A DNA stretch of 54,013 bases, from NCBI GenBank assembly GCA_964514575.1, contig CAZETJ010000001.1, forward strand, positions 1 to 54,013, written 5' to 3'. The translations under genes were made by a program, and so were the position numbers. Each line of letters opens with the position of its first letter. Positions within the stretch are counted from its first letter, which is position 1. The stretch is from an uncultured Candidatus Saccharibacteria bacterium (GTDB taxonomy: Bacteria; Patescibacteriota; Saccharimonadia; Saccharimonadales; UBA10212). Below are positions 1 through 54,013 of the stretch, in pieces. The notes under the pieces were generated by a model. That model saw only the letters and a program-made list of their open reading frames with translations. It was not told the origin of the DNA and searched no databases.

Positions 1-415
1 TTATGACAAAGGCTTTGAGTTTGCCTTTAATTTGATCAAGATACGTGGTGTCAGAAATGCCGTAGTTGATGCCCGGCAGGTCTACACCAAGGTCGTTGCC
101 GCAGTCAATGACGATGGCGTCATTTTTGTATTCAATGACCATCATATTCTTGGCGCCGCCCTCGCTAAAGCCGCCCAGGCCTATGATGCGCAGGCTAGGT
201 GAATCGTCGATAAGGTTGGCTCGGCGCGGCTTTTCAACGGCCGTGCCTGAAGCGTCACGGTACTGATTAGCAATTCGGTTGGCGTCGGATACCGAGCGTT
301 TTTGGGCGCGCAAAGCCGCGCCGCGGCTGACGTTGCGGCCGGTGGCTGTCACTACATTGTTCTTAGGCCTAGGCTTCTGTGGTTGTTTAGGTTGGTTAGT
401 ATTTTTTGGACTCAT
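1..415 (-). CDS. rnj: Ribonuclease J, N-terminal part (runs off the window edge)
   Basis: Hand translation from ATG 415: basic N-terminal extension, then LRIIGLGGFSEGGAKNMMVIEYKNDAIVIDCG..LPGINYGISDTTYL..IKGKLKAFVI, the RNase J metallo-beta-lactamase N-terminus. Not in the ORF track because it is truncated. Confidence 0.9.
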   Translation of the reverse strand, partial: MSPKNTNQPKQPQKPRPKNNVVTATGRNVSRGAALRAQKRSVSDANRIANQYRDASGTAVEKPRRANLIDDSPSLRIIGLGGFSEGGAKNMMVIEYKNDAIVIDCGNDLGVDLPGINYGISDTTYLDQIKGKLKAFVI

Positions 416-465
416 ATTTTCTTTTCCTTTCTTGGTTTAGAGTTGTTTGATGAGCTTCGTTTGAA

Positions 466-1026
466 TTAAATTGCCGCTAAAATTCGCGGAATCTTATTAA
501 AATCGTCAATTAATGTCTGGCGCATCGCACCGTTATAAAGCGCAGCCGCCGGATGGAACAAAGGCAAGTAAACTTGTCCGTTTAGGCGCTTGGCTTGTCC
601 GTGGCAGTCGCTGATCCGAAGCCCGGGCAGCAGGCTATCCATACTGTGCCGTCCGAGCGTAATAACTAGCTTCGGCTTAATCACCGCCAGCTGGGCGCGC
701 AGATAGGGCAAAAAGGCGGCTTTTTCGTCAGGCAACGGGTCGCGGTTATCTGGCGGACGGTATTTAACAATGTTGGTAATGTAAACATCGCTGCGCTCCA
801 TACCGATTCCCTCTAGCATCTCGTTTAAAAACTTACCGGCGGCACCGACAAACGGCAGGCCTTGGATATCTTCATTCTTGCCTGGCGCCTCGCCAATAAA
901 CACTAGTTCGGCGCCGGGGTTGCCATCGCCAAAAACTAGCTGCGTGGCGCCTTTGGCTAGGTCCGGACAAATTTTATCCTTCAAAATATCCTCTTTTATC
1001 TTGTCGAGTTCGGTTTGTTTACTCAT
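466..1026 (-). CDS. Uracil-DNA glycosylase, family 4
   Basis: GEAPG..ED..G.PFVG.AG, NIVKYRPP.NR.P and HPAA motifs. Confidence 0.93.
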   Translation of the reverse strand: MSKQTELDKIKEDILKDKICPDLAKGATQLVFGDGNPGAELVFIGEAPGKNEDIQGLPFVGAAGKFLNEMLEGIGMERSDVYITNIVKYRPPDNRDPLPDEKAAFLPYLRAQLAVIKPKLVITLGRHSMDSLLPGLRISDCHGQAKRLNGQVYLPLFHPAAALYNGAMRQTLIDDFNKIPRILAAI

Positions 1027-1030
1027 ATTC

Positions 1031-1264
1031 TTATCGGTCGGCGGCGGCGCTTCGGGCAGCTATGGCTCGGTTGATGGCCCATCCAGCGGAACAAACCGCT
1101 AGGAAATACTCCAAAACATTATTTGATGACATGGCCATAAAAATGAACAAATAGGTAACTCCAAGCAACGCAACCATTAGGATTAAGTTGACCCACCATT
1201 TATGGACCAGTAGTTCGCCCTGGTTGCGCCTTCTAACCCTTCGCGCCACTCTTTTTCCTTTCAC
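1031..1264 (-). CDS. Small 2-TM membrane protein, unknown function
   Basis: Basic N-terminus and two hydrophobic segments; lies between pnp and UDG on the same strand. Confidence 0.5.
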   Translation of the reverse strand: MKGKRVARRVRRRNQGELLVHKWWVNLILMVALLGVTYLFIFMAMSSNNVLEYFLAVCSAGWAINRAIAARSAAADR

Positions 1265-1421
1265 CCCTTCTGATTATGACTATGCTAATTGCGACCAATC
1301 CCAGCCCAAAAATAGTCCAGTACATTTCAAAGCCGCTACCAATTATCACGCCTAAGCCTAGACCAAGGAGGTAGCGAGCATTTTCTCGAGCGGTGTAATT
1401 GGTGTACAGGTTATATCTCAT
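1233..1421 (-). CDS. Small 2-TM membrane protein, unknown function
   Basis: ATG abuts the pnp stop; two hydrophobic segments and a basic tail. Confidence 0.5.
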   Translation of the reverse strand: MRYNLYTNYTARENARYLLGLGLGVIIGSGFEMYWTIFGLGLVAISIVIIRRGERKKSGAKG

Positions 1422-3563
1422 CTATTTATTATTGTTAAGTTCTCGGGCCGCGGCTTTCATGCTTAGCTGCAGTCGGCCGCGATCGTCAATCGCTACTAAT
1501 TTAACGGTGACTTTGTCGCCTTCTTTTAAGACATCGCTGGGTTTTTCGACCCGCTCTTCCCTGATTTCGGATACGTGCACCAAGCCATCTTTGCCTGGCA
1601 TAATTTGGACAAAGGCGCCAAAATCCATGACATTTACGACTGGTACATCCTTGTAGATTTTGCCGACTTCCGGCTCAGCCGTCAGGCTGCGAATGTACTG
1701 GATAGCCGCCTCAATGCTCTTTTGATCCGGGCTGGCAATCATAACTGTACCGTCGTCTTTAATGTCAATCTCGGCGCCGGTTTCGGCGATGATCTTATTG
1801 ATTGTCTCCCCGCCCTTACCAATGACCTCGCGAATTTTCTCGGGGTTGATAGTAATGGCTTCGACGCGTGGCGCGTACGGGCTCATCTCGCTCCTTGGCT
1901 TATCGATAACCTCTAACATGTGGTCCAGAATTGCAGCTCGGCCAGTTTTACCTTGGTCCAAAGCCTCTTTCAGTGTTTCTACCGGCAGACCGTGGACTTT
2001 CATATCCATCTGCAGGGCCGTAATGCCTTTGGCGGTTCCGGCAACCTTGAAATCCATATCGCCAGCAAAGTCTTCGGCGTCGGCAATATCGGTCAATATG
2101 ACGGATTTCTTGCCATCGGTCATCAGTCCCATAGCGATGCCGCTGACTGGTGCCTTCAAAGGCACACCAGCATCCATTAGCGCCATGCAGCTGCTGCAAG
2201 TGGCTGCCATGCTAGTACTGCCGTTCTGGCTCATGATTTCGGTGACTGAGCGCATAGTGTACGGAAAGTCGACTTCGGCAGGTAGAACGGCGCTAAGAGC
2301 CCGCTCAGCCAAGTAGCCATGGCCGATTTCGCGGCGTCCAGGCGAACCTAAGCGGCGAACTTCGCCAACAGTGTAACCTGGCGCGTTATAGTGATGCAAA
2401 AAGCGGCGGTCGCCTTGGCGTTCCATGGTGTCAACCATCTGCGCGTAGCTTAGCGGCGCCAGAGTCACGACGTTCAAGGCTTGAGTTACGCCGCGCGTGA
2501 ACAGGCTGGAGCCGTGCGCCCTAGGCAGTAAGCCGACCTCGGAAGACAATGGACGGATCTCGGTCAATTTACGGCCGTCGGGGCGAACATTTTCGTTCAA
2601 AATACCATCGCGAACATCTTTGTGTACGGCCATATCAAAGGCCTCATCATAGACTGGCTTGACTAGTTCAAAAACCTCGTCGCCAAGGCTCTGTCTGAAG
2701 TGCTCATGCATCTTGTGGCGCAGGTCCGACACTAGATCATTGCGTTCTGGGTAAGGCGCGCGCAGAGCCTTGCCCATTTTGCCCTCGGTCCAATCAGTAA
2801 CGGCCTTTTGGACATCTTCGGCAGGCAGCGACAATTTGTATTCCTGAGTTGTTACACCAATTTTTTCTACTAGTTCGTTTTGCAGAGCAATCGCCGGTTG
2901 GATAGCTTTGTGCCCGTAGGCCAAAGCCTCGGCAATAAGCTCCTCGGAAACTTCGCGGGCACCGGCTTCAACCATCATTATGGCGTCCTTAGTTCCGGCC
3001 ACGACTAGGTCGAGCTCGCCATTTTCTAACTGCTCGGCGCTGGCAAAAGCCTTGGGCTTGCCATCTACCACGCCAACGCGTACGCCAGCTACAGGGCCCT
3101 CAAATGGCACGCCGGTTAGCATAAAGGCGGCACTCATAGCGATCATGGCAATGGAGTCTGGGCGAAAATCTGGATCCAAACTTAGAACAGTAGCCACGCC
3201 CTGGACTTCGTGGCGGTAACCTTTAGGCCATAACGGTCGGATTGGACGGTCAATTAAGCGGCCAATCAGGATAGCTTCGTCGCTGGGCCGGCCTTCGCGC
3301 TTGATAAAGCGGCTGCCGCTAATCTTACCGGCGGCGTAGAACTTCTCTTCGTAATCAATGCTCAGCGGAAAATAGTCCATGCCAGTAACCGCTTCCGGGC
3401 TAACCATAGCAGTACCAAGTACTACCGTGTCCCCATATCGAGCTATAACTGACGCACTAGTCCTAAAGCCGACCCGGCCAACTTCTAAGCTAAGCTCCCG
3501 GCCGCAAAAGTCGGTGCTTACTTTAATAATTTTCTTCCCAAAGGGATTAATCGTTTCTGCCAT
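1422..3563 (-). CDS. pnp: Polyribonucleotide nucleotidyltransferase (PNPase)
   Basis: Two RNase PH domains (R.DGR, RREIGHG, DFAGDMDFK), KH (IGKGGETI) and S1 domains; downstream of rpsO. Confidence 0.99.
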   Translation of the reverse strand: MAETINPFGKKIIKVSTDFCGRELSLEVGRVGFRTSASVIARYGDTVVLGTAMVSPEAVTGMDYFPLSIDYEEKFYAAGKISGSRFIKREGRPSDEAILIGRLIDRPIRPLWPKGYRHEVQGVATVLSLDPDFRPDSIAMIAMSAAFMLTGVPFEGPVAGVRVGVVDGKPKAFASAEQLENGELDLVVAGTKDAIMMVEAGAREVSEELIAEALAYGHKAIQPAIALQNELVEKIGVTTQEYKLSLPAEDVQKAVTDWTEGKMGKALRAPYPERNDLVSDLRHKMHEHFRQSLGDEVFELVKPVYDEAFDMAVHKDVRDGILNENVRPDGRKLTEIRPLSSEVGLLPRAHGSSLFTRGVTQALNVVTLAPLSYAQMVDTMERQGDRRFLHHYNAPGYTVGEVRRLGSPGRREIGHGYLAERALSAVLPAEVDFPYTMRSVTEIMSQNGSTSMAATCSSCMALMDAGVPLKAPVSGIAMGLMTDGKKSVILTDIADAEDFAGDMDFKVAGTAKGITALQMDMKVHGLPVETLKEALDQGKTGRAAILDHMLEVIDKPRSEMSPYAPRVEAITINPEKIREVIGKGGETINKIIAETGAEIDIKDDGTVMIASPDQKSIEAAIQYIRSLTAEPEVGKIYKDVPVVNVMDFGAFVQIMPGKDGLVHVSEIREERVEKPSDVLKEGDKVTVKLVAIDDRGRLQLSMKAAARELNNNK

Positions 3564-3732
3564 TTCTAAATGGTCCTTCCTCGCTGTTTTTAAGGCCAGG
3601 GTGCAAATATATACGCCCTTGTGCTAACCCGGCTATATATCTGTAACTCTGCCCTTAAAACAGGTCTTATTTCTTAATGTGCACAAGCTTTATCGCTGCC
3701 CTTGTTGTAGCGATTGATAGTCTGGGCACGAA

Positions 3733-3999
3733 CTAGCGTCTAATGCCAAGCTTTTTGATCAAGCTTAGGTATTCGTCGCCGTTTTTCTCAGCAACGTACT
3801 TAAGCAAGCGTTTGCGCTTGCCGACCAAAGATAACAGCGCACGGCGAGCGGCAAAGTCATGTTTGTGAGCCTTCATATGGTCAGTCAGCTCGGCAATCCG
3901 GGCTGTCATAATACCAGCCTGCACTGCAGGCGAACCACTGTCTTTATCGTGCTGGCGCAAATCTTTAGAGACCTCCGCCTTCTTCTCACTCGTTATCAT
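3733..3999 (-). CDS. rpsO: 30S ribosomal protein S15
   Basis: DSGSPAVQ, HKHDFAARRALLSLVGKRKRLLKY, LGIRR. Confidence 0.98.
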   Translation of the reverse strand: MITSEKKAEVSKDLRQHDKDSGSPAVQAGIMTARIAELTDHMKAHKHDFAARRALLSLVGKRKRLLKYVAEKNGDEYLSLIKKLGIRR

Positions 4000-4020
4000 T
4001 GTTACAAAGATTCTAGCAAA

Positions 4021-4713
4021 TCAGGGGTGATTTGGCAATGCTTGATTTATTTTGGGAGCCCTAGCGGTCTCAAGTTCAGCCAGCGTCTGAGCACCGAAGA
4101 TATGAAAGTCACCTACCGATACCCGCCGGAGATCCGAAAGATAGGCGCCGGTCCCAAGTTCTGCGCCAATATCTTCGGCCAGTGAGCGGATATAAGTACC
4201 GCTGCTTACAGAGGTGGAGAAGCTTACTTTAGGGTATTTATAGTCAACATCCTTAATCTTATAAATTGTCACCTGCCTAGGTTTAATAACAACCTGTTTG
4301 CCAGCTCGAGCGAGCTTGTAAGCCCGCTGGCCACCGACCTTGATGGCACTGAAAGCTGGCGGCGTCTGCCAGATTTGGCCTAAAAATTTATTCAAAACCG
4401 TTTTTACTTCTGCGCCCGATGGCCTATGTTCACTTTTTCTGCCTAACTCTCCCTCGCGATCACCCGTGGAGCTGATCGCCCCTAGTGTCAGCTCGGCCTG
4501 GTAGGTCTTATCCAGCTTGCTAAACTCGCTAGACCGCTTGGTATAGCCACCAATAACTAAGATCAAAAGTCCGGTCGCCATAGGGTCAAGCGTGCCGGTG
4601 TGGCCAACTTTAACCTTATGCCCTACCTGTTCTGTCAACAGCTTGCGGACAATAGACACGACTCTAAAACTAGAAATCCCGGCCGGTTTATCAACCAGCA
4701 AATATCCGTCCAT
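4021..4713 (-). CDS. truB: tRNA pseudouridine(55) synthase
   Basis: DKP.G.SS, KVGHTGTLDPMATG, SSGTYIRSLAED. Confidence 0.98.
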   Translation of the reverse strand: MDGYLLVDKPAGISSFRVVSIVRKLLTEQVGHKVKVGHTGTLDPMATGLLILVIGGYTKRSSEFSKLDKTYQAELTLGAISSTGDREGELGRKSEHRPSGAEVKTVLNKFLGQIWQTPPAFSAIKVGGQRAYKLARAGKQVVIKPRQVTIYKIKDVDYKYPKVSFSTSVSSGTYIRSLAEDIGAELGTGAYLSDLRRVSVGDFHIFGAQTLAELETARAPKINQALPNHP

Positions 4714-4728
4714 TAATCAAAGTATAGG

Positions 4729-6144
4729 CTAAGCAGTATTGGTGATACTGGGATTTGAAGGAATAACTACGCCCTGCGTAGGTGTTAGAGGCGGCGGGAA
4801 CGGCGGCGCGGTGGCAGCAACATCCACAGACGGACTGTTGGGCGCCCCTGTTGGCGGCGAAACAGCGGGATCGAATGGTGCAGCTGCTAGGGCGCTTTCT
4901 ACTGCTGAGCGGGCTTTATCAACGCTTGGCGGAGCCACGGTTTTACCTTGGTTAGACGTCTCTTCGGTTTTTTTGGCCTGGCCAGGAGCCGTTGGCGAAC
5001 CGCCTGAGCTTAACGGATCAACTGAGACACCGTTAAAAGGATCATCCCATTCCGGCTTGGCGTTGGCCGTGAAAGGCACGCCATCAGTGCTAGATTGCTC
5101 ATCCGGGTTCAAGAACGTATGTGGGCTTACCTCTGTTCCGGCGGGCTTGGCGACGCTGCCGGGCGAAGGCACAATTAGATTTCCCTGCTCATCAATCAAT
5201 ATCTCGCCGTTGGCTACCACCGGAGGGGTGGCTGGTTGCTTAGATGGCGCGATTGGCGTTGCCTGAACTTTAGGTTGCGGCTTAGAGGCAGCTGGCGGCT
5301 GTTCGTGGGCTACGTTTAGGGTTCCATTATCTGGTATGGCTGCTGACGCAGCCATTTTAGACCCTGCTTTAGGCTTAACCGTCACGCTAGCGACGGGGGG
5401 CTCCAGTTTACTAACGATTAGCTGTTGGTTCGCGCCGGCGGCCATTAGCTGGGCGCTCATGGTCATCACCTTGGGGCTAGTTTTGGGGTTCGAGAAACGG
5501 GCGGTTTCAGCCACTATACCGGTCAAGAAAGCCGTAGCTGTTTGGTTATCAATCAGCCCCGTCCCAAAGGATTCGCTGATACTCACCAACATCTCGCACA
5601 GGCTGCTGGCTGCCGGGTCTTGCCAGTTGATTTGGCCGAGCTGAGGCGCCGCGCCCTGCCCCGCGTTCAGAGAAATAACCGTGGCATCATGCAAAATCTT
5701 TCCGTGAGCCGTGATGGCAGCGTCAATTTCCGTTTGCTTCTTGATACCAAGCGCCATAACAACTTCCACGTTAAAATCGCCTTGGCCAAAGACCAGATCG
5801 CTTTGGCTTAAGGATGTTTTGTAAGGTGTTATAAAGATCCTGACGAACTGATCTTCGACTTTGTAACGTAACTTGTCGGCCTTTTCTTTATCCAGGCTGA
5901 TAATAAAATCTCGCAGGCTGTCAGTATTGGTCTCGATGGTTTTTTCGGGTTGCAAAAATTCCAAAGTCGATGGTACGTGTCCTGAAAATACCGCTGTGGC
6001 GTGTTTTTCCATGCGGTTCAAAAGCAGGGTCAAACCAATACAAGCCGCCAGTTGGTCGACCGTTGGGTTGGTACTGACGGTCACCAATATGTTATTGGCT
6101 TGGCGGATGCGTTCTGCTATCTGTTGTTTGGCTGCCGCGTCCAT
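4729..6144 (-). CDS. DHH-family (NrnA-like) fold protein with degenerate catalytic motifs and Pro-rich tail
   Basis: N-terminal ~245 aa follow the DHH layout (I..A.NILV, INWQD..ASSLCEM, ATA.LTGIV.ET..F) but the DxD and DHH motifs are absent; the C-terminal half is low complexity. Confidence 0.75.
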   Translation of the reverse strand: MDAAAKQQIAERIRQANNILVTVSTNPTVDQLAACIGLTLLLNRMEKHATAVFSGHVPSTLEFLQPEKTIETNTDSLRDFIISLDKEKADKLRYKVEDQFVRIFITPYKTSLSQSDLVFGQGDFNVEVVMALGIKKQTEIDAAITAHGKILHDATVISLNAGQGAAPQLGQINWQDPAASSLCEMLVSISESFGTGLIDNQTATAFLTGIVAETARFSNPKTSPKVMTMSAQLMAAGANQQLIVSKLEPPVASVTVKPKAGSKMAASAAIPDNGTLNVAHEQPPAASKPQPKVQATPIAPSKQPATPPVVANGEILIDEQGNLIVPSPGSVAKPAGTEVSPHTFLNPDEQSSTDGVPFTANAKPEWDDPFNGVSVDPLSSGGSPTAPGQAKKTEETSNQGKTVAPPSVDKARSAVESALAAAPFDPAVSPPTGAPNSPSVDVAATAPPFPPPLTPTQGVVIPSNPSITNTA

Positions 6145-6276
6145 AATCTTAGATTATATTTTTTTATTTTGCTTACTTCTGTTGGCAGATTAACACAACA
6201 GATAAGCATAAGCAATAGTGTGCTGCGAAGCCCTACCCTTTACAAAGGTGTAGCTAATCTGTATATTAGTGACCTG

Positions 6277-6639
6277 ATGCCAATTATTAAATCTGCTCGT
6301 AAACGAGTGAAGATAGCCGCTAAGGCTAGAGCTCGTAACGCCCAAACAAAGCGCACTATGCGCGAAGCTTTGAAAGCTTTTTCTAAAGCCGTTGCTGGAG
6401 GTAAAGCTGCCGAAATTAATGAAGCTCAGCGGCAAGCCATTAGCGCCATTGATACCTCTGTTAAAAAGGCTGTGATCCATACCAATAAAGCGGCCCGGAT
6501 CAAGGCTCGCATGGCCGTTCAGGCAAAGGCCGCCGGCGCTAAGCCTACTAAAGTAGCTGCCAAGAAATCTGCCCCTGTCAAAAAACCGGCTGCGAAGAAA
6601 CCGGCCGCCAAAAAAACGCCGGCTAAATCAAAGAAATAA
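6277..6639 (+). CDS. rpsT: 30S ribosomal protein S20 with Lys/Ala/Pro-rich tail
   Basis: MPIIKSARKRVK...IHTNKAARIKAR; true start is ATG 6277 inside ORF 6001..6639. Confidence 0.96.
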   Translation: MPIIKSARKRVKIAAKARARNAQTKRTMREALKAFSKAVAGGKAAEINEAQRQAISAIDTSVKKAVIHTNKAARIKARMAVQAKAAGAKPTKVAAKKSAPVKKPAAKKPAAKKTPAKSKK

Positions 6640-6643
6640 TCCT

Positions 6644-7558
6644 CTAAAGCGTAGTTATAAAGGTTTTTAGGGCTTCGTCTGGATCGATCGGCTTGCTTTT
6701 CGAGCCTAGATCGATCCTATAAGCCTCTTCGATCAGTTTCACTACGTTTGCTGGCCCTGCCTTAGCGGCTAAATGCTTCGCTTTTTCAATAGGAAATGCG
6801 CTGCCGCCGGTAGCTTTAGCGATCTGCTCAGACGACTTATCTCTCCCGAGGCTGGCCAGCGCCATCAGGTTTAGCTGCCAGGTTATCATCGCTAAGATTG
6901 CTTGGGGCTCAATCTTTTGGGCTCTTTGCTCCTCGTAAAGTTCTAGTGCTCTCTTAGTTTGCCCTTTGAAAGCTGCATCCAGCAGGTCGAAAACTCGGCT
7001 CTGCGGCGCTTTCTCGGTTAGCAAGTCTATATTTTCCCTGGAAATTGCCGGGTCATATGTCACTAGCTTAGTAAGTTCGCTGGCGAGTAGTTGTTGGTCT
7101 TCGCCAATGCGCTCGACTAGATAGTTAGCGTCCGCTAAGCTCAGCATTGCGTCTTGCTTTTTTGCCTCGCCTACTAGCCAATTGCCTAAATTCCGGGCGT
7201 CAACACTAGTGAATTCCTCTAGTTCCGTTTTGGACTTTAACACCTTAGAATAGACGCTTCGGCGGTCAATATTGGGTTCATATATTATAAGATCGCACTC
7301 ATCTCCAACTGAACTAATAATTTGTTCAATATTCTCTGCTGCGGCCTTGTTCAGTGACAGGTCGCGGACTATAACTAGCTTGCGGCTGGCTAAAAACGGC
7401 AGGCTTTTTAGGCTATCAATTAGTCCTTCCGCTGTCGTTTCTTCCCCCTCAATCCGCTCTAAAGATAATTCACCAAACTTTTTTTTGAAATCATTCAATA
7501 TTTGGTTGAGCCGCTGCTGCAAAGCGAACGAATTATTGCCGGCTAGGGTGATGATCAT
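6644..7558 (-). CDS. holA: DNA polymerase III subunit delta
   Basis: LPFLASRKLVIV, ELTKL..Y, VFDLLDA; start ATG 7558 overlaps the mutM stop (ATGA). Confidence 0.93.
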   Translation of the reverse strand: MIITLAGNNSFALQQRLNQILNDFKKKFGELSLERIEGEETTAEGLIDSLKSLPFLASRKLVIVRDLSLNKAAAENIEQIISSVGDECDLIIYEPNIDRRSVYSKVLKSKTELEEFTSVDARNLGNWLVGEAKKQDAMLSLADANYLVERIGEDQQLLASELTKLVTYDPAISRENIDLLTEKAPQSRVFDLLDAAFKGQTKRALELYEEQRAQKIEPQAILAMITWQLNLMALASLGRDKSSEQIAKATGGSAFPIEKAKHLAAKAGPANVVKLIEEAYRIDLGSKSKPIDPDEALKTFITTL

Positions 7559-8433
7559 GCCTTTTTGCCCTCTTTTTGGCATCTGGGGCAGATGTGCGTT
7601 CCCCTGCCCGCTACCCTCGTCTTCTCGATAGTAGTACCGCAGCGGGGACATGGCTGACCTTCGCGTCTAAAGACCTGAGCAAAGGTGAGATAACTGCCCT
7701 TTTTACCCTTGGCATCCACATAATTTCTATCCGTACTGCCACCTTTGGCTATACTCAACTTCAGTATTTTGATTAGTGCATCGTGCAGCAGCACCAACTT
7801 AGATCTAGATACGCTGTTCACCAGTGTTGCTGGATGAATTTTGGCTGCCCACAGCGATTCATCGGCATAAATGTTGCCGATACCGGCTATAACCGTTTGG
7901 TCGAGCAGAACCGCCTTAATATTGCTCCCGGGCCGCTTTTTCAGGCGATCTACGAATAAATTCACCGTGAAGTCGTCTTCCAGAGGTTCCGGGCCAACTG
8001 TTTTGAAAAAATCGATCTCAGGAACTTCGACGCTAGGCAGCAGACGCATCCAGCCGAATTTTCGCTGGTCGTTAAAAAATAGCTTGCTGCCATCTGTAAA
8101 ATCTAAGACTACACGAGTGGCTTTGGCTGGCAACTCGCCAACCAGATCGCCCGTCGGATGCCCGGCGCCAAACCGTTCTTTACCTATGAATACCAGCTGG
8201 CCAGTCATTTTCAGGTGGATTACCAGGCTATATTCGCTAGATAGCTCGATGATTAACACTTTAGCGCGACGGCGGACTTGCTTAATTTTGGCGCCTACTA
8301 AGAAGCGGGCAGTGTCAGCCGGGGCGTTTGGAAAGCTCTTGGGCCAATCGTGCCAAACATCTTTAACTACTTTGCCGGGCAACAGTTTAGCCAGCCCAAT
8401 TCTAATCGTTTCAACCTCTGGCAACTCCGGCAT
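7555..8433 (-). CDS. mutM: Formamidopyrimidine-DNA glycosylase (Fpg)
   Basis: MPELPEVET N-terminus (ATG 8433), HLKMTGQL, D.RKFG, LLDQ..IAGIGNIYADE, C4 zinc finger. Confidence 0.98.
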   Translation of the reverse strand: MPELPEVETIRIGLAKLLPGKVVKDVWHDWPKSFPNAPADTARFLVGAKIKQVRRRAKVLIIELSSEYSLVIHLKMTGQLVFIGKERFGAGHPTGDLVGELPAKATRVVLDFTDGSKLFFNDQRKFGWMRLLPSVEVPEIDFFKTVGPEPLEDDFTVNLFVDRLKKRPGSNIKAVLLDQTVIAGIGNIYADESLWAAKIHPATLVNSVSRSKLVLLHDALIKILKLSIAKGGSTDRNYVDAKGKKGSYLTFAQVFRREGQPCPRCGTTIEKTRVAGRGTHICPRCQKEGKKA

Positions 8434-8476
8434 ACTAAAATTATAGCCTTCGCCAGCTATACTTATTGTTGTAGTT

Positions 8477-8716
8477 ATGGATAGTTTGCAAGATATCTTA
8501 GGCAAAAAGCAATTTGAGGCGCCGGACGAGATGACGGCTCTAAGCGATTATATTAAACATAAGTATCAAAGCAGTTGCCGAATCAAAGTTGACGGCGAGG
8601 CCATAATTTTAAGCGTGTCCAGCTCTGCCCTGGCCGGCACGCTGCAAATGGAAAAACCGCTGATTTTGGAAAAGCTGCAAATTAAAAAACGTTTAGTTAT
8701 TAGAATCGGCCGCTAA
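8477..8716 (+). CDS. Small protein, possibly DciA/DUF721-like
   Basis: 79 aa; LSVSSSALAGTLQM resembles the DUF721 core. Family call is inference. Confidence 0.5.
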   Translation: MDSLQDILGKKQFEAPDEMTALSDYIKHKYQSSCRIKVDGEAIILSVSSSALAGTLQMEKPLILEKLQIKKRLVIRIGR

Positions 8717-9277
8717 GAGCCTCTCTAGCTCGCCCTTCATTTGCGAAAAATTCATATACTGAATGGCTTTTAGACCAACGGCTGCTGCTCCGGCACAGTG
8801 GCTGGCACTATCGTCAATAAAGACTGCCTCGGCTGGCAAAACACCCAAACGCTTGGCGGCAAATTCGAATATCTCTTTTTGAGGCTTAACCATACCATGC
8901 CGATAGGAAAGTACCACGTCGTCAAATATTACCAAATCGGTTGGATCCAGAATTTGGCTAATATAGTCATCGCCCGCATTGGAAAGCATGCCAATTTTAT
9001 ATTTGGGTTTTAGATTTTCTGTTATATATGCCAGCAGCGGTGCGTTAGGCGCATTATTGCTCATGTTCTTTGTAACGATCGATAAATCCACGCTGGCTAG
9101 TTGCGCAAGTCCCTTTGCATACTCATCCTTCGTGAGAACTCCGGCGTCATGGCGGGTCACCAGCTGAACGGCCTGCTTTCTTTTCTGCGGATCATTCGGA
9201 AAGTAGGTATCACAGAAAAGTTTAAACCCTTCTGTAGAAAGCACCCCAAAAAAATCAAAAATTATGGCTTTAATCAT
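8693..9277 (-). CDS. HAD-family phosphatase (subfamily IA)
   Basis: IIFDFFGVL, LSNA, KP...IF, FIDD. Confidence 0.9.
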   Translation of the reverse strand: MIKAIIFDFFGVLSTEGFKLFCDTYFPNDPQKRKQAVQLVTRHDAGVLTKDEYAKGLAQLASVDLSIVTKNMSNNAPNAPLLAYITENLKPKYKIGMLSNAGDDYISQILDPTDLVIFDDVVLSYRHGMVKPQKEIFEFAAKRLGVLPAEAVFIDDSASHCAGAAAVGLKAIQYMNFSQMKGELERLLAADSNN

Positions 9278-10157
9278 GAAGCAGCTCCAATTTATTTTCT
9301 AAAACTAATTCTAGGAGTTCTTTGGCTTGGTCGCGAAAATCTATACCTTTGTTTTCAAGATCGCTGATGGCGTCCTTTTGCAGACCGAGTGTCCGCTGTA
9401 TCAATACTGCCATTAGCTGCTCGGATTGGTGAGTTCTGGGTTCGGCCATGGCCAAAAAACTCGACAAAAAATATTTTGGGATGGCCCTAGTTTTGGCAAA
9501 ACTATAAAGCCTGGTAAAACACCATGCCATATCGTAGTAGCGGGCGTGGCGAGAAGAAAAGTTCTCATAATCAATCAGGGTTATTTTATTATCCGGCCGC
9601 AAATATGCATGTTTGTAGGCACTCATGTCTCCGTGGGCAATTCCGGGCTCCAAATATTGCCCAAACCCTGCTGAGATTTCTTTAATGCGCTTAGAATTAG
9701 CTTCAGAAATTAGTTTGTCAGCCACATTTTCGTCGGCCCAGCGAGAAATGCTGAGCTCTAAATTTTCGTAATTGGACGAGCCTTTATAGCCAACCTCTTG
9801 CTTTACTTGTAAGCGATCAAGTCGGGCCAAAAGCTCTGCCAATTTATCCAGTCTTGGTTTGACCTCCTCCAGACTCATATCCTCTTTAGCTACTGGTGGA
9901 TCATCTGTAAATTCTCTTATATAAAAATCTGCCCCGGAATCAAACACTGCCGGTACATGTAGGGCCAAGTCGGGCTGTTTTTGGGCTAGATCAGTAAAAA
10001 ATTGCATCCCGAGTACGTCATTCTGCATCCTCTTGACCCGAGTTTCTGGCGCCGTAGGTTTTGCGGTCTTTTTTACGGCAGGTTTACCCTGCCAGTCTAT
10101 CAACTCAACTAAAAAGTTCTCGTCGTCCTGCAAAACCTGGCTCGGCTCGTGTGTCAT
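9270..10157 (-). CDS. APH/choline-kinase-like phosphotransferase
   Basis: AVKK lysine, HGDM catalytic loop, LIDYE; overlaps the HAD start by 8 nt. Confidence 0.75.
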   Translation of the reverse strand: MTHEPSQVLQDDENFLVELIDWQGKPAVKKTAKPTAPETRVKRMQNDVLGMQFFTDLAQKQPDLALHVPAVFDSGADFYIREFTDDPPVAKEDMSLEEVKPRLDKLAELLARLDRLQVKQEVGYKGSSNYENLELSISRWADENVADKLISEANSKRIKEISAGFGQYLEPGIAHGDMSAYKHAYLRPDNKITLIDYENFSSRHARYYDMAWCFTRLYSFAKTRAIPKYFLSSFLAMAEPRTHQSEQLMAVLIQRTLGLQKDAISDLENKGIDFRDQAKELLELVLENKLELLHD

Positions 10158-10194
10158 TAATAAATTCCTCTTCCTTTTAGTTTATTATGAACGG

Positions 10195-10941
10195 GTGAAT
10201 AGAACTATTGTGGTCCCGCTCGAAAAAGCCGGGGAGATCGAGGCGGCGGGTGGCAAAGCAGCATCGCTGGCACGTCTGATAAGGGCTGGTTTTAGAGTTC
10301 CGCAAGGTTTTGTAATTACTACCGGCTCGGAAATGAAGATGAACTCGGGACTCGAGGCACAAATTTTGGACAAGTTTGACAAAATGGGTGTTGAGACAGT
10401 GGCCGTACGCTCCAGCGCCGTAGCTGAGGACGGTAAAAATGACGCCTGGGCGGGTCAATTCGATACGTTTTTGAATATAAAGCGGCCTGAACTTATCGAA
10501 ACGATCAAGAAGTGCTGGGGCTCAACGGAATCTGAAAGAGCTAAAGCCTACGCCAAGAATAAAAGCATAAAAAGCGGTGCCGTGGCTGTGATTGTCCAAG
10601 AGATGGTACCAAGCGACGTTGCCGGCGTAGCGTTCTCTGTACACCCGGTAACCCAAAACAAAAGTCAGGCTGTAATAGAAGCCGTGCGGGGCTTAGGTGA
10701 AGGTCTGGTTTCCGGCAAAATAACGCCAGATACATATGTAGTCGCCAAAGACACATTTGGATTTATTGAAAGCAGTCTATCTGGAGATAAACCCATCTTG
10801 GGTGAATCAAAGCTTATAGATATTACCCAGCAGATCATAAAGATTGAGGCCCTTTATGGCTTCCCGGTTGATGTGGAGTGGGCTCTTGCCGATGGCCGGT
10901 CATATATCTTGCAGAGCCGGCCAATTACCACTTTGAGTTAA
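10195..10941 (+). CDS. Stand-alone PEP/pyruvate-binding (PPDK_N ATP-grasp) domain protein
   Basis: GGKAASL, VPQGFVIT, VAVRSSA.AEDG...WAGQFDTFLN, VQEMV, DVEWA, LQSRPIT; probable GTG start at 10195. Confidence 0.9.
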   Translation: MNRTIVVPLEKAGEIEAAGGKAASLARLIRAGFRVPQGFVITTGSEMKMNSGLEAQILDKFDKMGVETVAVRSSAVAEDGKNDAWAGQFDTFLNIKRPELIETIKKCWGSTESERAKAYAKNKSIKSGAVAVIVQEMVPSDVAGVAFSVHPVTQNKSQAVIEAVRGLGEGLVSGKITPDTYVVAKDTFGFIESSLSGDKPILGESKLIDITQQIIKIEALYGFPVDVEWALADGRSYILQSRPITTLS

Positions 10942-10950
10942 AATATCTTT

Positions 10951-12042
10951 ATGACGGATAGGCGACAGGCAAAATTATACGAGACACAAAAGTCACTGAC
11001 TGAGTGGCTGGAAGATATAAAGCATAAAGACGCGGAGACAATTCGGCTGGAAGATAATGAGAAGCGCGAACGCCTAAAGGTCTTAAAAGAGACCATCGGC
11101 CTGCCCTTTGACGAGCCAGTTAAGTTTGAGGCGCTGGATATCCAAAATAACACTCAAAAACTGAGGGCTTATATCAAAAAACATGGTAGCGAGCTATGCG
11201 CCCTAAGGTTGATACCCAAAAAGGCCAGTTTGCCTAAACTACGCATGCGCGGGCAAACCGTGGGCAATGTCTTGAAGTGGTTTTTTGAGCAAAAAATAGA
11301 TGCCAAAAATTACCGTGCAGAATTTATACCGCATGCAGAAATTTCGCAGTGGTCGACCATTTTCATTGTTAACAAGCACGGAATCCAGGGCGAGATTATC
11401 CGCGGCGGACATTACCAATTAACTCAAGGCTTTTTTGATAATGGCCAGCCAATCGTTTTTTTCTTTGATTTTAAAAAATGGAGGCTTTCTGTAGACGATA
11501 AGGAGGCCAAGAGTCAGCTGGAAATAATTGCCAGCCATCTGTGCGTCAAGAATAATACCAAGCAAAAAATCATTAAGCAGAAACTCGGCGGCAAATTTGC
11601 TGGCGACTATTTGCTTGGTTATTTTGAAACTGCTTCCAGCCAAGAGTTTGGGCTTTGGTTCGTAGATTACAGCCAATCGCTTGGCAGAATGTACGAAGAT
11701 GTAGTGCTAAAAACCCGCAACAAAAGTAGCGGGCTGGTTAGCGGTCAGGCTGGTAGCCCGGGCAAAGTCCGCGGGCCAGTTTGTATCGTCAATGCAGACA
11801 AGATCGGTGTTGATTTTCCAGACGGAGGCATCTTAGTCTGCAACGTTACTACGCCTGATTTCGTGCCTCTTATGCAAAAGGCCGCCGCCATTATCACCGA
11901 TCAGGGTGGTATCTTATCTCACGCCGCGATCGTTGCTCGAGAACTTAAAATACCTTGCATTGTCGGCACTGGCGACGCTACGGCGGTACTAAAAAATGGC
12001 CAGATCGTAAGCGTTAACGCTGACCTTGGTATTGTTACTTAA
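10951..12042 (+). CDS. Unknown N-terminal domain plus PEP-utiliser mobile (phospho-His swivel) domain
   Basis: GSPGKVRGPV, TTPDFVPLM, GGILSHAAIVAREL.IPCIVG. Confidence 0.88.
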   Translation: MTDRRQAKLYETQKSLTEWLEDIKHKDAETIRLEDNEKRERLKVLKETIGLPFDEPVKFEALDIQNNTQKLRAYIKKHGSELCALRLIPKKASLPKLRMRGQTVGNVLKWFFEQKIDAKNYRAEFIPHAEISQWSTIFIVNKHGIQGEIIRGGHYQLTQGFFDNGQPIVFFFDFKKWRLSVDDKEAKSQLEIIASHLCVKNNTKQKIIKQKLGGKFAGDYLLGYFETASSQEFGLWFVDYSQSLGRMYEDVVLKTRNKSSGLVSGQAGSPGKVRGPVCIVNADKIGVDFPDGGILVCNVTTPDFVPLMQKAAAIITDQGGILSHAAIVARELKIPCIVGTGDATAVLKNGQIVSVNADLGIVT

Positions 12043-12424
12043 TTTCTGGGAAGCGCTTGGGGTCAGCGGCGTAGTATTTTGCCCATTTGTTGCTAGCCGG
12101 CAGAGTCACGGTGTCAATAAAATGGCCTTTTTTGAAACCGCCGTTGGTGCGGCGCTTTTCAGCTTGGCGTTTTTTTAAATCATTCTTGGACAGTTTGAGA
12201 TGTTCGGTTAAGGAGTCAACTAGTTCCTGCAAATCGGCCAATTCGCCGACTGATAAATCGCTGTAGCGAAGCTCCGTCGCCTCCTCGATAATTTTTTTAA
12301 GTAGAGCCTTGGTGAGTTTATCGCCGGAAACAGTTTTATATTTAACGCCCCCACCCATATCAAAATGAGTCTGTACGATCCTGTCTCGCACCAATTTGTT
12401 AAGCCTGAAGGTTCGGGTTTTCAT
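12035..12424 (-). CDS. MazG-like all-alpha NTP pyrophosphohydrolase (COG4997-like)
   Basis: NKLVRDRI, KIIEEA.E, ELADLQEL, GGF.K motifs. Confidence 0.82.
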   Translation of the reverse strand: MKTRTFRLNKLVRDRIVQTHFDMGGGVKYKTVSGDKLTKALLKKIIEEATELRYSDLSVGELADLQELVDSLTEHLKLSKNDLKKRQAEKRRTNGGFKKGHFIDTVTLPASNKWAKYYAADPKRFPEIK

Positions 12425-13008
12425 TACTCGGTCCCAAAAATCCGGGGATTCTTTTCAAGGATTTTCAGTAGTTGCTGGTAGTATTCATCTACCCTAGGAT
12501 TTTTATCAATCTTACCGACTTTGATGCTCTGCATCTTCTCAAGCGTTATGCCGTGTTTTTTCCAAGCCTTGCCTTCATAAAGATAGTTGTTAATTATCGG
12601 CACCAGTTTATCGAGAGCAAAAACAAATTTAGCCTCTTCTGAAGACAGATTTTCATATTCATAAACCGATTTGTGAAGCGAGTTGAAAGCCGGCCATTGT
12701 TCCCTGAGTTTCCGTACAGCGATAGCTTCTTTTTGCCTTTGATCAGCTAGTGTTTTGACCGGTGCGAACGCTATGACATCGCCTGCATAAACTTCCACAA
12801 TATCGTGCACCATGGCGAGGCAGACGGCACGGTATTTATCAAGTTTAAGTTCATCCCGATCGATGATAAACCATGCAATGAAAGCTAACTGGTAGCTATG
12901 TTCAGCATCGTTCTCTTGAGTTGTGCCGTCTAGAATCAAAGCTCGCCGAACATTTCGTATTTCATGAGTAAACTTTACAAAATCGATCAAATCATTGATA
13001 TCGCTCAA
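12424..13008 (-). CDS. HD-domain phosphohydrolase (YfbR/HD_3-like)
   Basis: ENDAEHS, VHDIVE..AGD, EA.FV.ALDKL; TTG start overlaps the NUDIX stop. Confidence 0.9.
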   Translation of the reverse strand: MSDINDLIDFVKFTHEIRNVRRALILDGTTQENDAEHSYQLAFIAWFIIDRDELKLDKYRAVCLAMVHDIVEVYAGDVIAFAPVKTLADQRQKEAIAVRKLREQWPAFNSLHKSVYEYENLSSEEAKFVFALDKLVPIINNYLYEGKAWKKHGITLEKMQSIKVGKIDKNPRVDEYYQQLLKILEKNPRIFGTE

Positions 13009-13556
13009 AGCTCACCCCGGTTTTGACTTCTAAGCTTTTTGAGTAGTTTCAGCTCATACCCAACGAACACCCACTGATCATCTTTGCCAATCAGCTCACT
13101 CAGTTCATCAAAAGAACGCCACTCTATCTTTTCCACTTCGGCTTCTTCTAGTTTCAGTCGTGCGGTATCACCCGACCAATTTACTAAAAATATTTCCAAA
13201 AATTCTCGGTCAATTGCGCCAGTAACTTTATCATCATTGATATATTTGAACGCAATGGCGTGCCTGAACTTATTTTCTGGTAACAAGACACCTAGTTCTT
13301 CTTGCAATTCTTTTTGGGCACATCCAAGATATGTGTCCCCTGGCCCCAAATGCCCGCCAAAACAAGGCTCCCACATCCCAGGACATGTGTCTTTAAATTG
13401 GGAGCGTTTCTGGCACAGTACTGTGTCCCCGTCAATCACCCATACATCTATACTTCTGTGCCAAATTCCTTTTTTATGAGCCGTACCCCTTTCAATTGGT
13501 TCTACCGGTCGGTTGTTCGCATCAACTGCAAGCAACAGTTCCTTGGGATCTATCAC
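13005..13556 (-). CDS. NUDIX hydrolase (IDI-like subfamily)
   Basis: AHKKGIWHRS, QKRS..K...PG.W, GGH...G....A.KELQEELG. Confidence 0.9.
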   Translation of the reverse strand: MIDPKELLLAVDANNRPVEPIERGTAHKKGIWHRSIDVWVIDGDTVLCQKRSQFKDTCPGMWEPCFGGHLGPGDTYLGCAQKELQEELGVLLPENKFRHAIAFKYINDDKVTGAIDREFLEIFLVNWSGDTARLKLEEAEVEKIEWRSFDELSELIGKDDQWVFVGYELKLLKKLRSQNRGEL

Positions 13557-16186
13557 AGCTCGCCCCAGTTTTTGCCGATAGAAATGTCTGCTTTGAGTTT
13601 AACGGGCAGTTTATAGGCGGATTCCATGGTGTCTTTTAGAATTTTGCCTACTGACTCCGCTGCTTTAGCTGGTACTTCTACCAGCAGACTGTCGTGGATC
13701 TGCAGAAGCAATTTAGCGTCTGCGGGTAACTTTGGCGCTACTTGTACCATGGCTAACTTCATAATGTCAGCGGCCGAGCCCTGCATAGGATGGTTAATGG
13801 CGGCGCGGTAAGCCGCTTCGCGGACAACGAAATTGGAGGAATGAATGTCCGGAGTCGGTCGGCGGCGGCCTAGCAACGTCTCAACATAACCTTGTTTCTC
13901 GGCCTGTTCCCTCAACTTCTCGATATATTTTTTCAGACCAGGACGAATCTCGAAATAGCGCCTAATAAAATCGCGTGCTCCGCCGAACGTCATGCCGGTA
14001 GACTGGGATAGGGCATGCGGACCAAGGCCATACATAATGCCAAAGTTCACCTCTTTAACGGATGAGCGTTGAGCTTTAGTTACTTTCTCAGCAGGAATGT
14101 TATAAATCTGGGCAGCAGTTTCGACATGGATGTCGGCGTCATGGTTGAAAGCATCTATCATCTCCTTTTCGCCCGAAAGAGCCGCGGCAATTCGTAGTTC
14201 GAACTGGCTGTAGTCGGCACTGACTAGTTGATTGCCACGCTCGGCTACGAAAGCAGTGCGGATATTGCGGCCAAGCTCGGTTTTGACCGGGATGTTTTGG
14301 AGATTCGGATCAGTGCTAGACAAGCGGCCGGTTGGGGCAATCGTCAGATTAAAGGTGGTGTGTACCCTGCTATCTTTATCAACTAGTTTGGGCAGAACGT
14401 CCGCGTAAGTATTCTTAAGTTTGGTCGCCTCACGGAACTGCGTAATGAGATCGATGACCGGATGCGCGCCCTGCAGCTTGGCCAGTTCTGAGGCAGCCGT
14501 CGAAAAGCCAGTTTTGCCTTTTTTGATCCCAACCTTAGGCAGGTTTAGCTTGGTAAATAGAACGTCAGCCAGTTGGCTGGGGCTGCCGATGTTAAACTCA
14601 TGATCAGCATAGCCATAAATTTGCTGCTCAATATCGCTGATGTCGCCTTCCAGCTTCTTAGCGAACTTTTTAAGATAGTCAGTATCAAGTTTGATACCGG
14701 CCATTTCCATATCGGCTAGCACCGGAGTCAGCGGCCATTCAATCTTATCGGCCAACTCAGCCAATTTGGGCATGGCTTTCAATTCTTTCAGTTGGCTGGC
14801 GTAAAGTTCGCGAATCACGGCCACGAATTCAGCGCCGCGCGGGATTAGGTCTTCGGTCGGTAAATCTTCGAAGCTAGCTCCCTCATAATCGAGGCTGGCT
14901 TTGGCTAAATCCGTCAGGCTTTGGGCGCGCAGCAGCGGGTTTATCAAGAAAGCGCCTACGAGTACGTCGTGGTCGACTGTAGGCCAGCCGATATCAAGGT
15001 TTTTTAGGACCTTAAGACTGCTCTTAACGTCATAGCCAGCTACTTTTTTGCCGGCCAGCAACTTATCTAGCGATTCCTGAACCAGATTATTATCAAGTTT
15101 GGCTAAATCAAGGGTATAGGCTTGCTGGCTATCGCCTAAAATTATTACTCTTGGCTCGGCGCCCTGTTGGCCAGCTGCTCGGGTATGGATAAAAGTTGTT
15201 TCTTTATCTGGTAGACTGATGCTCTCAAGCTCTTTGTCCGAGCTGACCACAGTATGCTTAGGAACTTTCAGGTTGGATGAAACCGTCTGCGTTGAATCTT
15301 CTGGCGCGCGCATATTTTCCGGCAAGTTGCGCAGCAAGCTCCTAAATTCTAGATCCTCAAGTAGTTTACGTAGTTGTTTAACGTCCACGTGTTTGCCGTC
15401 CATGGCTTTGAGATCGAGCTTCACCGGTGCGTCGCACCAGATAGCGGCGATTTTCTTAGACAAATAGGCCAGGTCTTTACCCACCTCCAGTTTTTTGCGC
15501 AGCGTATCTTTAATTTCCGGCAAATGTTTGTAAATGTTATCCAAAGTTTCGTATTTTTGCAGCAGCTCCAGGGCTGTTTTTTCACCAACGCCCGGCACAC
15601 CGGGGATATTATCGGAGCTGTCGCCTTTCAGCGACTTAAAGTCCAAAAACTGGTCGACTTTGATACCATATTTAGTCTCGAAACTCGCCGGATGGAACTC
15701 TTCGATCTCGGAAAAGCCGCGCTTCAGCGCGTAGACTTTGACGTGGCCATTAATTAACTGCAGGGCATCCAGATCAGAGGTAATAAGGTCGGTCTCAATA
15801 TCTTTGGTGCGCGCTTGGACGGCTAATGTGCCCATGATATCGTCGGCTTCGTAGTCGTCCAGCTCGTAAAGTGGCCAGCCAAAAGCGCTCAAAAGGTCGT
15901 GCAAGATTGGTATCTGCGTATAAAAATCCGGTGGCGCCGGTTTGCGCCCGGCTTTATACTCCGGATACATTTTGACGCGCTTGCGGATATTGGTCTTAGG
16001 TTTGTCCCAGGCTACAGCCACGTAGTCAGGCTTTAATTTCTTGATAAGTTCCAGCGCCATAGTGGCAAAACCGTAGACTCCTCCGGTCGGCACGCCGTCT
16101 TTTGTAGAAAGATTGGGCAGCGCATAATAACCTCGGTAAAAGACGCTTTTACCGTCGATGATAGCCAGTTTTTTCCTCTCCGCCAT
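13553..16186 (-). CDS. polA: DNA polymerase I
   Basis: 5'-3' exonuclease (YKAGR, EADD, LKGDSSDNIPGVPGVGEKTA); Pol A motifs TGRLSS.DPNLQNIP, DYSQFELR, QIHDSL. Confidence 0.99.
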   Translation of the reverse strand: MAERKKLAIIDGKSVFYRGYYALPNLSTKDGVPTGGVYGFATMALELIKKLKPDYVAVAWDKPKTNIRKRVKMYPEYKAGRKPAPPDFYTQIPILHDLLSAFGWPLYELDDYEADDIMGTLAVQARTKDIETDLITSDLDALQLINGHVKVYALKRGFSEIEEFHPASFETKYGIKVDQFLDFKSLKGDSSDNIPGVPGVGEKTALELLQKYETLDNIYKHLPEIKDTLRKKLEVGKDLAYLSKKIAAIWCDAPVKLDLKAMDGKHVDVKQLRKLLEDLEFRSLLRNLPENMRAPEDSTQTVSSNLKVPKHTVVSSDKELESISLPDKETTFIHTRAAGQQGAEPRVIILGDSQQAYTLDLAKLDNNLVQESLDKLLAGKKVAGYDVKSSLKVLKNLDIGWPTVDHDVLVGAFLINPLLRAQSLTDLAKASLDYEGASFEDLPTEDLIPRGAEFVAVIRELYASQLKELKAMPKLAELADKIEWPLTPVLADMEMAGIKLDTDYLKKFAKKLEGDISDIEQQIYGYADHEFNIGSPSQLADVLFTKLNLPKVGIKKGKTGFSTAASELAKLQGAHPVIDLITQFREATKLKNTYADVLPKLVDKDSRVHTTFNLTIAPTGRLSSTDPNLQNIPVKTELGRNIRTAFVAERGNQLVSADYSQFELRIAAALSGEKEMIDAFNHDADIHVETAAQIYNIPAEKVTKAQRSSVKEVNFGIMYGLGPHALSQSTGMTFGGARDFIRRYFEIRPGLKKYIEKLREQAEKQGYVETLLGRRRPTPDIHSSNFVVREAAYRAAINHPMQGSAADIMKLAMVQVAPKLPADAKLLLQIHDSLLVEVPAKAAESVGKILKDTMESAYKLPVKLKADISIGKNWGEL

Positions 16187-16223
16187 TACTCAAATTATAC
16201 CTTTAGTTTGCTAAGCTATAAAC

Positions 16224-16802
16224 ATGGCCAAAGTCAAATTAATAGCTATCGCTGGTATGCCCGGTTCTGGTAAGGGGACATTAACTGACTATTTGCAGGA
16301 CGAACGCCAGTTCCCTGTCGTCCATTTCGGTAACATGGTTTATGAAGAGGTCCAGCGCCTAGGATTAAATAACGTCAAGGATGAGAAATTTGTCCGTGAA
16401 GATATGCGCAAGCAAGATGGTAAAGAGGTCTTAGCCAAACGAGCGGCAAATAAAGCAGACGAGTTATTGAAAAGCGGAGCGCCGATAATTGTTCTGGATG
16501 GTTTATATAGCTGGAGCGAGTATAAGTACTTGGCGAATAAGTACGGCGACCAGCTTTTACTACTTGCCGTGACCGCTCCCCGGCATCTTCGTTATGAGCG
16601 GGCTCTTGGTCGTGATGAAGCTCACCGAAAATACACCTCTGCCGAGCAAATTCGCGAGCGTGACTATGCTGAAATCGAAAACCTGGAAAAGGGCGGCCCA
16701 ATTGCCTTTGCTGACTATACGATCGTTAATGACGGCACGCCCGAACAACTGCTCGAAAAGTTGGATTCGATTCTAAAAAACTTGAACCTATTTTTCAATT
16801 AG
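16224..16802 (+). CDS. P-loop kinase, archaeal UPF0200/dephospho-CoA-kinase-like
   Basis: GMPGSGKG Walker A, LDGLYS..E, RD..EIE.LEKG.PIA.AD..I.N. Confidence 0.75.
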   Translation: MAKVKLIAIAGMPGSGKGTLTDYLQDERQFPVVHFGNMVYEEVQRLGLNNVKDEKFVREDMRKQDGKEVLAKRAANKADELLKSGAPIIVLDGLYSWSEYKYLANKYGDQLLLLAVTAPRHLRYERALGRDEAHRKYTSAEQIRERDYAEIENLEKGGPIAFADYTIVNDGTPEQLLEKLDSILKNLNLFFN

Positions 16803-18167
16803 GCTTTCCCTTTTTTTGACCGCGTCGCTTCTGGCATTATCGCCGCTAACTCCCAGCCGCCTATAGACGGTACCGACGCGTCCCTTAAGTTGTATAAGGG
16901 TCATGCCCACCAGCTGAGCAATTTGCCTGTTATTCAAGCCTGCAGCTAAATGTTCAAGTATTTCCTCATCCGTTTGGCTGAGTTTGTAGTTATTACCTTT
17001 GCTATCCACAAAATTACCAATTTTGCTATCGGCCTCTTCCCTGACTGGGTCTCCAGAGTCCGTCTGAAAGGCTTCGACATCCTTGGTCTTATCCCGCAAC
17101 TCGCCCAATCGTGCCAGTCGTTTTAGAATCTCTTTCTCCTGATCACTGATGTAGTCACGTGAATGTCCTAAGAGTTTAGCGATTTCGTCGTAGGAAAGCG
17201 GCTGTTTGTTTCCGAGTCCGTAATGAAGTACCAATATTTCGCGCTCCATGGGCGTTAGACAGTCCAGCCCTTCCTTGAGAGCCGAGATACGACCAAGTGC
17301 GTAGACCGTTTCTTCCTCGGCCTCGTTGGAGCTGACAGCTATTAGTTCACCTAGCTCTGTTTCTTCATCGGGACCAACCAGCTTGTTAAGCGAAGTGGCG
17401 ACTATTGGAGCGTCCAAACTGTCCTTAACCACCCCTGGTTCATAGTTAGTATTTTCAGCTACTTCATTGAGTGTTGGGTAGCGCTGTAACTCCTGGGTCA
17501 ACATCGGTATGGAGCCTCTGACGTTTTGGCGCTGTTGGACTATATCTACCGGAAGGTGGATGGTGCGCGACTCCATGACTAGCGAACGGTCAATCGCTTG
17601 GTGGATCCACCAAGCGGCATAAGTCGAGAATCTAAAACCGCGGCCTGGATCGAATTTTTCGACGGCCCGAATTAGACCAAGCGCTCCACTTTGAATCAAA
17701 TCTTCGAAGTCTAGGCCCTTCCTCAAGTACCCTCCAGCAATTTTCACAACCAGCCGCATATTAGAGTTAATCATTTCCTCTCGGGCGGCCTCGTCTCCCA
17801 GCCTGATGCGCTTGGCCAGTTCAATCTGCCGGCTGGGAGATGGCACTTTAAACCGGCCGAAGGAGTTTTTCATCAACTTGACGGTGTCCATTTGCGCGTA
17901 TTCGTTACTGCTGGGTCGCGACTCGGCTTCGTCTTGCTCTTGAAGTTCCTCGTCAGTCGGTTCTTCGACTCCGTCTAACAGATCGCCGAGTTCGACTTCG
18001 CCAAACTCCTCAATACCGGGTTCGTCGAATTCCGGTAAGTCTAGCGATTCATCAACTAGCTCCAGATGCCGATGATGAGTTAGGGCTCGCAGAGCCACAA
18101 CATGCCCCGGAATAGAATAAGTGCCCACCTCGCTTCTGGGTTCTAATCTCTCCGCGGGAACTGCCAT
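16788..18167 (-). CDS. Alternative sigma-70 factor (RpoD/RpoS-like regions 1.2-4) fused to a C-terminal LuxR-type HTH
   Basis: [38 protein letters not shown]; region 4 LT..EREIL.LHYGL; then LS..DEEIL.HLAAGLNNRQIA.LVG......K.RV..VY.RLGV. Confidence 0.88.
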   Translation of the reverse strand: MAVPAERLEPRSEVGTYSIPGHVVALRALTHHRHLELVDESLDLPEFDEPGIEEFGEVELGDLLDGVEEPTDEELQEQDEAESRPSSNEYAQMDTVKLMKNSFGRFKVPSPSRQIELAKRIRLGDEAAREEMINSNMRLVVKIAGGYLRKGLDFEDLIQSGALGLIRAVEKFDPGRGFRFSTYAAWWIHQAIDRSLVMESRTIHLPVDIVQQRQNVRGSIPMLTQELQRYPTLNEVAENTNYEPGVVKDSLDAPIVATSLNKLVGPDEETELGELIAVSSNEAEEETVYALGRISALKEGLDCLTPMEREILVLHYGLGNKQPLSYDEIAKLLGHSRDYISDQEKEILKRLARLGELRDKTKDVEAFQTDSGDPVREEADSKIGNFVDSKGNNYKLSQTDEEILEHLAAGLNNRQIAQLVGMTLIQLKGRVGTVYRRLGVSGDNARSDAVKKRESLIEK

Positions 18168-18202
18168 TTAACTAGATTGTACCTAAAGTGTTAGCCAAAA
18201 AA

Positions 18203-19381
18203 CTATTGTAAATATTCATGCAAACGGCGGGTTTCTTTGTTCTTTCGCAGTTTAGCCAGCGCTTTGGCTTCAATTTGACGGATGCGCTCTCTCGTAACCG
18301 AGAATTCCTGGCCGACTTCTTCTAGCGTATGGCTTTTGCCGTCTTCCAGGCCGAAACGCAGTTTGAGAATCTTCTGCTCTCGCTCGGTCAGGCTAGATAG
18401 AATCTGGCGCACCTGCTCTTTGAGCAGCTGTTCTGAAGCTGATTCACTAGGAGTCTTCTGGTCTTCGTCTTCGATAAAATCGCCAAGTACAGAATCTTCC
18501 TCGTCATCACGCACGGAGGCGTCCAAGCTGGAAATGTCCTGCTTAATTTTCATGATGTGCTCGACTTTGTCGACGTCCATTTCCATAGCCGTGGCAATTT
18601 CTTCGTTGGTCGGTTCGCGATTGAGCTCTTGGGTCAGCCGACGTTGGGTGCGCAGCAGTTTATTGATAGTCTCCACCATGTGCACCGGGATACGGATAGT
18701 GCGAGCCTGGTCGGCAATCGCCCTGGTGATAGCTTGGCGGATCCACCAGGTGGCGTATGTACTAAACTTAAAACCGCGGTCCGGGTCGAACTTTTCGACC
18801 GCGCGCAGTAGCCCTGTGTTGCCCTCTTGAATCAGGTCCAAAAGATCCAGTCCGCGGCCAACGTAACGCTTAGCGATGCTGACCACCAGGCGCATATTAG
18901 CTTCGGCCATAGCGTCTTTGGCGCGTTTATCGCCGCGTTTAACTTTCTTGGCCAACGCCAACTCTTCGGGCGGCGTAAGCAAAGGAATCTTGCCGATTTC
19001 ACGCAGATAAAGCCTGACGCTGTCGTCGGCGATATCATCAATGTAAGATGTATCTTCTTTTATTAGTTCTTCGGGTTCGTCCCCGGCGACCCATTCGTGC
19101 TCGCCGTGCAGCTCGGCGGGGCTAGGCTCGGCGGCGGCAATCAATTCGACTTCGTTCTCAGCCATTTCGGCGTAAAGCCGTTCTAGCACGTCAATATTAG
19201 CCGGTGTATCCGGAATCAACTCAAAGACATCACGTTGCTCAAGCTTGCCATCTTTCTTGCCTTGCTCAATTAGCTGTGTGATTTCGCGATCATAAGTTTT
19301 TTTGGTTCGCTTTGGGCCGACGGCCTTTTTGGGCGTTTTAGGCTTTGGCGCTACGGTAGTAGTTTTCTTTTTTTGAGGCAT
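18203..19381 (-). CDS. rpoD: RNA polymerase primary sigma factor
   Basis: [51 protein letters not shown]; ATG 19381 preceded by GGAGG. Confidence 0.99.
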
Positions 19382-19405
19382 ATTATTCCCTCCCAATCTG
19401 TTAAA

Positions 19406-21151
19406 TTAGCTTGCTTGTTTGATCAAGAGATTAAGTTTATCAGCTTTTTTAATAAGCTTCTGCAAATCTTCGCCCTTAGCATTTTCCATCTGCTCGGCGA
19501 TTTTTTCCTTTTCAATTTTGACGAAGCGGTCAATTAGCCGCCGTTTGAGGTTGATGGCCTGTTCTTCCAGATCGGCAAAGGGCGCATCAGCGTAAAGCTC
19601 CTCAAACTGTAACGTTATAATTTTAACATAATCAGCGATGGGGCGCAAAGCAGCGGCAGTCTTCTTATCTGGTACAAATTTGGGATTATCTTTCAAAAAT
19701 TCTAACAAATCTCTAGCTGAACCATCGCTAAAATACTCAGGTTTTGTTTCTTTGAGTATCCAGCGCAGTTTCGGCTGAACCAGCAGCATGGCCAAAAAAT
19801 GATCCTGCAAGCGCTGGTGCTCGACAGCCACTATATCTATTTGCTCACCTCGAATTTTAGGCTTTTTAAAAAGCGGCTGGGGTTCGCTAGCCCCGCTAAA
19901 TTTGGATTTTATGGCTTCCAGGCTGGTGTCAGTCAGTTCAGCGATCCTTTTTAAGTGGTGCTCTCGTTCTACCGGATCACGCAGGCGGCGAATTGTATTG
20001 AGCAAAGCATCCGTGAAAGTTCGTTTGCCCTCGGCAGTACTAAGGTCTAGCTCATCGCGGTAGCGATCAATTAGCCAGTCGGGCGCGTTCAGCGCGTTAT
20101 CAATAGCCTTTTGCCAGGCCGGCAGGTCTTTTTGGATCAATTCATCAGGATCTTTTGCGCCAACGATCGTAATAATGCGCAGATTGACTTCGGCATTCTG
20201 GGCCATCGGAATAATCCGCTCGGTAGCGGCGACTCCTGCGCGATCAGCATCAAAGCTTAGGCGGATATCGCCAGTAAAACGCTTGAGGGCTCGCAGGTGC
20301 TGCTCGGTCATAGCTGTACCGGCACTGGCCACGACATTTTTAACGCCGGCCTGATGGCTGGCAATGACGTCCATGTTCCCTTCCACTACTACGACGATGG
20401 ATGATTTGCGAATCGCCTCTTTAGCCAGATGCAAGCCAAAAACTTGTCGGCTTTTATCATAAACAATGGTTGCCGGCGTATTGATGTATTTAGGGGAGTT
20501 CGGCTCGTCGGCCAGTAGCCGCGCCGTAAAGCCAATGATCTTACCCGAGGGGTCGGCCAGCGGGATCATAATCCGGCCGCGGAACATATCCCGCGCTCCG
20601 CCTGACCGGACGGTGACCAGGCCGGCACGCTTCATTTCGTCTGTAGTAAAGCCTTTTTTGGTCAGAAAATCCGTTAAGGCGGTTCCATTGCTTGGGGAGA
20701 AGCCCAGCCGCCATTCCAACACTGTATTTCTGGAGAACTGGCGCTTTTTCAGCAAATAATCTAGCGCTGGCTTGTTAACGATCAGCTGTCTTTGGTAAAA
20801 TCTGGTGGCCAGTTCCAGGACGTCTAAAGTTCGAGCTTTGAGTTTACTAGCGCCGGATGGCCGTGTTTGATAATCTTCCAGCTCAACACCGGCTTTGCGA
20901 GCCAATAGTTCCAGCGCGCCTTTAAAATCGACGCCTTCGACCTCCATGACAAAGCTAAAAATATCGCCGCCCTTGCCGCTAGAAAAGTCGTGCCAAATCT
21001 GTTTTTCCGGGCTGACGATAAAGCTCGCTGTCCGCTCATTAGTCCACGGGCTCAGACCCTTGAAGTTGCGGCCGGTACGCTTGAGCTGAACGTATTCGCC
21101 CAAAACGTCCTCAATATTAAGCCGGCTTCTAATCTCCGCAACAGCGTCCAT
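19406..21151 (-). CDS. dnaG: DNA primase
   Basis: ERTASF.V, D.FRGRIMIP, PKYINTP, VEGNMDV, FDAD.AG, KDPDE; zinc-binding Cys residues replaced as in many CPR primases (SPWT, HDFSS). Confidence 0.98.
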   Translation of the reverse strand: MDAVAEIRSRLNIEDVLGEYVQLKRTGRNFKGLSPWTNERTASFIVSPEKQIWHDFSSGKGGDIFSFVMEVEGVDFKGALELLARKAGVELEDYQTRPSGASKLKARTLDVLELATRFYQRQLIVNKPALDYLLKKRQFSRNTVLEWRLGFSPSNGTALTDFLTKKGFTTDEMKRAGLVTVRSGGARDMFRGRIMIPLADPSGKIIGFTARLLADEPNSPKYINTPATIVYDKSRQVFGLHLAKEAIRKSSIVVVVEGNMDVIASHQAGVKNVVASAGTAMTEQHLRALKRFTGDIRLSFDADRAGVAATERIIPMAQNAEVNLRIITIVGAKDPDELIQKDLPAWQKAIDNALNAPDWLIDRYRDELDLSTAEGKRTFTDALLNTIRRLRDPVEREHHLKRIAELTDTSLEAIKSKFSGASEPQPLFKKPKIRGEQIDIVAVEHQRLQDHFLAMLLVQPKLRWILKETKPEYFSDGSARDLLEFLKDNPKFVPDKKTAAALRPIADYVKIITLQFEELYADAPFADLEEQAINLKRRLIDRFVKIEKEKIAEQMENAKGEDLQKLIKKADKLNLLIKQAS

Positions 21152-21312
21152 CCCGTTAGAACCTCAAGACAGCTTCAAAGTTAATAATATGTAGACGCAC
21201 GCACACGTGTTCAGTCGTTAACCAAAGTACGGAAGTCAAGTGGGCTCTAACGGGATCCATATATTTAAGAGTATATAGCTTGCCGCCCCTTGCTGACAGC
21301 TTAAGCGTCTTA

Positions 21313-21627
21313 TTAGCTGACTAGTTCGTAGCTGTGGCGAATCAGGTCTTTGACCTCTTCCCAGCTCAATTGTCCAGTCAGTAAAATGGTGTTCCAATGC
21401 TTTTTATTAAGATGATAGCCAGGCAAAACCGTCTCGTACTTAGCGCGCAGCGTTTCGGCGAGAAGCGGGTCGCACTTTAAGCTCAGCTGAACCGGATCCT
21501 TACCTTCGGTAATTAAAGCAAACATCTTATCTTTGGCTTTATAGACGGCCACGCCTTGGTCAAAAGGATAATCTAGCCGGACGTTCGGCATGCTCAGGAT
21601 GTACTCTTCTACCTCTTTATGCTGCAC
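21313..21627 (-). CDS. MmcQ/YjbR-family protein
   Basis: KMFA, LKCDP, PGYHLNKKHWN. Confidence 0.93.
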   Translation of the reverse strand: MQHKEVEEYILSMPNVRLDYPFDQGVAVYKAKDKMFALITEGKDPVQLSLKCDPLLAETLRAKYETVLPGYHLNKKHWNTILLTGQLSWEEVKDLIRHSYELVS

Positions 21628-21720
21628 GATTCAATTCTACCAGTTGTTGTGGTTAACCAGACCGCTTATTCGACAAGGGGCCATAAAGCGTATAATAAAA
21701 GTACAAACCTGGGGAGGTAT

Positions 21721-23541
21721 GTGATGGCTTTGGCTAAATTAGCGAGGGTGGCTAAACAAACACAAACAAAAGTTTTCAATATTTCATTAGCGACAATAAT
21801 CGGTTTAAGTAGCCTGTTCTCGACCGTGCCGTTTTTATTTAGCCAGAGTGCTATGGCAGCGCCCACGCCGAACGTTGTATACAATGCGATCCCTAGTACA
21901 CTACCGCCAAATGTAGCCAGCGTCGGATTCGAGGCGAATCAGACGGCTGAGTTTGGCGATTATATCCATCTGGCAGGCACAGACCGCGCTCTCCAAACCG
22001 TTACTGTAACAATGAGCGACTGGGCGCTCGCGGCAACACCAAACAACGTGACGTTCTGCTCAGCTAACCCTTCAAACTGTACTCCTGACGGCTTCAACTA
22101 TCTAATTACCCTTAACATCTATAATGCTGTTCCAGGGTCTCCGCTGAACACGCGCGGTACGCTAATCGCGACGCAACCTCAAACATTTAACATCCCTTGG
22201 CGTCCAGTGGCGGATCCCACCTGTCTTGGAGGCACTGCCTGGCGAGCTGGCGACGGCAACTGCTATAACGGCCTTGCATTCAACATCACTTTTGATCTTA
22301 GTAGCTTGAATGCCACTCTGCCAAACGATGTAATCGTTGGCGTTGCGTTCAATACGCAAGTTTGGGGCGCAAGCCCGGTCGGTATAGACGGACCGTACGA
22401 TTCGCTCAATGTCGGCGTAGAAGGCTCGGCAACGGTTGGCACTGATGACAATATAGACCGTGTCTTCTGGAATACCCAAACCGCTGCCAACTATACCGAC
22501 CATGGTGCCGGTGGCGTCGGAATCTTCCGCGAGGACACAGCATGGGGAGTGCCCGCCACTTCCATAGCTGAAGGAACCATACCATTCCAGATTACAGCCG
22601 TGCCTGCTCTGGTAACTGACACAGATGGCAATCAAACGACGACTCTTTCAAATGCTGTTACACAGAGCGGTTCGGATAGTAATGGCGGAACTGTCACAGT
22701 CCAGATTCCACAAGGAACCGTTGTAACTGGTGATTCATCGTGGGATGGTACTATCAATCCACCAACGATTAGTTCGACAACTCTTCCAAGTGTTTCCGGG
22801 TTTACGCTTACACCTACATCCGTCATTGAGATTGGTTCTAGTAGTGTCGACCTAACCTTCAATAGTGCCGTTCGCATACTTTTTCCTGGAGCGGCTAATA
22901 ACTTAGTAGGATTTATCCCTGTAGGTGGCGCTTTTACCCCGATAACCACGGTCTGTAACGGAGATACTCAAAGTCAAGCCAATAGTCAGCTACTTCCCGC
23001 AGGCGGTGCCTGCTACATAAACGCCGCCAATGGTACGGATTTAGTAGTTTGGACTACTCACTTTACTCAATTTGTTACCTACACCAAGACTGTGACTCCA
23101 GCTGCTCAGACAACGAAGGGCAATACATACGCAGTACAGCCTGGCGACACTATGAGCGCGATTGCCGGCAAGTTCGGCTTGACTCTCAGCCAGTTGGAAG
23201 GCTTGAATCCGCAAGCCGGCCATCCAGCGGGTAATTTTGACCTCATCTTACCTGGCGACGTGCTTAATGTAGGCGGTGCGGTTGTGACCACAAAGGCCGC
23301 GGCGGCTGGTACAGTCCCCGGTCCATCCAGTGCTGGACAAGCCAGCTCGACATCAACGACATCCAGCGCTTCACCATTATCCGGCAATGGCTCCGTTAAA
23401 GCCGCCGAAGTCGGCACTACTGGCGCCAAAGCTACCGGTCTGAAGTGGTATTGGTGGCTAACTATCGCTGCTGTAATCGTACTGGCAGCCGGCGGTTACG
23501 GCCTTTACGCGAAGAAGTTCACTCTCAAGCGCGACAAATAA
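21721..23541 (+). CDS. Secreted, C-terminally anchored surface protein with LysM domain
   Basis: GGAGG then GTG 21721; signal peptide; beta-rich domains; LysM YAVQPGDTMSAIAGKFGLTLSQLEGLNP; S/T/A linker; C-terminal TM with basic tail. Confidence 0.88.
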   Translation: MMALAKLARVAKQTQTKVFNISLATIIGLSSLFSTVPFLFSQSAMAAPTPNVVYNAIPSTLPPNVASVGFEANQTAEFGDYIHLAGTDRALQTVTVTMSDWALAATPNNVTFCSANPSNCTPDGFNYLITLNIYNAVPGSPLNTRGTLIATQPQTFNIPWRPVADPTCLGGTAWRAGDGNCYNGLAFNITFDLSSLNATLPNDVIVGVAFNTQVWGASPVGIDGPYDSLNVGVEGSATVGTDDNIDRVFWNTQTAANYTDHGAGGVGIFREDTAWGVPATSIAEGTIPFQITAVPALVTDTDGNQTTTLSNAVTQSGSDSNGGTVTVQIPQGTVVTGDSSWDGTINPPTISSTTLPSVSGFTLTPTSVIEIGSSSVDLTFNSAVRILFPGAANNLVGFIPVGGAFTPITTVCNGDTQSQANSQLLPAGGACYINAANGTDLVVWTTHFTQFVTYTKTVTPAAQTTKGNTYAVQPGDTMSAIAGKFGLTLSQLEGLNPQAGHPAGNFDLILPGDVLNVGGAVVTTKAAAAGTVPGPSSAGQASSTSTTSSASPLSGNGSVKAAEVGTTGAKATGLKWYWWLTIAAVIVLAAGGYGLYAKKFTLKRDK

Positions 23542-23557
23542 TCGAAAACTCTGTAGC

Positions 23558-23803
23558 TTAGTCTTTGGGGATACGAGTGATCAACTCAGCCACGACTAAA
23601 GCTACGCCAAAACCGGCAAAATAGCGCCAGTTCATTGACCACCAGCTTGGACCGCCAGCTCCACTACCCCATGTGAAAAATAAATAGCTAGTAACCGTAG
23701 TGGCTGAAAAGCCTAGTAGAACCGCCACGATTATATTATTCGATTTCCGATCGCGTAGTATGTTCCAAAGCGCCGGTTTAAGATATCTCACGCCGCACTC
23801 CAT
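23558..23803 (-). CDS. Small 2-TM membrane protein
   Basis: Two hydrophobic helices; follows msrB on the same strand. Confidence 0.55.
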   Translation of the reverse strand: MECGVRYLKPALWNILRDRKSNNIIVAVLLGFSATTVTSYLFFTWGSGAGGPSWWSMNWRYFAGFGVALVVAELITRIPKD

Positions 23804-23830
23804 TTAATTAATAAGCGCAGTATAACGTAT

Positions 23831-24229
23831 TTACTTAGTTTTTTTAGGCTGAAAATCCAGGCTGGCGGAATTGATGCAAAAACGCTTGCCAGTCGGTTGA
23901 TCCGGTGCGTCTTCAAAGACGTGGCCAAGATGACTGCCACAGTTGGCGCAGCTGGCCTCTACTCGGTGCATGCCGTGTGAATTATCTTCGGTTAATTTTA
24001 TTGCATCAGATGAGAAAACGTCATAAAAGCTCGGCCAGCCGGAGCCGCTATCAAATTTAGTGTCGCTAGAAAAAAGCTTGGCTCCACAAACCGCGCAGTT
24101 GTACATGCCGGTCTCTTTGTTATGCAGAAACTGGCCGGTGAGCGGCGCTTCGGTGCCCTTTTCGCGCAAGATGTGATACTGCTCGGGCGTCAGTTTCTTT
24201 TTTAGCTCGTCTTCGGATAATTTAGCCAC
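23831..24229 (-). CDS. msrB: Peptide-methionine (R)-S-oxide reductase
   Basis: [35 protein letters not shown]. Confidence 0.98.
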
Positions 24230-25866
24230 TAAACTTTCTCCGGCGCCTCAATACCTAGTAGTTTTAAGCCGTGGTTTAGGACATTGGCATAAGCCTCTAC
24301 CAGTAGTAGCCTTTCGTTTTGTCTCTTGTCACCGATGACCTGATTGACTTCATAAAAACGATTGAAACTTTGCGCTAGTTCGTACAGGTAAGTACAAATG
24401 TGGGATGGCATCAGCTCAGCGGCTGCACTGCTCACAACTTCCGGATATTCCGAAATTTTTCTGGTAAGCGGTCTTTCAGATGGATCAAATGTCTTTCCGC
24501 CGAAGACGTTCGAATAAGTGCCGTCTGATTTTTTAATAATGCTTCTGGCCCGAGCATGAGCGTACTGCAAATATGGACCACTATTTCCTTCTAGGCTAAA
24601 TGACTCCGCCATATCGTAAACAATGTCGCTACCTAGGCGATGCTTCAGAAATCCATATTTTATGGCAGCATTTCGAACCGAACTTGATGCTTCGCCAAAA
24701 GTCTTTTGGATATTTTCATCCACATCAACAATTGAGCTAAGGGCACTGTAGACTTCCCCGGTACGACTGCTCATCTTGCCCGAGCTTAACGAAACAAAAC
24801 CGTGATAAATATGCGTTGTTATATTGGCCGTTGCCGGGTCGAATTCTTTCAAAGCCGCCAACATAACCTTGAAGTATTCAGCCTGCTCGTGCGCCGTAAT
24901 GATTATCGAACAATCTGCTTTGGGATAGGCTTCTTTTTTGAGTTCCGCCAGCCCAAGATCTTTGGTTTCGTAAGTCGGCAAGCCGGCTGAAGTTATAAAA
25001 ACGCGGGTATGCAGGCCGACTTTCTCGCCCTTATAAACAATGGCTCCGTCGCTTTTCTCAAAGACTTTTCCGAGATTCTGTTCAACCAGTTTTTCACCTT
25101 TTTCTGCTGATCCACTCTCTAAAAACCGTTTGGCCTGATGAGTTCCTAGATCTTTCAAGACCTGGTCGAAGTAGTCAAAGCTTTTTTGCTTGCCCCAATC
25201 GTAGAGCTCGTTGATTTTGGGATCGCTGCGGTCGTAAATTTGTTGGTTGATCCGCTCGATTTTCACCTTGGCTTTCTCATCGTGCTCGTAAGCTAAGCTG
25301 CCTTTGGAGTAATATAGCCCGATGTTGTTTCGAACTGTATCGCCGACCTTTCCCTTGTCAAAGTTTGGGTCATTTCTCATGCCCCAGATCGCTTTGGCAA
25401 CATGTAAACCGACGTCACCGTGGTAACTTAGGCGCTCAACTTTGGCACCGCTAGCTTCTAGAAGCGACGAAATAGCATCGCCGAGCACATAGCCATAAAC
25501 GTGTCCTATGTGCATCTCCTTAAAGGGATTCGGATCACCAAATTCGACCAGAATTTCCTGGCCGTGGTTAGGTTTCGGGAGCTCCGCGGCTGACATAGCG
25601 GCTTGCCATAAAGCCTCGTCCGAAAGTCTAACGTTTATAAAGCCAGGACCGGCAGTTTCGGCTTTAATGCCTTGCCCTTTAAGCTCATCAACGATTTTGG
25701 CGGCAATTTCTTGTGGCTTTTTACCATTTTTTTTAGCCAACTGCAAAGCGACGTTAGTCGAAAAATCGCCGAATTGCTCCTCGGGCCGTGTTAGCTCAGG
25801 CTCAACCGACCCGTCAAACTCTTGGCAGGCTTTTTTAATCGCCGATTTAAGCTCTTCTATAATCAC
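24229..25866 (-). CDS. argS: Arginine--tRNA ligase
   Basis: [30 protein letters not shown]. Confidence 0.98.
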
Positions 25867-25894
25867 CTCTTAATAATATAAGGCGGAGCCAGTT

Positions 25895-26566
25895 TTAGAA
25901 ACTCCTCAGAGCGCTTACACCGCGGTGCAGCGACCAGTAAAGGACCGAAAGAACCACAAAAAATAGACCAGTCAGCGAAAAAGCGTGCGGGTGGCCCAGT
26001 GGATCTATCAGCCGGTCTGAGACATTGATAATGATGCCGCTGGGGTTAGAAATTACGTCCCAGCTGTTCCAGCGCAACACTCGCCCCAAATAAATCGCAT
26101 AGCTAGAAACCAAGAGTACTGCTTCGACCGCCAAGAACGACATCTTGGGCGTAAAACGTTTACTAAACTCCCGGTGAACTAAATAAAGGCTGGTGTAGCC
26201 TAAAACAAATCCTGTAAATGTCACGCACATCATCAGAACAATGTCGTAAAGTTCGCTGATCTCCCCGGTTGGATAAACATGTATAAAATCGGTCAGAAGA
26301 TACCAAGTGTTTGGTAGGAAAAATAGCCAAAGCGCCGATAAAATTATATTCGACCAGCTTTTCCAGTGGCGGGTTTTTAGTTGTTCCGTCAATAACCAGC
26401 CAAAATATAATCCAGCCCAGGCCAAAACCAAGTTGCCTGGGACGAAAAAGTAGCGCAGTGTACTGGTGTTTATTGCCCGATAGACCAAAAGAACTAGGCA
26501 AAGTAGAGTGAGTAACCCCACGGCCTCAAAATAGTGCTTACTGGCTTTAGTCTTCGGCCACCACAT
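25895..26566 (-). CDS. DUF1361-family membrane protein
   Basis: WL.FLPNT.YL.TDFIH, IYLGR.LRWNSWD. Confidence 0.88.
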   Translation of the reverse strand: MWWPKTKASKHYFEAVGLLTLLCLVLLVYRAINTSTLRYFFVPGNLVLAWAGLYFGWLLTEQLKTRHWKSWSNIILSALWLFFLPNTWYLLTDFIHVYPTGEISELYDIVLMMCVTFTGFVLGYTSLYLVHREFSKRFTPKMSFLAVEAVLLVSSYAIYLGRVLRWNSWDVISNPSGIIINVSDRLIDPLGHPHAFSLTGLFFVVLSVLYWSLHRGVSALRSF

Positions 26567-26615
26567 GGCCTAATTATAGCTTGACCAAGAAGAAAAAACA
26601 CTAAACATATAAAAA

Positions 26616-26646
26616 CATTTACATATTTGAATGGTTAATGTATTCT
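26616..26646 (+). promoter_or_regulatory. Putative sigma-70 promoter with overlapping imperfect inverted repeat (candidate ArsR operator)
   Basis: TTTACA(26618)-N17-TATTCT(26641); imperfect palindrome CATTTACA-TA-TTTGAATG at 26616-26633 overlaps the -35. Confidence 0.45.
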
Positions 26647-26655
26647 GCTAGTAGC

Positions 26656-26928
26656 ATGACCGACACTCAAAGAGTTAATTTGCTAAAAGCCCTGGCCGAC
26701 CCAACCCGGTTGAAACTGGTGCGTTCCCTTGCCGCCTGTTCTACACACCAAAAAAGTTGCAGCGACCTGTCGGCAAATGCCGATCTTAGCCAGCCAGCAA
26801 TGAGCCATCACTTTTCCAAGCTAGCCGCCGCTGGAGTTGTATCGGAGAACAAGCATGGCACAAAGAAATCATATGTTCTGAACACTCGCCTGCTGACTGA
26901 GGTCGGCATCGATATTAATAAACTATAA
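26656..26928 (+). CDS. ArsR/SmtB-family transcriptional regulator
   Basis: LKALADPTRL.LV, LSQPAMSHH..KL..AG.V; likely start ATG 26656. Confidence 0.92.
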   Translation: MTDTQRVNLLKALADPTRLKLVRSLAACSTHQKSCSDLSANADLSQPAMSHHFSKLAAAGVVSENKHGTKKSYVLNTRLLTEVGIDINKL

Positions 26929-26942
26929 AAAGGAGCACATTC

Positions 26943-27533
26943 ATGAAAGTACAGATAATCATAGGAAGCACCCGCCCGAATCGTGTCACCCCCCGTCTGG
27001 CCAAGTGGGTCGCCTCGGAGGCCAAGAATATACCCGACACCACGGTCGAGATATTAGATCTTGGCGACTATCCGTTGCCTTTGTTCAACGAGCCAGGCTC
27101 GCCGCAGTTCACTCCTGAGCGTAAACCGGACACGCCTACTAATAAATGGCTGCTTAAGCTTGCCGAGGCCGATGCCTACATCTTAGTCACGCCCGAATAT
27201 AACCGTTCTACCTCGGGCGTTTTGAAGAATGCGCTTGATTACATTGATTTTCAGTTAGAGAAAAAACCAGTAGCTTTGGTTGGCCACGGTTCGACCGGAG
27301 GCGCACAAGCTGTGTCGCACCTGCGCGGCATCATTCCGGGCCTGCTGGCGGTTACTATGCCACGAGCGACTTACTTTCACGGAGCCAGTGAAAATTTGGA
27401 TGAAAACGGGGTTTTAAGCACCGAGATAAGCTCCAAGCCGTACGGTCCACACACGGCTATTAAGCAGACTCTGGAAGACCTCAAGTGGTACAGCGATGCC
27501 CTAAAAGCTGGCCGGCCTGAACAAAAAAGCTAG
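26943..27533 (+). CDS. NADPH-dependent FMN reductase
   Basis: GSTRPNR, TPEYNRS.SGVLKNALDY, KKPV. Confidence 0.93.
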   Translation: MKVQIIIGSTRPNRVTPRLAKWVASEAKNIPDTTVEILDLGDYPLPLFNEPGSPQFTPERKPDTPTNKWLLKLAEADAYILVTPEYNRSTSGVLKNALDYIDFQLEKKPVALVGHGSTGGAQAVSHLRGIIPGLLAVTMPRATYFHGASENLDENGVLSTEISSKPYGPHTAIKQTLEDLKWYSDALKAGRPEQKS

Positions 27534-27550
27534 AAACTACTCATTTGGAT

Positions 27551-27634
27551 AAATCGCGAGGCGCTGGCGAGGAGCTCGAGCGAGGTGTATTCAAATACAT
27601 CGAGCGAGCACCGGAGCTAGCAACACTGCGATTT
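27551..27634. repeat. Long imperfect palindrome (REP/RPE-like element) between convergent genes
   Basis: AAATCGC..GCGATTT ends, GCTGGC/GCTAGC arms, central GGTGTAT-TCAA-ATACATC hairpin. Confidence 0.55.
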
Positions 27635-27696
27635 GCCAAAAAGGCTGGCGGTGTTGCCGGCTTCGCCGGGAAGCAGGTCAGCCTGCTGGGCGATTT

Positions 27697-28368
27697 CTAG
27701 CGGTAGTAAACGAGCCACTGTGGACTGTCAATAATATGTTCGATTCGATAGTTCAAATCTTTAAGAGCTTTTTCTCGACCGGCTTGGTCGAGGCCTAAGA
27801 CATTCGTTGCCACGAACGGTTCGTGCACATTGAAACCGCAGAAACCCAGCGTGCCCCAGTTAATTGGATGCAGAATCTGAACGATGCTAGCTCGGTGCGC
27901 CCCGTCTGGTTGGTAATATTCGGTTGGATGGCCGGCGGCTAGCACCAGCATGGCTTGTTTACCGCGCATTAGTCCATTTTCATAAAATTTGCCGCTGTCC
28001 CAGGCCACACCCATGGCCAAAACTCGGTCGAACCAGCCCTTCAAAATAGCCGGCAAGCTCATCCACCACAGCGGAGCCACGAATAAAATCAAATCAGCGG
28101 CTTGAATTTTTTGAATTTCAGCCACGATATCGGGAGAAAAGGCCATGGAAAGTTTAGCGGCGTGTTTTTGTTCCAGCATGTAATTAAAATGTTCGCCGGT
28201 GGTTGTTACAAAATCCCATTTTTGGGCAGATGGATTAAAACCTTGGCCATATAGGTCGCTAAGCGTAACGTTGTGGCCCTTTTCGCTTAGCTCTTCGGTG
28301 ACCGTATTTTTCATAGCCGAAACAAAGCTAGTTGGCTCGTTATGCGCGTACACCACCAAAACATTCAT
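27697..28368 (-). CDS. NAD(P)H:quinone oxidoreductase, flavodoxin-2 family
   Basis: VYAHNEP.SF, DLY..GFNP, P.WW.S.PAILKGWFDRV. Confidence 0.92.
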   Translation of the reverse strand: MNVLVVYAHNEPTSFVSAMKNTVTEELSEKGHNVTLSDLYGQGFNPSAQKWDFVTTTGEHFNYMLEQKHAAKLSMAFSPDIVAEIQKIQAADLILFVAPLWWMSLPAILKGWFDRVLAMGVAWDSGKFYENGLMRGKQAMLVLAAGHPTEYYQPDGAHRASIVQILHPINWGTLGFCGFNVHEPFVATNVLGLDQAGREKALKDLNYRIEHIIDSPQWLVYYR

Positions 28369-28428
28369 GTTATTTTCCCGCCCATACTACGCTTTATTGT
28401 AGCGCAGTTACGGATATAGTTTCAGGTT

Positions 28429-28902
28429 TTAGGCAGCAGCGCCAAGGGGTCGGACGGCTTGGTCCTGAAGATGAAAAATCATCTGGCTGATCTTCCAACT
28501 ACCGCTAGAGGTCTTCACTAGAATGTAATCGATAGTGCCGCGGACCGTCCATACGTAGCGCTCACCCCGATCAGCCACATAGTGTTTGTGTTCCACGGAA
28601 GTGCTAACTTTGGCCCGCCTGGAATTCACCATCCTAACGGCTAGTCGTTTAATAAAATGGCGTGTCGAGTAAAAGTAGCTGCCAATTTCACGCCGCCAAC
28701 CATCAACCAGCCGATGTCTCGACATAGTCGAGGGCGTTTCGCCAGTGATTGATTTATCGTCAACGAACGGAGTTTTGACAAAATATTCTTCCAGCTGTTC
28801 CCATTGGCGCAGGTCCTGAAGACTGGCCACAGTCGTCACTACATCTTTGATTTGCTGTTTGTCATTCATCTGGAAGTCTCCTATTGGTTCATTTTTGTTC
28901 AC
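28429..28902 (-). CDS. SnoaL/NTF2-like protein
   Basis: D..QWE.L...F....VD, T.H, G...Y.L......WKI. Confidence 0.75.
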   Translation of the reverse strand: MNKNEPIGDFQMNDKQQIKDVVTTVASLQDLRQWEQLEEYFVKTPFVDDKSITGETPSTMSRHRLVDGWRREIGSYFYSTRHFIKRLAVRMVNSRRAKVSTSVEHKHYVADRGERYVWTVRGTIDYILVKTSSGSWKISQMIFHLQDQAVRPLGAAA

Positions 28903-28945
28903 ACTTCCATCATACCGCGTAAAAGCTGAGAGTTCCCTAAGAAAC

Positions 28946-29695
28946 CTAACGGAAATCTTTTGGATCAGAGACTTTTTCTAAATGATCGCTCATGCCCAAA
29001 TAGACTTTGGGTAACTGGCCTTGGTCATTTTTATCGATATTCACCCACGTCAGAATATTCTCGTTAAGCAATCTGTCGATAATTGCCTTGGGTGGCAATT
29101 CAGACTCTGGTAAGTTGAAATTAATACAGGCGATCCGGCCTTTTGCAACGTTAATAATTTGGTCAGCGATAGCTTCACCCTCTGCTTCTAGCCTAGCTTG
29201 AGTTAAGCCGCGGCACGACGCGATCAAAGGCACACCAGTCTCACGTCTGAGCTCAAGAACTTTATCGGTTGGCAGATCTTCGTATGGCCAATGTGGTTCA
29301 ACAGTTATCTCTGGCGGATAGGGCTTAAAAAGCAGGCCATCGATCCATGAATGGAACAGGCATTTATCGGCACCTTTTTTAAGAACAATTTCCTTGGCCC
29401 GCTCAATCGCCCGCTCATCTTTGCAGTCCAACACTAGATACAGGTCTGCTTCCTCGACTTTATGAATGACTTGGTCGAAGTCGAGGTTGTCAGGCGGTGG
29501 CAATTTTTTGAATTCATAAAAGCTCAGTGGATGTCCAATGAAAATCTGGCCATCTCCACCGACCGACATGTCAACCTCAAGACTTTTACCTACGGTTAGA
29601 GCTTCATCAAGAGTCAGCTGGTCAACAATGTGGGTATGAAAATAAACAAACGGTTTGTTCAGCTCAAAGATTTTTTCAACTGGGTTTTTCATCAT
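28946..29695 (-). CDS. PLC-like/GDPD-fold phosphodiesterase (Menorin/FAM151-like) candidate
   Basis: H.H...L.EAL..G.SLEVD......IFIGHP, LDCK; true start ATG 29695. The upstream part of the track ORF is the tRNA. Confidence 0.55.
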   Translation of the reverse strand: MMKNPVEKIFELNKPFVYFHTHIVDQLTLDEALTVGKSLEVDMSVGGDGQIFIGHPLSFYEFKKLPPPDNLDFDQVIHKVEEADLYLVLDCKDERAIERAKEIVLKKGADKCLFHSWIDGLLFKPYPPEITVEPHWPYEDLPTDKVLELRRETGVPLIASCRGLTQARLEAEGEAIADQIINVAKGRIACINFNLPESELPPKAIIDRLLNENILTWVNIDKNDQGQLPKVYLGMSDHLEKVSDPKDFR

Positions 29696-29700
29696 CGATT

Positions 29701-29791
29701 TGGCGGAGAGGGAGGGATTCGAACCCTCGATACCCTTGCGGGTAAACCGCCTTTCCAAGGCGGCGCCATAGACCAACTAGGCGACCTCTCC
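29701..29791 (-). tRNA. tRNA-Ser(GGA)
   Basis: Acceptor GGAGAGG/CCTCTCC, G73, encoded CCA, anticodon arm CCGCC-TTGGAAA-GGCGG, long variable arm, TTCGAAT. Confidence 0.97.
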
Positions 29792-29811
29792 TCGCGTAAT
29801 CATTTTAGCAA

Positions 29812-30834
29812 CTAGCCGAGTTCTTTTTTGAATTTCTCGACAATGTCGACCGGCGACGGATTGATACCGTTCAGCAGTGCCAGATAAATACTGACAAAAT
29901 CCCCGTATGCGATCACCCAAACCAGTTGCTCCAACAGAGTACCGCCCTGCACCGCTACTACATATGGTGCTGGACGTCGGCCCGACAACAGTTTCTCGCC
30001 AACCTCGAAACGTTTCTGAACGCGCGGATGTTCAAAGTTGGAGCGCAGTTCGATAATTGCGTAAGGCTTATGGATCGGATGGCTGGTCCAACCGCTTAGT
30101 TCGTTATGGTCAAACTCTGGCAGCTCGTTCCACCAAGCTACGTTCTTGGCGTTTTCGTTGAAATTAATCTTCCATTTATAAGCCGCTGGCGCCATCAATG
30201 GGCCGCCATAAACAGCAACCGATTTACCGGCCAACTCTTCAGCTAAACGTTTGGCCGGGTTCTCTTTAGTAGGACCTGTTGGCAACCAAGCTTCGACCGA
30301 TTTTTTCAAAAAATCGGTCGTCTTAACCAGTTCTTCAACTTTCCCATCTGTTAAACCGGCCTTTTCTAAAATTGTAGCCAACGCTTTTAGGCTGGCTAAG
30401 ACGGCAAAGCGCGGCTGTTTGGTGTCGGGCAACGCCAATGCCGGATAGTTTTTGGCTTTGGCAATCTCGCTCAATTTACCGCCTTGGCTGATAATCACGA
30501 CCGTGGCCTTTTTTGCCTCGGCTTCGGCTAACGTTGACAGTATTTCTTCGGTATTTCCGGAGTAACTGGAAGCAATGAATAAAGTTTTTTCCGAAACATA
30601 TTTCGGAATATCGTAGCGGCGGCAGATTTCGAAAGGTACGTTGATACCTGGCCAACTGCGGGCCACTAAGGCCGCCAAAGCCGAGCCGCCCATACCGGCG
30701 TAAACGACATTAGCAAAACCTGAACCGAGTTCAGGTTTATCAAATTGGTGCCCCAACTGCTCTGCCTGGTGCTCAGCGATTCCCAAAGCGTCCTGGCCAT
30801 CGCGGTGATGGATATATTTAAGATCGTCTAACAC
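29812..30834 (-). CDS. Bifunctional phosphoglucose/phosphomannose isomerase (archaeal-type SIS)
   Basis: GMGGS, SSYSGNTEE, QPR, KW.INFNENAK, PE.DHNE. Confidence 0.92.
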   Translation of the reverse strand: MLDDLKYIHHRDGQDALGIAEHQAEQLGHQFDKPELGSGFANVVYAGMGGSALAALVARSWPGINVPFEICRRYDIPKYVSEKTLFIASSYSGNTEEILSTLAEAEAKKATVVIISQGGKLSEIAKAKNYPALALPDTKQPRFAVLASLKALATILEKAGLTDGKVEELVKTTDFLKKSVEAWLPTGPTKENPAKRLAEELAGKSVAVYGGPLMAPAAYKWKINFNENAKNVAWWNELPEFDHNELSGWTSHPIHKPYAIIELRSNFEHPRVQKRFEVGEKLLSGRRPAPYVVAVQGGTLLEQLVWVIAYGDFVSIYLALLNGINPSPVDIVEKFKKELG

Positions 30835-30867
30835 TACTTATATTGTAGCGTAAGCGGGATTAGAGAT

Positions 30868-31341
30868 TTATCGACGAGAACGGACGAAAGCGTGCGCACT
30901 GCCGGCCGCTAAGCTGGTCAGCAAGAAGACGGCTAGAACATTGCCTGGGCCGGTGTTAGCCAGCTGGGTGGGCTGTTGGGCTGTTGAACCGCCAGTTGAT
31001 TTTTGAGTTGTGGAGCTATTAGAACTTGGTGTGTTTTTAGCCGTAGAGTTGCTGGCTGTGTTTGAACCCGCTCCCGCACCTTTGACTGACGCAGTAGTGA
31101 TAGTTCCGGTTTTGTGATTAAGGTCGTGATGGTGAATACTGCGGCCAATTACTATGCCAGCGATTATCAGAATTACGGCTAGACCAGCCAAGGCTGGGAT
31201 GCTAACAAAGCGGCGCCAATTCAATTTCTTCGGACTAAATCTAAAATTGCGAGGCGTTTTTACGGTCTCAATTTCGTGATCATCAATAACTTCTTCGTGA
31301 TCTTCGATAGGCGGACGCCTAAAGCGTTCAATTACAGACAT
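30868..31341 (-). CDS. Membrane protein with S/T-rich linker and C-terminal LANTG sortase-like signal
   Basis: N-terminal TM, low-complexity linker, QLANTGP + hydrophobic helix + RSRR. Confidence 0.75.
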   Translation of the reverse strand: MSVIERFRRPPIEDHEEVIDDHEIETVKTPRNFRFSPKKLNWRRFVSIPALAGLAVILIIAGIVIGRSIHHHDLNHKTGTITTASVKGAGAGSNTASNSTAKNTPSSNSSTTQKSTGGSTAQQPTQLANTGPGNVLAVFLLTSLAAGSAHAFVRSRR

Positions 31342-31401
31342 AACAAATCTCCCTAATAGCCCGACTATATCATATTTTGCGTGATTGACAAATAAGTAGG
31401 C

Positions 31402-33042
31402 TTACATCATGTCCATGCCGCCGCCCATAGCAGGCGAGGCAGGTGGATTCTTTTCGGGAACATCGGTTACCAGCGCGCCCATGGTCATGGCCGTTCCGGC
31501 AATTGAAACCGCGTTTTGGATCACTTCTTTAACGACACGAGTTGGATCAACTATGCCCTTTTCTTTAAGACTTACTAGCGCCTCTGGACTGTTCACGTCA
31601 AAGCCTGTTCCGGCCTTGGATTCCATAACTTTCTCGAGCTTGGCCTCAGCGTTCAGTCCCGCATTGTTCATGAGTTGCTTGAAGGGCTCGACTAGCGCAT
31701 TCTTGAGAATCCCTGCCCCAGCGGCATTAGAGCTAGCACCATCGACTTTAATGAACTTAGACAGATCAACCAATGTGACGCCACCGCCCGGCACAACGCC
31801 CTCTTCCAAAGCTGCTTTAACGGCATGGACAGCGTCATCAACACGGAATTTCTTCTCTTCGATCTCGGTCTCGGTCGCACCGCCAACTTTGATAACGGCA
31901 ACTTTGCCGGACAATGCGGCTCGGCGCTTCTCCAGTTGCTCGCGGTCGTACTCGCTAGAGGCGCTTTCGGCTTGTTTATTAATCTGGGCAACCCGCGCCT
32001 TAACGGCTGCGGCCGAACCAGAACCTTCCACAATCGTAGTTTCGTCTTTTGTAACGATGACTTTGCGGGCGCTACCAATTACTGACAGTTCAGCATTTTC
32101 AAAAGTCATTCCGGTATCCTCGGTAATAACTTCGCCGCCCGTCAAAATAGCGATATCCGCCAAAACTTCCTTTCGGCGGTCGCCAAAGCCTGGAGCCTTG
32201 ATAGCCACCGTGTTAAACACGCCCTTAAGGCGGTTAAGGATTAACGTTCCCAAAGCTTCACCATCAACGTCTTCAGCGATAATGACTAGATCTTTCTTGC
32301 CGCTCCCCGCCAGTTTTTCCAGCATTGGCAAAAAGTCCTGAACAGAGCTAATTTTTTGGTCGGTGATTAAAATTGCCGGCTTTTCATAAACTGCTTCCAT
32401 GCGGGCAGTGTCAGTCACCATGTACGGACTAATGTAGCCGCGGTCGGTAGTAAAGCCCTCGACCACTTCGCTTTCCATGCTCAAGCCCTGGCCTTCTTCA
32501 ACGGTCACGACACCATCTTTGCCGACTTTTTCCATAACCTCAGCAATTAATGTTCCGATCTGTTCATCGCCTGCGCTAATCGTGGCGACTTCGGCCACTC
32601 GACTTTTCTTGGAGCCGATATTTTCACTCAAGCTGCCCAATTTGGCCAGCACGTCAGTGGCGGCTGATTCCAAACCACGGCGCAGCAACATCGGGTTGTG
32701 GCCAGCGGCGATTAATTTATTGGCTTCATTCAAGATGTGATAGGTCAGTACAGTGACAGTGGTTGTGCCGTCGCCGGCAACATCGTTCATCTTGCTGGCG
32801 GCTTCTTTAATCAGCTCGGCGCCGACTTTGTAGCCTAGCGTTTCGTCGTCTTTATCTTCCAATTCGATACCTTTGGCGACCGTTACACCATCGTGTGTCA
32901 CGGTCGGATGCCCGTAGCTCTTGCTTATGATCACGTTTCGGCCCTTGGGACCCATCGTGGTCTTTACCGCGTTATATAAAACTTCCGCTCCGGCTAAAAT
33001 CCGGCGTCGGGCGTCGTCATCATAAAAAACTTTCTTAGCCAT
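31402..33042 (-). CDS. groL: Chaperonin GroEL
   Basis: GPKGRN, AGDGTTT, GGATETE, GGGMDMM tail. Confidence 0.99.
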   Translation of the reverse strand: MAKKVFYDDDARRRILAGAEVLYNAVKTTMGPKGRNVIISKSYGHPTVTHDGVTVAKGIELEDKDDETLGYKVGAELIKEAASKMNDVAGDGTTTVTVLTYHILNEANKLIAAGHNPMLLRRGLESAATDVLAKLGSLSENIGSKKSRVAEVATISAGDEQIGTLIAEVMEKVGKDGVVTVEEGQGLSMESEVVEGFTTDRGYISPYMVTDTARMEAVYEKPAILITDQKISSVQDFLPMLEKLAGSGKKDLVIIAEDVDGEALGTLILNRLKGVFNTVAIKAPGFGDRRKEVLADIAILTGGEVITEDTGMTFENAELSVIGSARKVIVTKDETTIVEGSGSAAAVKARVAQINKQAESASSEYDREQLEKRRAALSGKVAVIKVGGATETEIEEKKFRVDDAVHAVKAALEEGVVPGGGVTLVDLSKFIKVDGASSNAAGAGILKNALVEPFKQLMNNAGLNAEAKLEKVMESKAGTGFDVNSPEALVSLKEKGIVDPTRVVKEVIQNAVSIAGTAMTMGALVTDVPEKNPPASPAMGGGMDMM

Positions 33043-33165
33043 TTAATTTTTTCCTTTCCCTGATAATTTAGATTCGATTGATTCGAGCAATTTAATCATT
33101 TTATCCATCCGGCTGATAAGCCAGGCGAAGTTTAGTAAAAGGACAATCAGAATTATTAGTTCCAT
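33043..33165 (-). CDS. 40-aa single-TM microprotein between groES and groEL
   Basis: Hand translation MELIILIVLLLNFAWLISRMDKMIKLLESIESKLSGKGKN; ATG 1 nt after the groES TAG; TAA abuts the groEL ATG. Confidence 0.7.
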   Translation of the reverse strand: MELIILIVLLLNFAWLISRMDKMIKLLESIESKLSGKGKN

Positions 33166-33166
33166 A

Positions 33167-33430
33167 CTAGCCTTTCACAGTCGCTAAAATGTCTTCTTCT
33201 TTAACCAGAATGTACTCTTTGGCACCGATTTTTACTTCAGTCGTAGAGTAACTTTTGTAAACAATCTTGTCGCCGGCTTTAACGGCTTTAACATCCTTGC
33301 CAACTTTTAAAACTTTGGCAATCTTCGGTTTTTCGGCTGCTTTTTCGGGTAAGTAAAGACCGCTCGCGGTTTTGGACTGTGCCTCTTCCTGCTCGGCCAC
33401 GACCCAATCGGCCAATGGATTTAAATTCAC
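33167..33430 (-). CDS. groS: Co-chaperonin GroES
   Basis: PLAD.VV, KTASGLYLP, V.AGD...Y, E.DILA; GGAGG upstream of GTG. Confidence 0.98.
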   Translation of the reverse strand: MNLNPLADWVVAEQEEAQSKTASGLYLPEKAAEKPKIAKVLKVGKDVKAVKAGDKIVYKSYSTTEVKIGAKEYILVKEEDILATVKG

Positions 33431-33472
33431 TGTCTGATCCTCCCTAAATTCTTTTCACCAGTGTCTACCTAA

Positions 33473-33499
33473 CTGGCACTCATAATAGCCGAGTGCTAA
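33473..33499 (-). promoter_or_regulatory. CIRCE element (HrcA operator)
   Basis: Minus strand TTAGCACTC-N9-GAGTGCCAG versus consensus TTAGCACTC-N9-GAGTGCTAA; upstream of groES. Confidence 0.93.
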
Positions 33500-33511
33500 A
33501 AACTCTGTCAA
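33482..33511 (-). promoter_or_regulatory. Sigma-70 promoter of groESL
   Basis: TTGACA(33511-33506)-N18-TATTAT(33487-33482), with the -10 inside the CIRCE spacer. Confidence 0.7.
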
Positions 33512-33521
33512 GCGCATGCGT

Positions 33522-33549
33522 TTTACAATTAAGATTTTCATTGTATAAT
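33522..33549 (+). promoter_or_regulatory. Sigma-70 promoter reading into the GC-rich insert
   Basis: TTTACA(33522)-N16-TATAAT(33544). Confidence 0.6.
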
Positions 33550-33609
33550 CCAGAGGTTCCTATCATTCGACCGACCGCCGCAAGCGGTCGATGAAGGGAG
33601 GGCGCTGTC

Positions 33610-33978
33610 TTGGCATCCGAGACAGTCAGGGTCGTGTGCGTCGATAAGCGTGCGTACGAGCTCCGGCATCGTCCATGGAGAAACGAGATCATCGCGGTCT
33701 CGCCGAACCCGTCGGACGAAGTTCGTGACAAGAGGTTCTCGCGTAAACTACGCGAGAACCTCCACGGCACCGGTTTCGGCTACGACTCGCGCTGGCAGAC
33801 CTTCAAGGTCGACGGCTTCGAGCAGATCAGCTTCGCCGTCTTCTCGATTCCGCCGCGCCTGCGCGGTCGGCACTTGTCCGCGGAGGTCATGCTGGACACC
33901 CTCGAGGCGAGATTCCGCCAGAGCTTCAGGGAGCCCGTCGTCTCGAGATCGCCACGCGCCACCCTGGTCGCCGCCTAG
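33610..33978 (+). CDS. Orphan 122-aa protein with foreign codon usage
   Basis: GGAGG 8 nt before TTG; only 20 of 122 codons end in A/T (GC3 about 84%), which picks this frame over the other open frames. Confidence 0.7.
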   Translation: MASETVRVVCVDKRAYELRHRPWRNEIIAVSPNPSDEVRDKRFSRKLRENLHGTGFGYDSRWQTFKVDGFEQISFAVFSIPPRLRGRHLSAEVMLDTLEARFRQSFREPVVSRSPRATLVAA

Positions 33979-34047
33979 CCGCACCTTCACGAAAAGATTC
34001 GGGCGAAAACGCTCGATAGGCGGGCTCAAATCCCGCCGGCGCATCCA
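33955..34047 (+). ncRNA. Degenerate tRNA/tmRNA-like module
   Basis: T-arm GCGGG-CTCAAAT-CCCGC followed by exactly 7 nt + T + CCA; 7-bp variable-arm-like hairpin; partial acceptor and D stems; anticodon arm poor. Confidence 0.4.
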
Positions 34048-34214
34048 AGTGCTCACCCTCCTGCTTGGTGCGTGTATCGCCTTCCTCCCTGCCTCGCGAA
34101 CGGGCCCGGCCTGATCAAGGCCGGGCCCACCGCGGGTCCGAACGATCGGAACAATGCCGCGTGTTCGCTCCTCATCCGAGCGAGCCGCGGCTCTTTTCAT
34201 TTATAATCAAACCC

Positions 34215-35012
34215 ATGTCCAAAAAGGTCCTGATGTGTCGGCCGACTTACTTCGATATCGAATACGAAATTAATCCTTGGATGCACCAGGACGACCAACC
34301 GGCTCAAGACTCAGTTGCTAACCAATGGCAAAAACTTTATAAGATTTACACCGAAAAGTTAGACTGGCAAGTTGAACTCATCGATCCGATCAAAGGCCTG
34401 CCGGATATGGTCTTTGCCACCGATTGCTGCCTGATGATTAAGGGTCAGGCCCTGCTCTCTTCCTTTCGGTATCCAGAGCGCCAGCCCGAAACCGGCTGGT
34501 TCGAAAAATGGTTCCATGCCCACGGTTATACAGAACTAAAGCAAGCTAAAAATTTCTTTGAGGGCGGCGGTGATACGTTACTGGCTGGTAAAAAAATTCT
34601 AGCCGGCCACGGTTTCCGCTCCAGCCCGGAAGCCTCTCAGGAACTCGAGGATTTTTTCAGACTGGAAGTCGTACCTCTAAGAATCGTCGATCCGCGGTTT
34701 TATCATCTGGATACTTCTCTATCCGTTCTGGCCGACGATACTATCGCTTTTTATCCACCAGCTTTGGATGCGGTCAGCCAGCAACGGTTACGAAACGCGA
34801 TTCCCAACATCATTGAAGCCACCGAGGAAGAAGCCATTGGCTTCGGCTTAAATGCCGTCAGCGACGGCCACACCATCATATGCTCCGATGCCTCGCAGAG
34901 CTTGCTTGATAAATACCGGCAAGCCGGCTTTGAAGTTATCGGTACGCCAATTTTAGAATTTCGAAAATCCGGCGGCGGGATCAAATGCCTGACGCTGGAT
35001 CTAGACCGCTGA
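34215..35012 (+). CDS. Amidinotransferase-family protein (DDAH/arginine deiminase fold)
   Basis: YEINPWM, PDMVF, FEGGGD, YHLDT, GGIKCL; start ATG 34215. Confidence 0.92.
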   Translation: MSKKVLMCRPTYFDIEYEINPWMHQDDQPAQDSVANQWQKLYKIYTEKLDWQVELIDPIKGLPDMVFATDCCLMIKGQALLSSFRYPERQPETGWFEKWFHAHGYTELKQAKNFFEGGGDTLLAGKKILAGHGFRSSPEASQELEDFFRLEVVPLRIVDPRFYHLDTSLSVLADDTIAFYPPALDAVSQQRLRNAIPNIIEATEEEAIGFGLNAVSDGHTIICSDASQSLLDKYRQAGFEVIGTPILEFRKSGGGIKCLTLDLDR

Positions 35013-36299
35013 TTTTAGAATTTGTTCAGCTACTTCCGATTCGTTCCAGGGGTGCTCGCCATCAACCCGCTCGATAGTTTTCTCGTGACCCTTGCCCAGC
35101 AGCAGTACTGTGTCGCCGGCTTTGGCTCGTCCAAAAGCGAACTTGATGGCTTCAGTCCGGTCGTGTATCAAAAACAAATTATTGTCCCGAAGCTTGCCAG
35201 CTTTTTCGGCGCCGCTGGCGATCTGTTCCATGATCGCGTGGCCGTCCTCATGACGATCATCCTCCTCCGTTATAACCAGCTCGTCGCAATATTTTCCAGC
35301 CAACTCGCCCTGCACCGCTCGTTTAGTTTTGTCACGTTCGCCGGCGGAGCCAAAGACTGTAATCAACTTGCCTTCGCTCACCGGCTTTAGATCGGCGAAT
35401 AATTTTTCGAAGCTGTCCGGAGTGTGCGCAAAGTCGACAATGACGTCAAATTCCTGGCCGGCGTTGATTCGGTTCATCCGGCCTTCGACATTTTGCAGCG
35501 CGGCAATGCCCTGCTCAATGTCGGCCGGCTTGACGCCTAAAGCCAATCCGACGCCCGCTGCAGCCAGCGCATTATAAACGTTAAAACTGCCCGGCAAGTT
35601 GGTTTTGATATGCAATTTTTGGTCGCCAAACCGAGCCTCGAACTCACTGCCAGCTGTTGTACTCTTCACATCACTAGCTTTAAGCTCGCCCTTCATCAAT
35701 CCATAAGTAATGGCCCGCCTGATATCATGCTGAAACAGCTCAGCTGATGGGTCGTCGGCGTTGATGACCCCTGTTCTGAGACCGTTGCGGTGACGATTTG
35801 TCAGTCTAAATAATTTGCGCTTGGCAGTCAGGTAGCGCTCGAATGTGCCGTGATAATCAAGGTGCTCGTGGGTCACGTTAGTCATGACCGCTAGGCTAAA
35901 TGGCACGCCCCAAACTCGGTTCTGGCCGAGTGCGTGCGAGGTCGTTTCTAGCACCAGCCAATCGATTTTCTGACGGCGCATAAAACGCAGTCGTTTCATT
36001 AGCTGCGGCACTGAGACGTTAGTCATGTGCTGGATCTGCGGCCGGATTTCTTCGCCCGCGCCGTAAGCCACGGTCGTCATTAGGCCAGCCTTGTAGCCGG
36101 CTTGGCTAAGAACTTTGTGAATCAAAAAGCTAGTCGTCGTCTTGCCGTTGGTGCCAGTCACGCCGATAACCTTCATCCCCCGAGCCGGAAAACCGTACAA
36201 TAAATTCAAAATTACCGCTTCGGCCAGATGTCCCCAGGGCTCGATTAGTCGAAATAGTCTGGTCGGTATAAACAGCTTGACCAGACGCCGGAAATTCAT
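35001..36299 (-). CDS. murE: UDP-N-acetylmuramoyl-dipeptide amino-acid ligase, CPR-type lacking the N-terminal domain
   Basis: GVTGTNGKTTT, LETTSH, NVTHEHLDYH, VDFAHTPD, GERDKTKR..G, LLGKGHE. Confidence 0.9.
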   Translation of the reverse strand: MNFRRLVKLFIPTRLFRLIEPWGHLAEAVILNLLYGFPARGMKVIGVTGTNGKTTTSFLIHKVLSQAGYKAGLMTTVAYGAGEEIRPQIQHMTNVSVPQLMKRLRFMRRQKIDWLVLETTSHALGQNRVWGVPFSLAVMTNVTHEHLDYHGTFERYLTAKRKLFRLTNRHRNGLRTGVINADDPSAELFQHDIRRAITYGLMKGELKASDVKSTTAGSEFEARFGDQKLHIKTNLPGSFNVYNALAAAGVGLALGVKPADIEQGIAALQNVEGRMNRINAGQEFDVIVDFAHTPDSFEKLFADLKPVSEGKLITVFGSAGERDKTKRAVQGELAGKYCDELVITEEDDRHEDGHAIMEQIASGAEKAGKLRDNNLFLIHDRTEAIKFAFGRAKAGDTVLLLGKGHEKTIERVDGEHPWNESEVAEQILKSAV

Positions 36300-36302
36300 A
36301 GC

Positions 36303-36316
36303 TACAGTATACTGTA
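36303..36316. promoter_or_regulatory. Perfect 14-bp palindrome giving a TATACT -10 on both strands
   Basis: TACAGTATACTGTA within the 23-nt gap between divergent murE and tsaD. Confidence 0.65.
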
Positions 36317-36322
36317 CAACTG

Positions 36323-37372
36323 ATGAGGATTTTAGGGATCGAGACCTCCTGCGACGAGACCGCGGCGGCTGTTGTTGAAGACGGCCAGCGCTTGCTGAGC
36401 AATGTCATAGCCAGCAGCGTTGATCTCCACGCGGCTTACGGCGGCGTGGTGCCGGAAATTGCCGCCCGCTCCCACCTGGAGAGTATTCTACCGGTGATAA
36501 ACGAAGCCTTAAGCCAAGCCAAAACTAACTGGGACGACATTGATGCCATCGCCGTGACTCAAGGGCCAGGCCTTATCGGCTCTCTGCTGATCGGTGTGCT
36601 GACCGCCAGAACCTTGGCGATCACGAAAAATAAGCCGCTCTACGCCGTTAACCACGTTAAAGCGCATGTCTACGCCACCTTTATAACGAAAGGGATGGCT
36701 GATTACCACTTCCCTGCTCATCCACCTGATTTTCCTCTGTTAGCCTTGATTGTTTCTGGCGGCCATAGCTCTTTAGTCCTATTCGAAAGCCACAGTCGGT
36801 ATAAATTGCTGGGGCAGACGGCTGATGACGCTGTCGGCGAAGCTTTTGATAAGGTAGCTAAAATGCTTGGTCTACCCTACCCCGGCGGACCAGCGATCGC
36901 GCAGGCTGCCAAAAAAGGCGACTCTACCTCGGTTAAATTGCCGATAGCCCAGATGAGTGGTTATGATTTTAGCTTTTCCGGCTTAAAAACAGCCGTTTTA
37001 AGGGCTGCGCAGGCCCTGGCCGGAAAGGACTACACATTTGCCTCTAGCGGCCTGCCAGAGGCGCTGACAAGCGCTCAGAAAGCTGACTTAGCGGCCAGCT
37101 TTCAAGCTACAGCTTTGAAAACTTTAGTAGACCGCTTAGAAAAGGCCTGCCGACAATATCAACCAGCCAGCGTGGCGATCGTTGGCGGTGTAGCCGCCAA
37201 TAGTGAGCTAAGGCGGCTGGCCGAAGCTGCCCTGCCCTCTGTTATCTACCCCGATGTAAAGCTATGTACAGATAACGCCGCGATGATCGCGGCAGCTGCC
37301 TTCTTCGGTAGATCAACAAATACACCCGTTGATCCCTATGGCCTATCTGTTGAGCCTGGCCTATCTTTGTAG
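36323..37372 (+). CDS. tsaD: tRNA N6-adenosine threonylcarbamoyltransferase
   Basis: LGIETSCDET, GGVVPE.A.R.H, GPGLIGSL, SGGH, DDAVGEAFDK, DNAAMI. Confidence 0.98.
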   Translation: MRILGIETSCDETAAAVVEDGQRLLSNVIASSVDLHAAYGGVVPEIAARSHLESILPVINEALSQAKTNWDDIDAIAVTQGPGLIGSLLIGVLTARTLAITKNKPLYAVNHVKAHVYATFITKGMADYHFPAHPPDFPLLALIVSGGHSSLVLFESHSRYKLLGQTADDAVGEAFDKVAKMLGLPYPGGPAIAQAAKKGDSTSVKLPIAQMSGYDFSFSGLKTAVLRAAQALAGKDYTFASSGLPEALTSAQKADLAASFQATALKTLVDRLEKACRQYQPASVAIVGGVAANSELRRLAEAALPSVIYPDVKLCTDNAAMIAAAAFFGRSTNTPVDPYGLSVEPGLSL

Positions 37373-37534
37373 ACTTGCAAGCATTTTCACCTCTGTTATA
37401 ATAGAGATGAAACAAACACGTAAGACTAAAAGTAGAGTTTCTGGAGTGGCTTTTCGGGTGAAAAGCTAGGGTTTTAGTTGGCTTATTTCATATGAAATAA
37501 GCCTATTTTTGACCTCTGGTATACTGGGGCTGAG

Positions 37535-40105
37535 ATGAAATTGCCCAGCGTTTATAATCCGGCTGAGTACGAATCCGACATTTATTCCCTCTGGGAACAG
37601 GGCAGGGCATTCGAGCCAAAAAACAGAGGTAATCCGGGTGTTTTTAGTATAGTTGCGCCCCCGCCAAATGCTAATGCCGACCTGCACATTGGCTACGCAC
37701 TTGTTGTCGCCATAGAAGATACTCTCGTCCGCTACCAACGCATGACCGGGAAGGAAACCCTGTTTGTTCCTGGCGCCGACCACGCCGGTTTCGAAACTTG
37801 GGTCGTTTACGAAAAGAAGCTCAACGAGAAGGGTAAAAGCCGCTTTGACTACTCCAGGGAAGAGCTTTACAGGCAGGTTTGGAGCTTCGTACAAGACAAT
37901 AAACACAATTTTGAAAGCCAGCTGAGGAAGCTCGGCGCTAGCTATGATTGGAGTCGCTTCACTTTCACCCTAGACCCCAAAGTTGTTAGCCGGGCCTATA
38001 AAACTTTTCAAAAAATGTGGCAGGAAGGTCTAATTTACAGGGGTAAGCGCATTGTTAATTACTGCACCTTCCATGGCACCAGCTTTTCAGACATTGAAGT
38101 CATTCACGAGGAAGAAAAGACCAAGCTTTGGCATATCGCCTACCCCTTAGCCGACGGGGAAGGGGAGGTCGTCATCGCGACCACCCGGCCAGAGACCAAG
38201 CTAGGCCAGTCGGCGCTGATGGTCAACCCCAAAGACAAACGCTATAAACACCTTATCGGGCAGAAGGTTCTGCAGCCTTTAGTCCCAAATAAACCGATTG
38301 AAATTATTGCCGATGATTACGTGGATATGGACTTTGGAACGGGGGTGGTAACGGTAACGCCTGGGCACGACCAGAACGATTTTGAAGTGGCCCAGCGGCA
38401 CAATCTGCCGATCATCGAGTTAATCACCACTGAAGGCAAAATCAGCGATAAAGTGCCCAAGGAATTCCGCAGATTGACGATCGCCGATGCCCGCGAGGCA
38501 GTTGTGAAGAAATTGCAAGAACTCGGCTATTTGCGAGAGATAAAAGACTATGTTCACTCAGTTGGAAAGTGTTACAAGTGCGGCACGATTATCGAACCGC
38601 TAGTTCGCGAACAATGGTTCGTCAAGATGAAGCCGCTGGCACAAGCGGCAGCCAAGGAGCTCAAGTCCGGGCAAATTGCCTTTTATCCGGCCAGCAAGCT
38701 CAAACAGACTCTGAGCTATCTGGAGGAAGTCAGAGATTGGAATATCAGCCGCCAGATTCCCTGGGGCATCCCAATCCCAGCTTTTCAGAACGTTAAACGT
38801 TCGTCCGATTGGATATTTGATGCCCGGGTTGACCAGGAATTTATAGAAAAAAATGGCAAGCGCTACCGGCGCGATCCAGACGTTTTTGACACCTGGTTTT
38901 CATCCGGTCAGTGGCCTTATGTAACGCTTGATTACCCTGGTTCAGACTTTAAAAAATTCTATCCGCTGAGCCTGATGGAAACTGGCGGCGAGATCCTTTA
39001 CCAATGGGTGGCCAGGATGATCATGCTTGGGCTTTATACCACCGGTAAAGTTCCGTTCAAAGACGTTTATATCCACGGCTACGTACTGGCTGAGGGCGGC
39101 GCCAAGATGAGCAAGAGCTTGGGCAACGCGATCAATCCGCAGACGATTATTTCGGAGTACGGTTCAGACGCGCTGAGGATGGGGCTGTTATCCGGCCGCC
39201 GGCCAGGGGTCAACCAAGGGTTTCATACTCCAAAGGTCAAGGGCGGCCGCAACTTCGCCAACAAGCTCTGGAATGTCGCACGGTTCGTGGAAGCGACTGG
39301 AACGAAAAGCGAACAAATTAAGTTGGCGGGGCCGGCCGATCAGTGGATTGCCAGCCGGCTCAACCAAGCGGGTAGGGAAATTGCCGAATCCCTGGAAGCT
39401 TACCGGCTTAGTGAAGCCTACGAAGCGCTTTACGGATTTGTATGGCGGGATTTTGCCGACTGGTACGTTGAAGCCAGTAAAACAGAGGTAAACCCAGACT
39501 TTCTAAATAAACTTCTGGCCGAGACCTTGAAGCTGGCGCATCCTTTCGCACCGTTCGTTACTGAAGCCATTTGGCAAACTATGAACCCGGTGGGCAATAG
39601 TCTGCTGGCAACCCAGGAATGGCCGGAACCGCTAGTCTTTGATAAAAAGCAGGCGGTGATTTTCGAAGACTTAATGGCGGTAGCCAAGGAGACACGCCAC
39701 ATTATTTCTGCTCTCAAGGTTCGCCGGCCAGTGCTCTACTTCTCTGACTCCAAAACCGTTGCTGCAAACGGCGATTTACTGGTTCACCTTGGCCATTTGG
39801 GCGAGCTAAAAAGTGCGCCAGCCAGCGGCGGAAAAGGCCTGCGTCTGGCCACGCCAAAAGGCCGCTACTGGCTGGATGTCGAGGAGTCAAAGCTGGCAAC
39901 TTATGTCGGACAATTGAAGCTCCAGGAAGCACAAATAACAGATGTGGTTAAGTTACTAAAGAGCCGATTGGCTAATAAAAGCTATGCTGCTAAAGCGCCG
40001 AAGGCTTTAGTGGAACAAAGCCGCTCGCAGCTAGTCGAGCAGACCGAAAAGTTGGTGGCTGTTCACGCCGAAATCAAAGCCTTTGCCAGTTACGCCGAGG
40101 GCTAG
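37535..40105 (+). CDS. valS: Valine--tRNA ligase
   Basis: PPPN, DHAG..T, TTRPET, WNISRQI.WG, DTWFSS, KMSKS, C-terminal coiled coil. Confidence 0.98.
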   Translation: MKLPSVYNPAEYESDIYSLWEQGRAFEPKNRGNPGVFSIVAPPPNANADLHIGYALVVAIEDTLVRYQRMTGKETLFVPGADHAGFETWVVYEKKLNEKGKSRFDYSREELYRQVWSFVQDNKHNFESQLRKLGASYDWSRFTFTLDPKVVSRAYKTFQKMWQEGLIYRGKRIVNYCTFHGTSFSDIEVIHEEEKTKLWHIAYPLADGEGEVVIATTRPETKLGQSALMVNPKDKRYKHLIGQKVLQPLVPNKPIEIIADDYVDMDFGTGVVTVTPGHDQNDFEVAQRHNLPIIELITTEGKISDKVPKEFRRLTIADAREAVVKKLQELGYLREIKDYVHSVGKCYKCGTIIEPLVREQWFVKMKPLAQAAAKELKSGQIAFYPASKLKQTLSYLEEVRDWNISRQIPWGIPIPAFQNVKRSSDWIFDARVDQEFIEKNGKRYRRDPDVFDTWFSSGQWPYVTLDYPGSDFKKFYPLSLMETGGEILYQWVARMIMLGLYTTGKVPFKDVYIHGYVLAEGGAKMSKSLGNAINPQTIISEYGSDALRMGLLSGRRPGVNQGFHTPKVKGGRNFANKLWNVARFVEATGTKSEQIKLAGPADQWIASRLNQAGREIAESLEAYRLSEAYEALYGFVWRDFADWYVEASKTEVNPDFLNKLLAETLKLAHPFAPFVTEAIWQTMNPVGNSLLATQEWPEPLVFDKKQAVIFEDLMAVAKETRHIISALKVRRPVLYFSDSKTVAANGDLLVHLGHLGELKSAPASGGKGLRLATPKGRYWLDVEESKLATYVGQLKLQEAQITDVVKLLKSRLANKSYAAKAPKALVEQSRSQLVEQTEKLVAVHAEIKAFASYAEG

Positions 40106-40950
40106 AAGACTAAGCTTTCGCGGGATCGCTTGATACCTTCGCTCGGCCGATAGTCGTCGAACCACAGCACTCGCCAGCCGGCTTTATCGGCGGCCATCAA
40201 ATTGGTGCGGCCATCATCGATTAATAAAATTTCATTGGATTCGACGCCAGCAGTAGCTTGGGCAAGTTTATAAATTTTGGCTTCGGGCTTAATAGCGTTA
40301 ACTTTAGAGGAATCAACCACCGCTTTATAGCCGACCGATGGTACGCGGTGGCTTTTGATCAGTTCATCCAGAAAGCCTGGCATGTTGTTGGACAATAGAC
40401 CAACCTCGTAATGTTCGGCGGTCCATTTGACTAGCTCATCGATACCGGGCATTGGTTCGATGGCCGCCATGTAGTGCTTCTGCCAGTCAAAAGAACCTAG
40501 CCCGAACTCTTTTTTAAAGAGATTATTAAAGTCTTTTAAGTTCATATCGCCCCTGTTGACGGCATCGTTGTGGCGCCAAAAAAGCGTCTCGACTTCGTCC
40601 GGCGAAACGTGCGCTTCGGCGGCAATTGCCGGGAATGCCCGGTAGAAAAAGCGAACCAGTACGCCATTAACATCAAAATAAACGAAGCGTATACCACTCT
40701 TGGAAATTTTCTTAGCCGGCGGGGCAGGGGAAGCGGATTTTAAACCAAGTAAATCTTCCAGCGAATTAGCGGTAGCGGTCGCAATTGCCGCAACCGTGAA
40801 AACTGATGGGGATTTTATCGCGCCTCGCTCAATTTTGGCCAGCGTTGAATAGCTTAAACCGGCTTTTTGACACAAATCCTGTTGTGTCAGCCCAGCCTGC
40901 CGGCGCGCCGTCGCAAGGCGCTGGCCAAGAGCCTTTTCGTCCAAACTCAT
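40102..40950 (-). CDS. XRE-family HTH fused to a HAD-like domain
   Basis: LA.AR...GLTQQDL...AGLSYSTLAKIERG then FDVNGVL, LSN, KPE.KIY, IDDG.TN. Confidence 0.9.
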   Translation of the reverse strand: MSLDEKALGQRLATARRQAGLTQQDLCQKAGLSYSTLAKIERGAIKSPSVFTVAAIATATANSLEDLLGLKSASPAPPAKKISKSGIRFVYFDVNGVLVRFFYRAFPAIAAEAHVSPDEVETLFWRHNDAVNRGDMNLKDFNNLFKKEFGLGSFDWQKHYMAAIEPMPGIDELVKWTAEHYEVGLLSNNMPGFLDELIKSHRVPSVGYKAVVDSSKVNAIKPEAKIYKLAQATAGVESNEILLIDDGRTNLMAADKAGWRVLWFDDYRPSEGIKRSRESLVF

Positions 40951-41092
40951 TAGCCTTATATTACCAGTTCAATTTGGTTTTTGCCAACCATTTGTGGCTA
41001 GCTGTTCTACGACTACGGGAAGAGAAGCCCGAGCGTCGGATTCATTCCGCGCCCGGAGCGATGAGAAACCCTGAAAGGGTGTCTTATGGATT

Positions 41093-41485
41093 TTAAAAGG
41101 CTAGCTTTTTGGCCATCTCGGCCAGCTCGCCGGCGGTGGGCTTCATAGCTGGATTTGGCATCTGGTGATACTCTTCGACGCTATTAAAGGGGAAAACGTG
41201 GACGTGAGCGTGCTCGACAGCTACGCCTTCGATTTGTTCGCCAACCCATTTAGGATCCAGTACTTCCTTGATTCGCTTAGCGACTTTTTTGACCGTTGTC
41301 ATTAGCGCTAAGTAATCTTCATCCGTTAGATTCCAAACATAATCAACCTGCTTTTTGGGGACTACCAGTGTATGGCCGGCGGTTTTAGGATTGTGATCCA
41401 AAAAAGCGAAGGTTAGTGCGTCTTCATAAATTTTGTTAGCTGGCAGTTCGCCCCTGATCATTTTCGTAAAAACGCTGTCAGCCAT
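41093..41485 (-). CDS. HIT-family nucleotide hydrolase
   Basis: SVFTKMIRGE.P, GHTLVVPK, HAHVH. Confidence 0.95.
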   Translation of the reverse strand: MADSVFTKMIRGELPANKIYEDALTFAFLDHNPKTAGHTLVVPKKQVDYVWNLTDEDYLALMTTVKKVAKRIKEVLDPKWVGEQIEGVAVEHAHVHVFPFNSVEEYHQMPNPAMKPTAGELAEMAKKLAF

Positions 41486-41487
41486 GG

Positions 41488-41658
41488 TTAAAAAAGAATA
41501 TCCAGAATGCTGAGTGAAAAAATAAAAATTAATACTGCCGCAACGCCGACAGCTGTTAATGTCTGGCGGAGATTCTCCCGGTTCCGAACCGTGAGCTTGG
41601 AATAAATCCAGGTTGATGTACCAAGTGTCAGAAGCAGCGAGATTACTAAATTGCTCAT
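41488..41658 (-). CDS. 56-aa 2-TM microprotein upstream of HIT
   Basis: Hand translation MSNLVISLLLTLGTSTWIYSKLTVRNRENLRQTLTAVGVAAVLIFIFSLSILDILF; TAAAAT-N6-ATG; stop 2 nt before the HIT ATG. Confidence 0.7.
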   Translation of the reverse strand: MSNLVISLLLTLGTSTWIYSKLTVRNRENLRQTLTAVGVAAVLIFIFSLSILDILF

Positions 41659-41783
41659 GGTCTCATTTTAACCCGTTTTGCGCGGAGCTGTGCAAAATGG
41701 AAAAGCAGCAACAATACAAGACCCCGCCAAATTTGTGCCACTTGATTGTGCAAATTTTATCGGGGTTGATATTAGTTGATGCG

Positions 41784-41875
<92 letters not shown>

Positions 41876-41945
41876 TTCTCTAACAGAGGTAATTATATCT
41901 TACTTTGCTTAAAGTCCGCTTTTACATACAATTATTGATAAGCAT

Positions 41946-43001
41946 ATGAATTTTGTACGCAAGGCATTACTGGTGATACTGACGCCGATATTCGTAACTC
42001 TGCTTTTCGCTACAGCTTTTGATACGGGAGTTGTCCGAGTTGCCACTCATCCGGCAACCGTAAAAAAAATCGTTGCCGATAGCGGCGTGTACAACAACAT
42101 TATCCCGAGTTTATTGAAACAAGCTGGATCGGTGAACAGCCAAACGGGAAGCGTAGAACTCACAAATCCCGCAGTCCAGTCGGCAGCTAAAACTACATTC
42201 AGCCCACAGTTTCTGCAAACAACCACCAATAGTACTATCGACAGTATCTACGCCTGGCTAGATGGTAAGACCACGGTGCCGAACTTTAAAATTGATTTAA
42301 CTAGCCAGAAGCAGCAGTTCGCTGAGTTGGTTGCCCAAGCAGCTGGGACTCAGGCTACCAGCTTACCGGCCTGTACAACGCCAGTTGATATGTCTAGTTA
42401 CAACGTCTTTACAGCCAACTGTCTGCCAGCTGGCACCACGGCGAGCGATGTCTCCGGTGGCACGTTGAACACACTTTTGAGCGGGAAGGGCTTTTTAGAC
42501 AATCCGGTCATTACCGCTGACACAGTTAAAGCGTCTGGCTCTAACCAAAGCGTTTTCACGGACAAACTCAAAAATGTTCCGCCAAATTACCGCCGTGCAA
42601 AACAAACACCGCTAATTTTGGCACTTCTAACGCTCCTGGTTGGAACCGCAATCGTCTTCTTATGCTCCACTAGACGGAAGGGGCTGAGACACGTGGCTAT
42701 CACCGTTGCCGCCATTGGCATCTTTATGCTGCTGTTCGCGTGGGGACTAAATGAAGCGGTTAGCAAAGAAGTGCCGAAGGTTTCCTTCAACAACGCTGCC
42801 TTCGATACGAACGTCAGGGCGCTAGTGACAGACCTAGCTCAAGCAATTGATAAAAATTATTGGTGGTTTGGCGGAGTTTATACTGCTCTGGGAATCGCAG
42901 GCATCGGCGGGATTTGGTATACGAAGAAAGGCTCGGCTCATCCGACAGAACATGAAGCTGACAAAAAAACTTTCCAGCCACCTGTTAAGTCCAAGGTTTA
43001 A
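41946..43001 (+). CDS. Multi-pass membrane protein with large extracellular Cys-pair domain
   Basis: N-terminal TM, LPACT..NCLP loop, three C-terminal TMs. Confidence 0.8.
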   Translation: MNFVRKALLVILTPIFVTLLFATAFDTGVVRVATHPATVKKIVADSGVYNNIIPSLLKQAGSVNSQTGSVELTNPAVQSAAKTTFSPQFLQTTTNSTIDSIYAWLDGKTTVPNFKIDLTSQKQQFAELVAQAAGTQATSLPACTTPVDMSSYNVFTANCLPAGTTASDVSGGTLNTLLSGKGFLDNPVITADTVKASGSNQSVFTDKLKNVPPNYRRAKQTPLILALLTLLVGTAIVFLCSTRRKGLRHVAITVAAIGIFMLLFAWGLNEAVSKEVPKVSFNNAAFDTNVRALVTDLAQAIDKNYWWFGGVYTALGIAGIGGIWYTKKGSAHPTEHEADKKTFQPPVKSKV

Positions 43002-43123
43002 GTTTTCGACGAATCTGGAATTAGATTTCGTTGCCTTACTCAGCCAAAATAAAAACTAGACAGCAAACATTTTTACACGATTTGGCGCATCGTCTGCTAA
43101 GTTAGATATATACGGAGGTAACG

Positions 43124-43528
43124 ATGTTCAACGAATTTAGAAAGTTTATTTTGCGCGGCAACGTGGTGGATCTGGCCGTCGGTGTTGTTATCGGCGCAGC
43201 TTTCAACGGAGTAGTGCAGTCGCTAGTCAAGGATATGATCACGCCGGTCATTTCGGCTTTTGGCGGCGGTAGCCGGTTTGAGGACGCTAGTTTTACGGTT
43301 CACCATAGCCAGTTTTTGTATGGTGATTTTCTGAACACGTTGATTTCGTTCGTTATCATAGCGGCGGTCGTCTTCTTTTTGGTAGTGCAACCTATTAATC
43401 GGCTGACAGCGCTGGCCATGCGCGGCAAAATTCCCGACGAACCCTCTACTAAAAAATGTGAATACTGCTTCAGTGTGATTCCAAAAGAGGCAACCCGCTG
43501 TCCGAACTGCACTTCTAAATTGGACTAG
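43124..43528 (+). CDS. mscL: Large-conductance mechanosensitive channel with C-terminal CxxC..CxxC
   Basis: EFRKFILRGNVVDLAVGVVIGAAF, YG.FL...I.F.I. Confidence 0.96.
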   Translation: MFNEFRKFILRGNVVDLAVGVVIGAAFNGVVQSLVKDMITPVISAFGGGSRFEDASFTVHHSQFLYGDFLNTLISFVIIAAVVFFLVVQPINRLTALAMRGKIPDEPSTKKCEYCFSVIPKEATRCPNCTSKLD

Positions 43529-43537
43529 TCATAAACC

Positions 43538-43614
43538 TGGTACACCCGGCGAGATTCGAACTCACGACCTTTGGCTCCGCAAGCCAACGCTCTATCCAGC
43601 TGAGCTACGGGTGC
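43538..43614 (-). tRNA. tRNA-Arg(GCG)
   Basis: GCACCCG/CGGGTGT acceptor, D-loop GGA20, anticodon arm TTGGC-TTGCGGA-GCCAA, TTCGAAT, CCA. Confidence 0.93.
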
Positions 43615-43660
43615 TTGTCGAACAGGGGTAATTTTAACAGAGGTAGACTAATTTTACTAG

Positions 43661-44227
43661 CTAGAAACGCAAGCGGCGGGTTAGGCGCTCAATACTGTCA
43701 AGCTGGCGCTGCTCGTAAGGCAGATGGTCTTCCAGCGCGCCTATAATCTTTTCTTGGTCGGCAGGCGCAAAATAGGCCGAAACTGGAGGCATGAAACGCT
43801 TAATCGGCATAAGATCTATGCTGACTAAGGCGCCATCTTGAATAATCGCAAATGACTTAAACAGACTGTAGGGATAGAGTCTTTGCTCGATACGCAGCCC
43901 GTCATTCGATAGTTCGTATTTCAAATTCTTAGGCGTCCGGGCGGCAAATACACCAACGACCAACCCCAAAATTAAAATTATCGCCGTGCCAAAATAGTCG
44001 TGAATTAGAAAATAAATACCCGATCCCAGAGCCAGAGTTATAGCCGCCAGTGCTGCGTACCAAAGCGCGCCTTGCTTATGATCAATGTATTCGGTCGCGG
44101 TCCAGTTGACCGGCTTACCAGATGAAGGCTGGCTTTGCGAGTTCTGCTGATCTAGCTCAGGAGGACTATCAGAACCCGAACTACCGCCAGGCTTATACTG
44201 CCATGGGGTTACTGGTTCGTCTTTCAT
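43661..44227 (-). CDS. CPR membrane protein with PH-like C-terminal domain (DUF5673-like)
   Basis: W.A.EY....G..WY, 2 TMs, Y.LS.DG..I..RLYPY..FKSF. Confidence 0.7.
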   Translation of the reverse strand: MKDEPVTPWQYKPGGSSGSDSPPELDQQNSQSQPSSGKPVNWTATEYIDHKQGALWYAALAAITLALGSGIYFLIHDYFGTAIILILGLVVGVFAARTPKNLKYELSNDGLRIEQRLYPYSLFKSFAIIQDGALVSIDLMPIKRFMPPVSAYFAPADQEKIIGALEDHLPYEQRQLDSIERLTRRLRF

Positions 44228-44254
44228 GCTAATGCTTATTATAACCGATTAACG

Positions 44255-44348
44255 TGGCGGAGAGGGAGGGATTCGAACCCTCGCGGGGGCTTTCGCCCCC
44301 CTAACGATTTAGCAAACCGTCCCCTTCAACCAACTTGGGTACCTCTCC
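44255..44348 (-). tRNA. tRNA-Ser(GCT)
   Basis: Anticodon arm ACGGT-TTGCTAA-ATCGT, variable arm GGGGGC-GAAA-GCCCCC, CCA. Confidence 0.97.
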
Positions 44349-44524
44349 TCGTCGAAGCCTGCGCGCTTGTTTCGTTTTGCTGCAAGTAGCAAAAGCTTCA
44401 ACTTAACGCTACGCTTCTCCTCTCAATTTTACAAAACCCTGCACAATGCGTGTTTTTGTAAAATTGGCTAAACCAAATACATGATAGCAAACTACCTCTG
44501 TTTTTACCTGGTATAATCTTCTCT

Positions 44525-44616
44525 GGAGAGATGCTCGAGCGGTTGAAGAGGACAGTCTTGAAAACTGTTGTGCCTTGCAAGAGGTACCGTGGGTTCGAAT
44601 CCCACTCTCTCCGCCA
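44525..44616 (+). tRNA. tRNA-Ser(TGA)
   Basis: Anticodon arm ACAGT-CTTGAAA-ACTGT, long variable arm, CCA. Confidence 0.97.
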
Positions 44617-44659
44617 GGAGAACTGGACAAAGCTTAAGGAGTATGCTATACTTAGTTTT

Positions 44660-44926
44660 ATGTCAAAGCTGTCAGGCGAAAAATCCGTACACGAAGGCTC
44701 CCAGGATCAGCTTTATAAAACAATAGATGAAGCGGCAGAGCGCATGGTTTATACAGTCCCCCAGGATGAATGGGAGACTATAATGGATATAACAGCGAGG
44801 ACTCAAGACCCTGATCTAGTTGCTGAGTTCCTTGAAAAACACCGCGATCATCTTGCGCCTGAATCTGTATTTTTTCTTGAGATGTCAGAAGCCGTAAAAC
44901 GGTCAAGAATTGAACCAAAGCAATAA
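44660..44926 (+). CDS. Small acidic hypothetical protein
   Basis: TGCTATACT-N7-ATG at 44660; 88 aa. The upstream part of the track ORF overlaps the tRNA. Confidence 0.6.
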   Translation: MSKLSGEKSVHEGSQDQLYKTIDEAAERMVYTVPQDEWETIMDITARTQDPDLVAEFLEKHRDHLAPESVFFLEMSEAVKRSRIEPKQ

Positions 44927-44956
44927 AAAGTTCCAGACCCGTCTATTCCGCCAATT

Positions 44957-45643
44957 TTATAAACGTTTGGCGAAAACCAAGGCATCGACTTTTTTGGCAC
45001 CGGCTTGGCGTAGAGTCTTTGTAGCAGCCCGTAGCGTCGCGCCAGTAGTAACCACATCGTCAATTAATAAAATCCGGCGTCCTTTTAATTTGTCCGGGCG
45101 TCTGACCCGGTAGGCTTGGGCCTGTTGTTTTTGACGTTGGGCTCGCTTGGCGCCGACCTGGCGGGTTTGGCCGAGACGACTTAGGGCGGGGTAATAATCA
45201 AGGTTCAGCTTGGCGGCTATTTTTTGAGCTAATAGATCGGCGTGGTCAAAGCCACGAGCCCGACGACGAACTGTGGCCGTTGGCACAGACACGACCAGAT
45301 AGTCAGAGGGCAGTTCTAGGTTATAGAAGCAGAATGTTCCTACCATCAGCGCCGCCAGGCTGTCGGCAGCAGCTCGCAAATGCCCAAATTTATAAGCTTG
45401 GAGAACAGTCTGAGCGGCACCTTGGTAGTCAGTCGCTATCCAAACGCGGTTCGGTGCGCTCATTCGATGGCAAGTTCGGCAGGTTTGTCCAGACGGACTA
45501 ACCGCACCGCAGAAAGCACAATGCTCGCCGTAGGGCAGAATCTCGGCTTCAGCGCACAATTCGCAAAACGCTGTGTGCTCGGCGCCGCATAGGAGACATT
45601 CGGGCGGAGCCAGCCAGCCAATGGCAGTCTCAAAAATACTCAT
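44957..45643 (-). CDS. comF: ComF-family phosphoribosyltransferase-like competence protein
   Basis: Double zinc ribbon CxxC motifs, RGFDHA, ILLIDDVVTTGATL. Confidence 0.92.
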   Translation of the reverse strand: MSIFETAIGWLAPPECLLCGAEHTAFCELCAEAEILPYGEHCAFCGAVSPSGQTCRTCHRMSAPNRVWIATDYQGAAQTVLQAYKFGHLRAAADSLAALMVGTFCFYNLELPSDYLVVSVPTATVRRRARGFDHADLLAQKIAAKLNLDYYPALSRLGQTRQVGAKRAQRQKQQAQAYRVRRPDKLKGRRILLIDDVVTTGATLRAATKTLRQAGAKKVDALVFAKRL

Positions 45644-45773
45644 TGTCTAAGAGGTTTGTTGTAAATGTCAGTATAACATGTTGCACCTCGGCACGGGGCT
45701 GGGCTATACTGAAGTTTAAGACAAAGACGCTCGTAAAGATTCAGGCCTAAACTAATATTTTGGAGGGAGAGAC

Positions 45774-46241
45774 ATGGCTCGAGGCAGCCAACAACAAGAC
45801 GATCTTTTGATGGGCGATGATATTACCGCCGCTTTTTTGAGTGAAGACGAAGTTACCGAGGAACCAGCAACAGCAGCAGCAGCCGCTGAAGATCAGTGGG
45901 ACGAGGACGAACCGGTAGCCGGTCAATTGGCTGTCGATGTTTATGAAACTAAGGAAAAGCTAGTCGTAAAAGGCCGCGTAGCTGGCGTTAATAAGAGTGA
46001 GCTAGACGTGTCTATTAGCGACAATACGCTGACAATCAAAGGTACTTTGAGCGCCGGCAACGAAGATAATGTTGAAAATTATTTCCTGCAGGAATGCTAT
46101 TGGGGCGAATTTAGCCGCTCGATTGTTCTGCCAGTACCGGTTAAGGAAGATGAGATTGAAGCCGTGCTAAAAGACGGCGTACTGAGCGTCAGTTTTGCTA
46201 AGCAAAAACAAGACACGGTCAAGAAAATCCAGGTTCTTTAG
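45774..46241 (+). CDS. Small heat-shock protein Hsp20 with acidic N-terminus
   Basis: VDVYET, GV.K.ELDV, E.YWGEFSRSI.LP, A.LKDGVL. Confidence 0.95.
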   Translation: MARGSQQQDDLLMGDDITAAFLSEDEVTEEPATAAAAAEDQWDEDEPVAGQLAVDVYETKEKLVVKGRVAGVNKSELDVSISDNTLTIKGTLSAGNEDNVENYFLQECYWGEFSRSIVLPVPVKEDEIEAVLKDGVLSVSFAKQKQDTVKKIQVL

Positions 46242-46256
46242 AAGCTATTAGCTAAT

Positions 46257-46292
46257 AACAAAACGCTCCGATTTGCTCGGAGCGTTTTTGTT
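46257..46292. terminator. Bidirectional intrinsic terminator
   Basis: AAAACGCTCCGA-TTTGC-TCGGAGCGTTTT with T-runs on both strands, between convergent hsp20 and the pilin array. Confidence 0.85.
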
Positions 46293-46307
46293 TATCTGCA
46301 TTCAAAT

Positions 46308-46721
46308 CTACGAACTGGAAACTTTTTGAAGCGTGAAGTGGACCAGAATCTGAGCCATCGCCACAATAATTAAACCGATGATGGCGTACAGGATAGTATT
46401 TTTAGCACTAGTAACACTGGTGTCATTGCCACCGCTGGTAACGTAGCGCAGGCCGCCGACGATGATCATGACCACAGCAATAATGCCGACGACAGCCGAA
46501 AGCAAATTGACCACTTTATGGACAACGTTGTTAATCTTGCCAGTGGCACTAGTATCGTTGCACGATGCCGTGGGATTGTCCGTAAATTCCAAATCAGCAC
46601 CACTGCATAGACCACTATTGATTTGTTGTTGGCCTACCTGGGCCAGGGCTAAGGGCGCTCCCAGGTTTATAACAAGCGTTGAGGCGACAGCTGCGGCAAA
46701 AAAAATTAGGCGCCTGACCAT
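46308..46721 (-). CDS. T4SS pilin (TrbC/VirB2-like) 1
   Basis: Signal peptide, Cys loop, GGLRYVTSGGN..V..AKNTILYAIIGL. Confidence 0.88.
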   Translation of the reverse strand: MVRRLIFFAAAVASTLVINLGAPLALAQVGQQQINSGLCSGADLEFTDNPTASCNDTSATGKINNVVHKVVNLLSAVVGIIAVVMIIVGGLRYVTSGGNDTSVTSAKNTILYAIIGLIIVAMAQILVHFTLQKVSSS

Positions 46722-46757
46722 GCGCCTAATTATATCCCGTATCGGTTAATTTACTAG

Positions 46758-47180
46758 CTACTTGGTCGCCGTAGTCGTATTGTTCAGTACGAAGTGAACA
46801 ATGATTTGAGCCAGTGCTACAACCACTAGACCGATTACAGCATAGAGTATGGTGTTTTTCGCCCCTGTGACTGATTCTTGTTTACCGCCAGAGGTAATGT
46901 AACGTAGACCAGCAACGATGATCATGATGACGGCAATGACACCAACGACAACGGACAATACGTTGATGATAACTGTGATCAAATGGTTAACCGAACCTGT
47001 AGCTTTATTGTCACAGCCACCGGTTGTACCGCCAGTCAGGTCGCCGTTTGAACCACTACATAGGTTGCCGTTTATGTCAGTTTGGTCAAGTGCAGACACT
47101 CCGCCCGCAACAACCATTGGCGCAGCTAGGATGACAAATGAACTGAGGGATAGAAGTAACAGTTTTAGTTTCTTGATCAT
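46758..47180 (-). CDS. T4SS pilin 2
   Basis: AGLRYITSGG..E.V..AKNTILYAVIGL. Confidence 0.88.
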   Translation of the reverse strand: MIKKLKLLLLSLSSFVILAAPMVVAGGVSALDQTDINGNLCSGSNGDLTGGTTGGCDNKATGSVNHLITVIINVLSVVVGVIAVIMIIVAGLRYITSGGKQESVTGAKNTILYAVIGLVVVALAQIIVHFVLNNTTTATK

Positions 47181-47485
47181 TAATGGATCCTTTTGTTTAT
47201 AGCTATACGATATACAGTGCTTATGGTTTAGTCAACCCCTTAAAATAAAGCATTTATCGGTAGGAGCAGGAGCTACTTGGTCGCCGTGCTCGTATTGTTC
47301 AGTACGAAGTGGACAATGATTTGAGCCAGTGCGACAACCACTAGACCGATTACAGCATAGAGTATGGTGTTTTTCGCCCCTGTGACTGATTCTTGTTTAC
47401 CGCCAGAGGTTATGTAACGTAGACCGGCAACGATGATCATGATGACGGCAATAACGCCGACGACAACGGACAAGACGTTGATGAT
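46758..47485. repeat. 213-nt direct repeat (46758-46970 and 47273-47485) encoding the C-terminal cores of pilins 2 and 3
   Basis: Hand alignment: 10 mismatches, 8 synonymous, one Thr/Ser codon. Confidence 0.95.
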
Positions 47486-47695
47486 GTCGCCGATGGTTTT
47501 ATTTAATGAGTTCGCCGCAGCGGTAGAGTTCTGAGGTGTATTAGTGCCATTGTTTGCTCCGCATTGGAGAGCTTCTTTGGCCGAGGCAGGGTTAGCACAG
47601 TCCGCCAAGGCCACCGACGCACCAAAACCAGCAACAGCGATGGCCATCGTCAGACCTAAGAAAATCGCCGCAAGTTTTTGCTTCATACTTTTCAT
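47273..47695 (-). CDS. T4SS pilin 3
   Basis: Same core as pilin 2, different N-terminus. Confidence 0.88.
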   Translation of the reverse strand: MKSMKQKLAAIFLGLTMAIAVAGFGASVALADCANPASAKEALQCGANNGTNTPQNSTAAANSLNKTIGDIINVLSVVVGVIAVIMIIVAGLRYITSGGKQESVTGAKNTILYAVIGLVVVALAQIIVHFVLNNTSTATK

Positions 47696-48111
47696 TGTAT
47701 AAGGTTTTGGACTACAAACGTTACGAATGACCAGGCCAGAGCCACAACAATCAAGCCGATGATAGAGGCCTGCAAAATAGCGCGGGCTTTTTTGACGCGT
47801 TCGGGGTTGCCGCCGCTAGTAGTCATGACCAAGCCGCTGCCGATGATCATACCGACGGCCACCAGGCCGGTAAGTAGAGCCATGATGTTGGACACAGTTT
47901 GCAGGACATTGTTGATCGGGTTTTTGTTGGAGCCATACTGCTGCGCATCTTCTTTGCAGATAGCGCTGCCAGGCGTATTGGCGCAGGGACCGGTTGTACA
48001 GACCCCGCCCTCGTATTTTGAACAGAGAGGACTATAGGCGAAAGCCGAGGAAGATAAGCCAATTAACACAAGGCTGACAAGACCGACTAGAAATAAAATA
48101 ATTTTTGACAT
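47692..48111 (-). CDS. T4SS pilin 4
   Basis: Four-Cys N-terminus; SGGNPERVKKAR..L...IIGL. Confidence 0.85.
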   Translation of the reverse strand: MSKIILFLVGLVSLVLIGLSSSAFAYSPLCSKYEGGVCTTGPCANTPGSAICKEDAQQYGSNKNPINNVLQTVSNIMALLTGLVAVGMIIGSGLVMTTSGGNPERVKKARAILQASIIGLIVVALAWSFVTFVVQNLIQ

Positions 48112-48113
48112 GG

Positions 48114-48401
48114 CTAGGTTTGGCCCAACACTGTGTTAACAATTGTGGCCGCCATGGCCGAGACTATCAGTCCAATGGCCGTGTAAATTATCATGCGCCG
48201 CGCAGTCGCCATTTGATTCGGATCACCGGCGGAAACCGTATAGCGGAACCCAGCAATGACCATCATCATTAGCGAAATGGCACCGATTATGACAAATAGC
48301 AGGGTGAGCGCTTTCTGCAAGGTCGCGCTGGTAGCCGGGGTAGTTGGCAGATTATCTTGGTTTGGGGTAATTAAATTTAGCGCGGCAAGAAATATACTCA
48401 T
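48114..48401 (-). CDS. T4SS pilin 5 (short)
   Basis: AGFRY..SAGDP.....AR..IIY..IGL. Confidence 0.85.
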   Translation of the reverse strand: MSIFLAALNLITPNQDNLPTTPATSATLQKALTLLFVIIGAISLMMMVIAGFRYTVSAGDPNQMATARRMIIYTAIGLIVSAMAATIVNTVLGQT

Positions 48402-48808
48402 CCTAGTGTCTTTCCGATAAATGATACCGCAGCGGTAGCTACCAAGACTATGGCTAGACCGACCAGTGAGTTGATAATTCGTTTGCGAGCAGCCGCACCT
48501 TTTTCGGGATTACCAGCTGCGATTATGTATTCAATGCCGGCGATAATAATAGAGATGACTGCTAAAAAGCCGGCGACTCTGATTAGCATATCGAGTACCG
48601 CCAGACCGATCGCCCAAGCGTCTCCCGGCAACTGTGCGGTAGGCGCGCATTGCCCGGTCGCATCGATTGAACCATTCTTGAGGTATTCCCACCAATGCGG
48701 TATAAAATTGAAGAATTGTCCCTGAGAGGACGGATTGCAATGCGTGCTGAAGGTCGAGGGAATAGTCGCGGCAAAAAATGATCCTAGTTTGGCTAAATAA
48801 AACATCAT
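48398..48808 (-). CDS. T4SS pilin 6
   Basis: AGIEYI.AAGNPEK.A.ARKRI.N.LVGL; start 48808 overlaps the pilin 7 stop (ATGA). Confidence 0.83.
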   Translation of the reverse strand: MMFYLAKLGSFFAATIPSTFSTHCNPSSQGQFFNFIPHWWEYLKNGSIDATGQCAPTAQLPGDAWAIGLAVLDMLIRVAGFLAVISIIIAGIEYIIAAGNPEKGAAARKRIINSLVGLAIVLVATAAVSFIGKTLG

Positions 48809-49185
48809 CCGAAGACGCCTCCGGGCACCAGCCATTGGACAAACGACCAGATTAAGAAGAAGGTTACCAGCGCTATCACACTATTGGTTATACGTTTTCG
48901 GGCGTCAGCTGCAGCTTGCGGGTTGCCGCCAGCCATTATGTACTGTATACCGCCAAAAATTATATTGCCTATGACAACTATGCCGACAACTCCGCCGACC
49001 AGGGTTACGAGATCATTCAACTTTGTAGTGATTGGATTTTTATGCAACTGATCGGAAACTTGGGTCGGAGTAGGCAAGTTAACTTGATTGGGCCCGGTCG
49101 CGGCCAGCGCCACAATCGGCGTAGTAATTATAGCCAGAGTACTTAAAAAGATACTTATTACCAGAAGGTTTTTTATTTTTGGCAT
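48805..49185 (-). CDS. T4SS pilin 7
   Basis: GGIQYI.AGGNPQ....ARKRITN.VI.L. Confidence 0.85.
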   Translation of the reverse strand: MPKIKNLLVISIFLSTLAIITTPIVALAATGPNQVNLPTPTQVSDQLHKNPITTKLNDLVTLVGGVVGIVVIGNIIFGGIQYIMAGGNPQAAADARKRITNSVIALVTFFLIWSFVQWLVPGGVFG

Positions 49186-49285
49186 AGTGGCTATTTGGCC
49201 TTGAAACTTAGTCTTTCTGAGTGCAAGTTTACCCTGTTTTAAGCATAAAAGCTATGGTATAGTCAACCTGAATAGGCTGACCAAA

Positions 49286-52200
49286 ATGAAAACCCTAAAA
49301 AGATTAGCATTGGGCATGGCCGCACTGACGGTTTTTTTACCGATATTTTTCGGGTTTGTGCCAACAGTAAAAGCAGCCGGCGGCCCCAGCGCCCCACCGC
49401 CAACAACCTCGTCTAACCCCATACCAACACAGTCGGACTATTGGAAGATCTGTGCTCTAAAGGTTGTTTACCCTAATGCCCAGGGCAATGGTACAGATAT
49501 TTGTAGCCTAACAGATACGAGTAGCGATGGTTCGGCCAGTTTTATTTATGGATCATCGCCGGCTAATGCTTTGACCGAAGCCATATATGATACTAAATAT
49601 GGGGCGAATCCGCCTACAACCATTAACCTAAAAAATCCGGACGGTGTTGATGACCTAACCGGGGGTTCATCTACCCAGGAGACGCTGGCGTGGAACAACG
49701 TCGGTTACACTAATAGCTCTTATACCGTGTCTGGCACGCTTAATGGTACCCCCCAGAGCGTAAAATTTTACGTCTTTCAACCCGGGCTAGGCGCGCCGAA
49801 TTACAAAAACTACTCGCTTTTAGTATCTATAAACTCCGATAAATCATTGCATGTCTTGGCGATGGTTTACAACGTACCGACCAACAATCAGGTGGTAGCG
49901 GCCCCGATCGATAAAGTAGCTGTTGGGATAACATCGTCGGGTGCGTTATGTACTTCGGCTTCGGAAGCTAGCTGTGGCCCTGCCTCGATTTATTCAGCAA
50001 CAGTTAATAACCCGACCTCCGCTTGTGTAACACAGAGCAACATGGGTTTGGAGTGGCTTCTTTGTCCGTTGGTTGATGATTTCGATAAGGCTGCTGACCG
50101 TATAAATGGACTAATAGAAACTCAACTCAACTTTAACGTTAGCCAAAACCTGCCGGACAACGGGCCGGTACATTTTGCCTGGTCAATAATTAAAGATATC
50201 GCATCAAGTCTGGTGGTACTCCTGCTACTGGTTATGGTTATTGCCCAGGCCTTTGGTGGTGGACCATTCGAGGCTTACACGATCCGTAAAATGCTGCCCA
50301 AGTTGGTTGTTGCGGTCATAGCCATGCAGCTATCTTGGGATATTTGTAAATATTTGATCGATCTAGCCAACAGCGTGGGGCAGGGGGTTGCGTCAATACT
50401 AACCTTGCCCTTTAACAACAGCCCCGGGGCTCTGACGCTTAATGGAATACTTACAAAACTGGCCCCCAGTAACTTTCAGGCTGCGCAGGCGGCTCTGCCA
50501 ATCACCTTTATTATCCTGGGGTTCATTGGCTTGGTGGCACTTCCGACAACCATGGTGCTGCTGTTCAGCCTGCTGGTCGGCGTCTTCGCGGCGCTGATGG
50601 TCCTACTTTTCCGGAATGTTCTAATTGTGGCCCTGGTGTTGTTCTCGTCGTTGGCCTTTTTGGCCTGGACCATGAACGGCACGCAAAACCTATGGAAAAC
50701 CTGGAGAAGCAATTTTGGCAAATTATTGATGCTGTTCCCGGTGGTTATTTCCATCATCTACGTCGGGCGTATCTTTGCCTGGATAGCTGCCGGAGCCTCT
50801 GGTGACAGCATCATCAAATGGATAACCGTAGTCATCGCCTACTTCGGTCCATACTTCATCATCTTTAAGGCCTATAAGTGGGGAGGTGGACTATTGAGCG
50901 CAGCCGGCAATGGTATTAATAATGCCAGTAACCGAATCAATAAGGGTTCGGAGCAGACTATTCGTGGGATCGGCGAACGATATCAGGGCAAAAGAGCAAA
51001 AATGTATGATCCCAATGCCGGTTTGGGCTCTAGGACACTACGTCGGATTCAGTCGGGCCATGTAATACCTTTCTCTAAACGATCCCAGCGGCTAGCCATT
51101 GCCGCGGGTGATAAGTGGCAAAACGAACGCGATGAAGAAGCCTTAGCCCTTATTAATCGGAAGGGCGAAGGAGCCCGTCGTGATGGTTATGACATTACCC
51201 GCAGAGATAAACAGGGCCGAGTACAGAAGTATAAGCTCGAGAATGGGCACATGGTAGATAAGCAGGGCCGCGTGACAACTGACGCAGATAAGGCCGTTAC
51301 GGAGGATGCGAATCCGGGCGATCAATTAGCCACAAAACATTTGACTGGCGTAGCGGCAATGAAGCAGATGTGGGTTGACTTAGCAGAGGATGGGCGTGAC
51401 GTCCATGAAAAGAAAATGGCTGTCAGACAGCTACTAGCCACTAGCTCCTGGCCTGAAATTCAAGGATCCTTTACGCGAAGCGGCAAGAAAGTTTTTGATA
51501 CTGATATCTGGAACCCAGCTGTTACAGGCAGCCCGGAAGATTATCCAAAGGTTTTGCGTAGTCGGGTTGACGCAACTCCACATATTCTAGATTCTGCAGA
51601 CAAGGCTTTGGTCTCCAAGAACGCAGAGCTTAGGCAATCCGGGAAAGCTTCTCTGTCCGAACTGGATGCCAGAGAATTCAAGGCAGCCTACCGAATGAAT
51701 TATGCCCTCGATAAACAAATGAGCAACGAAGACTTTGCTACTCAGTCCGATGGCTTCTGGGAAGAGGCCGCTCGGCTAGCCAGCCTACGCGACCCCGTAA
51801 CTGGCCAGCTGACAGAAGAAGCTCGCAGTATTCGTCGCAATCTAAGGGCCCGCCTAAAGTCAATCCATGATATTGGTGGAACTGCTCCTCAACAATTGCT
51901 GGGGCACCTGCAAAACGGCGGAGATCTGCAGACTAGTGTGGAAACAGCGCTCGGCGTTTCTAAAGGAAGACTCAGCGCTTATACTGACCCTCGCACAGAA
52001 GTACTCGAAAATTATCCGGTCGTTATTGACGAAAAGGTAGAGCCCGTAACCACGGCGGAAAGGGCTTCGCAAATCTATACTGCCGGGAATCCCGCGGGCG
52101 GATCTAGAACAAGGCGAGTCACTAGAGAAAACCTACATAACATGTCAGAGGAAAATGCTATTGACTGGGTCCGGTCCCAGGAGGGATATCAGAGCCTATC

Positions 52201-52447
52201 CAATGAGGACCTGGTCGCCCTATACAACTCTAGGTCTCGCCTTCCAGGCAGTGCGGTTCAGCAAGCTGCCAGACAGGAATTGAGAAGGCGAGGCGTACTA
52301 AATCCCGAGGACAGTACGACGCTTAACATACCTCACAGTGAGAACATTGTTCTGCCTGGAGAGCGTGGTTTTGAGCCCCCTGATTCCAGTCAGCTACCCG
52401 GTGGACCAAATTTTAATAATCCAAATCGGCCTGGAGGCGCCCGATGA
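49286..52447 (+). CDS. Large VirB6/TrbL-like polytopic membrane protein
   Basis: Signal peptide, ~220-aa extracellular domain, WL.CP, W...K.IA, LPKLVVAVI, W..W...F.KLL..FP, long charged C-terminus; between pilins and PrgI. Family call is by context. Confidence 0.75.
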   Translation: MKTLKRLALGMAALTVFLPIFFGFVPTVKAAGGPSAPPPTTSSNPIPTQSDYWKICALKVVYPNAQGNGTDICSLTDTSSDGSASFIYGSSPANALTEAIYDTKYGANPPTTINLKNPDGVDDLTGGSSTQETLAWNNVGYTNSSYTVSGTLNGTPQSVKFYVFQPGLGAPNYKNYSLLVSINSDKSLHVLAMVYNVPTNNQVVAAPIDKVAVGITSSGALCTSASEASCGPASIYSATVNNPTSACVTQSNMGLEWLLCPLVDDFDKAADRINGLIETQLNFNVSQNLPDNGPVHFAWSIIKDIASSLVVLLLLVMVIAQAFGGGPFEAYTIRKMLPKLVVAVIAMQLSWDICKYLIDLANSVGQGVASILTLPFNNSPGALTLNGILTKLAPSNFQAAQAALPITFIILGFIGLVALPTTMVLLFSLLVGVFAALMVLLFRNVLIVALVLFSSLAFLAWTMNGTQNLWKTWRSNFGKLLMLFPVVISIIYVGRIFAWIAAGASGDSIIKWITVVIAYFGPYFIIFKAYKWGGGLLSAAGNGINNASNRINKGSEQTIRGIGERYQGKRAKMYDPNAGLGSRTLRRIQSGHVIPFSKRSQRLAIAAGDKWQNERDEEALALINRKGEGARRDGYDITRRDKQGRVQKYKLENGHMVDKQGRVTTDADKAVTEDANPGDQLATKHLTGVAAMKQMWVDLAEDGRDVHEKKMAVRQLLATSSWPEIQGSFTRSGKKVFDTDIWNPAVTGSPEDYPKVLRSRVDATPHILDSADKALVSKNAELRQSGKASLSELDAREFKAAYRMNYALDKQMSNEDFATQSDGFWEEAARLASLRDPVTGQLTEEARSIRRNLRARLKSIHDIGGTAPQQLLGHLQNGGDLQTSVETALGVSKGRLSAYTDPRTEVLENYPVVIDEKVEPVTTAERASQIYTAGNPAGGSRTRRVTRENLHNMSEENAIDWVRSQEGYQSLSNEDLVALYNSRSRLPGSAVQQAARQELRRRGVLNPEDSTTLNIPHSENIVLPGERGFEPPDSSQLPGGPNFNNPNRPGGAR

Positions 52448-52484
52448 TTGCGCTTGAGATTTTTCTAAAAGATAATGGTTAAAG

Positions 52485-53441
52485 ATGGCTGTATATAAAG
52501 TAATTCAAGATATCGAGGCCGAAGATAAAATTGTCGGTCCCTTAAGTCTTAAAGGTTTCGTCTATGCAGCCGCCGCCGGTGTTTTAGCCTTTGTTAGTAT
52601 CCGCTTACTAATTAGCGGGTTGCCGTGGTTTATAAAGCTTATTTTTATAGTAGCTTTTTTGCCGCCAATGTTATTATTCGGCGTTCTGGCAAGCCCACTG
52701 GGTCGCGAACAGCCGACCGAGGTCTGGCTACTATCACGAATCCGGTTCCTTCTGAAGCCTCGTGAACGTATTTGGGATCAAGCCGGTACTAAACAGCTTG
52801 TTACTATAACCGCTCCAAAGCGCCCAGAACAGATGCTAACCAAAAACTTGAGCCAGACTGAAGTTGCCAGCCGCTTGCAATCTCTAGCTAGTACACTGGA
52901 CAGTCGTGGTTGGGCCGGTAAAAATACGTCTATAAACTTGGGTGCTCAACCTAGTTATCTTGACACTCAGGTCGACGACGATCGCCTGAGCACCGCAACC
53001 GTTAGCGAAGCGGCTCAACCGGTACTGGATGTTCGTCCGTCGGACGATATCCTAGACGAGCAGAATAACCCGGCCGCTCAAACCATGGTGGCGCTAGTTG
53101 AGCAAAAAGAAGCAGAGCGTAAACAGGCTCTGATTGACCAAATGAACGCCACCCGAGATGAAACCGACCGTCAGACTTCTGTCAGAAATAAGTCCGAGGC
53201 TGGCAACGAATTGACCGAGGATGAGGAAAAGTTGCTAAACCAACTCCACGCCCGCGACGCCGCCTTTTCCCACCCTCAAATTATCCGAGCCGGAGCAACC
53301 GACATGCCGGTGACAGGCAATTCCCAAACTGTTAAACTGGAGCTAGCCCAAAGTGGTAATGATTTAAGCGTGGCAAGTATTGCTCGTCTCGTCAACCGAA
53401 GCGCATCGAGCTTTCCTGGCGAGGTCGAAATCCCGCTTTAG
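52485..53441 (+). CDS. PrgI-family (VirB3-like) protein
   Basis: YKV.QDIEAEDKIVGPLSL..F, 2 TMs, QP.E.WL...I.F..KP..R.W. Confidence 0.85.
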   Translation: MAVYKVIQDIEAEDKIVGPLSLKGFVYAAAAGVLAFVSIRLLISGLPWFIKLIFIVAFLPPMLLFGVLASPLGREQPTEVWLLSRIRFLLKPRERIWDQAGTKQLVTITAPKRPEQMLTKNLSQTEVASRLQSLASTLDSRGWAGKNTSINLGAQPSYLDTQVDDDRLSTATVSEAAQPVLDVRPSDDILDEQNNPAAQTMVALVEQKEAERKQALIDQMNATRDETDRQTSVRNKSEAGNELTEDEEKLLNQLHARDAAFSHPQIIRAGATDMPVTGNSQTVKLELAQSGNDLSVASIARLVNRSASSFPGEVEIPL

Positions 53442-53470
53442 ATCATTAACCGAGGGGGTGGCTAAACAGT

Positions 53471-54013
53471 ATGGACGAGGGCAAAACACAAAGTCTTAAT
53501 ACCCAAGAACCGGTTCCAACACCCGGCTCATTGGCTGCACCGACTACATCGGCGACAGCTAGTTCGAATGTGGGTAAAGTTATCGCCCAGCAGAACAGCG
53601 CCACGAACCCCAACAGCACCCAAAACAGTCTGCTGATAGGTGAAATTCGCGATGGAATTGTGATTATGAATGACGGCACCTTCCGGGCGGTGATTATGTG
53701 CCGCTCGGTTAACTTTGATCTAATGAGTCCCGAAGAACGCGAAGCCGTGGAATATAGTTACCAAGGTTTCTTAAATTCCCTGTATTTTCCAGTTCAGATT
53801 TTTATCCGCAGCCAAAAAGTCGATTTGCGGCCTTATCTTGAACGGCTAGGCAAAATTCGCACAAACATGGATAACATGCTTTTGGGACTTTTGATGGAAG
53901 ACTATATAAGCTTTTTGGCTGATATCGCCTCGGAGACCAACATCATGGATAAGCAATTTTATGTGGTGATCCAGTACCCTGAACCCGACCAGAATTTAAC
54001 TACCGCTTTACGC
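53471..54013 (+). CDS. CPR T4SS-locus protein resembling a VirB4/TraC N-terminal region (runs off the window edge)
   Basis: Hand translation from ATG 53471: STQNSLLIGEIRDGIVIMNDGTFRAVI..RSVNFDLMS.EE.EAV...YQGFLNSL.FPVQI...S; no stop before the end. Confidence 0.78.
   Translation, partial: MDEGKTQSLNTQEPVPTPGSLAAPTTSATASSNVGKVIAQQNSATNPNSTQNSLLIGEIRDGIVIMNDGTFRAVIMCRSVNFDLMSPEEREAVEYSYQGFLNSLYFPVQIFIRSQKVDLRPYLERLGKIRTNMDNMLLGLLMEDYISFLADIASETNIMDKQFYVVIQYPEPDQNLTTALR

Follow-up and report, generated by a model that had tools for sequence, protein, structure and literature searches.

Immediately downstream of rpoD, an uncultured Candidatus Saccharibacteria bacterium encodes a second sigma-70-family factor whose sigma core is continued by a LuxR-type HTH. 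This protein, hereafter the accessory sigma, is a real, rare and apparently undescribed variant of alternative sigma factor. Promoter reading by sigma factors is generally ascribed to regions 2, 3 and 4 alone, extra specificity normally coming from separate activators. We found no precedent for a four-region sigma fused to a LuxR HTH in family models and libraries, PDB structures or the searchable literature, in agreement with the first-pass annotation of this DNA, which knew of no described group-1/2 sigma with such a domain.

Genomic context of the accessory sigma gene

The window, i.e. the whole stretch of 54,013 nt that was analysed, corresponds to positions 1 to 54,013 of contig CAZETJ010000001.1 (assembly GCA_964514575.1). 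According to GTDB, its source belongs to Patescibacteriota; Saccharimonadia; Saccharimonadales; UBA10212. The features discussed below are the following.

19406..21151, minus strand: dnaG primase gene, first gene of the conserved backbone
18203..19396, minus strand: primary sigma factor gene rpoD (passes TIGR02393)
18176-18181, minus strand: TACAAT, -10-like hexamer of a candidate leaderless-type promoter, 8 nt upstream of the ATG
16788..18167, minus strand: accessory sigma factor ORF, complete (459 aa plus stop)
17889..18167, minus strand: N-terminal acidic region, aa 1-93 (net charge -21, pI 4.1)
17787..17858, minus strand: region 1.2, aa 104-127 (weak Pfam match, 20.5 bits)
17580..17774, minus strand: region 2, aa 132-196 (Pfam)
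17310..17561, minus strand: region 3, aa 203-286, region 3.0 included (Pfam)
17115..17267, minus strand: region 4, aa 301-351 (Pfam)
16983..17114, minus strand: acidic linker, aa 352-395 (AF2 model)
16791..16982, minus strand: LuxR/FixJ/NarL-type HTH, aa about 396-459 (profile, fold, Pfam)

The accessory sigma gene lies, as first annotated, 35 nt downstream of rpoD (gap 18168-18202), within the conserved gene order dnaG-rpoD-[0-2 sigma paralogs]-[kinase]-polA. Its neighbours are rpoD, a P-loop kinase gene and polA, and no anti-sigma-like gene was found among them. The RpoD of the window shares 84% identity with the RpoD of other Saccharimonadia and scores 366 bits on TIGR02393 (cutoff 354).

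A group-2-like sigma core

The presence of a second RpoD-family sigma beside rpoD was borne out by both Pfam and fold matches. Pfam identified region 2 (72 bits), region 3 (34.9 bits, cutoff 25.3) and region 4 (37.9 bits, cutoff 24.1), while the match to region 1.2 remained below its cutoff of 22 bits and covered only positions 11-34 of the profile. The N-terminal acidic region gave no match to Pfam region 1.1 and is modelled as low-confidence helices; the protein as a whole has a pI of 4.9. The AF2 model is confident across regions 2-4 and the HTH. By BLASTP, the accessory sigma shares 37% identity with the adjacent RpoD across aa 94-358, and its best PDB matches, in sequence as in fold, are SigA, RpoS and SigB. 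The structural matches also included 7kin, a WhiB7 promoter complex.

The accessory sigma scored below every NCBIfam RpoD, RpoS or SigB cutoff: 188 bits on the RpoD model TIGR02393 (cutoff 354), with scores also far under the cutoffs of the remaining RpoD models, and 198 and 193 bits on the RpoS models NF004207 (cutoff 394) and TIGR02394 (cutoff 379). From its sequence, we class it within the sigma-70 family as non-primary and group-2-like. Two other assignments were rejected. MzaA, the sigma of the anti-phage MZA system, matched over the sigma core only (NF041931, 161.7 vs. 800 bits), and the neighbours here are housekeeping genes. A two-domain sigma of the ECF41/42 type is incompatible with the presence of region 3 and a probable region 1.2, and with an extension that is an HTH.

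Group 2 sigma factors (RpoS, mycobacterial SigB, Streptomyces HrdA-D, cyanobacterial SigB-E) likewise possess regions 2, 3 and 4, preceded by a region 1.2 that is only probable in the accessory sigma, coexist with a primary RpoD and are dispensable across species. However, they keep near-canonical -10/-35 reading residues and end at region 4, whereas the accessory sigma has seven changed residues and an added LuxR HTH.

A LuxR-type HTH beyond region 4

About 108 extra residues follow region 4, and they had been described as a linker of ~40 aa followed by a NarL/LuxR HTH. Profile, fold and Pfam results, the last in two homologous tails, all agree with this description. In the AF2 model, the linker extends the last sigma-4 helix, continues as a low-confidence stretch and then forms a short helix followed by a beta-hairpin (383-397). 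Its pLDDT is about 48-50 at aa 361-380, so that AF2 gives no rigid packing. Beyond the hairpin, the HTH consists of four helices with a pLDDT of 82-88. With Foldseek, this tail model superposes on LiaR, ComA, GerE, VraR, DosR and NarL at 1.1-1.4 Å over about 56 residues (target TM 0.72-0.82), i.e. the C-terminus is predicted to fold as an HTH.

A LuxR-tailed sigma was also found in four other Saccharimonadia species, in the identical dnaG-rpoD-[sigma]-polA slot. These are MEX2006716.1 (P0118) of Ca. Saccharimonadales LejiaD_47_37 and the proteins of loci L004, L010 and L018. They share 30-34% identity with the window protein, carry the same beta-hairpin, linker and LuxR HTH, and are annotated merely as 'sigma-70 family RNA polymerase sigma factor'. 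A profile built on the five orthologous tails matches the DNA-binding domains of NarL, LiaR, VraR, DosR and GerE (E 2e-9 to 9e-6). With Pfam GerE (PF00196), the window tail reaches 21.6 bits at aa 396-440, under the cutoff of 23.5, whereas the tails of L010 (40.4 bits) and L018 (38 bits) exceed it. Pairwise identity among the five tails is 14-30%, and the only invariant residue is a Lys of the recognition helix (QLK, equivalent to TVK of NarL). The HTH is basic in four of the five tails (pI about 10), the exception being L010 (pI 6.3). We discarded the idea that the window tail arose by recent duplication of region 4 within the same protein, as an HMM built on region 4 of this paralog family gives 1.6 bits on it; the same HMM gives 16.9 and 13.3 bits on the tails of two other paralogs, L017 and L003.

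Substitutions at promoter-reading positions

The accessory sigma (FSTYAAWWIHQAIDR) was aligned to RpoD, in which region 3.0 reads IPVHMVET. The three motif changes first noticed in this DNA were recovered exactly: WWIHQAIDR instead of WWIRQAITR in region 2.4, PVDIVQQ instead of PVHMVET in region 3.0, and SRDYISDQE instead of TRERIRQIE in region 4.2. Seven reading positions are thereby replaced (R436H, T440D, H455D, E458Q, R586Y, R588S and Q589D in E. coli numbering). Genetics and structures of sigma70/sigmaA show that these residues read the -12 position, the extended -10 element and the -35 element. In the accessory sigma, the changed residues are H189 (Ec R436) and D193 (Ec T440) in region 2.4, D208 (Ec H455) and Q211 (Ec E458) in region 3.0, and D338 (E585), Y339 (R586), S341 (R588) and D342 (Q589) in region 4, where R337 (Ec R584) is unchanged. 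Ec Q437 and R441 are also retained in the reading area. As had been proposed, the alteration of the canonical reading positions goes with retention of the core-binding residues of regions 2.1-2.2. The melting residues Y183, W186 and W187 (Ec Y430, W433 and W434) are retained as well.

In an alignment of ~25 paralogs, the invariant framework is retained (the invariant columns present in the accessory sigma include F180, Y183, W187, Q190 and R194) and variation is concentrated at the specificity positions. This pattern is therefore best read as specificity diversification and not as decay. The window copy is the most divergent paralog at the reading positions.

Distribution and origin of the paralogs

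The slot behind rpoD holds 0-2 fast-evolving sigma paralogs per locus, with very long branches compared with those of RpoD. Their distribution is patchy: most of the 80 species sampled lack them, close relatives included, so that they are dispensable. At loci L004 and L018, the tailed gene is the second paralog and an untailed one comes first. In L017 and L003, region-4-like HTH repeats occupy the C-terminal position of the LuxR tail, and these repeats, together with the LuxR tails, show that extra C-terminal HTHs were gained more than once in this paralog family. P0118 combines the tail with canonical reading residues (WWIRQA / PVH / KERVRQIE), so that the tail is older than the rewiring and the two do not form one package. 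A non-canonical region 4.2 was found in 4/5 LuxR-tailed and 5/16 untailed paralogs, which amounts to no more than a trend (Fisher p = 0.12).

The closest relatives of the window protein were distant: nothing exceeded about 43% identity in the databases searched, and a metagenome scan for near relatives returned none (best 33%). An exhaustive HMMER search of 1.84e9 representatives, run with a profile of two tails, recovered P0118 as the sole sigma fusion; the other 58 matches lack a sigma core and are proteins with tandem GerE/HTH repeats. This weak profile missed the tails of L004, L010 and L018 and is thus prone to underestimate the frequency of the architecture. A word-index search, insensitive here, gave no match with the tail alone, and with a profile of region 4 plus tail it gave region-4 matches only and missed P0118 itself.

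The sigma paralogs are closer to sigma factors of Actinomycetota (~70% GC contigs) than to any Saccharimonadia RpoD. A tandem duplication of the adjacent rpoD is therefore an unlikely origin, and the accessory sigma gene, whose GC content is native to its genome, is probably not a local rpoD duplicate. The variable slot and its Actinomycetota-looking paralogs bear on gene regulation in episymbiotic CPR bacteria and on gene flow from probable hosts.

Proposed function and alternatives

We propose that the accessory sigma is a core-binding sigma with altered -12 specificity that uses its tethered HTH as an upstream DNA contact, and we give this proposal as a whole a probability of about 0.5. The accessory sigma gene would be transcribed by the RpoD holoenzyme from a leaderless-type promoter. 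Its product would bind core RNAP and melt a -10-like element, with an altered specificity at -12 and a loss of extended -10 reading. The LuxR HTH would then add a sequence-specific contact of its own to duplex DNA, either at -35 or further upstream, roughly at the site used by class I/II activators, the WhiB7 AT-hook and T4 MotA, and this third element would govern promoter choice. In the window copy, in which sigma-4 lacks R586, R588 and Q589, the HTH contact would largely stand in for -35 recognition. Since P0118 carries the tail behind a canonical sigma-4, such a -35 replacement, one of the roles suggested in the first-pass annotation, is not the general role of the tail and is at best lineage-specific. 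A more complete scenario, in which the LuxR HTH took over upstream recognition from a disabled sigma-4 within a family that came from Actinomycetota and gained HTHs repeatedly, is tentative and in our opinion rather doubtful. It would amount to class II activation or sigma appropriation within one polypeptide, with a three-module or a -10 plus LuxR-box promoter code.

LuxR/FixJ/NarL activators (GerE with sigma-K, NarL, LuxR/TraR, RcsB) have the same four-helix HTH fold as the tail. Their binding sites are at -35 or directly upstream of it, and they cooperate with sigma region 4 or alpha-CTD. However, each is a polypeptide distinct from sigma that has a receiver or ligand domain and usually forms dimers, whereas the tail is a single HTH tethered to sigma-4 with no regulatory domain. 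A single tethered HTH may bind weakly, because LuxR-type HTHs normally bind DNA as dimers; the sub-cutoff GerE score of the window tail, the low identity among tails and the pI of the L010 HTH also speak against a DNA-reading tail. T4 AsiA/MotA and mycobacterial WhiB7 (AT-hook) place a DNA-binding module at the C-terminal end of sigma, through which the upstream contact with the promoter is provided or replaced. The likeness to these systems is conceptual, as they are separate proteins with unrelated folds, and implies no homology with the tail.

If the tail reads DNA, it would offer a compact route to a separate regulon in a tiny, regulator-poor genome. The accessory sigma would then be a natural fused sigma-activator and would be relevant to transcription mechanism and to synthetic biology (orthogonal sigma design). 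Should the tail turn out to be inert or autoinhibitory, what is left is an unusual sigma with an accessory domain.

The alternative that survives best, although we consider it unlikely, is a cis-acting regulatory role of the tail, which would fold back on sigma-2/sigma-4 or compete with DNA and so keep the sigma inactive or adjust its activity. The precedent with the most documentation is the modulation of sigma activity by fused C-terminal domains (sigma-J SnoaL_2, PMC5766207; ECF classification, PMC7826278), those of ECF41/ECF42 sigmas acting in this manner, and the post-region-4 domains of ECF41/sigma-J (SnoaL_2), ECF42 (TPR) and OrbS (Cys-rich) alter promoter use or activity (PMC5766207, PMC7826278, PMC9023288). 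These ECF sigmas resemble the accessory sigma in having an accessory domain fused past region 4, but they belong to group 4, lack regions 1.2 and 3, and carry sensor or regulatory extensions that are non-HTH domains, in contrast to a DNA-binding-type HTH. A regulatory tail would fit a genome with no obvious anti-sigma factor, none being adjacent, and the poor conservation of the tail sequence; the DNA-binding fold, the basic surface, the conserved recognition-helix Lys and the low-confidence linker of the AF2 model argue instead for the DNA-contacting tail that we prefer.

A slightly less probable alternative holds that the window copy is degenerating, evolves neutrally or sequesters RNAP as a decoy; it would bind core but have lost productive promoter recognition, and its HTH would be a relic. 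Its strong divergence at the reading positions, the long branches of the paralogs, their frequent absence in close relatives and the lack of a close ortholog in the databases searched are consistent with this. However, the 459-codon ORF is intact, has native GC content, retains every invariant core-binding and melting residue, is modelled with confidence for regions 2-4 and the HTH, and has kept the promoter element common to other tailed paralogs. Moreover, its substitutions are clustered at specificity positions and not scattered.

It is still more improbable that the LuxR domain serves protein-protein contacts, either by dimerization through its fourth helix or with a free LuxR/NarL partner that recruits the holoenzyme to the sites it occupies. 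GerE/NarL-type domains do dimerize via their C-terminal helix, and the best structural matches of the tail are dimeric DNA-binding domains, but the tail HMM detected no LuxR-type partner in six-frame translations of the window or of the 80 loci, and CPR genomes encode few regulators. Finally, an assembly or frameshift error that fused the sigma gene with an independent short LuxR gene can practically be dismissed: the window itself is known from one assembly, but the continuous reading frame is common to five species, two independent assemblies give an identical P0118, the linker extends the last sigma-4 helix in the AF2 model, and the tail HMM found no split gene or stand-alone tail ORF in six-frame translations of any of the 80 loci.

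A candidate leaderless-type promoter

The first-pass annotation had given the accessory sigma gene a promoter of its own, TACAAT-N8-ATG. The element is indeed present, but no -35 match precedes the gene and a generic promoter scan called no promoter. The same arrangement (TAnnnT-N8/9-ATG) occurs upstream of 19 of the 49 genes of the window and of three other tailed paralogs. Given this recurrence before tailed paralogs and the genome-wide leaderless pattern, an own promoter for the accessory sigma gene is plausible.

The accessory sigma gene and its C-terminal tail

The first-pass annotation had described a second sigma gene close behind rpoD. This ORF is real: it begins 35 nt past the rpoD TAG and encodes 459 aa, in the following arrangement.

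19406-21151, minus strand: dnaG, preceding rpoD
18203-19396, minus strand: rpoD, after dnaG
16788-18167, minus strand: accessory sigma gene
16224-16802, plus strand: P-loop kinase gene (AAA_18-like), convergent with the sigma gene, the 3' ends overlapping by 15 nt

The kinase orientation varies between related loci: it shares the strand of the sigma gene in one of them (L001, 4-nt overlap) and is opposite in the window and many others.

With Pfam, we found Sigma70_r2 (72 bits), Sigma70_r3 (34.9 bits) and Sigma70_r4 (37.9 bits) in the window protein. Region 1.2 matched weakly (20.5 bits, cutoff 22), and GerE, at aa 396-440, stayed just below threshold (21.6 bits, cutoff 23.5). The protein is 37% identical to the adjoining RpoD over aa 94-358. 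The adjoining rpoD product passes the RpoD C-terminal equivalog; the window protein is under the cutoff of all RpoD, RpoS and SigB family models, the generic sigma-70 superfamily model being the only one it passes. Its first 93 aa are highly acidic, with a net charge of -21, and have low confidence in the AF2 model.

AF2 modelled the full-length protein at a mean pLDDT of 76. The final helix of sigma-4 extends to about aa 370 and is followed by a low-confidence stretch (pLDDT ~48-50), a short helix and a beta-hairpin (383-397); the four helices after it (398-458) have a pLDDT of 75-86. The tail modelled alone adopts the same fold. Its closest PDB folds are all LuxR/FixJ/NarL DNA-binding domains (LiaR, ComA, GerE, VraR, DosR and NarL), with an rmsd of 1.1-1.4 Å over ~56 residues, a TM of 0.72-0.82 on target and 25-30% identity. 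Against PDB sequences, a profile of five tails reached this family at E values of 2e-9 to 9e-6, and ECF sigma-4 only at 1.6e-5. The sigma family's own region-4 HMM did not match the window tail. The fold, the profile matches and this missing match therefore identify a LuxR-type HTH, as first proposed from the sequence, and rule out a recent region-4 duplicate. With a pI of ~10, vs. 4.9 for the whole protein, the HTH is basic, and the linker is acidic and, judging from its low-confidence model, likely flexible.

Conservation and rarity of the fusion

The sigma-LuxR fusion is real, conserved and rare, since five proteins share the tail and no stand-alone copy of it occurs in any of the 80 Saccharimonadia loci described below. 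The sole invariant tail residue in the five proteins is a recognition-helix Lys, which corresponds to the TVK position in NarL-type domains.

Proteins with a homologous linker, hairpin and LuxR tail (L numbers, Saccharimonadia loci; P number, database protein)
Window's copy
L015 (= P0118), 463 aa
L004, 468 aa
L018, 424 aa; GerE 38 bits, over the Pfam threshold
L010, 523 aa; GerE 40.4 bits, over the Pfam threshold

When 1.84e9 representatives were searched exhaustively with a tail profile, P0118 was the sole sigma fusion detected (this two-sequence profile missed the tails of L004, L010 and L018). This protein of Ca. Saccharimonadales, whose annotation says no more than sigma-70 family factor, aligns with the window protein through the tail, and its gene lies in the same order, dnaG-rpoD-sigma-kinase-polA. 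The remaining significant matches (P0138-P0195) are proteins with GerE/HTH repeats in tandem, 2-12 per protein; examples are P0138 (740 aa, ~12 repeats), P0139 (four GerE domains) and P0177, which is fused to a phage integrase.

The best matches of the window protein among 5.8e9 proteins are tailless sigma cores with 43% identity. No close relative was found in any set searched: a metagenome scan gave none above 33%, and the protein is absent from a 15-billion-protein collection. No DnaG more than 70% identical to that of the window was found among GTDB species representatives, and the public sets searched apparently lack the source genome.

The slot after rpoD and the origin of the paralogs

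Using DnaG as a neutral anchor, we retrieved 80 Saccharimonadia species loci (53-70% DnaG identity). In all of them dnaG is followed by rpoD, and 0, 1 or 2 additional sigma paralogs lie between rpoD and kinase/polA, mostly in loci with the DnaG nearest to the window's and in few more distant ones. Some paralogs carry other C-terminal additions: two extra repeats matching the family's region-4 HMM in L017 (9234-11003, 589 aa), one in L003 (10988-12232, 414 aa) and an unclassified tail of ~120 aa in L082 (13846-15315, 489 aa). The L017 paralog is located 600 nt downstream of an rpoD apparently split into ORFs of 233 and 127 aa (L017:7564-8632) by a frameshift, a pseudogenization or an assembly error. 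The contigs of L004, L056 and L059 are labelled Candidatus Babeliales, Pristimantibacillus and Dormiibacterota. Their dnaG-rpoD synteny is clearly that of Saccharimonadia, with a DnaG identity of 55-69%, and mis-binning or mislabelling of these MAG contigs is probable.

The paralogs form a star-like neighbour-joining tree in which their branches are long. In it, the window protein clusters with the tailed L004 (66% bootstrap) and L018, and L015 and L010 with an untailed paralog. Such a topology, of low resolution, would be compatible with a single fusion and subsequent loss. P0118 has the tail together with canonical WWIRQA, PVH and KERVRQIE; on this sequence comparison, the tail is therefore older than the loss of the promoter-reading residues.

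Nearly all paralogs resemble sigmas of ~70% GC Actinomycetota-type contigs (Gaiellaceae and others) more than they do any RpoD of Saccharimonadia, in a comparison set made of the best matches to the window protein, which may bias this ordering. The L022 paralog is 66% identical to the database protein P0045 vs. 48% to RpoD, and the window protein 43% to an Actinomycetota-type sigma vs. 36% to RpoD. A plain rpoD duplication with acceleration would predict the opposite ordering, so that an old acquisition of a group-2-like sigma appears more likely. The proximity to Actinomycetota sigmas suggests an ancient transfer from this phylum, which is the known host phylum of Saccharibacteria. The GC content of the paralog genes is native.

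Promoter-reading residues and possible mechanism

The three motif changes initially reported are exact. Alignment of E. coli sigma70 chains to the window protein (register +247) places the substitutions, in E. coli numbering, in region 2.4 (R436H, T440D), region 3.0 (H455D, E458Q) and region 4.2 (E585D, R586Y, R588S, Q589D). Y430, W433, W434, Q437, R441 and R584 are kept. Genetics and structures of sigma70/sigmaA assign reading of promoter DNA (the -12 base pair, the TG of the extended -10, the -35 hexamer) to the changed positions, and melting of the -10 element to the kept aromatic residues. RpoD is 81-86% identical among the Saccharimonadia genomes compared, with all reading motifs invariant, and the paralogs are 30-40% identical to one another, their variation falling precisely at specificity positions within an invariant framework. 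Region 4.2 is non-canonical in 4 out of 5 LuxR-tailed paralogs vs. 5 out of 16 untailed ones, which is not significant (P = 0.12).

The most likely mechanism, with a probability of about 0.5, is an alternative sigma whose tethered LuxR HTH serves as a third recognition module. The protein would bind core RNAP and melt a -10-like element with altered -12 specificity, while the HTH would touch the DNA duplex at -35 or further upstream; in the window's copy this contact may compensate for a sigma-4 without R586, R588 and Q589. The architecture is conserved in five species, and region-4-like HTH repeats were added separately in two sister paralogs. By analogy with ECF41/sigma-J, a precedent for cis-autoregulation by a fused domain (PMC5766207), the tail might instead be a cis-autoregulation module, which we consider unlikely. 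That the protein is a decaying or decoy sigma is rather doubtful, and a protein-protein role for the tail is quite improbable. An artefactual fusion is hardly credible, given the five species and a P0118 identical in two independent assemblies.

The window protein is a divergent member of the RpoD-like non-primary sigmas and would work like them, but it falls short of their curated models and does not have their canonical reading residues. Accessory domains fused to ECF sigmas are well known (PMC7826278), and those catalogued in cyanobacterial sigmas do not include a LuxR/GerE domain (PMC11119718). Among the papers, family models and solved structures searched, none describes a sigma of four regions that ends in a LuxR HTH; within this scope, the combination is apparently undescribed.

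Candidate promoter element and leaderless pattern

On the minus strand, the 35-nt spacer between rpoD and the sigma gene reads TAG-TTTTTTGGCTAACACTTTAGGTACAATCTAGTTAA-ATG. The TACAAT noted earlier is present 8 nt ahead of the start codon, and neither a -35 match nor a Shine-Dalgarno sequence was found ahead of the gene. Three other tailed paralogs have the same arrangement (TACAAT-N8 in L018, TATAAT-N8 in L004 and TATACT-N9 in L015), and the upstream stretches of the window's copy and L018 are nearly identical, though the proteins share only ~31% identity. Among the 49 window genes (long ORFs), 19, polA included, display TAnnnT 5-10 nt ahead of the start codon. Many of these elements are strong TATAAT or TATACT boxes, frequently with GG or TGG in front, and a Shine-Dalgarno sequence is absent from all 19 ORFs.

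Examples of TAnnnT in the window
4729-6144
16187-16223 (polA/kinase)
25895-26566
29812-30834
37535-40105
46308-46721

The genome appears to depend to a large extent on leaderless or near-leaderless mRNAs, and since 19 of the 49 genes share the pattern, the TACAAT element matches its ordinary leaderless-type promoter design. In line with the proposal that the sigma gene has its own promoter, the element is plausibly an RpoD-dependent promoter of this gene, and read-through from rpoD is also possible.

The 23-nt spacer at 36300-36322, between the divergent genes 35001-36299 (minus strand) and 36323-37372 (plus strand), contains a perfect 14-nt palindrome, TACAGTATACTGTA, in which TATACT can be read on either strand. 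Its distance to each of the two start codons is of the leaderless type, and it looks like a shared bidirectional -10.

Follow-up and report, generated by a model that had tools for sequence, protein, structure and literature searches.

The groES-groEL operon is among the most conserved and most studied of all two-gene operons. We analysed a stretch of 54,013 nucleotides from an uncultured Candidatus Saccharibacteria bacterium of soil (the window), in which a 40-codon open reading frame occupies the gap between these two genes. The question is whether this ORF is a gene and, if so, what its product does between the two chaperonin genes. Saccharibacteria are epibionts with reduced genomes, and their proteostasis and envelope biology are poorly understood.

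Layout and expression signals of the operon

The operon is encoded on the minus strand. Its parts, in window coordinates, are:

33482-33511, minus: sigma70-like promoter TTGACA-18 nt-TATTAT, 11/12 consensus match
33473-33499, minus: CIRCE-like inverted repeat TTAGCACTC-GGCTATTAT-GAGTGCCAG, presumed HrcA operator
33167-33430, minus: groES (Cpn10), 87 aa, GTG start, end ...TVKG-TAG
33171-33176, minus: weak SD-like GAAAGG in the final codons of groES, 5 nt ahead of the ATG of the microgene
33166, minus: single T between the groES TAG and the microgene ATG
33043-33165, minus: microgene (P0001), the third cistron, encoding a predicted 40-aa single-helix protein; ATG at 33165, TAA at 33045-33043
33112-33159, minus: hydrophobic predicted transmembrane segment LIILIVLLLNFAWLIS, codons 3-18
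33061-33111, minus: amphipathic helix with heptad seam RMDKMIKLLESIESKLS, codons 19-35
33052-33059, minus: groEL Shine-Dalgarno (SD) GGAAAGGA, within the microgene's Gly-Lys-Gly tail codons and 9 nt ahead of the groEL ATG
31402-33042, minus: groEL (Cpn60), 546 aa; its ATG at 33042 abuts the microgene TAA

Read along the minus strand, the order is groES TAG-T-ATG microgene TAA-ATG groEL, and the 124-nt gap is wholly filled by a conserved ORF of 40 codons with the product MELIILIVLLLNFAWLISRMDKMIKLLESIESKLSGKGKN. A preliminary description of this locus had placed the ORF one nucleotide after groES and flush with groEL, and had noted a hydrophobic stretch, a heptad-like segment and an SD-like motif in the last codons. 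The sequence and the ORF coordinates agree with it on each of these points, the hydrophobic residues being 3-18 and the 3-4 seam running through residues 19-35. The ORF had also been called unannotated; this holds for a name or a curated family, but the exact peptide has already been called on five contigs (JGI/IMG and ENA callers). Relatives of the microprotein in NCBI MAGs carry the label 'hypothetical protein'. The window groES is 50-87% identical to Saccharibacteria GroES, with Pfam Cpn10 on record for its orthologues, and the window groEL is 71-84% identical to 80 Saccharibacteria GroEL sequences. The organism belongs to the Patescibacteria, and among these to the Saccharibacteria, in line with the preliminary description. 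The microgene region is AT-rich, with 37.5-39% GC in 200-nt windows against 44-52% in the groES and groEL flanks, and this fits either Leu/Ile/Lys-rich coding or a foreign origin.

The -10 hexamer sits in the loop of the CIRCE-like repeat, promoter and operator thus overlapping. The repeat matches TTAGCACTC-N9-GAGTGCTAA at 16 of 18 positions and is found 42 nt upstream of the groES start. Such an element, with at least 14/18 matches, precedes groES in 83 of 85 related loci, in carriers and non-carriers of the microgene alike. No promoter-like or terminator-like sites were found inside the operon, and no HrcA domain or hrcA gene was present among the 20 window proteins scanned. In the preliminary description the ORF was proposed as a third, HrcA-regulated member of the operon. 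Its place as third cistron is borne out by the in-line position in 14 of 15 known contexts, and HrcA-type control is plausible, as judged from the operator at the promoter. The locus shares gene order, strand, a single sigma70-like promoter and a CIRCE-like repeat across the -10 region with canonical CIRCE/HrcA groESL operons. It differs in that the canonical bicistronic operon has a short non-coding spacer, whereas here a third cistron fills the junction and supplies the groEL ribosome binding site. In the literature searched, neither a gene located between groES and groEL nor a GroEL-linked small protein of Saccharibacteria is described.

The 13 carriers examined all have the same geometry: 0-4 nt separate the upstream stop from the start of the ORF, whose own stop codon either abuts the ATG of the next gene or overlaps it as TAATG. 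The downstream gene has a good SD (-5.4 to -9.4 kcal/mol) within the tail codons AAG AAG GAG AAG AAA (AAGGAG), and the K-K-E-K-K tail of the relatives reads AAGAAGGAGAAGAAATAATG. The KEKK tail is probably conserved in part as an SD and not for the function of the protein. The SD of the microgene itself is variable over carriers, from -3.1 to -11.7 kcal/mol, and weak (-3 to -5) in several of them; in the window, the duplex of GAAAGG with the 16S 3' end has -3.7 kcal/mol. Because the gap to the groES stop is only 1 nt, termination-reinitiation would be the likelier start mechanism for the microgene.

Family, selection and distribution

An ORF filling the gap was obtained in just 0.22% of 200,000 shuffles of the 124-nt sequence. 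A word-indexed search of 5.8e9 proteins returned two close relatives, with identities of 77% and 73% to the window peptide. For comparison of the junction, 80 Saccharibacteria groEL loci were fetched, and three of 79 species representatives (L056, L070 and L079, all distant) have a similarly built ORF in the groES-groEL slot. When 1.84e9 representatives were searched exhaustively with a HMMER profile, 25 matches were obtained at E<1e-3, about 22 of which are 34-55-aa peptides of the same architecture. Following a final, word-indexed profile search, the family comprises at least 36 members of 34-55 aa, where P0019, P0024 and P0031 bridge the subfamily of the window to other members. Taxon labels, where existing, are Saccharimonadales/Saccharibacteria, and the subfamilies are deeply diverged (20-30% identity). 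Pfam, NCBIfam, PADLOC and PHROGs gave no match above threshold and the PDB sequences no significant one. The microprotein family is previously undescribed, with neither a curated family nor a functional name. The label 'YqiK' given to P0015 by JGI appears unsupported, no curated family being above threshold.

Frame conservation and dN/dS had been named in the preliminary description among the ways to check the ORF. Both speak for a real selected gene, as frame and motif are kept family-wide and dN/dS is about 0.08-0.15. The microgenes of the window and L084 have a pS of 0.70 and a pN of 0.15, i.e. an omega of about 0.08, and for the window and L081 the values are 0.96 (synonymous sites saturated) and 0.17. 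For the closest carrier pair, L097 and L098, the omega values are 0.15 (microgene), 0.087 (groEL) and 0.019 (groES). Pairwise variability over the three codon positions is 0.28/0.12/0.59, which is a coding pattern. By these measures, purifying selection on the microgene is about as strong as on groEL. Conservation is the decisive evidence, and the microgene is a genuine selected protein-coding gene and not a chance ORF. The divergence of the peptide against that of GroEL was uninformative (rho 0.06, with GroEL identity compressed to 74-91%), and no signal of co-evolution between microprotein and GroEL was obtained.

A chance ORF, a structured noncoding RNA or a type I toxin in an expanded spacer has a negligible probability. 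Spacer expansion has other causes, as seen from the 12 of 79 relatives with microgene-less spacers of 39-135 nt, but conservation of frame and motif over the whole family, together with the rarity of such an ORF among the shuffles, refutes the chance-ORF and RNA readings for practical purposes. A structured RNA or thermometer in the spacer was also rejected because the junction RNA has no Rfam match and its mRNA fold is no more stable than that of shuffled sequences (MFE z = -1.09), the groEL SD being unpaired. Type I toxins (Hok, Fst, TisB, Ibs) bear a superficial likeness to the microprotein, with about 30-50 aa, a hydrophobic helix and a charged tail. However, a consensus scan, which is a weak test, found neither an antisense RNA locus nor a promoter of its own, and nothing promoter-like in or beside the ORF on the opposite strand; PADLOC and Pfam gave no match for the microprotein. 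Toxin ORFs of this type are normally silent in translation; the geometry here implies coupled translation, and coupling into an essential, highly expressed operon would not be tolerable for a toxin.

The genomic context is known for 15 distinct members. Fourteen are flush between Cpn10 and Cpn60 (the window, P0003, P0009, P0010, P0011, P0015, P0047, P0050, P0048, P0019 and P0031, and also P0004, P0005 and P0006 in L056, L070 and L079, respectively). The exception is P0002, 77% identical to the window peptide, which on three contigs is flush between rplE (L5) and rpsN (S14), and at the DNA level it is homologous to the window from ATG to stop only. A look-up of identical S14 proteins gave empty L5-S14 junctions, where the L5 TAA overlaps the S14 ATG, in seven contigs. 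One of these, L102, has 91-95% nucleotide identity to the filled haplotype over L5, S14 and S8. The two copies of an imperfect direct repeat of 17 nt in L081, AGAAGGAGGACAAATAA / AGAAGGAGAAAATATAA, are 123 nt apart, which is exactly the length of the insert.

At the groESL site the microgene is rare and patchy, a point missed in the preliminary description. The groES-groEL spacer is 0-29 nt in 63 of 79 species representatives, typically groES-TAG-GAGGA-N5-ATG, and the nearest GroEL relative of the window (L001, 84%) has a spacer of 10 nt. A frame broken in close relatives had been suggested as evidence against the gene, and what the nearest relatives have is an absent ORF and not a broken one, so that this criterion does not apply in the form proposed. 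In a neighbour-joining (NJ) GroEL tree, which is poorly resolved, the nearest neighbours of carriers are mostly non-carriers, and contigs from co-resident relatives (same rhizosphere metagenomes) have no such ORF but a short canonical junction. The microgene is dispensable in about 96% of related species. The genes next to it in carriers are housekeeping genes; no second copy was found in the window or in 110 loci, and no association with phages, plasmids or viruses. In a scan of metagenome contigs, the wide family alignment contained no stretch conserved enough, and subfamily A led to one already known locus.

The long spacers without the microgene, 39-135 nt in 12 of the 79 Saccharibacteria species, are heterogeneous:

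L003:1098-1226, microgene-less long spacer
L019:2866-3000, microgene-less long spacer
L033:2783-2908, microgene-less long spacer
L045:2885-3000, microgene-less long spacer
L038, L062, L065, L066, L077, L032, L046 and L036, further microgene-less long spacers

A TTTAACA-type motif is common to the spacers of L003, L019 and L045, and in that of L019 there is an ORF of about 45 aa that is flush and not hydrophobic. All-frame profile searches and pairwise DNA alignments did not establish the ORF-less long spacers as decayed remnants of the microgene; the sole remnant-like trace is an 18-nt match between L090 and L062 (p about 0.003 before multiple testing).

Unrelated ORFs were observed at junctions of the spc operon. 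Relatives have an acidic 49-aa ORF at L5-S14 (L103:170-319), the same site as that of the L081 microprotein, and a 67-aa ORF, MANSPERSPLEEGRW...KLRKEEI, is found at S8-L6 (L100:2178-2381). Junction ORFs of this operon are also present on L101, L103-L106 and L108. The 49-aa and 67-aa ORFs begin 0-2 nt behind the preceding stop codon, end in TAATG after a K/E tail that contains an SD, and recur as 'hypothetical protein' on 11 and 5 contigs, respectively. Junction-filling microgenes are possibly a general feature of these genomes.

Predicted protein and comparison with known systems

The family consensus starts with M-[DE], followed by about 16 hydrophobic residues ending W-A/G-F, the helix motif R-[VI]-[ED]-x-N-x-x-K-x4-L-x-R-I-E-K-x-L and a K/E tail (KEKK). 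Across members, 1-5 residues precede the hydrophobic segment, and in most of them the uncharged, uninterrupted stretch is about 16 residues with a mean Kyte-Doolittle (KD) value of 2.0-3.3. In the window peptide, residues 3-18 are hydrophobic but for one Asn (N12). This Asn12 is invariant in six of six aligned members of subfamily A, where it interrupts the stretch and leaves 9+ residues with a KD of about 4. The hydrophobic positions of the amphipathic helix are spaced 4-3-4-3-4, giving a heptad seam continuous with the membrane helix; in the window peptide the seam residues are M20, M23/I24, L27, I30 and L34, within residues 19-35. AlphaFold2, run with a family alignment of 30 sequences, gave one continuous helix over residues 2-39 with a mean pLDDT of 90.6.

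The N-terminal flank M-D/E has a net charge of -1, and the amphipathic tail (muH 0.35-0.64) is between +1 and +5 across members; in the window peptide the values are -1 (M-E) and +3. Because of this charge difference, the positive-inside rule predicts a single-pass membrane anchor with the N-terminus out and the C-terminus in. As a counterpoint to a membrane anchor, the hydrophobic segment is short (16-17 residues) and holds an Asn. Polar Asn residues in membrane segments are known to drive helix association, and oligomerisation is likely in view of the heptad seam and the Asn that is invariant in subfamily A.

The microprotein was compared with several known systems. Small membrane proteins such as AcrZ, MgtS, MgrB and Prli42 have in common with it a length of at most 50 aa, one hydrophobic helix and a link to a stress regulon. 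Features used to recognise this class are present here, namely a conserved, selected short ORF and one helix predicted to be able to span the bilayer, with flank charges setting the topology. In contrast to those proteins, the microprotein has a predicted N-out/C-in orientation, a coiled-coil-like cytosolic helix and a gene in line between essential genes, and it has no sequence similarity to any curated family.

FtsL (NCBIfam NF049847, FtsL_COG5462) has a comparable layout of a transmembrane helix followed by a leucine-zipper-like helix, and this explains why 8 of 30 members match the model weakly, at profile positions 4-44 and 13-20 bits (best 20.2) against a cut-off of 50. Identity with FtsL was rejected. 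The matches are below the cut-off and the window peptide is unmatched; the microprotein is no more than half as long as the 85-position model, lacks a cytoplasmic segment at its N-terminus, and is encoded between Cpn10 and Cpn60 and not in a division/cell-wall cluster.

The regulatory peptides MifM and SecM, encoded upstream of yidC2 and secA, also come from a small ORF with an N-terminal hydrophobic segment, with the SD of a downstream proteostasis gene at the ORF 3' end. In these peptides the C-terminal arrest motif is conserved, whereas in the groESL microprotein the whole peptide is. The ribosomal tunnel holds about 30-40 residues. An arrest peptide of this type was rejected, the microprotein being too short for membrane engagement before termination and the junction having no SD-sequestering hairpin. 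A classical mobile element (IS, MITE or integron cassette) was also rejected, with no significant terminal inverted repeats, housekeeping neighbours and a single copy in the window and the 110 loci; the only such feature is the 17-nt SD/stop direct repeat flanking the L081 copy.

Possible roles of the microprotein

The best explanation overall, to which we give, together with its inferred steps, a probability of roughly 0.55, is an accessory gene for a single-helix microprotein of roughly 40 aa that is the middle cistron of a tricistronic groES-X-groEL operon. The microgene would be transcribed with groES and groEL under heat-shock control of the HrcA type, and the microprotein would be made via termination-reinitiation coupling in amounts comparable to those of the chaperonin. 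It would insert N-out/C-in as a single-pass anchor of about 16 hydrophobic residues and may self-associate by means of the polar membrane Asn (in subfamily A) and the three-heptad cytosolic amphipathic helix. The weakest step is the role itself, which would be that of a membrane component of the heat-shock regulon acting with the chaperonin, for example with the amphipathic helix as a docking site. The 3' end of the microgene replaces the SD/stop/start junction of the downstream gene, such that the cassette can be gained or lost cleanly, and this explains both the patchy distribution and the single relocation to L5-S14.

That deeply diverged subfamilies are associated almost exclusively with groES-groEL speaks for a functional tie, be it to the chaperonin or to the heat-shock regulon. 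Absence from most relatives and the copy in a ribosomal-protein operon argue that this tie, chaperonin co-regulation included, is not obligatory. A physical or functional link of any kind to GroES/EL is a real possibility that falls short of even odds, and tethering of the chaperonin specifically is unlikely. There is a precedent for a miniprotein that tethers a large stress complex of the cytosol: Prli42 reportedly anchors the Listeria stressosome to the membrane. The suggestion of the preliminary description that the microprotein recruits chaperonin to the membrane is speculation.

A small membrane protein acting independently of the chaperonin is doubtful but deserves attention. Such a protein would modulate a larger membrane protein (a quality-control protease, an insertase or a transporter) or protect the bilayer in heat stress, the groESL junction being merely a convenient heat-inducible site of high expression. 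The base rate from small-protein biology (AcrZ, MgtS, MgrB, SpoVM and others) favours it, as most characterised bacterial small membrane proteins bind and modulate a larger membrane protein. The persistence of P0002, intact in a ribosomal operon, and the lack of covariation with GroEL point the same way. Fourteen of 15 contexts are nevertheless the same groES-groEL junction, which is hard to understand if any strong operon would do, and no gene that could encode a partner is regularly found next to it. That the ORF acts in cis, for coupling or regulation, is very improbable. Ribosome passage would set the GroES:GroEL ratio or sense the capacity for membrane insertion, with the peptide being secondary. 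The flush stop/start with the groEL SD inside the ORF tail is as such an ORF would have it, and an N-terminal hydrophobic segment ahead of a proteostasis gene recalls MifM-yidC2. But amino acids are conserved while synonymous sites are saturated, no structure occludes the SD (z = -1.09, SD unpaired), and 63 of 79 relatives manage with a spacer of 0-29 nt. At 34-55 aa, moreover, the hydrophobic segment would be barely out of the ribosomal tunnel at termination, making co-translational sensing implausible.

It is distinctly unlikely that the microgene is a selfish or commensal in-line cassette, spreading among stop/start junctions of essential, strongly expressed operons and kept since its 3' end has replaced the RBS/start junction of an essential gene, where only precise excision is tolerated; the peptide would then serve mainly for retention or harmlessness. 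Several observations are in its favour: the occurrence of one gene in two essential operons that are unrelated, where homology does not extend beyond ATG..stop, the empty site in the 91-95%-identical L102, the L081 repeat one insert length apart, unrelated ORFs with the same geometry at L5-S14 and S8-L6, the patchiness on the GroEL tree and the AT-rich microgene region. The direct repeat can, however, be explained by functional convergence, as both ends need an SD and a stop. Purifying selection covers the whole peptide including the conserved cytosolic motif, synonymous saturation between copies means no sign of recent spread, and there is a single relocation in 15 contexts, with one copy each in the window and the 110 loci. 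Neither a recombinase nor terminal inverted repeats were found in the window, and there were no phage, plasmid or viral matches. A wider proposal, which we consider rather improbable, is that portable 'in-line microgene cassettes' are a mode of gene gain and loss in the ultra-small Saccharibacteria, the groESL microprotein being the most successful one. Short ORFs running from an upstream stop to their own SD and TAATG would drop into, or excise without scar from, stop/start junctions of essential, highly expressed operons (groES-groEL, L5-S14, S8-L6). They would hijack transcription and translational coupling, with no promoter or recombinase of their own. If it were true that the cassette also docks GroEL at the membrane, this would define a membrane-associated chaperonin in epibiotic bacteria.

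A selected third cistron that supplies the groEL RBS is a new architecture for this operon, and its product is a concrete candidate for a chaperonin partner or modifier in Saccharibacteria. It also adds a new, well-supported microprotein family (at least 36 members, dN/dS 0.08-0.15). The presence/absence polymorphism, the relocation to the spc operon and the unrelated junction ORFs suggest a general way in which tiny genes arise, are parked and disappear again inside essential operons.

Further observations were made in the window. Immediately downstream of groEL, at 30868-31341 (minus), a 157-aa protein has an N-terminal TM and a Ser/Thr/Asn-rich low-complexity region, with no Pfam match; at its C-terminus, LANTG precedes a hydrophobic stretch and RSRR, together a cell-wall sorting signal of the sortase type (LPXTG-like). 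A GC-rich island at 33600-34200 (61-66.5% GC against a background of about 50%) separates the groES promoter from a divergent DDAH/amidinotransferase-like gene. Overlapping ORFs are present there in several frames, with no Pfam match for a 154-aa ORF and no Rfam match, and the equivalent region in relatives has different unannotated ORFs. Five tRNA genes cluster at 41.8-44.6 kb and 29.7 kb. At 49286-53441 (plus), an ORF of 1053 aa precedes the gene for a 318-aa PrgI-family domain (PF12666) protein, a pair that suggests a type IV secretion or conjugation-like module. Finally, adjacent ORFs 9 nt apart at 10033-12042 (plus) encode PPDK_N (ATP-grasp) and PEP-utilizers mobile-domain proteins, which together form a split PEP synthase / pyruvate phosphate dikinase-like enzyme.
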